Shown: piece by piece, positions 1 to 32,000 of the stretch | Position numbering within the stretch: the stretch's first letter is position 1 | Layout of the letters: each line of letters begins with the position of its first letter | Origin: an uncultured Chloroflexia bacterium | GTDB taxonomy: Bacteria > Chloroflexota > Ktedonobacteria > Ktedonobacterales > JADMIN01 | DNA: 32,000 nt | Direction: 5' to 3' | Assembly (NCBI GenBank): GCA_963718915.1 | Contig: CAVRAI010000013.1 | Location: 120,001-152,000 of the forward strand | Position numbers and translations under genes: made by a program | Notes under the pieces: model-generated | Told to the model about the DNA's origin: nothing | The model's input: only the letters and a program-made list of their open reading frames with translations | Database searches by the model: none

Positions 1-128
1 AACGCATGGCCTGGCATGGTTTGATGTGGCATGACATGACTTAAGTGGGATTATTCACTGTGGCGTTGCTTAAGCAGCTAGCTTGCTCAAATGGTTTGCA
101 TTCTAATGACCTGTTACGGCCTGTCGGT

Positions 129-156
129 TTGACAATGTGACGCAAAGGCGTACAAT
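129..156 (+). promoter_or_regulatory. sigma70-type promoter candidate for the receiver gene
   Basis: TTGACA (129-134), 16-nt spacer, TACAAT (151-156). It lies 75 nt upstream of ATG 231. A GAGGGGG SD sits at 219-225. Confidence 0.5.
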
Positions 157-230
157 GCGCCAGATGAGACCATTGTTGAACCCGGGTAGAGGAGCAAGGA
201 CGCGACATCACTAGTATAGAGGGGGTAGGG

Positions 231-596
231 ATGGCGGCGCCAATTCTGGCGGTCGATGACAGTGCTCCGATTCGCGAGATGATCGTGTCGGTGCTCACGC
301 CACGTGGCTATCATGTTTTGACCGCACGTGATGGGCTCGAAGCGCTCGAGAAATTACGTCTGCTGGAGGAGCCACACATCATTCTGCTCGATGTCGTGAT
401 GCCAGGCCTCGATGGGCCGACTGTTGTCCGTGAAATAGAGGGAGACGAAGCTCTGCGGAGCGCTGGGCATCGGGTGATCCTGATGTCATCGCAATTGCGA
501 CTCGCGGCGCGCGATATTCCCGCGAGTGTTGGACTACTGCCCAAGCCGTTTACCCGCCAGCAACTCGTCGAGATTATTGCACAGTTTGGCGGCTAA
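231..596 (+). CDS. stand-alone CheY-like response regulator receiver domain protein
   Basis: 121 aa. The receiver residues are all present: N-terminal acidic pair (AVDDS), phospho-acceptor context LLDVVMPGLDG, ILMSS, and LPKPF (conserved Lys). There is no output domain. A good SD precedes the start. Confidence 0.9.
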   Translation: MAAPILAVDDSAPIREMIVSVLTPRGYHVLTARDGLEALEKLRLLEEPHIILLDVVMPGLDGPTVVREIEGDEALRSAGHRVILMSSQLRLAARDIPASVGLLPKPFTRQQLVEIIAQFGG

Positions 597-1090
597 TTGT
601 CATCGCTTTCCTCGTCCGACTCCGATGATTCTGTGTCCGTATCGTCATTTTCGTGCCCGTCGTCAGATGGCGATGTTGCAAGGGTAGCCTGTGCCTGCCT
701 GGCGCTATCACGCATATGCGCCGCATGCAAGACACCAATAACAATGATCTGCTGCGGCTCCGCCAATGCGAGAAATTCAGGGGTTGACTGCAACTCGGTC
801 AGCACGTGAGTCCAGGATTCTTCGGTATCGAAAAGCGGATCGTCTGTCGATGCGTAACCAGCGGCGATAAATAGTTCGCTGACAGTATGCCCCATCCCTC
901 GCGCGATCCGCACCAACACTTGCGCTGAAGGCGTTGCATCGCTATTCAACCAGATGGAAATTTGTTGCTTGCGTACACCCATCCGTTGGGCAAACTGATT
1001 GGGCAAGAGTGGTGGACGTTGGTCCCACATATACTCGACGAGAAGTCTTGCAAACGGACTATAGTCGTCAAGATGTCTCCATTTTGCCAT
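593..1090 (-). CDS. XRE-family helix-turn-helix transcriptional regulator with poly-acidic C-terminal tail
   Basis: N-terminal HTH_3-like segment (FAQRMGVRKQQISIWLNSDATPSAQVLVRIARGMGHTVSELF). The C-terminus is DDGHENDDTDTESSESDEESDDN. ATG at 1088-1090. Confidence 0.8.
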   Translation of the reverse strand: MAKWRHLDDYSPFARLLVEYMWDQRPPLLPNQFAQRMGVRKQQISIWLNSDATPSAQVLVRIARGMGHTVSELFIAAGYASTDDPLFDTEESWTHVLTELQSTPEFLALAEPQQIIVIGVLHAAHMRDSARQAQATLATSPSDDGHENDDTDTESSESDEESDDN

Positions 1091-1775
1091 TACACACCCA
1101 TTCTCATACTAAAGGACAAGCAGCAGCACTCGACTATTATAGCAAGGAAGTGTCGGATACTGCAATATTTCGCCGACATTTTTCCAATTTGCAATATTTC
1201 AATTCTATCACATACAATTTATAAGTGATGGCTGTATTTAAATTTTTACGACCAATAACTATAATCAGTGACACATTTACCAATATACAGACCATTCATA
1301 TGTTATAGAAACTATATGCTGGAGATTGTTACTAGTGACGTTCAATAGGACATATGAAGAGCGGTGACAAGATTGTCTGCGGGTGAGGATCATGCACATA
1401 GTACAACTAACAGGCATTAGTTGAAGTTAAGTCCACCATGCTTTCACAGCATATTTGCAAGTGCCTTGACACTTACAGTGGTCTCTATCTTAAGACTATT
1501 TTTGCATTTATACGTATGTGTCTCTTAAATATGAGAAATATAGCTCATTATTTACTATTCATCTGTCTTGCATACTGATTCCAAATAACCAAACAAGTCG
1601 GCATTTGATAAGACCATATTTTAATATTGAAATAGCAATGTTAAATATTCGCAATTTGTTTATATGCAGACAAAAGTCAATAAATTATGAACATTAACTT
1701 TGATTTGGAGAAACATACATATATATACGGAAAGCCAAATACCTGTAATTATGTACTGGAATTTGACTTGTAATT
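1091..1775. other. AT-rich non-coding island (no supportable ORF)
   Basis: A hand count of line 1201-1260 gives 15 G+C in 60 nt, against 36 in 60 for line 2041-2100. There is no ORF of 60 aa or more with an SD. It lies between the GH5 stop and the XRE start. Confidence 0.6.
1136..1165 (-). promoter_or_regulatory. promoter candidate for the XRE regulator
   Basis: On the minus strand: TTGCAG (1160-1165), 18-nt spacer, perfect TATAAT (1136-1141). It lies about 45 nt upstream of ATG 1090. The -35 overlaps an 11-bp repeat, TGCAATATTTC (1161-1171, repeated at 1190-1200). Confidence 0.5.
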
Positions 1776-2001
1776 GGGATGCGCTGCTGCCTCTCGTCAT
1801 TGGGCGCAAAATGGAGGTGTAGTGAAAAGAGATCGTGCCAATCGTTCGAGGGCCAGAGCGACTGGCGTTGAACGCACCAGTGACCATGGTCGAGCTGCCG
1901 TGTGGCTGCGATAGCTCAAACCATGGTCTGTTATGCTATGGTTTGCCAACAATCCCTCCGGGTACGTACCCATCTTTTGGATTGCTGTCGAGGTTTACCA
2001 G

Positions 2002-3933
2002 CTATGGCACAGACGTGCCCGTGCTGGCTGGCGTAAAGCTGGCTCCAGCGACTTCGCCTCGCGCAAAGTGGCTGTTGCTATAGCCAACACTACTGCTCGC
2101 GCCGCCAGCTACGCTGTAGGACTGGATACCTTGAATGGCATCGATCCCCGCGAAGACTGTGCCCAGCATGCTCTTATGGTCGATTATCGCCAGCTGGCCT
2201 ATATATCCAGCGTCAGCATATCCACCGACGACCAGATCACCAGGCGTGCTGCTAAACGCGCCGCTGGTATGCGTACCGTTGTGGCTGCTATGAGCCGCAT
2301 GCCCTGCGTGGAAACGTCCCACACCGTTGAATTCAGCCACCGTCACGTAGGTCTGGACAAACCTGCTGGTCGCACCTGGCAATGCTTTGAGATAGGCATC
2401 AACTTCGTCAGATCCGCTGGTGGCGCTGTTGGTATACCAGATCTCGACGCCCGTGTTGTCGCCATTGACGCCCGAGACAGCTCTTTTCCAGGAATTGCCC
2501 AGACTGTCTTCTACACGGTCGACGATGTATGGGTTCCCGCCAGCAACCGAAACCACCGCGACAAGCAAGTGTTCCGCGCCCACCGATTGAGGGAACTTCC
2601 CGTAGCTCTTGCGCACTCCCGCATAATCAGTAAAGTGACTCGCTGACTGTACAGGAGACAGTGTGCCTGACGGTGGTGGGTTCGTAGTGGGCGTTGATGG
2701 TGAACCTGGCGAGGTTGGCGCTGGTGAGACCGGAGTCGATATTGGCGGAACTGCTGTCGGTGGAACCGACGTTGGAGTCGGCGGCACGCCAGTCGTCGAG
2801 GTTGAAGTCGGCGGCGACGCGGGCGATCCACTGGTACTATATGACGCATACTGCGCCTTGACCTGCTGTCCCCAACTTGTCAGCGCGGGCCCGGTGTAGT
2901 TGCCGACGAGTGCCTCGACTGTGCCCCAGGTATCCCATGTCCAGGCAAGCGTTCCATCACCGCCCACGCTGGCCAGCCATGTCCAGAAGGTGTTCGCAAA
3001 GCCGGGATCTGAACAGCTATCGTCGTAGCAGTACGCCCCGAACTCATTATTGAGCAGCGGAACCTGCGCCGCCGTTGGACCAAAGTCACTGTTCCACGCA
3101 CTGGTGGTCTGGTGCGTGTTGCCTTTGTAGACATGAATGGCTGCCGCAAGGTTATTGTCTGGGTCGGTCGGGCGATGTGTCAGCCAGCCAGACGAGCCTC
3201 CCAGCGTGTTCGCCCAATCGATGCCCGAAAGCGAGAGTATCCCGTGGAAGCCAGCGCTGCGCACCGTGGAGACCAGCGCCTGCATCCCAATCGCGTTAAA
3301 GCCACCATCAGATCCACCGTTGAGCCAAATACTCCAGCTACTCGGATGTGGCTCGTTGTACAAGTCGAATATCACGTCGTTGCGCCCGGCAAATGTGGTT
3401 GCCACGCTCTGCCAGAATGCGCCACTGTGGTCGGCGTCTGGCATTTCTTTAGTGCCAGACGCAAGCTGTGATCCCGGCGCGTTCCATTGCAGATCAAGTT
3501 CTGGCGTAATTCCATTACTGGTTAGCAGTTTGACCATAGCCACAAAAGCATTGCGGTAATTGGCCCCACTGTAGGCTGCGGGTACGCCGTTAATGCCGAG
3601 CCAGCAGTCTTCATTCATTGGCAGACGCACGGCATTGACGTGCGCTGACAACAGCCCATTGACAAAGGTTTGGTCGCTTGGGCCATCGAAGATTCCCCAG
3701 CCCTGTATGCAGGCGTATTCACCGCCGCTGTAGTCTACTCCATGAAGAAACACCGGTCTATTCGATCCGTCGAGCAGTGAGGCTCCTGATACCCGGAGAT
3801 TAGGAGCAACATCGGCAGCGCCAGCGCGTGGATAGCGCAAATTGAAACCAACCGCGGCGCCAGCAGCAGCTAGCACCAGGACTAACCCGACGACTCCAAT
3901 GCCAATGGAACGGTGGCGTGTTCGATCACGCAT
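2002..3933 (-). CDS. secreted or anchored glycoside hydrolase family 5 (cellulase/mannanase-like) with Pro/Thr linker and uncharacterised C-terminal domain
   Basis: 643 aa. It has an N-terminal signal/anchor (IGIGVVGLVLVLAAAGAAV). The GH5 acid/base motif is FDLYNEPH and the nucleophile context is LLNNEFGAY. The PT-rich linker is encoded at about 2662-2832 and a 219-aa C-terminal domain at 2005-2661. The SD GGAAGGAAGGA lies upstream. Confidence 0.9.
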   Translation of the reverse strand: MRDRTRHRSIGIGVVGLVLVLAAAGAAVGFNLRYPRAGAADVAPNLRVSGASLLDGSNRPVFLHGVDYSGGEYACIQGWGIFDGPSDQTFVNGLLSAHVNAVRLPMNEDCWLGINGVPAAYSGANYRNAFVAMVKLLTSNGITPELDLQWNAPGSQLASGTKEMPDADHSGAFWQSVATTFAGRNDVIFDLYNEPHPSSWSIWLNGGSDGGFNAIGMQALVSTVRSAGFHGILSLSGIDWANTLGGSSGWLTHRPTDPDNNLAAAIHVYKGNTHQTTSAWNSDFGPTAAQVPLLNNEFGAYCYDDSCSDPGFANTFWTWLASVGGDGTLAWTWDTWGTVEALVGNYTGPALTSWGQQVKAQYASYSTSGSPASPPTSTSTTGVPPTPTSVPPTAVPPISTPVSPAPTSPGSPSTPTTNPPPSGTLSPVQSASHFTDYAGVRKSYGKFPQSVGAEHLLVAVVSVAGGNPYIVDRVEDSLGNSWKRAVSGVNGDNTGVEIWYTNSATSGSDEVDAYLKALPGATSRFVQTYVTVAEFNGVGRFHAGHAAHSSHNGTHTSGAFSSTPGDLVVGGYADAGYIGQLAIIDHKSMLGTVFAGIDAIQGIQSYSVAGGASSSVGYSNSHFARGEVAGASFTPASTGTSVP

Positions 3934-4261
3934 GGGGGATCCTTCCTTCCATGAATCTCAGAGGGTTGCCCACTCGGGCAGAGCGAGACGCAAAGGCAGC
4001 ACCAGATTCGCAGACGCCTCGTTCACCCACCTGTGGCTCTAACGGTGTGGCGACGAACTGCGCTCTTTCCATAAGGGTTCGTCATTGCCATGCCGTCAGG
4101 CGCTATTTTACACAAGAGCTTGGGGCGAAGGAGGAAAAAATGAGGGACATAGCCCATTTGGGTATGCCCCTTCGTTATCGCTTAGCTGTCTGAATGCAGG
4201 AAAATCAGCTTCGCCGTGGACTCGTCCGGCATTGTTTGCCGACTTCGAAACCATCGTCGAA

Positions 4262-5179
4262 CTATGCCTGTCTAAGGTAAATCATTCCATCGCGAACCTG
4301 TACGTCGTAGCGAGGTTGCGCGAATGTCGCCGGGCCGGTAAGTGCCTTTCCGTCACGCATGCGGAACCGCGAACCATGCCACGGGCACTGCACAACATCT
4401 CCTTGCAATTCGCCTTCGTCGAGCGGACCCCCTGCATGTGAGCATGTCGCGGCGATAGCGGCATATTTCGCGCCCAACTTCACCAATACTACCGGGACGC
4501 CCGCAACCTCCACTCGGCGAAGGGTATTATCCGGCATGTCAGCCACAGGCAGAACAGAAACAAAGTCGTGACTTCCTTCCTGCCATGCGACATGATTCAC
4601 TCCGGTACCCTTGCCAAAGACCATATCACCGCCAAGATACGCTGCCACGAGTACACTGGCTATCCCGATAAAGCCCAAAATCGCTGCCGCCACGCTCTCG
4701 CCAGAGGGATCTGCCAGACGAATTAACAACGAAATAATGTACAGAATGAGCGCGAACGAATTCAGCCCGGCATGATACAGCCCAACGGTGCGCTCGGCTC
4801 CATACGAGTCGCTCCAATCAGCCAGACCGGTGACCGCCGCCGCGATGGCCGCGAGAATGCCGATCAGCACGGCTATTTCGGCGCCACGGGCAGCCCAACT
4901 ATTCGCTGTAGGTGAGGCAATCCAGACAATATCAAAGATGACCGCGATCAGCCACGCGCCTATCGGCACATCGGTTATCGCCGGATGGAGAGGATGGCCA
5001 AGCCAGGTACCATGTAAAAGCGACTTGAAGCGACGTGGCGGCTTGCGGTTTGTTCCAATGACCAACTTGACACCGTTCTGCAATGTATCACTAATCCGGT
5101 CCGTCAATGTCGGAGATTCAGATTGCAACTCGGGTTCAGGATTGTCGTGCGTAGTGGCGCTATCCGAAATTTCGTGCAT
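4262..5179 (-). CDS. DUF2231-type membrane domain fused to a C-terminal Rieske [2Fe-2S] domain
   Basis: 305 aa. The segment LHGTWLGHPLHPAITDVPIG plus about 4 TM helices is DUF2231-like. The Rieske motif is CSHAGGPL...CPWHGSRF (CxH...CxxH). Confidence 0.85.
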   Translation of the reverse strand: MHEISDSATTHDNPEPELQSESPTLTDRISDTLQNGVKLVIGTNRKPPRRFKSLLHGTWLGHPLHPAITDVPIGAWLIAVIFDIVWIASPTANSWAARGAEIAVLIGILAAIAAAVTGLADWSDSYGAERTVGLYHAGLNSFALILYIISLLIRLADPSGESVAAAILGFIGIASVLVAAYLGGDMVFGKGTGVNHVAWQEGSHDFVSVLPVADMPDNTLRRVEVAGVPVVLVKLGAKYAAIAATCSHAGGPLDEGELQGDVVQCPWHGSRFRMRDGKALTGPATFAQPRYDVQVRDGMIYLRQA

Positions 5180-5283
5180 CGCTTTTGCCCCTTTCAGGCA
5201 GCCATTCTACCGCCGCTCATATGATCTATCGCGGTCAATGCTCTCTAACGCTGTCACAATTAGACGTATACCTGACTTTGTCG

Positions 5284-5320
5284 TATTTGTCAATATTTAA
5301 TTGTATTTATTTGACAAATA
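5284..5320. promoter_or_regulatory. operator candidate with divergent promoter core
   Basis: Perfect 10-bp inverted repeat: TATTTGTCAA (5284-5293), N17, TTGACAAATA (5311-5320). Each arm contains a TTGACA hexamer facing outward. On the plus side, TTGACA (5311-5316), 17 nt, TATGCT (5334-5339). On the minus side, TTGACA, 17 nt, TATACG (5265-5270). Confidence 0.5.
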
Positions 5321-5452
5321 AATTCCTGCGGATTATGCTTTCTTCGATGACTCGCGACAGTAATCGCGGCCTCTGCTTCCTCCACGTTCACGAGAGATTC
5401 GGCAGCCGGTTGCGCGGTAGCAGTACTTGACGCCATGCGAAAGGAGCATCCT

Positions 5453-6082
5453 ATGTCGTCCGCCTGGTCTCTCCGATTTCTCACGAGCACACGCGGACGC
5501 CTTATTGCCTTGCTGCGCCGCAACACGCGCACGGTAGACGACCTGGCCTCCGAACTGAACTTGACTGACAATGCAGTGCGCGCCCATCTGGCCGCACTCG
5601 AGCGGGATGGTATCGTGCGCCAGTGTGGTGTGCGACGCGATGGCAGCGTTGGCAAGCCTGCCTATGCGTACGAACTGACCGCTGACGCCGAACAATTCTT
5701 CCCGAAACCCTATGCGACGGTGCTCAATGAAATGCTCGACGCCCTGGAGGGACAGTTGCCTTCAGAAGAACTGGACAGGCTTTTACAACGTATCGGCGCA
5801 CGCCTGGCAACAGGGTATCCGCCGGGGCAAGGAGATACGCGAAAGCGGCTCGAAGCGGCCGTCGATGCGCTCAATCAGATAGGCGGGCTGGCGGATCTCG
5901 ACGTGGATGATGGTACTTTTTCACTTCGTGGCTATAGTTGCCCATTAGCCGCGGTTGTTCCAGGCCACCCAGATGCCTGTCACCTTGCCGAAGCGTTTGT
6001 GAGTGGGGTGGCTGGCGTACCTGTCCGTGAGTGCTGCGATCGTGAAGCCGTCCCACACTGCCGCTTTGAGCTCGCCGAATAA
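5453..6082 (+). CDS. ArsR/SufR-like winged-helix regulator with C-terminal cysteine cluster
   Basis: The HTH segment is RTVDDLASELNLTDNAVRAHLAALERDGIV. The C-terminal motif is C-X12-C-X17-CC-X7-C (CPLAAVVPGHPDAC...RECCDREAVPHC). I prefer the start at ATG 5453 because AAGGAG lies 6 nt upstream. The ORF track starts at 5435. Confidence 0.8.
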   Translation: MSSAWSLRFLTSTRGRLIALLRRNTRTVDDLASELNLTDNAVRAHLAALERDGIVRQCGVRRDGSVGKPAYAYELTADAEQFFPKPYATVLNEMLDALEGQLPSEELDRLLQRIGARLATGYPPGQGDTRKRLEAAVDALNQIGGLADLDVDDGTFSLRGYSCPLAAVVPGHPDACHLAEAFVSGVAGVPVRECCDREAVPHCRFELAE

Positions 6083-6231
6083 AGCCGAATAAACCAGAGC
6101 GCACATTCCTATGCCACCATAGCTACAGCCTGGCATTCTTAAATGAACCGGGATAACTCGACGCAGGCATCGCCACGTGCTACGCTGAATGGTAACCGGC
6201 AGCCTGACGCGACCGTGGGAGATTTTAAGGC

Positions 6232-7599
6232 ATGAGCGATATGCGCAATGGAACAGGCGAGAAACCGAATGACGTTGGCTCTGACACGTTCACCAGCGCA
6301 TCGGCGCCTCCGCTTCCAGTCATCTATACCGCCCGCGCATCCGACGCCAATGCTATGAATCTGGCCATCGCCGCATGGCTCCATGCTAAGTTCCAGCGGA
6401 GTCGTAGCACCAAAACACAGACAACCTACTCGGCTATCCTTCAAGCATTCCGGTCTCAGTTGCTCTCCCATGGTCTCGATCTCGACGCGGCAGACCCACG
6501 CCGCGTAGCCACCGACCTTGGCGCGGATTCCTCAATGGATGAGAGTGGCTCCGGGTTGGGAGACGCTGTCGCCGAGCGCACCCGCGCGCTTGCACTTGCC
6601 GCTCAGGCGTTCGCAGCTCAACCAGCCACCACGCGCTACGGAGCGCGCCCCATTGCTCCGACGACGGCGAATCTGCGGTTAGCCGCCATCAGCAGCTTCT
6701 ATCGCTATGCACTGCGCCACGATTTCTTACGTGGCGGGAATCCCGTCGAGCGCGTGGAACGACAAGTGGTGCAGTCTTATGCGGCGGCGCGGCCACTGGC
6801 CTACGATGATCTGCGCGTGCGTCTTGCGGAAATTGACCTGTCCACACCAGCGGGGCTCCGCGATTATGCCTTGCTGTTGCTGGGTTTGCATACCGGTCGG
6901 CGAGTCTCTGAATTGGCCGGACTTCGCCGCGAGCATCTCATCATTCGCGCCAGTCGCGTCGAGATCACTTGGGTGCGTTGCAAAGGTGGCAAGATCATGC
7001 GTGATGAGCTTCCACGGCAGGGCATTCAGGGGCTGGCCGCCGAGGCGTTGGTTGCGTGGGTGATGCGCCTGTATGGTGAAGATGGCGAGGCAGAACCGCT
7101 CATGACGCCTGATATACTCAAGACGATCCATCAGCATGGCGGCCAGACGAGTAACTCATACACCCACACATCATCGTCTGGTAGTCGTAGTGGGCAGACG
7201 CTTGTCGCGACATCACCCGCTAGTGCGCTCGGCCCAACGGTAGCAGGACAGATACGGCAGGAACGACCGGTCTGGATCAGCCTTGCTATGCGCAATGGCA
7301 CGTACGGACATCCCCTCTCAATTCGCGCGATTGCTTTCATCAATGAGCAACGGTTAGGTACCAGTAAAGTTCATACACTGAGGCATACTTTCGCGCGTGG
7401 CTTGGAAGACGCAGGGGCAAAGGTCAGTGAGATTCAGGCGCGGCTGGGACACGCCGATCTTGGCACGACAGGGCGCTATCTTGCCCAACTGCACGCGGGC
7501 GAAAACCCCCATCTGGCGCGGCTGAGCCACCTCTATGGCCTGGAAGACCGCCTCAAACGCAAGCCGGGGCAGCCGGAACCACTTGCAGACGATGAGTGA
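6232..7599 (+). CDS. tyrosine-type site-specific recombinase / phage-family integrase
   Basis: 455 aa. It has an SAM-like core-binding N-domain. Catalytic signatures: TGRRVSEL (Arg I), KGGK hairpin, HTLRHTFA (HxxR), and LGHADLGTTGRYL (His and the Tyr nucleophile). A Ser/Thr/Gly-rich insertion is encoded at about 7130-7270. Confidence 0.9.
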   Translation: MSDMRNGTGEKPNDVGSDTFTSASAPPLPVIYTARASDANAMNLAIAAWLHAKFQRSRSTKTQTTYSAILQAFRSQLLSHGLDLDAADPRRVATDLGADSSMDESGSGLGDAVAERTRALALAAQAFAAQPATTRYGARPIAPTTANLRLAAISSFYRYALRHDFLRGGNPVERVERQVVQSYAAARPLAYDDLRVRLAEIDLSTPAGLRDYALLLLGLHTGRRVSELAGLRREHLIIRASRVEITWVRCKGGKIMRDELPRQGIQGLAAEALVAWVMRLYGEDGEAEPLMTPDILKTIHQHGGQTSNSYTHTSSSGSRSGQTLVATSPASALGPTVAGQIRQERPVWISLAMRNGTYGHPLSIRAIAFINEQRLGTSKVHTLRHTFARGLEDAGAKVSEIQARLGHADLGTTGRYLAQLHAGENPHLARLSHLYGLEDRLKRKPGQPEPLADDE

Positions 7600-7630
7600 G
7601 CGCGGCTACTTAAGAAACACGGAGCCGCTT

Positions 7631-7756
7631 TCAACTTGACTTCGATTCGATATCGTATGAACGAGCCCAGGCGGTATATCCACCTTCGAGGGCGCTGGCG
7701 TTGAACCCCAGCAGCTGGAGCGTACGCGCCACACGGGCGCTTGTAGCCTCGTCGGG
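7631..7756 (-). CDS. in-frame continuation of the rhodanese domain after the TGA (Sec recoding or readthrough candidate, otherwise a pseudogene tail)
   Basis: The same frame as 7757-9232 reads PDEATSARVARTLQLLGFNASALEGGYTAWARSYDIESKSS, then TGA at 7631-7633. This supplies the missing rhodanese C-terminal helix and the GG..W motif. Confidence 0.6.
   Translation of the reverse strand, partial: PDEATSARVARTLQLLGFNASALEGGYTAWARSYDIESKSS
7719..7748 (-). promoter_or_regulatory. SECIS-like hairpin candidate downstream of the in-frame UGA
   Basis: The mRNA is GGCUACAAGCGCCCGUGUGGCGCGUACGCU. The upper stem is GCGCC/GGCGC (5 bp) with loop CGUGU. The lower part can pair (CUA/UAG and GGC/GCU) with bulges. 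It spans nt 9-38 after the UGA. Confidence 0.35.
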
Positions 7757-9232
7757 TCAGGTACAGTATGCGACGACCCTGCGGTGTTTCGCCGCTGGAT
7801 CGATCTGCGCGGCCCACTCGCGGATCTGGTCCGGCAGCACCCGCACGCTCCCCGGAATCTGGCCGTCGCTCTTCGCGTAGTGCGCTCGCGAGCGCACATC
7901 CAGTATGATCGGCGGTGGCGAATCGTCCATCATAGCCTTTAATTCCTGGGGGGTGATACGCTGAACCTCGGTGGCTTCACCTTCAAAGAGTCCATTGGCG
8001 TCGCTTGCACGCTCCTCAGCCATGGTGATGCTGGACTGCGCCACTCGCGCACCATACCAGCGCGCCGCGGGGGTCGCAGTCACACCATGAACCAGAACAG
8101 AGACCATCACTACGACACCGGTAATCGCCAGCAGACTGGTCGCTTGCGGAGCGCCAGCCGCTACTACGAGCAGAGCCAGTAACAACGCAGAGAGGCCGCG
8201 CGGACCAAACCAGGCGATAAATGCGCGGGCGATGGGACTCATTTTGGCGCGCAGCAAGGCTATCCCCATCGCGCCTGGGCGTACCACGAAGATGGCGATA
8301 ATGGCAAATACCAACGCCAGGCCAAAACTTATTGTTCCAAAGAGCGGCCCCAATATCGCGCCGAATAGAATGAACGCCAGGAGCATCGCCATCTCAGCGG
8401 TCACCTCGCCATAATCCATGAAACAGTCGCAGAGCGTGACATCAAAGAGTGCGACGGCCAGCCCGGCAAAGAAGGCGGCAAGGAATCCATCACCGCCGAG
8501 CGCCTGAGCGGCAGAATAGGAAGCCAGCACCAGCCCAATGCCATACAATGCCTGATACTCGCGCCGGATCGAGTAGCGCTCATCAGCCTTACCCATCAGC
8601 CACGCGCCAATACCGCCAACCGCAATCCCGATAATGGGGCTGAGCACAAGCAGCCGTGCGAGGAAGCCGAGCCAGTGACCAGCGCCCCCGCCTCCATCCA
8701 GCATGATCTGAATGGCTATCAAAACTATGGGCAGCACAATGATGTCATTGGTGCCAGCCTCTATGGTGAGCGTACGCCGTACCGAGCGGGGAATGCGCTC
8801 ATCGCGCACGACATCGCGCAGCACGATGGGATCAGTCGAGGCCAGCACAGCGCCAAGCAGTAAAGACTGAATTGGCGCTGTGTGTAGCAACAGACCGGCC
8901 GCAACCGAGATGCCAGCGATGGTCAGCAGCGTTCCCGGCCCAAGGTCGAGTAGTGGGATGCGCCACTCACGCCGTAGTTCGTCAACATCGAAGCGTGCGG
9001 CATCCAGAAACAGCACCAGCGCTAAGTTAAGCGCCGCCACTGCCTCCAGAGCTGGATCATTTGGGGTAATCCTGATGAGTCCAATCGCGCCTGGCCCAAG
9101 CACCAGGCCAAGCGCCAGGAAAATGATGGGCAGCGAGAGTGGAGCGCGATCAACGATGCCCGAGGCCAGCGCGGCTACGGTCAATACCACGGCGAGAATT
9201 GCGAACCATAATGCCACTGGCTCCACGGGCAA
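7757..9232 (-). CDS. CPA1-family cation/proton (Na+/H+) antiporter fused to a C-terminal rhodanese domain, as called up to the in-frame TGA
   Basis: 491 aa. There are about 11-12 TM helices with Na_H_exchanger-like sequence (ASTDPIV, GTNDIIVLPIV). A rhodanese N-part follows (ILDVRSRAHY...IPGSVRV...RRVVAYCT). The ORF ends at TGA 7757-7759, in the middle of the domain. The true start may be GTG 9226, which has GGGAG 7 nt upstream. Confidence 0.9.
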   Translation of the reverse strand: MPVEPVALWFAILAVVLTVAALASGIVDRAPLSLPIIFLALGLVLGPGAIGLIRITPNDPALEAVAALNLALVLFLDAARFDVDELRREWRIPLLDLGPGTLLTIAGISVAAGLLLHTAPIQSLLLGAVLASTDPIVLRDVVRDERIPRSVRRTLTIEAGTNDIIVLPIVLIAIQIMLDGGGGAGHWLGFLARLLVLSPIIGIAVGGIGAWLMGKADERYSIRREYQALYGIGLVLASYSAAQALGGDGFLAAFFAGLAVALFDVTLCDCFMDYGEVTAEMAMLLAFILFGAILGPLFGTISFGLALVFAIIAIFVVRPGAMGIALLRAKMSPIARAFIAWFGPRGLSALLLALLVVAAGAPQATSLLAITGVVVMVSVLVHGVTATPAARWYGARVAQSSITMAEERASDANGLFEGEATEVQRITPQELKAMMDDSPPPIILDVRSRAHYAKSDGQIPGSVRVLPDQIREWAAQIDPAAKHRRVVAYCT

Positions 9233-9260
9233 GCTCCCTGCTGGTATTCGTTGAGATTAC

Positions 9261-11285
9261 CTACTGCTCTGGCTCTGGTACACGACTGCTATCGCTGCCA
9301 CTGCCTGGCTCATCCGGTATCCGGGTGCGCTCAGCAAATGCCACAAAGTAGGCAATCGTGTGCGGGTTACTCATTGAGTCGCGGTTAGCAACCTTTCCGA
9401 CATCCGCACCGAGCAGTATCTTCTTAATCGGCAGCTCCAGTTTTTTGCCGCTCAGTGTCCGTGGTACCTCATCGATGACGAATATTTCGCTGGGAACGTA
9501 GCGCGCCGAGAGCGCAGTGCGTAAACGCTCGGCAATCCGCGCCTTGAGTGCGTCATCCAGTTCAGCGCCTGGCGCGAGAACCACGAATAGTGGCATATAC
9601 GATGGTCGCCCGAGATACTCGAGATCGACGACCAGGCTATCGAGAATCTCGGGCAGGTCTTCCACCACGCGATAAATCTCGCTTGTTCCCATGCGGATGC
9701 CCATACGGTTGATGGTCGCATCCGAGCGCCCATAAATGACGACTCCTTTGGATAGTGTAATTTTAACCCAGTCACCATGCCGCCAGACGCCTGGAAATGT
9801 CTCGAAATAGCTCTCACGGTATCGTTGGTTGTTGTTATCGTTCCAGAAGTAGATAGGCATAGACGGCATCGGCTCGGTGATAACCAGTTCGCCAACTTCA
9901 TTCTCAACGGGCATACCGGACTCGTCGAACGCATACACGGCGCAGCCAAGGCAGCGACACTGGATTTCTCCCGCACGCACCGGCAAAATTGGACATCCAG
10001 CTACAAATCCTGAACAGACATCTGTTCCTCCACTGACAGATGCGAGCCAGATTTCGGGCTTTACATGCTCGTAGACCCATTGGAATCCATCAACCGAGAG
10101 TGGCGAGCCAGTTGAGCCGATGCCTTTGAGTTTGTCGAGATGGAAGGTCGTTCCAGGGCCAACACTTCCCTTCATCAGCGATCCGACGTAGGCCGCGCTC
10201 GCGCCGAAGAATGTCATATCAGACTCTTCTGCGAACGACCAGAGCGCTCCGAGGTCGGGATATCCTGGGCTGCCGTCATAGAGTAATACCGTGCAGCCGA
10301 CGAGAAGTCCACCGATGAGTAGATTCCACATCATCCAGCCGGTCGTAGAGAACCAGAAAAACCGGTCATCTGGCTCAAGGTTCATATGCAACGCGAGCGA
10401 TTTCAGATGTTCGAGTACGATTCCACCGTGGCCCTGCACGATAGGCTTCGGCAGGCCGGTTGTGCCTGACGAGTAGAGCACCCACAGCGGAGCGTCAAAC
10501 GCCACCTGCTCGAAAGTCAGCGTGTCGTCGTGGGCGAGCGCCTCGCTCCAGGAAATCGCGTTGGTGAACTCACTCGCGGACGCCTCTTCATCGAGATAAG
10601 ACACCAGCAGAAGATGTTTGAGTGAGGGAAGGGCGCTCTGGAGTTCATGCACCACCTGGCGGCGATCAAATGGTTTGCCATTGTACTGATAGCCATCAAC
10701 CGCGAAGAGCACCTTCGGCTCAATCTGACGAAAGCGATCGACGACGCTGGCTGTGCCCATGTCGGGCGAGCAGCTGGACCAGACAGCGCCCAGACTAGCG
10801 CACGCCAGGAACGCGATTAGTGTCGCGGGAATATTTGGCATATAACCTACGACGCGATCACCGTGCTGCACACCCAGTGCACGGAGCGTCCCGGCGACCG
10901 ATGCAACGTCGTGTCTCAGTTTATCCCATGAAATTTCGGTTATGGGCTGGCGTTCGGAACGAAAAATCAGCGCGGGCCGATCAGATGAGGCGTGCCGAAA
11001 CACCTGCTCGGCGTAGTTGAGGCGCGCACCGGGAAACCACTGGGCGCCCGGCATCTGGCGGCTTCCAAGGACAGCCGAATATGGGCTAGAGGATGTTACC
11101 TCGAAGAACTGCCAGATCGATTCCCAGAAGTCATCGAGGTGCGAGATAGACCATTCCCATAACGCATCGTACGAATCAAAATGCAGTGCTTTGTGCTCGC
11201 GGAGCCAGCCCATGTAGCGCGCCATCGCACTGCTTTGCTGTACTGCGTCGGGCGGTTCCCATAGAATGGTTCCTTCGGCGACCAT
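9261..11285 (-). CDS. acetoacetyl-CoA synthetase (acetoacetate-CoA ligase), AMP-forming
   Basis: 674 aa. The N-terminus is characteristic of acetoacetyl-CoA synthetases (ILWEPP...YMGWLREHKALHFDSYDALWEWSISHLDDFWESIW). The AMP-binding motif is YSSGTTGLPKPI. Only 28 nt separate its stop from the antiporter start. Confidence 0.9.
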   Translation of the reverse strand: MVAEGTILWEPPDAVQQSSAMARYMGWLREHKALHFDSYDALWEWSISHLDDFWESIWQFFEVTSSSPYSAVLGSRQMPGAQWFPGARLNYAEQVFRHASSDRPALIFRSERQPITEISWDKLRHDVASVAGTLRALGVQHGDRVVGYMPNIPATLIAFLACASLGAVWSSCSPDMGTASVVDRFRQIEPKVLFAVDGYQYNGKPFDRRQVVHELQSALPSLKHLLLVSYLDEEASASEFTNAISWSEALAHDDTLTFEQVAFDAPLWVLYSSGTTGLPKPIVQGHGGIVLEHLKSLALHMNLEPDDRFFWFSTTGWMMWNLLIGGLLVGCTVLLYDGSPGYPDLGALWSFAEESDMTFFGASAAYVGSLMKGSVGPGTTFHLDKLKGIGSTGSPLSVDGFQWVYEHVKPEIWLASVSGGTDVCSGFVAGCPILPVRAGEIQCRCLGCAVYAFDESGMPVENEVGELVITEPMPSMPIYFWNDNNNQRYRESYFETFPGVWRHGDWVKITLSKGVVIYGRSDATINRMGIRMGTSEIYRVVEDLPEILDSLVVDLEYLGRPSYMPLFVVLAPGAELDDALKARIAERLRTALSARYVPSEIFVIDEVPRTLSGKKLELPIKKILLGADVGKVANRDSMSNPHTIAYFVAFAERTRIPDEPGSGSDSSRVPEPEQ

Positions 11286-11375
11286 CGTTCTTGTAACCCT
11301 CCTGTTGTGATTCTCTGTCGGCCGTGTCTGTTGTTTGTAGTTATTGACTATATGAAGCTGGAGGTGACGCTTACC

Positions 11376-14300
11376 TCACGTTGCAAGTTTTACAAGAAAT
11401 GTCCTCAACTCGAAAGGGGCGAACATACAGGACCAGCCCTGCCCATTAACCTCTGGCGCATCGTGTGACGCTGCCGCAGATGCTGCCCATAACACGTGGG
11501 CCGGGCTACTTTCCGGCGCCAATGGCCGCTCCAGAAGGTCACACTCGGCGACATCGGCAATAGGAAACGCCGAGTGAATCTGCGCTCGCACGCGATTGCC
11601 GAAGGCTTCATAAAGACGTACGACGATAGCTTGACCAGCTTGAGAGCGCTTGATCGCCTCAATGACAACATTATCGACATTTACCATAAACATGCTAGCT
11701 GTCGGAAGCTGAAGACTGCCACTTATCGAACCTCCAGCATCGCCTGTCGAGGCATGAGGGGCAGTATAGGTCACCATGGGGCGATTCAGCGCATAGGCCG
11801 CGGCTATCGTGCCACCTGTGCGCCAGTCTCCAAGATGCGGATAAAGACTGTATGTCACGTTGTGCGTTCCCTGATCAGCCTGCGGATCAGGGAACGTCGG
11901 CGAACGCAGTAATGTCAGCCCCAGGTGGCCTTCACTGACGTCATGGCCGTAACGGCCGTCATTGAGCAGGCTCACACCGTAGTCGCCCTCAGACACATCG
12001 ATCCATCGGTGCGCCGGAATTTCGAATCGCGCCTGTTCCCAACTGGTGTTGCGCGCGAATGGACGTTCGATGGCGCCATATTGGGTCTCGCAGGTGGCAT
12101 GGGTCGCGAGGATGTTGACTTCGAAGCCTGCCTTCAAGAGTATATGCTGCTCATGCCAGTCAATATGGGTCTCGAAGTCAATGCGCGGATTCACGCGATA
12201 GAGAGTAATCCGCTGCGTGATCGTGCTCATGCGGAATCGCCGCTCAACACGGGCTACCGCCCGTAGCGGTCCGCGCTCGACCAAAGTCACCGCAACGGAC
12301 TCCAGTGGATATGCCTTGCGCATGTAATAGGCATCGATATCCCACGCATCGAACTCGCGCGGCAGATCTTCATAGGCGGTCAACACATTCGCGCGCTCAC
12401 CAGATGGAACGACTTCCCGCCCACCTATTACCCGATGATCGCGCAATGACACGATCTCCCCGGCGTCGTTCAATCTAATAGTAAAGAATGCGTTTTTCAG
12501 CCAGATGCCTGTATCGCCTTCGCCCGCCTCTACATCCTGAACCTGAGAATCCTCATCCACACTATCTGGCTCTGTTGGCTCACTGATCCGCTCAATTGCC
12601 AAAAGCCCGCGTCCAGGAATGTCCGGCAGTTCGACCAGCTGTGTAGACGTATCATTCGCGACAACGCTTTGCGTCGGCAGAAGCTTGCCCGCTACTCGAG
12701 GATAGCTACCATTGCCTGGGTTGGGAAGCGCCAGCAACTCCTTGCGCGCGAATGGTGAAGGATTGAGCGCAACGATAGCGCCACGTGGCACATCGCCGAC
12801 CAGTCGTTCCATCATGTCTGCTGTAGAGCGCAAGAGATGCTCGACGAGTTCATCGAGAGCCAATCGCGCATCCCAGTACACGGTTGCAATGGACGACCCC
12901 GGCAGGATATCGTGGAATTCATGCATGAGCAGTATACGCCATGCATTATCCAGCATCTCACGCTGATCTTGCGCCTGATCAGGATGGAGCGACCAGTTCC
13001 AGGCGTCGAGCCACTCCGCCAGCAGTAGCGCGCCTTCAAGCTGGCGGTGCATCCTCTTCAGCCAGCTTTGGGTCGTATACGTGCCGCGATGGTATTCAAG
13101 ATACAGTTCGCCTTCCCATCGCGGCACATCAGCGTTCTGATCGATGGTCGCGAGTAACCGCTTGAAGTACTCATCGGCACGCCCCAGACGAAGCTCCGGC
13201 GTACCAGGAAGCTGTTGTATCGCACGTGCCTGCTCCAAATGTTGGCGCGTCGGCCCGGCGCCGCCATCACCATGACCGAACGCCAGCAGTGTCTCATGGA
13301 TGACTGCCTTTTGACGGTATCGCTGCCAGACACCTCGCACAGCGTCAACGTTGAGTGAGCCGTTGTAGGTATCCATATGAGCAAATAGCGCAGGCGCGCC
13401 AAGGGTAGGTGTTGTAATGAAGTGGGCAAGTACCGTGCTTCCGTCAATGCCGCACCAACGAAAGGTATCGGCGGGAATGCGGTTGGTTTCACTCCAGCTC
13501 ATCTTGGTCGTCATGAAAACTGGAATGCCAGCCCGCAGCATAATTTGGGGCAAGGCAGCGGAATAGCCAAATGCGTCTGGCAGCCAGAGCACAGAGTACT
13601 CGCGCCCAAATTCCTCACGCAGAAACCGCTGTCCGTAGAGGATCTGCCGTACCAGCGATTCCCCCGACACCAGATTGCAATCTGATTCGACCCACATTGC
13701 GCCAGCTACTTCAAATCGCCCTTGCTCGATGCGCGAGCGTACCCGTTCATAGAGCTCCGGATAGTCATCCTTGAGCCAGGCAAAGACCTGTGGCGTAGTG
13801 TGCAGAAAAACATATTCAGGATACGTATCCATCAACGCGGTCGCGATAGAGAACGTGCGCGCGGCTTTCTCGCGGGTATGGCGCGTCTGCCAGAGCCACG
13901 CGACGTCCAGGTGACCATGCCCAACGGCAGTAACGACCGGGCGGCTTACTGGCTGAAAACGTTGCGAGAGTGCGCGCAAATCTGCATCAAGCTGGTCAGC
14001 CGCCACCCGAACAGACCGGTACAAACTGTCTTGAGCCAGATTCACCGTATCGTAGGCAGCATCTAGCGCCGATGCCAACGCATAACAGAGCGGATCGTGC
14101 TCATCGAGTACATCGACAAGGTCGGCGCCAGCGCTGAACAGGTGCGTTAACCGCTCAGTTGGGCGATCCAGCAGCGCGATCTCAGCCGTTTCGATACGGT
14201 GATCCTCAGGGAGCATGCCACTCCAGGCGCGGACATCAAATGTCAATTCGCCACGACGGAGATCTTCGTGGCGAAGCAAGACATCCGCGTGATGACGATT

Positions 14301-14663
14301 AATGCCCTGCTGCAGCCGCCCATTGACATAGAGCAATCCCTCGGGCCAGCCGAATTCACTACCACGGCCGAGGAGTAGTCGCAGCACTATTGCTTTCTCG
14401 CCATTATCGAGCTGCGCAAGCCATGCATCTGGGGTCTCTATTACAGCATGAAACCAGGCATTTTGGTCATGGCCGCCCCAGCGACTTCCAGTACGAACTG
14501 GCAGCCAATCGCCGCTGTCGCTGGATGGAATCGGCATCTCATGTGGCGCAATGTTACTCCCAATGTCGAGCATGCGCAGGTTACGAAGCATGCGACTCTC
14601 GGCATAGATCCGTGGCCACAGTTCGATCAGTGCGCGGCGCAGCCGCTGCATTGAAGGTCGCAT
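11376..14663 (-). CDS. glycoside hydrolase family 38 alpha-mannosidase
   Basis: About 1095 aa. The GH38 N-terminal metal-site motif is VGHGHLDVAWLWQTRHTREK. The length and domain order are typical of cytosolic bacterial GH38 enzymes. ATG 14663 has GGAG 5 nt upstream. The ORF track begins one codon earlier, at GTG 14666. Confidence 0.9.
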   Translation of the reverse strand: MRPSMQRLRRALIELWPRIYAESRMLRNLRMLDIGSNIAPHEMPIPSSDSGDWLPVRTGSRWGGHDQNAWFHAVIETPDAWLAQLDNGEKAIVLRLLLGRGSEFGWPEGLLYVNGRLQQGINRHHADVLLRHEDLRRGELTFDVRAWSGMLPEDHRIETAEIALLDRPTERLTHLFSAGADLVDVLDEHDPLCYALASALDAAYDTVNLAQDSLYRSVRVAADQLDADLRALSQRFQPVSRPVVTAVGHGHLDVAWLWQTRHTREKAARTFSIATALMDTYPEYVFLHTTPQVFAWLKDDYPELYERVRSRIEQGRFEVAGAMWVESDCNLVSGESLVRQILYGQRFLREEFGREYSVLWLPDAFGYSAALPQIMLRAGIPVFMTTKMSWSETNRIPADTFRWCGIDGSTVLAHFITTPTLGAPALFAHMDTYNGSLNVDAVRGVWQRYRQKAVIHETLLAFGHGDGGAGPTRQHLEQARAIQQLPGTPELRLGRADEYFKRLLATIDQNADVPRWEGELYLEYHRGTYTTQSWLKRMHRQLEGALLLAEWLDAWNWSLHPDQAQDQREMLDNAWRILLMHEFHDILPGSSIATVYWDARLALDELVEHLLRSTADMMERLVGDVPRGAIVALNPSPFARKELLALPNPGNGSYPRVAGKLLPTQSVVANDTSTQLVELPDIPGRGLLAIERISEPTEPDSVDEDSQVQDVEAGEGDTGIWLKNAFFTIRLNDAGEIVSLRDHRVIGGREVVPSGERANVLTAYEDLPREFDAWDIDAYYMRKAYPLESVAVTLVERGPLRAVARVERRFRMSTITQRITLYRVNPRIDFETHIDWHEQHILLKAGFEVNILATHATCETQYGAIERPFARNTSWEQARFEIPAHRWIDVSEGDYGVSLLNDGRYGHDVSEGHLGLTLLRSPTFPDPQADQGTHNVTYSLYPHLGDWRTGGTIAAAYALNRPMVTYTAPHASTGDAGGSISGSLQLPTASMFMVNVDNVVIEAIKRSQAGQAIVVRLYEAFGNRVRAQIHSAFPIADVAECDLLERPLAPESSPAHVLWAASAAASHDAPEVNGQGWSCMFAPFELRTFLVKLAT

Positions 14664-14747
14664 CACTGCTCCATTATTCTATGTACCGTACATTTGCGCA
14701 CATATATAGCCCTTGACTATAAGAATGACTAAGCCGACGACGATGAC

Positions 14748-16506
14748 CTATTCAGGCAATGTCGGCAACAGGATGTGCGAGGGATGTTCAACATCATGCA
14801 GAACCGTCTGTCTGGCCACACGCCATGTGGTCGCCGTGGCTGGGTCTTCACCAGTGTTAGGATTGCGCTCCCACCGCGGGAAATTACTACTCGTCACGTC
14901 CAGGCGCAGACGGTGGCCCGGCAGGAACGTTATCGCGGTTGCCCAGAGATCGACGCTGATTTCATAGACACGGCCCGACTCTACCAACCCAGTAGGTGAT
15001 GCAAGGCCATCCCGGTAACGCAGCCGCGTGACTCCATCAGTAAGCGTCATCGCGCGACCATCTGGATAGACATCCACTAGTCGCGCGATAAAGTCGGTAT
15101 CCGGTCCATCGGTCACGACATACAACTTCGCCGTGACTGGGCCAGCCAGCGCAAGCGGCTGCTCAAGCGGAGCGGAGGTAAACACCAGCACGTCGTCGCG
15201 CGCCTCGATCAGTCGCTGATCGAACGCGCCAGCGCTGAGCGCATGGGTGCATTAAGGTCGCGCCACCGATGGTCGGCACAGGATTCAATGGGGCATACGT
15301 GTAGGTATCGGCTGGCTCAATACCCGGAATCTCCTGAGTCAGCAAACCATCGTCGTCTAGATCATTTGCGTGTCCATCGCTATGTAAATACCACGCCTCC
15401 AGACGCATTGTAGCGGGCGGCCAGACTTCGCTCGTGCGCCAGGTGTTCGCGCCCATCATGAAGTACTTCACGCGGGGCCATTGTTCAAACCCATTCGGCG
15501 TGTGCTTCAGGAAGTGATCAAAAAACTGAAGGTGCAGGCTGACCAGATCAATCTGAAGATCTATCAACGCTGCGCCAGAGCGGAGTCCGAAATCGAGGTC
15601 ACCGACATTCGAGGCAAAACTGGTGTGGGACCAAGGGCCAATCACCAGATACTGGTTAAGGTTGCCCTGGGCACGCATCGCATTGAAATTGCGAATCGTG
15701 CCGTTGAGGAAGATATCATACCAACCACCGATATGAAGCGCTGGAATGCGCGCTACCTCATACGCGGGAGTAACACGTGCAGGATCCTGAAATGCAAGGT
15801 CTTCACGGCGCGTAATTGCGTCGGTCATCGGCTGATCAAGTTCAAGACGGGCGAGGGGTCCGAAACGCTGAAGCGGTGTCTCAGCATAGCCTATCTCAAC
15901 GAATCGATCATACTCGCGCGCCATCGCAGTAAATGCCTGATACTGACCCGTGGGATTGCCACGGTTGCGCCTCGACAGCAAATCCAGTCCACGCTGCAGC
16001 AGCCATGCCCCCTCAAGACCCAATTCGAAGACGCCATTGCGTGAAAAGACTCCCTCGTTCGGGTCGGCCCAGGTTATCATCGGCGCCATTGAATGTAGCG
16101 CTGCTGGCGCTTCGCGTGCCGCCGCCCACTGAGTGAACCCCATATATGAGCCACCAAACATGCCAACGCTGCCATTTGCTCCCGGCAATGACGCTGCCCA
16201 TGCAACTGAATCTGCCCCATCGGCGCCTTCATTGCGCATGGGGTCAAATTCGCCTTCAGATGTGAACGTGCCGCGCACATCCTGCACGACGACGACATAA
16301 CCACGCCGTGCGGCCTGCGCTGGGTTGATCAGACTACTACCGAGCGGAAAGTCTTTGCCATAGGGTAATCGCATCAGCAAAACTGGATAGCGTCCCTCGC
16401 CGGCATCATCTGGCCGGAAGACATTTGCGCGCAGAACCACTCCGTCGCGCATGGTCGCGGGAACGTCGAAGTCTGCGCGCACGCCAGACATCATCTTTGG
16501 CTGCAT
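14748..16506 (-). pseudogene. CocE/NonD-family (S15 X-Pro dipeptidyl-peptidase-like) hydrolase interrupted by one frameshift
   Basis: The N-part ORF (15163-16563) carries the alpha/beta-hydrolase core (PVLLMRLPYGK, GGSYMGFTQW). The C-part ORF (14748-15191) carries the PepX_C-like beta-sandwich (DVLVFTSAPL...RLDVTSSNFPRWERNPN). Homologous sequence continues in a different frame (…TIGGATLM // SAGAFDQRLIEARDDVLVFTS…), with the switch at 15228-15253. The start is ATG 16506, with GGAGGG 5 nt upstream. Confidence 0.75.
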
Positions 16507-16619
16507 GACTACCCTCCACTCGTTTGGTGAGAGCGCATCGCCCACACCTTTCAATGCGCTCAAACTCGCCGAAGCGCCTGAAAGAGGCTTACTCGACGGC
16601 TACACCCTATACAATACAG

Positions 16620-16647
16620 CGAGGACGGCTCAGTTGGGCCGTCCTCG
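16620..16647 (-). terminator. hairpin downstream of the CoxG-like gene (intrinsic-terminator candidate)
   Basis: Perfect 10-bp inverted repeat: CGAGGACGGC (16620-16629), 8-nt loop, GCCGTCCTCG (16638-16647). It lies 22 nt after the stop at 16669. On the minus strand it is followed by CUGUAUUGUAUA, which is only moderately U-rich. Confidence 0.5.
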
Positions 16648-16668
16648 TATCGTGGTGCGAAACCGCAG

Positions 16669-17100
16669 CTAGCTGACTTTCTGGGCCAGGCTGGCAAAGA
16701 ACTGGCTAATTGCCTTGTCGACAAATGGCCGCGTCACCGGGTTATCAAGCGCGGCAATCGGGCCACCAAGGCTAGCGTTAATCGCATAGCTAAGAGTCGT
16801 TCCCGCGCCATTCTGCGCCAGATCAATCGTAGCAACGCCATTAATTGTGGTGGATGCGCCCTGCCGATTGAACGAGAGCTTCATATGGGTCGGCGGCGTG
16901 CTCTCCGTCTCCTGCGCCTGCGCGCCATAAGTACCTTTGACCGGACCAATCCCAACATTCGCCCGGACAAAGAGCGTACCAGCATCCCAGCGTACTTCTT
17001 CGGCTCCCGTCATCGCCTGCTTCAGCACGTCAGCATTGTGCAGCGCATTCCAAACCGCCTGAGGACTGGCGGAAAAGTTCTGAGTACCCTTAAGCTCCAT
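16669..17100 (-). CDS. CoxG-like SRPBCC-family protein (carbon monoxide dehydrogenase subunit G-like)
   Basis: 143 aa. The CoxG-family pattern runs through the sequence (MELKGTQNFSASPQAVWNALHNADVLKQAM...GPVKGTY...GGPIAAL...FFASLAQKV). Confidence 0.85.
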   Translation of the reverse strand: MELKGTQNFSASPQAVWNALHNADVLKQAMTGAEEVRWDAGTLFVRANVGIGPVKGTYGAQAQETESTPPTHMKLSFNRQGASTTINGVATIDLAQNGAGTTLSYAINASLGGPIAALDNPVTRPFVDKAISQFFASLAQKVS

Positions 17101-17239
17101 CGTCGTCTTCTAACCTTTCATACAAACAACACTTCAAACCACACAAATCGCCTGGCGATCCCGACCTGCACCATCAGCGGTCTGTCCATCGCTAGCGAGC
17201 AAGTGCCTGCGCGAGAATGATCAGGCTTCTGTCCCGGCC

Positions 17240-17268
17240 ATTATACCGGCCATCCCCGTCTATCGCAA
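17240..17268 (-). promoter_or_regulatory. promoter candidate for the CoxG-like gene
   Basis: On the minus strand: TTGCGA (17263-17268), 17 nt, perfect TATAAT (17240-17245). The -10 is flanked by a direct repeat (ATGGCCGG-TATA-ATGGCCGG). The predicted 5' UTR is about 130 nt. Confidence 0.45.
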
Positions 17269-17340
17269 GCGCGAGAGAGCGTTATAACCCTGTCTGCCTA
17301 AACCTGTTGGCTGGCTCTTACAAAGACGCCCCACCACTGT

Positions 17341-18141
17341 CTAGATAGATGGTATCGCGCCACCATCGATCACGACATCTTCGCCAGTCATCGAGGGGAA
17401 GACATCCGAGGCAAACAGCAGGGTCATTGCCGCAATCTCACTCATTCGCACTAGACGGCGAAGCGGGATGCCGCGCGCTTCTTCGCGCTCCACTTGCTCG
17501 ATCGAGAGACTTCTGGCCGCACTCTGAAGAGCAATGCTCTTCTCCTGTCGCTCCGTCATAGTCCACCCTGGACTGATCGCATTGATCCGCACGTTAAACT
17601 GTGCCAGTTCGCGAGAGATGCCGCGAGTAAAATTGACAAGCGCAGCATTCACCATGCTCCCAACCACGAAGTCAGCAGTAGGCATGCGCGCGGTACTTCC
17701 GATGATATTGATGATGCTGCCAGATTGGCGCTCCATCATATGAGGAGCAAGCGTGCGCACCAAACGAACATATCCCAATCCCTTGACCTGCCAGACTGTT
17801 TCTAATTCTTCCACCGGCATCTTGAAGAAGTTGCCGTTGTGGGCGCGGGCGGCATTGTTTACCAGGATGTCCACGGCTCCAAGCCGCTGGATGCTTTCTT
17901 CAGCCACCCGCTCGATCTCAGCTCGAAGTGTCAGATCAGCGACGATGGGTACGACTGGAGCCGACTGGCCAGCAGGCAGCGATGAAGCCAACAAACGCGC
18001 CACATCCTGAAGCTTACGAGTGGATTGTGCGACCATGACGACTCCAACGCCTTCGGCATGCAATGCCCGTGCGATCTCCAGGCCGATGCCTTGACTTGCG
18101 CCTGTCACGATGGCAGTCTTGCCACGTAGCCCTAACTCCAT
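17341..18141 (-). CDS. short-chain dehydrogenase/reductase (SDR) family oxidoreductase
   Basis: 266 aa. The Rossmann motif is TGASQGIGLEIA, with an NNAA motif and classical SDR length. Confidence 0.9.
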   Translation of the reverse strand: MELGLRGKTAIVTGASQGIGLEIARALHAEGVGVVMVAQSTRKLQDVARLLASSLPAGQSAPVVPIVADLTLRAEIERVAEESIQRLGAVDILVNNAARAHNGNFFKMPVEELETVWQVKGLGYVRLVRTLAPHMMERQSGSIINIIGSTARMPTADFVVGSMVNAALVNFTRGISRELAQFNVRINAISPGWTMTERQEKSIALQSAARSLSIEQVEREEARGIPLRRLVRMSEIAAMTLLFASDVFPSMTGEDVVIDGGAIPSI

Positions 18142-18221
18142 ATCTAGTACTCCCTATACCTGCAAAAGTAGACAGATCCAATGGCCGTGCTGGTCACTCC
18201 AAAATATGCCAGGCGGATGCG

Positions 18222-18632
18222 CTAACGTGAATGTAGTGGCCCTGCTGCCGAATCTGCAATCGCTTCCACCTGCCACCACTCGTTCACCCAGAGACCAACG
18301 ACACGCACGGGCAAACTCCACCCGGCGATAACTCGACATGCCTCGCGAATCTGCGCTTGATGTTCCTCGTCCGATACCGGATTGCCAGCGCATTCATGGT
18401 GCGCCGCGACGGCGATGAGTTGTGACTTATGGGCTGAAACTGAGACGCCTACATTAGCGCGTATGGCGTCGATCACAGCCTGTGGGCCTTGTGTGAGTGC
18501 CATTTCCGGGCCGGGCTGCGTGATAGTATCGACAAAATCAACAGAATACTGAATGCGCATCCATTCTGAGACAGGCCGCTGCACCCGCCCATCGATACAA
18601 TTGATCGCTGTAGCAAACGTCCCAACCGCCAT
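18222..18632 (-). CDS. small protein with beta-carbonic-anhydrase-like zinc-ligand motifs (function unknown)
   Basis: 136 aa, starting from ATG 18632 (GGAGG at 18639-18643, 6-nt spacing). The motifs NCIDGR (C-x-D-x-R) and AVAAHHECAG (H-x-x-C) are in the order and spacing of beta-CA zinc ligands. The protein is much shorter than canonical beta-CAs. Confidence 0.6.
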   Translation of the reverse strand: MAVGTFATAINCIDGRVQRPVSEWMRIQYSVDFVDTITQPGPEMALTQGPQAVIDAIRANVGVSVSAHKSQLIAVAAHHECAGNPVSDEEHQAQIREACRVIAGWSLPVRVVGLWVNEWWQVEAIADSAAGPLHSR

Positions 18633-18782
18633 GCTCATCCTCCGAATACCCATGAAGCTTTCGACACATACCCAGAAAGCATATCATATAGGGCTGAGCC
18701 TGCGAACACTTCGTTCTTGTTGGCTTGAAATGGGCTACAATGGAGTTACCATAAACCATGCGACAGCAGGAAGAAGCGCACC

Positions 18783-20234
18783 ATGAGTCGGCAACCAACA
18801 TCGCCTGCAAATCAGGCTATCGCCAGAGCGCTGCGAGCGTTGCCGTCGGTTGACGCTTTGAGCAGCGCGCTGGCGGAGCACTGGGGCTTACGTGAAAAAA
18901 TACGCCCGACACTGGCCCAACTAAACAACGCAGCGCGCGCAACGGTGCAAATCGCGCGTGCTGCTATCATGGCGGAACAGGCAGTGGATATCAGCCTCGA
19001 AGCGCTCATGAGTAAAGCAACTGGCTATCTGATAGGCACCCTGCAGCCAGCCCCTCGCCCAATCATCAATGCTACCGGCGTCATCATCAACACCAACCTG
19101 GGACGCGCTCCCCTGAGTGACGCTGCTCTCTCATCCGTCGCTGGCGTTGCGGCAGGCTACTCCGCGCTCGAATATGATCTTGAACGTGGTGAACGTGGCT
19201 CGCGACTGACGCCGATCCGCGAGCTGCTGCGCGACGTGTTGGGCGCAGAGGACGCGCTGGTCGTGAACAACAATGCAGCGGCAATCCTCGTCACTCTGAG
19301 CGCACTGGCCAGCGGGCGAGACGTCATCATCTCACGCGGCGAACTGGTCGAAATCGGTGGCGGCTTCCGCATTCCTGATGTGCTGCGTCAGAGCGGCGCG
19401 CGACTCGTCGAGGTAGGCACGACCAATCGTACGCGAGTCGACGACTTTGCTGCCGCCATCACCACCGAGACTGCCCTGCTGCTCAGCGTTCATCCCAGTA
19501 ACTATCGCATTCTTGGCTTCACAGCTACACCAGCACTGGATGAACTTTCGCAAACCGCGCACCAGCACCAGATTCCGCTGATTCACGATCTGGGCAGCGG
19601 GGCACTGCTCCGCACCGAGCGGTGGGGGCTGATGCACGAGCCGATGCCCCAGGAAAGTATCGGCGCTGGAGCTGATTTAGTATGCTTCTCTGGCGATAAA
19701 CTGCTCGGAGGTCCACAGGCAGGCATCGTTGCGGGCAAGGCACACTTAATCGCGCAATTGGAACGTCATCCGTTAACGCGGGCCATGCGCATCGACAAGC
19801 TCACACTCGCCGCGCTCCACGCAACGGTACGGGCCTATCACAATGGCACTGCCGAGCGAGAGATCCCTGTGTGGCGGATGATAACCGCGCCGCTTGAACT
19901 GATAGAGGCGCGTGCGGGGCAATGGGCCGAAACACTCCGCTCACAAGGCATCATGGCCAACGTGCGGGAAGGATTCTCCACCATTGGCGGAGGCTCCATG
20001 CCTGGCGAAACCCTACCGACATGGCATTGTGCCATTACCCCCAAACCGACCGGCCCATCGACTCCTGCCACCGTTGGCGACGCTGCATCGGCGCTCAGCG
20101 CGCGTCTTCGGTGCGGCCAAGCGCCAGTCATCGCCCGCGTTCTGCGCGATCAGGTGCTTCTCGACCCGCGAACAGTACTCCCCGAGCAAGACGCCTCACT
20201 CCTTCAGACTGTGCGCGACAGTTTCTCAAACTGA
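18783..20234 (+). CDS. selA: L-seryl-tRNA(Sec) selenium transferase (selenocysteine synthase)
   Basis: 483 aa. SelA similarity runs the full length, including INATGVIINTNLGRAPL and the PLP-lysine motif FSGDKLLGGPQAGIVAG. Confidence 0.95.
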   Translation: MSRQPTSPANQAIARALRALPSVDALSSALAEHWGLREKIRPTLAQLNNAARATVQIARAAIMAEQAVDISLEALMSKATGYLIGTLQPAPRPIINATGVIINTNLGRAPLSDAALSSVAGVAAGYSALEYDLERGERGSRLTPIRELLRDVLGAEDALVVNNNAAAILVTLSALASGRDVIISRGELVEIGGGFRIPDVLRQSGARLVEVGTTNRTRVDDFAAAITTETALLLSVHPSNYRILGFTATPALDELSQTAHQHQIPLIHDLGSGALLRTERWGLMHEPMPQESIGAGADLVCFSGDKLLGGPQAGIVAGKAHLIAQLERHPLTRAMRIDKLTLAALHATVRAYHNGTAEREIPVWRMITAPLELIEARAGQWAETLRSQGIMANVREGFSTIGGGSMPGETLPTWHCAITPKPTGPSTPATVGDAASALSARLRCGQAPVIARVLRDQVLLDPRTVLPEQDASLLQTVRDSFSN

Positions 20235-20317
20235 GGAACTCTTATTCCTGTCTCAGATTCCCTTCACATTTCATTCAGCCGCCTGCTACACGATAATTCA
20301 CAGACGCACCGCTCGTT

Positions 20318-20854
20318 ATGACGCGGCAGATTCCACACAGAAAAAATGGTGCAGCTATGTATCATGGTCCCCATGGTACTCAAGACCTTCCGCCAAGAGT
20401 CCAATCCTCGGCTAACTCATCTCGTTGGCTGGTTGTGGCGGTCGCTTTCTGTGGAGCGCTTGCGGGTGGAAGCATCGTCGAGGCGATAGCGGCGTTTGCT
20501 TCGCGTGCGAGCATGCTTGTCTCACCGGACCATCTCATTGCCGAGCCACTGGTACTAGCGGGAGCGCTCAGCGGTGGCCTGCTGGCAGCCATACTGGCAA
20601 GCAGAGATTATGGCAACGGTCAACGAGCTGATCCGATGATCGCTCAGTCGCTCGCAGCAACTGAGGCCATTCCTTCAGAACCGATGGTATGGCAACCAGC
20701 GCCGCTTCTGTTCCCAATCGCCGAGACTTTGACGTCGAACAGTGTGCCGCCCGCTCGCTCAAAACGCCGCGTACACCGCAATCACCGCAGGGCGCGTCTG
20801 GGCATTTATCGATACCATCCTGGGCGCATCGCGTCTCGCGGTCGTCGAACATAA
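20318..20854 (+). CDS. hypothetical protein with two predicted TM segments and a very basic C-terminus
   Basis: This is an ORF-only call. The hydrophobic stretches are WLVVAVAFCGALAGGSIVEAIAAF and LVLAGALSGGLLAAILA. There is no convincing SD and I recognise no family. Confidence 0.35.
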   Translation: MTRQIPHRKNGAAMYHGPHGTQDLPPRVQSSANSSRWLVVAVAFCGALAGGSIVEAIAAFASRASMLVSPDHLIAEPLVLAGALSGGLLAAILASRDYGNGQRADPMIAQSLAATEAIPSEPMVWQPAPLLFPIAETLTSNSVPPARSKRRVHRNHRRARLGIYRYHPGRIASRGRRT

Positions 20855-20878
20855 TCGATACATCTCATGATCGCTGAA

Positions 20879-21340
20879 TTATTCGCCAGGTTCGTCCCCC
20901 AAAAAAGGAAGCTGGCGCTGGATCAGACGACAAAACCGTAACACTGCGGCCGCAGAGGCGAGATCCCATTCTTGATCAGGATCGTGCCTGCGACGAAGTG
21001 AAAGGGTAGGACGGGGTGCGTGCGGAGCAGGGCGAGTCAACGCCTGTAGCACATAGATAACATCGTCGCGTAACACGCGATCAATCACTCCCGTTCGCTC
21101 TAACTCGACAACGCGTGCGACAATGAATTCAATCTCGCTACGCACCGCGCTTACCTCAATACCTTCAACAGGCACATCTTCAGAACTGACACCTGCCGAC
21201 GACGCCTCTTCAGTGGGAACAGGCATACGTGAGAAGCTCTCCGCGCGCAGGTCGGTAGAGCGTGGTATCGATTCGTTTGGATCAAGCGCAACATTGAGTG
21301 ACGCCAGCAAATCTGCCAGTTGACCCTGCCAGTCCGCCAT
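20879..21340 (-). CDS. hypothetical protein, last gene of the kinase/regulator operon
   Basis: 153 aa from ATG 21340, which has a strong SD (GAGGAGG, 6 nt upstream). It is on the same strand as the NarL-type regulator and 89 nt downstream of it. I recognise no family. Confidence 0.55.
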   Translation of the reverse strand: MADWQGQLADLLASLNVALDPNESIPRSTDLRAESFSRMPVPTEEASSAGVSSEDVPVEGIEVSAVRSEIEFIVARVVELERTGVIDRVLRDDVIYVLQALTRPAPHAPRPTLSLRRRHDPDQEWDLASAAAVLRFCRLIQRQLPFLGDEPGE

Positions 21341-21429
21341 ACATATCCTCCTCAATGCTGCGCATACAACATAATCTTATCGACGCCGCCAGGCGCAAGC
21401 AAACTTACCGGCGCTGAAGCCTCGCTATT

Positions 21430-22128
21430 CTAACATAGAGGGTCTGCCATGTCGAGCCACCCCAGCCGCTGAGCGCGCATCAATGCATCCGCGCGCGAGG
21501 TAGCATTGAGCTTCAGAAAGAGATTGTGAACGTGATATTCCACTGTATGGACACTGACACTAAGTTCATCGGCGATATCTTTGTTTTTTAGCCCGCGCGC
21601 TAATGCACGAAGCACATCTAGTTCCTTCGGGGTGAGCGTCGAAAGTTCCTGTGCCCCGGATTGGCCGAGCACATGAGTCGCCACTGAACAGATCACTTTG
21701 TTGCCGTCCATCACGCTACGAATCGCCGCTACTAACTCGATATCGCTGCTCGTTTTCATCAGATAACCATCAACGCCAAGTCGATGCAGCGTTTGTAGCG
21801 CCGCTTCGCTGTTGTAGCCGGTGAGAATTACAATACGCCACTCTGGCTTTCGCTGCTTCAGCAGGCGGGCGGTCTTAACACCGTCAACTCTAGGCAGATT
21901 GATATCGAGCAACACCACATCAGCCTCAATATATTCTGCGAGCGTGAGCGCCTCGTCGCCATCTGATGCTTCACCAACAACAACAAAATCATGCTCATCT
22001 TCCAAAAAGCGTCTGGTTCCCGCACGCATCACTGCATGGTCATCGACAAGGATGATGCGTATCATGTGTTGGCCATCTGAAGACATCACCTCTGTACGTT
22101 GCACCTGCTCCTCCTCCTCCACCGGCAT
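21430..22128 (-). CDS. NarL/FixJ (LuxR-type) two-component response regulator
   Basis: The receiver is IRIILVDDHAVMR...VVLLDINLPRVDG. The C-terminal LuxR HTH is LTPKELDVLRALARGLKNKDIADELSVSVHTVEYHVHNLFLKL. The true start is probably internal to the ORF. Confidence 0.9.
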   Translation of the reverse strand: MPVEEEEQVQRTEVMSSDGQHMIRIILVDDHAVMRAGTRRFLEDEHDFVVVGEASDGDEALTLAEYIEADVVLLDINLPRVDGVKTARLLKQRKPEWRIVILTGYNSEAALQTLHRLGVDGYLMKTSSDIELVAAIRSVMDGNKVICSVATHVLGQSGAQELSTLTPKELDVLRALARGLKNKDIADELSVSVHTVEYHVHNLFLKLNATSRADALMRAQRLGWLDMADPLC

Positions 22129-22177
22129 GACTGATCAAGTCTGCCCAACATTCGGGCGCACGCTGGCGTACGCTGTC

Positions 22178-23821
22178 TTAGTTGGCGCTGAGCGGCTCCG
22201 CGGTCTCATTCAGCGGTGACATGACCGTCACGCGCGTTCCTCCAAGTGGTTCGCGACGAATATCGAGCCGCCCATCGAGTTGCTCGGCACGCTCCCGCAT
22301 GCCCGCCAGCCCCAGGTGGCCACTGCGTATGAGCGTGCCCATATCCAGCGGCAGCGGCATCCCTTCACCGTTGTCGATGATGGTCAGGCATATCCACAAG
22401 GCGCCAGAGACCCTTCTTGGGTCGTTACCTCCACCTGGCAAGGGCGCGAGTAGCGACAAATACAGAATACTCGCCGATGCCTTGGCGTGTCTGCCAGCAT
22501 TCGTCCAGGCTTCTTGAGCAATCCGATACAGATGAACCGCACGATCTGGCAACAAGCCTTCAGCCGCGTGCGCAGAATCGTCATCATAGTAGACGGAGAT
22601 ATCCATGCCAGTTGTGCGCGCCACATGAGCGGCAAGTTCGTCCAGCGCCGTCGGCAGTCCGAGCACACGCAATGCCTCTGGATATAGCCCCATACAGAGC
22701 GCCCGAAGCTTCTGCTCCAGAACCTGGGATCGATCCGCTAGCTGTCTGAGTTCTTCACGCAGCCGATCTATCGCGGGTTCCATTGCCCGCTCTGAGGCCA
22801 AACTGAGGTGCTGGCTATCAGCAAGCGGGCGCTCGTCTTGCCATGACGCCGCCAGTTCTTCCGCCAGCCGAGTACAGAATTGTGCGTGACGGATCACGTA
22901 GAGCACCTCCTGCAAGGCGTCATCATGGAGGTCACGAGCCAACGAAGATCGTTCACGTTCTTCGGCGCTCACCAACTCGCGGAGCAAGAGTTGCAGTTCC
23001 GCGCGGGCAGCTATCAACTGCTTGGTAGATGTTTGCACCTGCACGAGTGAAACATGCAGGCCCTGAATCAACAAGGCGTTCGCATATGCTGTCCCGACAA
23101 GATGAGCGACTATCACCAGAAGCGACCGATCCTTGCGCTGGAGTGATCCACCGATACGCTTAGGCCCAATAACCAGCAGCCCCGCAATCGCGCCTCCTGA
23201 CACCGACTCGATCAGCACCAACTCCTCGCACCCACGCCACGGGTTGCGCATTGCCATTCGTTGCCGGAGCAACATTTCGGATTCCTCAGGAAGGCGCGCC
23301 AGACCCGCAAGCATGTGCGCTTTCCCTTCTTCAGTCGCATATTGTCCCCGCGCGTAAATGTCCCCGGCTTCCAGTACCTGCATAACGCCTGCGTCCAGGC
23401 CTTCCGGCAACGCAACATAGGCAATAGCTGCGAGATTAATCGTCGCCTCAAGACTATCAAGCAGGTACCCAGTAATGCTATCCTGGTCGCTGAGCGCACC
23501 AAATTTCTGGCTGTACTGTTGCAGCACTGCGCCCAATTCATACGTATCATGATACAGGGTGCGATCCAGCACCCCCCGTAAGCGCGCGAAGAGCGGCAGA
23601 TAGATCATCGCACCCAGCGCAATTGCGGAATATGTCAGCAAGCGCGCCGCGCTGACATCGTAAAGCCCGGCGAAACGATTCACGTACATGACTGCAAGCG
23701 CCTCAAGGATCAGTAGCAATCCACCGAGCAGTAGATAAAGAAGAAGGCGCGTTACCCCTTGCAGGCGTACATATAAGGTATTCACCAGTATTCGGACGGC
23801 CCTGTCACTTGTCTTCGCCAT
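22178..23821 (-). CDS. membrane sensor histidine kinase, HisKA_3 / NarX-type
   Basis: 547 aa. It has N-terminal TM helices and a central GAF-like region. The HisKA_3 H-box is ERERSSLARDLHDDALQEVL, and the HATPase_c region includes IIDNGEGM...GHLGLAGMRERA. SD AGGTGA lies upstream of ATG 23821. Confidence 0.85.
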   Translation of the reverse strand: MAKTSDRAVRILVNTLYVRLQGVTRLLLYLLLGGLLLILEALAVMYVNRFAGLYDVSAARLLTYSAIALGAMIYLPLFARLRGVLDRTLYHDTYELGAVLQQYSQKFGALSDQDSITGYLLDSLEATINLAAIAYVALPEGLDAGVMQVLEAGDIYARGQYATEEGKAHMLAGLARLPEESEMLLRQRMAMRNPWRGCEELVLIESVSGGAIAGLLVIGPKRIGGSLQRKDRSLLVIVAHLVGTAYANALLIQGLHVSLVQVQTSTKQLIAARAELQLLLRELVSAEERERSSLARDLHDDALQEVLYVIRHAQFCTRLAEELAASWQDERPLADSQHLSLASERAMEPAIDRLREELRQLADRSQVLEQKLRALCMGLYPEALRVLGLPTALDELAAHVARTTGMDISVYYDDDSAHAAEGLLPDRAVHLYRIAQEAWTNAGRHAKASASILYLSLLAPLPGGGNDPRRVSGALWICLTIIDNGEGMPLPLDMGTLIRSGHLGLAGMRERAEQLDGRLDIRREPLGGTRVTVMSPLNETAEPLSAN

Positions 23822-24003
23822 GTGAGGTCACCTGATTGGCGTATTTGCGGTTGTCGTGTTCTGGAATCCGCGGCTATCGTACTACAGATGGCCGGTACAC
23901 TCAACGATACACGGGCCATTGGTCCTCCCATGAGAGTCGCACAGAACGTCCGCGAACACCGGTTATCTGCCGACAAACGCAGCCGCGATTCTATGTAGTC
24001 AGC

Positions 24004-24033
24004 TTGACAGGGCAAGAGACCTTTTGCAATACT
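24004..24033 (+). promoter_or_regulatory. promoter candidate for the ParA-like gene
   Basis: TTGACA (24004-24009), 18 nt, AATACT (24028-24033). It lies about 60 nt upstream of ATG 24093. Confidence 0.4.
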
Positions 24034-24092
24034 AATTTGGTCGTAAGAAGACCAGCGTAACGCACATATACAGCGGCTAGGAAGCAAGCACC

Positions 24093-25076
24093 ATGCATAC
24101 GGTCTATGGCGTCGGAATTCGCAAGGGAGGCCAGGGTAAATCTACTACGGTATCGACGCTTGCACGCCTTTGCGCTCTCTATGGAGCGCATGTGCTAGTA
24201 ATCGACCTGGCGCAGCCGGGTTCAACCAGCTCATCGTTGCGTGATCTCTGGCCAGCGGTTGAACATGCGGATCTGTCCAACGTACTCCTTGCCTGCAGAG
24301 CGGTTTCTCCTGGCGCCACGCCGACGGTATCACAGGCCAGTGCCTTGCTGGCAGAGGCCGGATTACCAGTGATGCTTTCATCGCAGCCAAGCTGGTCTGG
24401 TGGCTGTATCCGCATCTTGCCCTGGGATGACTTTCTCGGCGATGCCGCCGCCTTTCTACAGTCTGAGAACGTTCTAGCGGGGCTGATCGCTGCCCTGGAC
24501 AGCGAGATAGACATCACCCTCATTGATTTCCCCGCTGAAAGCGGCTCTTTGCTGGTTACGGCGCTCGCGGCTACCAATAGGGTCTTAATACCGCTCGTCC
24601 CAGAAGCGCCCTCACTCGACGGGGTAGATGCCATGCTCAGACTAATGGCGCGTGTACGCGATGGTGGCCATCCCCTTGAACTTGCTGGCATTCTAATGAC
24701 GCGCTGTGATCCCAAAAACCGGCGTGCCTTCGATATCTGGCAGACGCTGATGCAAGCTGATGAGATTGAAGGTGAAGCGCTTAGCCGTAAGTTACTGCCA
24801 TTCGGGGTTAAGCAGATCGACTTTTACGAGCAGGCGTTTCGCTATGGGGAAGCCATTTGGGATCGCACCGGCAATCCGTCACACTGGGCTGCATATGTCT
24901 TGCTGACTGAATGGCTGTTGCGTGACGCTGGGCTGGATCGTATGGCGGCCAACCGCCGCGGACCAGCCCTCTTGGCGCCCGATACCAAAATACTGAACCT
25001 CTCGGCGTTAGTCCTCGACGATCCAGAAACCCCACTTGCGGACTTCGAGCGCGCGCATCTTCGACAGACCCCGTAA
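24093..25076 (+). CDS. ParA/MinD-superfamily P-loop ATPase (orphan, with about 80-aa C-terminal extension)
   Basis: 327 aa. The deviant Walker A is GIRKGGQGKSTT. The Walker B-like segment is ITLIDFPAE. The overall order is ParA-like. No parB is adjacent. Confidence 0.85.
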   Translation: MHTVYGVGIRKGGQGKSTTVSTLARLCALYGAHVLVIDLAQPGSTSSSLRDLWPAVEHADLSNVLLACRAVSPGATPTVSQASALLAEAGLPVMLSSQPSWSGGCIRILPWDDFLGDAAAFLQSENVLAGLIAALDSEIDITLIDFPAESGSLLVTALAATNRVLIPLVPEAPSLDGVDAMLRLMARVRDGGHPLELAGILMTRCDPKNRRAFDIWQTLMQADEIEGEALSRKLLPFGVKQIDFYEQAFRYGEAIWDRTGNPSHWAAYVLLTEWLLRDAGLDRMAANRRGPALLAPDTKILNLSALVLDDPETPLADFERAHLRQTP

Positions 25077-25200
25077 CCCTGCTGGGCTATCTCCTTTGAG
25101 CGGCTGCTCGCATCACCATACAATACTGCTGTGACACCGCTGGCACGTTCTCGCCATTGAGATTCACTGCCTGGTTGTATTGAGTGATGGAGTGTTATTC

Positions 25201-25749
25201 ATGGCGTCAAGGCCGCCCCTGCATCCCCAACTGTCCCTATTCGTTGCGGCAGTCATTATGGTCGCTTGTGCTGCGACTGGGATGCTCGCGGGAGCTTTTG
25301 CCCATACCCTTGCGAACAAACAACCATCGACGCCTCCAAATGGCCCTGTCATCAGCGGAACAGCGCCCGGCCAATCACTTGCCACGGCAACGCCTTCAGG
25401 CGCCGCCACTGAAGCGCCAACGACGACAAACACCGCCACGAACTTCACCCTCGCCATTACGCTCTCATCCCGAACACTCGCAGCAGGTGAAACGTTTACC
25501 GTCACAGTCGTAGCAACTGCGAATGGCGCTCCCATCTCTGGAATAACGTGTACGTTGAGGGCGCCAGTGAGCGGGCCGCCAGGTCTATTCTCAGCCTGGC
25601 CTCCAGCCGCTGCAACTGACACTAGTGGGCAGGTCATCTGGACGCTCACCACCCCTGCGATCTCCCCTGGCACGTATGGTATCGAGGTTGACGCGGTTGG
25701 CGGACATCACTATGAATTCCATCGATACACAACACTCCAGGTGTCCTGA
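25201..25749 (+). CDS. membrane-anchored protein with Thr/Pro linker and a bacterial Ig-like (Big-type) beta-sandwich domain
   Basis: ATG 25201 has GGAG 8 nt upstream. The TM anchor is LSLFVAAVIMVACAATGMLAGAF. The Ig-like pattern is LAAGETFTVTVVATANGAPISG...TDTSGQVIWTLTTPAISPGTYGIEV. The opposite-strand ORF 25164-25673 is judged a shadow. Confidence 0.6.
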   Translation: MASRPPLHPQLSLFVAAVIMVACAATGMLAGAFAHTLANKQPSTPPNGPVISGTAPGQSLATATPSGAATEAPTTTNTATNFTLAITLSSRTLAAGETFTVTVVATANGAPISGITCTLRAPVSGPPGLFSAWPPAAATDTSGQVIWTLTTPAISPGTYGIEVDAVGGHHYEFHRYTTLQVS

Positions 25750-25782
25750 GCAAGCGGGCGCTTGTACTCGTCTAATTTGAGG

Positions 25783-26649
25783 TCAGGCGAGTTGCGCGAT
25801 GGAATGCTTTAGCAGAGCAGTCAGCCGCACAGTCGTCTCCGCGGCCATACGCAAGACCTGCTCATGGTCTGGAATTTCCGGAGTTCCGGTCTCGACAAGG
25901 GCAAGATTTGTAATGATGCTGAACCCTAGCACGCGGATATCCATCTGTCGCGCGACAATCACCTCAGGCACTGTAGACATCCCCACGGCATCGACCCCGA
26001 ATCCGCGCAGCATGCGCAACTCCGCCTGCGTCTCGAAGCTCGGTCCGCTAACCATCGCATAAACGCCTTCGGCCAAGGCAATAGTATGCTGACTGGCCAC
26101 CGAAAGCACTTTTTCACGCAGATCTTGATCATAGGCGTCGGCTATCGCGGGGAACCTTGGCCCAAAGCGTTCATCGTTCGGCCCAGATAGCGGATTGAGT
26201 CCCGCCAGCGAGGGGAGGCCAATGTGGTCACGAATCAGCATCAGCGAACCAGCCCCGATCGCGGGATTGAGGCCGCCCGCCGCGTTCGTCAGGATGCACG
26301 TCTTGATGCCCAGCAGTCCCAAGACACGGAGAGGAAAGGTGATTTGCTGTGGTGTGTAACCCTCGTAGAGGTGCAGCCGTCCGCGCAGCACAGCGACTGG
26401 CATGCCTTCGAGCGTGCCCAGAACAAACCGCCCATCATGGCCCAACACCGTCGTTGGCGGCATATGCGGAATCGCCGTAAATGGGATCGAAATTCCCTGT
26501 TCGATAGCGTCGGCAAGTGAGCCAAGTCCGCTCCCCAACACGATGCCAACTCGTGGCATCGTGGCGATTGAACGTCCAATGACATCGGCAGCCTCGCGCG
26601 CCTCGTCATAGATTGCGGCAGGCCCGAGATTGCTGGCGTTTTGCGTCAT
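25783..26649 (-). CDS. punA: purine nucleoside phosphorylase (PNP/PunA type, trimeric family)
   Basis: Motifs are GIVLGSGLG, VLGHDGRFVLG, LHLYEGY, ILTNAAGGLNP, GPSFETQAE and GVDAVGMSTVPE. I prefer the start at ATG 26649 (MTQNAS). The ORF-track extension to 26754 would overlap the xer gene. Confidence 0.9.
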   Translation of the reverse strand: MTQNASNLGPAAIYDEAREAADVIGRSIATMPRVGIVLGSGLGSLADAIEQGISIPFTAIPHMPPTTVLGHDGRFVLGTLEGMPVAVLRGRLHLYEGYTPQQITFPLRVLGLLGIKTCILTNAAGGLNPAIGAGSLMLIRDHIGLPSLAGLNPLSGPNDERFGPRFPAIADAYDQDLREKVLSVASQHTIALAEGVYAMVSGPSFETQAELRMLRGFGVDAVGMSTVPEVIVARQMDIRVLGFSIITNLALVETGTPEIPDHEQVLRMAAETTVRLTALLKHSIAQLA

Positions 26650-26728
26650 AGATCCAACACCCCACAGCAAAGAACGTCCTGCTGACAAAATTGGCGTTTC
26701 TACCAGGCACAAAGCAGATTGGCGATGG

Positions 26729-27715
26729 CTAGATGCGCGATGATGTGCGCGCAAGCGCCGATGATGTTACGCCGCGGCCAGATGCCTTGTTATCTGTCTC
26801 CTCTTGCATCTCGTCTGGGATATCACCAAGCTCGATCAGATCATCCAGAACCGATACCATGGAAGTCGGTCGATTGCGCTGCATATGAAGGTAGACCTGG
26901 GTAGTAGAGATATTGCGATGCCCTAGTAACTCTTGCACCCCTCGCAAATCTGTGCCACGGCTCAACATATCCAACGCAAATGAATGTCGGAGTGTATGGG
27001 GTGTGATATTCTCGATGCCTGCCACCCGCGCATGGTGCTTCATGATGAGCCAGAAACCTTGGCGAGTCAGACGTTGCCCATGGTGGTTGACAAAAAGCGC
27101 TGGTTCATCTTCGTCTCGAATTAGTGAGCGCCGACTGTCACTGAGATATTGTGCGAGCGCCCGCTGGGCAAGCGGCGACAGCGGGAGTACCCGATCCTGA
27201 TGGGCGCGTCCGTGACACTGGATGTCGCCATGCGCAAGATTGAGGTCGGCGATATCACAAGAGACTAACTCCGTCACCCGCATTCCCGTAGCGTGAAGGC
27301 ACAGGATCATGGCCAGATCACGCTGCCCCGCGGGAGTATCCGCCGTTATCGCGCCAAGCAATCGTGTGACCTCCTCAGGAGCGAGGACACTAGGCACATG
27401 TTTTTCAAGCTTTGGCGCGTCAACCACGCCAGCCAGATCGACAGTTACCACGCCTGCATCAGCAAGATAGTGGAAAAATGACTTCAGCGCCGCCACTTTC
27501 CGTGCGACCGAGGTGGCGGCATACTTCCGCTGACGCAAGTCCTGCACGAATGCTGCAATATCTGCGGGAGACAATTGCTCCCAGTTAGCAACGCCTGCCT
27601 GTTGCAGATACCGAACCAGTTGTGTGAGGTCGCTATGGTAAGCGCCAAGAGTATTCACACTGGAGTTTCTCTGCTTTGACAGAGCGCTTATGAACTGCTG
27701 AACTGCGACATCCAT
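26729..27715 (-). CDS. tyrosine recombinase XerC/XerD family
   Basis: The core-binding domain is FISALSKQRNSSVNTLGAYHSDLTQLVRYL. The catalytic signatures are ATGMRVTEL, HTLRHSFA and LGHRNISTTQVYLH. The start is at 27715 (MDVAVQQ) or 27742. The ORF-track N-extension to 27913 is unlikely. Confidence 0.9.
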   Translation of the reverse strand: MDVAVQQFISALSKQRNSSVNTLGAYHSDLTQLVRYLQQAGVANWEQLSPADIAAFVQDLRQRKYAATSVARKVAALKSFFHYLADAGVVTVDLAGVVDAPKLEKHVPSVLAPEEVTRLLGAITADTPAGQRDLAMILCLHATGMRVTELVSCDIADLNLAHGDIQCHGRAHQDRVLPLSPLAQRALAQYLSDSRRSLIRDEDEPALFVNHHGQRLTRQGFWLIMKHHARVAGIENITPHTLRHSFALDMLSRGTDLRGVQELLGHRNISTTQVYLHMQRNRPTSMVSVLDDLIELGDIPDEMQEETDNKASGRGVTSSALARTSSRI

Positions 27716-27934
27716 AGCCTTCGATATGCCTCTCTTCCCCATCCGCGTGGTGTGGTGGTTGCATAGCGTAAAACCGGCGGACGTGAAGGTGTCCGAGGCA
27801 AGAACGTGCCAGCGTCGTACGCGTACAACACGTGCAATTATACCCGCGGCTGGCAGACGATACAACGGGGATATGACCACCTGGATGCCTGCGACAGCCG
27901 ACGAGCGCCACATTGCCAGGGAGAAACGCGATGG

Positions 27935-28906
27935 CTATGCGCCAACGCTCTCGTCATGCGGCTCGGTGTCGTCCACAGGCACATCGGAGGTGTCAGAGCG
28001 GCTCCATGCTGCCAGCGCCTTCAGCGCTGCGGCATGACCTGCCTCGATGAACGAGGGGGCAAGATCAAAGTCGAGCATGGTACCACGTGGCAACTCAGGA
28101 AAGATCGCAAGCACCTCAACGCCACTGGCCCTGAGCGCAAATGCCATTGCCTCAAAGTTATTGCGCAGGCTGATTTCGAGCGAGCGTTCGAGTACACGAC
28201 GCACCGTCTGGGAACGTGATTCACGTCCCACTACCGCGCCACAGGCGACGAAACAAATCCGTGTGGCGCCCCAGTTCAGAGCATCCAGGCAGGCCGCCCA
28301 ATCCGCGATACCACCGTCGATGAACACGTTGTCTGATATGACGACTGGAGGGAATATGCCTGGCATCGCCGATGAAGCCACCACCGTTGGTAGGACAGCG
28401 CCTTCCGAGAAAAAATGCGCGCTGCCTGTTCTGAGGTCGGTAGCGACGATCCGCAACGGGACACGCATGTCTTCAAACGTGAGTTCACCAAGGTAGCGTT
28501 CCGCGACACGCCGCATTCCAGAGCTACCGTACAACGATGAACGCTGTGCCAGAGCGTTGATGGCAGCCCGCCAGCGACGTGGGCCAACAATATCGAGTGT
28601 AGACGTGTGCAGCCAGAGATCCTCGAGTTCACGCGCGCGCTCGGGGGTGGGATCCTGCGCCAGAAACGCGCCATTCCACGAGCCAGCCGAGATGCTAACA
28701 ATGTAGTTTGGCACAATACCATGTTCCAGGATCACGCGCAATGCGCCTGCCTGTGCTGCTCCTCTGGCTCCTCCTCCAAGGAGGACGAATGCCGTACGGT
28801 GAGGTTGTGATGGGCGCAACCCGCGTTCCGACGATAACGCATTTGTTGCGCTTCGTCGGCGGTTCAGCCATGTGCTCACACGACCACGCCACGTCAGGAG
28901 GTCCAT
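27935..28906 (-). CDS. patatin-like phospholipase family protein
   Basis: The oxyanion motif is LLGGGARGAAQAG, the serine-lipase-like motif is SISAGSW, and the catalytic Asp context is FIDGGI. ATG 28906 is preceded by the SD AAGGAGAAGG. Confidence 0.85.
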   Translation of the reverse strand: MDLLTWRGRVSTWLNRRRSATNALSSERGLRPSQPHRTAFVLLGGGARGAAQAGALRVILEHGIVPNYIVSISAGSWNGAFLAQDPTPERARELEDLWLHTSTLDIVGPRRWRAAINALAQRSSLYGSSGMRRVAERYLGELTFEDMRVPLRIVATDLRTGSAHFFSEGAVLPTVVASSAMPGIFPPVVISDNVFIDGGIADWAACLDALNWGATRICFVACGAVVGRESRSQTVRRVLERSLEISLRNNFEAMAFALRASGVEVLAIFPELPRGTMLDFDLAPSFIEAGHAAALKALAAWSRSDTSDVPVDDTEPHDESVGA

Positions 28907-29055
28907 ACTGCCTTCTCCTTTCAGGCGCATCTAAATATCCTTGCGATTGGCGATATACTGACTACTTCATCTACCATGAATACGACCGAAGCGAGGTCTG
29001 GTTCTCAAGAACATGGCCCGTTCGCGTTGTTGCGCGGTAGTCACTGTCCATATCA

Positions 29056-29138
29056 CCACAGTATATTATGTGGCAACCTGACTGTGCATCGCCACGCAAG
29101 TGTGTGACGAAAATGTGAAATGTGGAACAATTGCCACA
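29056..29138. promoter_or_regulatory. pair of TGTGG/CCACA palindromic sites in a divergent intergenic region
   Basis: Site A is CCACA-N8-TGTGG (29056-29073). Site B is TGTGG-N8-CCACA (29121-29138). There is also an 8-bp inverted repeat, TGTGGCAA (29069-29076) and TTGCCACA (29131-29138). Several further TGTG motifs lie between them. Confidence 0.3.
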
Positions 29139-29262
29139 GATTCATGGGAACATGCCCATATCTGCGAGCGTATATCCATTTGTGAGTAGTTGATGGCGTA
29201 AATCACGCGCGTACCACGTGTTGGCTGGTTAGCGTGGCATTGGGAAAGGATTTCTTGGCCCC

Positions 29263-30072
29263 ATGCGTAATACACCGCAACGTTTGACCTCGGCGAATTG
29301 GCCTCCGGCAATGCCAGACGACACGACCATCGCCGATGACACTACAAGAACCCTGCCACCTGCACAGCAAAGCAAACCGGCACGAAAGCCACGTGGAAAG
29401 GCGCCACACTGGCCCCTGTCCGGCAAATCGTCGGGACGACCGCATGGCAGCGCCTACTCTCGAAAGGCGCAACCACCTGCCCCCCCACGTCCGGTCGTCG
29501 TTGACTCTCCAAGAGATCTTCGAGTCTACGATGCTGTGCGACGGCATTTGCCGCGCTTCCACATCATTCATGTCATCTTGCTAACCGGTGTTGGCGCGTT
29601 GTGGTTGGCAATCAAGCAGCCATGGGGAAGCAATGCCGACGGTATGACTATCTACATCCAGCAGTTTTCGATACCGAATATCTCTGATCCGCAGGTGAAT
29701 ATTGGACAACTCGCTCTGCAGACCGCAACCTGGATTGCTGTCGCGGCAGTGATTTTGGCTCTGGCGCTGCTGTCGATCAATCTCATCCACTATCTTCTGA
29801 AGCGGATACTCCATCGGCTACGACTCAATGCGCTGGCCGCGGTAGTCTTCATTCCGCTCTTCGCGCTGCTCATTCTGATGCTGCTGGCCGACCTGACCCT
29901 GGCTGCGGGCTTCGGCGGACTCAGCATGTTGAGCCAGTTGCCGTTTGTGCGCGACCACGGATTCGCCTCAACCAGCGAGGCACACGCCGCGTTCGGCTTC
30001 TACCTCTGGTGGTTTGGCATCGGCGCAACTCTCATCGGCACTCTGGGTGAAGTCTTTATTGATCGCCGGTAA
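29263..30072 (+). CDS. hypothetical multi-pass membrane protein with disordered Pro/Lys/Arg-rich N-terminus
   Basis: 269 aa. The N-terminal ~90 aa are low-complexity. About 4-5 hydrophobic helices follow (IIHVILLTGVGALWLAI, WIAVAAVILALALLSINLI, AAVVFIPLFALLILMLLADLTLAA, FGFYLWWFGIGATLIGTL). I recognise no family. Confidence 0.55.
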   Translation: MRNTPQRLTSANWPPAMPDDTTIADDTTRTLPPAQQSKPARKPRGKAPHWPLSGKSSGRPHGSAYSRKAQPPAPPRPVVVDSPRDLRVYDAVRRHLPRFHIIHVILLTGVGALWLAIKQPWGSNADGMTIYIQQFSIPNISDPQVNIGQLALQTATWIAVAAVILALALLSINLIHYLLKRILHRLRLNALAAVVFIPLFALLILMLLADLTLAAGFGGLSMLSQLPFVRDHGFASTSEAHAAFGFYLWWFGIGATLIGTLGEVFIDRR

Positions 30073-30085
30073 TCTGGTTGTGCCG

Positions 30086-30697
30086 CTAAGCCTGCTCTTC
30101 GAGACGCAGAGCGCGTCGCCAGTCGTCGGGGGTGTTCACGTTGAAGGCGGATAGTCCTTCTGGGTCTTCATGGCGGGCGGTCTCCATGTCAACTGTCACG
30201 ACGGCAAGTTGCGCAAGGAGCGCATGGAGCGAGTGGTCGCTCGCTTTCAGCGCGCGCTCGACTGCTGGCAGACACCTGCGCGAATAGACAGCATGCAAGG
30301 GCTGCATACGTCCATCGGTGTTCAACGCCACAGCATCAGCATCTGCGCGTGTCTCGGCGAGCGCCAGCATAGCCTGCGCTAAACCTGGACATATGAACGG
30401 CATGTCGCAGGCGACCAAAAAGATGCGTGCGCTTGTGGAGACGGTAAGGGCGGTGTACAGCCCACCGAGCGGACCAATCGAAGGAAGAGCATCTTCGACA
30501 ACTCGCGCTTCTGGCGCTAATGACGCCAGGGATTGTGGGCCAATCACTAACACCTCATCTACGGCAGGTGAAAGCCTGCGCACCACACGCGTTAGTAGTG
30601 GCTCGCCCCCAAACGCCATCTCAGCCTTGTTCTCGCCCATACGTCGGCTTTGACCGCCCGCAAGGATCACTCCGATTTTGCCAGCCATCGCCACCAT
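30086..30697 (-). CDS. mobA: molybdenum cofactor guanylyltransferase
   Basis: 203 aa. The N-terminal MobA signature is GVILAGGQSRRMGENKA, the length is MobA-like, and the later motif LVACDMPF is present. Confidence 0.85.
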   Translation of the reverse strand: MVAMAGKIGVILAGGQSRRMGENKAEMAFGGEPLLTRVVRRLSPAVDEVLVIGPQSLASLAPEARVVEDALPSIGPLGGLYTALTVSTSARIFLVACDMPFICPGLAQAMLALAETRADADAVALNTDGRMQPLHAVYSRRCLPAVERALKASDHSLHALLAQLAVVTVDMETARHEDPEGLSAFNVNTPDDWRRALRLEEQA

Positions 30698-30718
30698 TGC
30701 CTAATCCGAACAAATCGC

Positions 30719-31318
30719 TCACACCGTCACGAGGTCCTTGATACGATCATACGTCGCCTGGCTAACAGGAACCAACAGAAGCTGGCTTATGGACGTGAAT
30801 GAACCATGTGCGCTGCGATATGCAACGATTTTACGCGCGATTGAGGTGGTGATGCCCAGCGCATTGTGCAGGTCGGTCTCGGTGGCAACATTCAGATTCA
30901 GTTTGCCGCCCAACTGGAGAGGTATCTGCTCGCCCAGCCGGGGAACGTAGATTGCCTGACCGTCGGCAAGCAGTGCGGCCAAATCGACGCGGGTGATGTC
31001 AGCGTTATCTAGCAGACCGCCCGCCGACTCCACCAGTTCGCGAACACGCGCGCCGCTATGCAGGCTATACACACCCGGCCGTAGCACGGCGCCGAGTACG
31101 TATCCCTCGATCTGCTGTGTGGTTCCTGGTCCGGTGATGGCAACTGTTGGATGAGCGCGCAGAAACGCTGGCGGCCAGTTCCCCGCGCGGTTGAGAGTTT
31201 GAACGGCAATGCCGATGCTCAGCGCGCTTATCAGCAGTAACAGGCACGCATTCATGTAACGCCATGCCAGTATTCTGCCAATTGGGCCACTGATGTAAAC
31301 TACGCGACGTCGCGCCAT
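30719..31318 (-). CDS. comEA: ComEA-family DNA-binding competence protein (SLBB + helix-hairpin-helix)
   Basis: It has an N-terminal TM anchor and an SLBB-like middle region (VLGAVLRPGVYSLHSGARVRELVESAGG). The C-terminal HhH region is LNLNVATETDLHNALGITTSIARKIVAYRSAHGSFTSISQLLLVPV. Confidence 0.85.
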   Translation of the reverse strand: MARRRVVYISGPIGRILAWRYMNACLLLLISALSIGIAVQTLNRAGNWPPAFLRAHPTVAITGPGTTQQIEGYVLGAVLRPGVYSLHSGARVRELVESAGGLLDNADITRVDLAALLADGQAIYVPRLGEQIPLQLGGKLNLNVATETDLHNALGITTSIARKIVAYRSAHGSFTSISQLLLVPVSQATYDRIKDLVTV

Positions 31319-31440
31319 ATACGTCTCACAACGCTAAACCATCTTTACGACAATCTGATTGCACCTGGGGAAGCTGAGCCAAGTATAGCAGGGTAGCAAT
31401 GACCTGGCAAGTGGGAGATACGCGGGAACCAAACGAAGTG

Positions 31441-31466
31441 GCCCCTGCATCGCGTAATGCAGGGGC
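31441..31466 (-). terminator. rho-independent terminator candidate downstream of pruA
   Basis: Perfect 10-bp GC-rich inverted repeat: GCCCCTGCAT (31441-31450), 6-nt loop, ATGCAGGGGC (31457-31466). It lies 23 nt after the stop at 31489. On the minus strand it is followed by CACUUCGUUUGGUU. Confidence 0.65.
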
Positions 31467-31488
31467 ATCCTGATGAGGAGAATATTCG

Positions 31489-32000
31489 CTAGCGGATTTT
31501 CTCGGAGATTGCCTTAGCTTGCGTGAAGAGCATCAGATAGTCACGTCCGCCCGCCTTGGAATCAGTCCCCGACATGTTGAAACCGCCAAAGGGATGGACA
31601 CCCACCAGCGCGCCAGTGCTCTTGCGGTTGATATAGAGGTTACCTACATGGAACTCACGCATCGCGCGGGCAATACGCTCGCGGTCGGTCGAGAAGAACG
31701 ACCCCGTTAACCCATACTGGGTGTTATTTGCGATTGCCAGCGCATCGTCGAAGTCACGCGCTCTGATAACCGCTAATACCGGCCCGAAGACCTCTTCCTG
31801 CGCAAGGCGCGCGGTTGGCGCCACATCCGCGACAACCGTTGGCTGGATGAAGTAGCCATCCTGTATGGCTGGCTCACCACCCGTGAGCACTCTACCTTCG
31901 TTCTGGCCAATCTCGATGTACTGCTGAATCTTCTGATAGGCGTTCTTATCGACCACTGGCCCCATGCCGTTGGCCTGGTCAGTCGTATCACCTACCCTCA
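31489..32000 (-). CDS. pruA: L-glutamate gamma-semialdehyde (1-pyrroline-5-carboxylate) dehydrogenase, C-terminal part; gene runs off the window
   Basis: The aldehyde dehydrogenase C-terminal region has a RocA/PruA-type tail ([10 protein letters not shown]...NNTQYGLTG...[34 protein letters not shown]). The frame stays open to position 32000. Confidence 0.9.

Follow-up and report, generated by a model that had tools for sequence, protein, structure and literature searches.

A putative selenocysteine-containing antiporter–rhodanese fusion encoded across an in-frame UGA in a Ktedonobacterales genome

Rhodanese-like proteins with a Cys-x-Sec (CxU) active-site motif were first predicted to be selenoproteins using bSECISearch (Zhang & Gladyshev, 2005) and are tabulated as rhodanese selenoprotein 'form 3' (PMC13188914; PMC9312934). 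The NCBIfam family NF041203 (rhodanese_LYCAU) comprises free-standing proteins of approximately 126 amino acids, which are predicted selenoproteins and have Cys-containing homologues. Selenocysteine has also been predicted in several membrane transport proteins, including a cation-transporting P-type ATPase (UxxC), the SO_0444 Cu/Zn efflux protein (UxC), the YeeE/YedE thiosulfate transporter (GUxSG), a mercuric transport protein and SaoP/SaoB/SaoX (PMC13188914). These transporters come from superfamilies other than that of the protein described here, and their predicted Sec belongs to a metal- or substrate-binding motif within the transport protein proper instead of a rhodanese appendage; the same selenoprotein list includes no antiporter of the CPA superfamily (PMC13188914). 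In the literature, we found no description of the antiporter–rhodanese selenoprotein, and no functional study of either the Sec or the Cys form of such a fusion. In this study, we analysed a stretch of 32,000 nucleotides (hereafter the window) from contig CAVRAI010000013.1 of an uncultured Chloroflexia bacterium, in which a gene for a cation/proton antiporter is interrupted by a UGA codon within a C-terminal rhodanese domain. Comparison with orthologous genes indicates that this UGA (7757-7759) is very probably recoded to selenocysteine, giving a full-length antiporter–rhodanese protein. The Cys-x-Sec rhodanese is an already catalogued predicted selenoprotein family, and its fusion to an antiporter appears to be the undescribed part; the rhodanese selenoproteins that a first-pass annotation of this DNA had mentioned do exist, as NF041203 and as 'form 3, CxU' in PMC13188914.

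The gene lies on the minus strand. An open reading frame at 7757..9232 terminates in ...KHRRVVAYCT followed by TGA (7757-7759). Past this codon the antiporter frame runs on uninterrupted, as had been read from the sequence at the outset, through 41 codons, PDEATSARVARTLQLLGFNASALEGGYTAWARSYDIESKSS, to a second TGA at 7631-7633 (minus strand), the terminal stop of the predicted full-length gene (7631..9226, minus strand), which was delineated from the open reading frame and its Pfam domains. The start codon is probably GTG at 9226-9224 rather than TTG at 9232, because the sequence AGGGAG (9239-9234) is located 7 nt upstream and the homologues (489 aa) begin with M/V-E-P-V. With the GTG start, the predicted Sec would therefore be residue 490 of a 531-aa protein; the residue numbering used below (Sec492, 533 aa) counts from TTG 9232. 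A scan of the window for further in-frame TGA extensions returned chance frames only.

Judged from its domain content, the predicted 531/533-aa product is an NhaP-type (CPA1) cation/proton antiporter with a C-terminal rhodanese domain. The Na_H_Exchanger transmembrane domain (PF00999; amino acids 19-392; 8057..9178, minus strand; E = 7.4e-42) is matched at full length in the 533-aa conceptual protein (profile positions 3-375 of 375), and NCBIfam antiporter equivalogs score below their cut-offs (NF003716, 147 bits against 355; TIGR00831, 41 against 280). The models that score below cut-off are K+/H+ or Na+/H+ antiporter equivalogs. The rhodanese domain (PF00581; amino acids 427-524; 7661..7954, minus strand; E = 4e-16) is covered over profile positions 1-101 of 102 in the same conceptual protein. 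The TGA at residue 492 therefore falls within the domain, which agrees with the original view that the stop interrupts a rhodanese fold, and a complete Pfam match requires the tail downstream of the TGA.

NF041203 aligns with amino acids 419-529 (87.1 bits, E = 7.4e-25) over profile positions 16-124 of 126, the curated cut-off of 115 not being reached. The two share the rhodanese fold and a Cys-x-Sec pair in the active-site loop (L-Y-C-A-U in the family, A-Y-C-T-U here). Unlike the free-standing family members, the window domain forms the C-terminus of a CPA1 antiporter of the 13-helix class and is fused to a Na_H_Exchanger domain of 390 aa. The rhodaneses of known structure (3iwh, 6mxv, GlpE 1gmx and BH2092 3o3w/3nhv) have the same fold (profile E between 1e-15 and 8e-07), but contain a catalytic Cys where the window protein has a predicted Sec. 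The first-pass annotation had assigned the canonical catalytic Cys to the strand VVAYC. This is probably wrong, because ungapped alignments with 3iwh and with both domains of 6mxv, reference rhodaneses of the canonical C-x4-R-S type, pair residue 492 with the catalytic Cys (that of CAGGVRS in 3iwh and of CGGGFRS/CGSGFRS in 6mxv) and place Cys490 two residues upstream, within the strand. A pairwise alignment with 2hhg alone sets Cys490 at the catalytic position, through a two-residue gap. In the window loop, C-T-U-P-D-E-A-T-S, the predicted Sec heads a stretch of six residues before the helix-capping Ser/Thr, and the spacing is the same in the canonical loop (C-A-G-G-V-R-S versus U-P-D-E-A-T-S here). 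BH2092 resembles the window protein in having 'YC' two residues upstream and Pro at +1, but has Gly at the canonical position. Since the window loop is acidic (D/N/H-E) and the canonical loop basic, thiosulfate would seem an improbable substrate.

The predicted Sec codon (7757..7759, minus strand) was compared among orthologues in 79 informative loci, which are contigs of species-representative genomes with one genome per species. The aligned codon is TGA in 56 and TGC or TGT in the remaining 23. Genomes with the TGA form include those of Ktedonobacterales, Thermomicrobia, Nitrolancea hollandica, Thermalbibacter longus, Dehalococcoidia, Roseiflexaceae and Rubrobacter, and the Cys forms belong mostly to Anaerolineae and Caldilineae among the sampled genomes. 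At the protein level, 66 of the best 120 matching clusters stop exactly at ...YC[TA] (one relative, P0031, terminates in ...YCA), and all 54 full-length clusters among these 120 carry [YF]CxC, with CxCP in 50. The alignment that had been proposed as a check thus finds TGA opposite Cys codons and Cys in every full-length cluster, and the C-x-C-P motif suggested for related rhodaneses was correct. The Cys orthologues (e.g. P0062-P0110) have the same architecture (530-555 aa, 52-76% identity) and the same loop and tail, YCTCPDEASSGRV...GGYxAW...PVEPK; they differ in having TGC/TGT for Sec, in a hairpin region that is not under selection and in variable synonymous sites. JGI names them 'NhaP-type Na+/H+ or K+/H+ antiporter/rhodanese-related sulfurtransferase'. 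Within the orthologue group, Sec seems to be the ancestral state, which Cys has replaced several times.

The alternative entertained at first, that TGY had recently mutated to TGA in the window strain or that the sequence is in error, would account for a bare stop codon inside a domain and for nothing more, as would a pseudogene. The TGA is not confined to this strain: the same codon is found in 56 other species genomes at protein identities from 94% down to approximately 53%, and in the 53 TGA sequences that were analysed in detail (the window and 52 loci) the reading frame past the TGA is unbroken, with a low pN/pS. This distribution, together with the intact tail, refutes such an origin, to which we assign a negligible probability.

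The 41-codon tail (7634..7756, minus strand), an open frame with coding-type conservation, encodes the final strand and helices of the rhodanese domain, including GGYxAW, and is under purifying selection. No stop interrupts its first 36 codons in any of the 53 Sec-type sequences, which is the opposite of the decay by stops or frameshifts that would have been expected of a dead segment in the initial assessment. The window and its relative L001 differ in the tail by 11 synonymous and three nonsynonymous changes. Against the closest relatives pN/pS is approximately 0.1, the quantity that the first-pass annotation had singled out for 7631-7756, and is similar to that of the region upstream of the TGA. 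Protein-type conservation begins at the first codon past the TGA, third positions vary outside the hairpin described below, and four residues (Leu +13, Gly +17, Ala +20 and Leu +23) show 96-100% conservation while each is encoded by four to six different codons. These features bear on the view that only the truncated 489/491-aa antiporter is functional and that the downstream conservation has another cause, e.g. an RNA element or an independent small peptide. Gene callers and GenBank do annotate a product of 486-500 aa, and in a few databases the tail is entered as a small ORF by itself. However, besides this protein-type conservation from the first codon onwards, no start codon of the tail's own is present where its conservation begins, the truncated product would stop midway through the rhodanese fold and the small-ORF records are pieces of fused genes. 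When 1.84 billion representatives were searched with the 41-aa tail, 15 weak matches were obtained, mostly fragments of fused genes. We consider a truncated-only product to be most unlikely.

A SECIS-like hairpin (7726..7740, minus strand) of the form GCGCC-CGKGY-GGCGC begins 16 nt past the UGA. It was identified from covariation in 53 sequences, RNAalifold and synonymous-site constraint. In the window it consists of a 5' arm GCGCC (7740-7736), a loop CGUGU (7735-7731) and a 3' arm GGCGC (7730-7726); the A directly ahead of it (7741) is invariant, and the hairpin is closed over a 2-nt bulge by a C-G pair (7743 with 7725) that is conserved in most sequences. All 265 of 265 base-pair cells in the 53 TGA sequences are standard pairs, with four compensatory double changes (three CG to UA and one GC to AU), eight wobble changes and none broken, which is a positive outcome for the covariance analysis of the region after the UGA that had been suggested at the start. 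When the 3' partner is shifted by 1-3 columns, pairing falls to 20-68%. The same helix is predicted independently by RNAalifold, and C31, G32 and G34 of the loop do not vary among the TGA sequences. The extended lower stem of the window's minimum-energy fold (GAG/CUC, UAC/GUA) was rejected as an additional element: it is not conserved, and about half of the 53 sequences or more disrupt four of its six pairs.

Synonymous sites within the hairpin are under RNA-level constraint in the TGA genes only. Third-position entropies at codons +6 to +10 are 0.45, 0, 0.61, 0 and 0.31 bits in the Sec forms versus 1.37, 1.90, 1.82, 1.89 and 1.31 bits in the Cys forms; Ala +7 is GCC in 52/52 Sec sequences, and Ala +4 takes all four codons. 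The hairpin has been lost in Cys-type genes that encode SAR[V/A]A[R/Q] (L081, L036, L050 and L078). Three SARVAR-encoding Cys genes lost it by synonymous changes alone, and L078 through quite different codons. Pairing alone is not diagnostic of the Sec form, since five pairs at the hairpin columns remain possible in four Cys-type sequences. In folding energy, the region that follows the TGA does not improve on shuffled sequence (z = +0.42 for 86 nt and -0.10 for 44 nt), and the case for the hairpin therefore rests on comparative data rather than on thermodynamics. Rfam gave no match at gathering thresholds in the whole window, nor at E <= 10 in 7600-7800. The SECIS-like pattern is present once in the whole window, and no such hairpin follows the stop at 7631-7633. 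Bacterial SECIS elements are characterized by a stem-loop that directly follows the UGA and has a small, G-containing apical loop (PMC1088965), and the hairpin, with its 5-bp stem and 5-nt loop (C-G-K-G-Y), fits this consensus description.

The window also contains selA, the gene for L-seryl-tRNA(Sec) selenium transferase (18783..20234, plus strand; PF03841, E = 7.6e-133), as had been noticed in the first reading. Neither selB, selC nor selD was found within the 32-kb window or the locus flanks, and ARAGORN detected no tRNA-Sec in the window or in the flanks of 52 Sec-type loci. TGA terminates six of the 17 other Pfam-supported genes in the window, among them selA and an integrase-like gene (stop 7597-7599), in agreement with the earlier statement that it is a true stop elsewhere. 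A conserved structure past the stop and a conserved tail would be predicted likewise by programmed UGA read-through without Sec, in which the hairpin stimulates near-cognate decoding (e.g. as Trp or Cys) or sets the ratio between truncated and full-length isoforms. We regard this as very unlikely: among orthologues the codon alternates only with TGC/TGT, at the catalytic position of the domain, a pattern that marks Sec/Cys exchange; the window contains selA; the hairpin shows the known bacterial SECIS traits (PMC1088965); and a related C-x-U rhodanese family, NF041203, is already annotated as a selenoprotein. The proposal of the first-pass annotation that the UGA encodes Sec in a C-T-U-P loop is thus sustained by the TGA/Cys pairing and the hairpin covariation, and additionally by the synonymous-site constraint, the selection on the tail and the selA gene in the window.

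In the selenocysteine interpretation, a minimal bacterial SECIS, a 5-bp G+C stem (GCGCC/GGCGC) with the loop C-G-U/G-G-U/C 16 nt past the UGA, would bind SelB-GTP-Sec-tRNA(Sec) and bring Sec to the ribosome. Translation would then proceed through 41 further codons and finish the rhodanese fold. The resulting C-terminal domain, presumably cytoplasmic, would have Sec in the canonical catalytic place and a Cys two residues before it, and this Cys-x-Sec pair most plausibly would cycle between selenol/thiol and selenenylsulfide forms or carry a persulfide-type adduct. It is conceivable that the domain senses redox state or sulfane sulfur and thereby regulates ion exchange, a role which we suggest only tentatively. 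Equally speculative is the broader reading as a whole, of an undescribed selenoprotein family that would be the first Sec-containing cation/proton antiporter, equipped with a rhodanese redox/sulfane-sulfur switch, ancestrally Sec-containing, repeatedly replaced by Cys and missed in annotation. In the same reading, the Sec form would be widespread in mostly aerobic Chloroflexota (Ktedonobacteria, Thermomicrobia and Nitrolancea) and in Rubrobacter.

In public databases, the gene product ('cation:proton antiporter' in GenBank, 'NhaP-type antiporter' at JGI) is approximately 489 aa long and ends in mid-domain. If the UGA is recoded, this mis-annotation affects 66 protein clusters and no fewer than 56 species, in which the true protein would be approximately 42 residues longer and contain Sec. 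The list of bacterial selenoproteins would gain a secondary-active ion transporter, and a selenium active site joined to an antiporter suggests control of pH and cation homeostasis by redox or sulfur status. The lineages with the Sec form include cultured aerobes, e.g. Nitrolancea hollandica and Thermalbibacter longus. The hairpin element is unusually small, and its sequence is conserved over several phyla; because Cys-type genes naturally encode the same peptide, the pair of forms would offer a clean system for studying SelB recognition in Chloroflexota. ORF clustering of 80 loci revealed no conserved gene neighbour, antisense artefacts aside; AMP-binding and integrase-like neighbours are shared only with close Ktedonobacterales relatives.

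On the minus strand, a reading frame from TTG 9232 to a TGA at 7757-7759 ends in ...KHRRVVAYCT, and the same frame extends for 41 further codons (PDEATSARVARTLQLLGFNASALEGGYTAWARSYDIESKSS) to a second TGA at 7631-7633. Queried against Pfam with Cys put in place of the stop, the conceptual protein matched Na_H_Exchanger (amino acids 19-392, E 7e-42) and a complete Rhodanese domain (amino acids 427-524, E 4e-16, profile positions 1-101 of 102), the two being connected via a linker of ~30 residues. Residue 492, the stop, is thus internal to the rhodanese domain, with the frame open beyond it, as the first-pass annotation had described. Residue numbers follow its TTG 9232 start; GTG 9226 appears more likely to be the start, AGGGAG being located 7 nt upstream of it, and homologues begin M/V-E-P-V, 489 aa ahead of the stop. 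For every characterised K+/H+ or Na+/H+ equivalog, the CPA1 antiporter core stays under the cut-off.

A protein search returned 2125 matches, and ends and loops were compared in the best 120 clusters. Sixty-six of these, with 95% down to 64% identity to the window protein, are 486-533 aa long (nearly all 486-510) and terminate exactly at ...YC[TA]; the other 54 are full-length (529-567 aa) and all carry [YF]CxC, mostly YCTCPDEASSGRV..., in agreement with the C-x-C-P loop given at first pass for related modules. DNA was compared at 80 orthologous loci from one-genome-per-species contigs, of which one was cut short. The aligned codon is TGA in 56 of the 79 informative loci and TGC or TGT in 23, and the conserved interruption refutes a recent nonsense mutation or sequencing error at 7757-7759, the alternative raised at first pass. 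Genomes with the TGA form belong to Ktedonobacterales, Herpetosiphonaceae, Roseiflexaceae, Caldilineaceae, Ardenticatenales, Dehalococcoidia and Thermomicrobiales; they include two cultured organisms, Nitrolancea hollandica Lb and Thermalbibacter longus CFH 74404, as well as bins placed in Rubrobacter(aceae), Actinomycetota and Luteitalea. The close orthologues in bins with the latter labels (Luteitalea being Acidobacteriota; loci L054, L057, L063, L075 and L079) are mostly TGA-type, and L027, from a bin labelled 'Bacteroidetes', is Cys-type; these loci point to horizontal transfer between phyla or binning errors.

Beyond the TGA, the 52 loci that were parsed remain open for 40-63 further codons and share the motif P-x-E-A-T-S-A-R-[VA]-A-R-x-L...G-F...A-L-x-G-G-[YF]-x-A-W...P-V-E-P, and the remaining four TGA loci are known from tblastn alignments alone, which pass through the stop. 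With the window included, 53 of 53 Sec-type sequences are open for at least 36 codons after the UGA. The comparison of selection on the tail suggested at first pass gave 11 synonymous and three nonsynonymous differences from the closest relative, L001 (pN/pS ~0.1), a ratio similar to that of the 16 codons upstream of the UGA. Leu +13 and Leu +23 (codons counted from the UGA) are invariant in the 53 sequences yet use six codons each, and conservation is 96-98% at Gly +17 and Ala +20, with four codons each. By these measures the tail is under purifying selection as a protein and is thus predicted to be translated.

A SECIS-like hairpin, GCGCC-CGKGY-GGCGC, begins 16 nt after the UGA (7740-7726, minus strand). 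In the alignment of the 53 TGA sequences all 265 of 265 pair cells are standard pairs, none being broken; compensatory double changes affect two of the five pairs (three CG to UA, one GC to AU), and eight cells show a change to G-U. In 500 shuffles, neither the pairing nor the covariation score of the real alignment was equalled. Pairing fell to 20-68% when the 3' partner was shifted by 1-3 columns, and RNAalifold independently predicted the same helix. Loop positions C31, G32 and G34 and an A ahead of the stem are invariant. Like published bacterial SECIS elements, the hairpin lies directly downstream of the UGA and has a small G-containing apical loop (PMC1088965). Its free energy is nothing unusual for G+C-rich sequence of this kind, conservation does not extend to the lower helices of the window's own fold, and no Rfam model matches the hairpin.

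At codons +6 to +10 the third positions have an entropy of 0.45, 0, 0.61, 0 and 0.31 bits in Sec forms, against 1.37, 1.90, 1.82, 1.89 and 1.31 bits in 19 Cys forms. For Ala +7, 52 of 52 Sec sequences use GCC, and Ala +4 is GCT in six, GCC in 16, GCA in seven and GCG in 16; Arg +8, in the loop, uses CGT or CGG only, and Arg +11 all four CGN codons. Natural controls are provided by Cys-type L081, L036, L050 and L078, where the hairpin is lost though the peptide is essentially unchanged. L081 (cluster P0018, nested among Ktedonobacterales Sec forms; AGCGCCCGCGTTGCCCGG), L036 (...CGTGTCGCACGC) and L050 (...CGCGTTGCGCGC) encode SARVAR exactly, the breaks being synonymous, and L078 encodes SARAAQ with quite different codons. 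Nucleotide conservation therefore tracks TGA rather than peptide or codon bias, and the hairpin is under selection as RNA. Four other Cys-type loci (L014, L015, L021 and L027) can still pair 5 bp at columns 26-40 (e.g. GCGGU-CGUGU-AUCGC) despite variable synonymous sites, which could be a SECIS relic or a coincidence in coding DNA rich in G+C.

In this organism TGA serves as an ordinary stop, as stated at first pass: it terminates six of the 17 other Pfam-supported window genes, including selA and the convergent integrase-like gene. The reported selA is present at 18783-20234 (+; PF03841, E 8e-133). No selB, selD or tRNA-Sec was found anywhere in the 32 kb window; selA has no adjoining selB, and neither Pfam nor NCBIfam gives a match for the next ORF (20318-20854, +, 178 aa).

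The TGA/Cys exchange, the Sec-only hairpin constraint and the translated tail together uphold the central proposal of the first-pass annotation, and UGA 7757-7759 is very probably a selenocysteine codon. Rhodanese selenoproteins are known as predictions, as noted at first pass: five forms are given in a 2026 review, among them 'form 3, NF041203, CxU', traced to bSECISearch in 2005 (PMC13188914). The window domain shares the C-x-U motif with NF041203 (rhodanese_LYCAU) and covers nearly the whole model, which suggests that it works like that family; however, it scores 87 bits, under the 115-bit cut-off for curated membership, and its architecture differs. The transporter-related selenoproteins in the review are P-type ATPase, the SO_0444 efflux protein, YeeE/YedE, mercuric transport protein and Sao proteins, with no CPA antiporter among them (PMC13188914). 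What appears to be new here is the antiporter fusion, the kind of selenoprotein being already known. This protein is widespread and systematically mis-annotated: every public TGA-type record (clusters P0001-P0061 and P0111-P0120; loci L001-L080) halts at ...YC[TA], the 486-510 aa entries named 'cation:proton antiporter' in GenBank and 'NhaP-type antiporter' in JGI annotate the truncated product, and in a few databases the tail has become a mini-ORF of its own (P0129, P0135). The error concerns dozens of species, and the cultured hosts make direct confirmation of Sec feasible.

In pairwise and profile alignments with solved rhodaneses having canonical C-x4-R-S loops, U-P-D-E-A-T-S aligns ungapped with C-A-G-G-V-R-S of 3iwh and with C-G-G-G-F-R-S and C-G-S-G-F-R-S of the two 6mxv domains, placing residue 492 on the catalytic cysteine and Cys490 two residues before it, at the strand end. 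Sec most probably stands in for the catalytic cysteine, the usual arrangement in selenoenzymes, with Cys490 as its potential resolving partner; this displaces the earlier assignment of Cys490 (in VVAYC) as the canonical catalytic residue, although one pairwise alignment (2hhg) sets Cys490 there with a 2-residue gap. Among solved single domains the best score goes to BH2092 (3o3w/3nhv), which shares the 'YC' at -2 and the Pro at +1; its canonical position, however, is occupied by Gly, and another Cys follows at +3 (YCWGPACNG). It may belong to a related, atypical rhodanese subgroup whose active-site cysteine is displaced.

The window rhodanese combines C-x-U with an acidic loop (D/N/H-E), which would argue against thiosulfate as substrate. 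Cys-Sec pairs at i/i+2 are typical of redox centres. According to reviews, thiol-oxidoreductase-like proteins account for most Sec motifs of such a type (PMC9312934). The working model, of rather low probability, is that the pair forms a selenenylsulfide or persulfide switch, which would report redox or sulfur status to the transporter; a catalytic role, e.g. on metalloid or chalcogen species, may also be considered. A literature search found no experimental paper on the Sec or Cys form. No neighbour gene is conserved across the orthologous loci, and the genomic context therefore offers no functional clue. An integrase-like gene (6232-7599, +, 455 aa; Phage_integrase match split and weak) converges on the selenoprotein gene with 31 nt between stops; its synteny extends to five relatives (e.g. 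L004 4678-6057), and it is therefore not a recent mobile-element insertion. A few kilobases from the selenoprotein gene, a DUF2231 membrane domain fused to Rieske [2Fe-2S] (4262-5179, -) lies divergent to an ArsR-family regulator (5435-6082, +).

In a rough neighbour-joining tree of the antiporter part (L001-L081), Sec forms are scattered throughout and Cys forms fall mainly in one Anaerolineae/Caldilineae clade, with isolated Cys forms (L081, L078, L044) within Sec clades and isolated Sec forms (L032, L039) within the Cys-rich clade. Because one hairpin sequence is common to all Sec forms, the simplest reading would be a single SECIS origin with repeated Sec-to-Cys loss. Whereas Anaerolineae/Caldilineae have mainly Cys forms, Sec forms prevail in mostly aerobic lineages (Ktedonobacteria, Thermomicrobia, Nitrolancea, Rubrobacter), a distribution that would run counter to the preference for anaerobes generally reported for Sec use.
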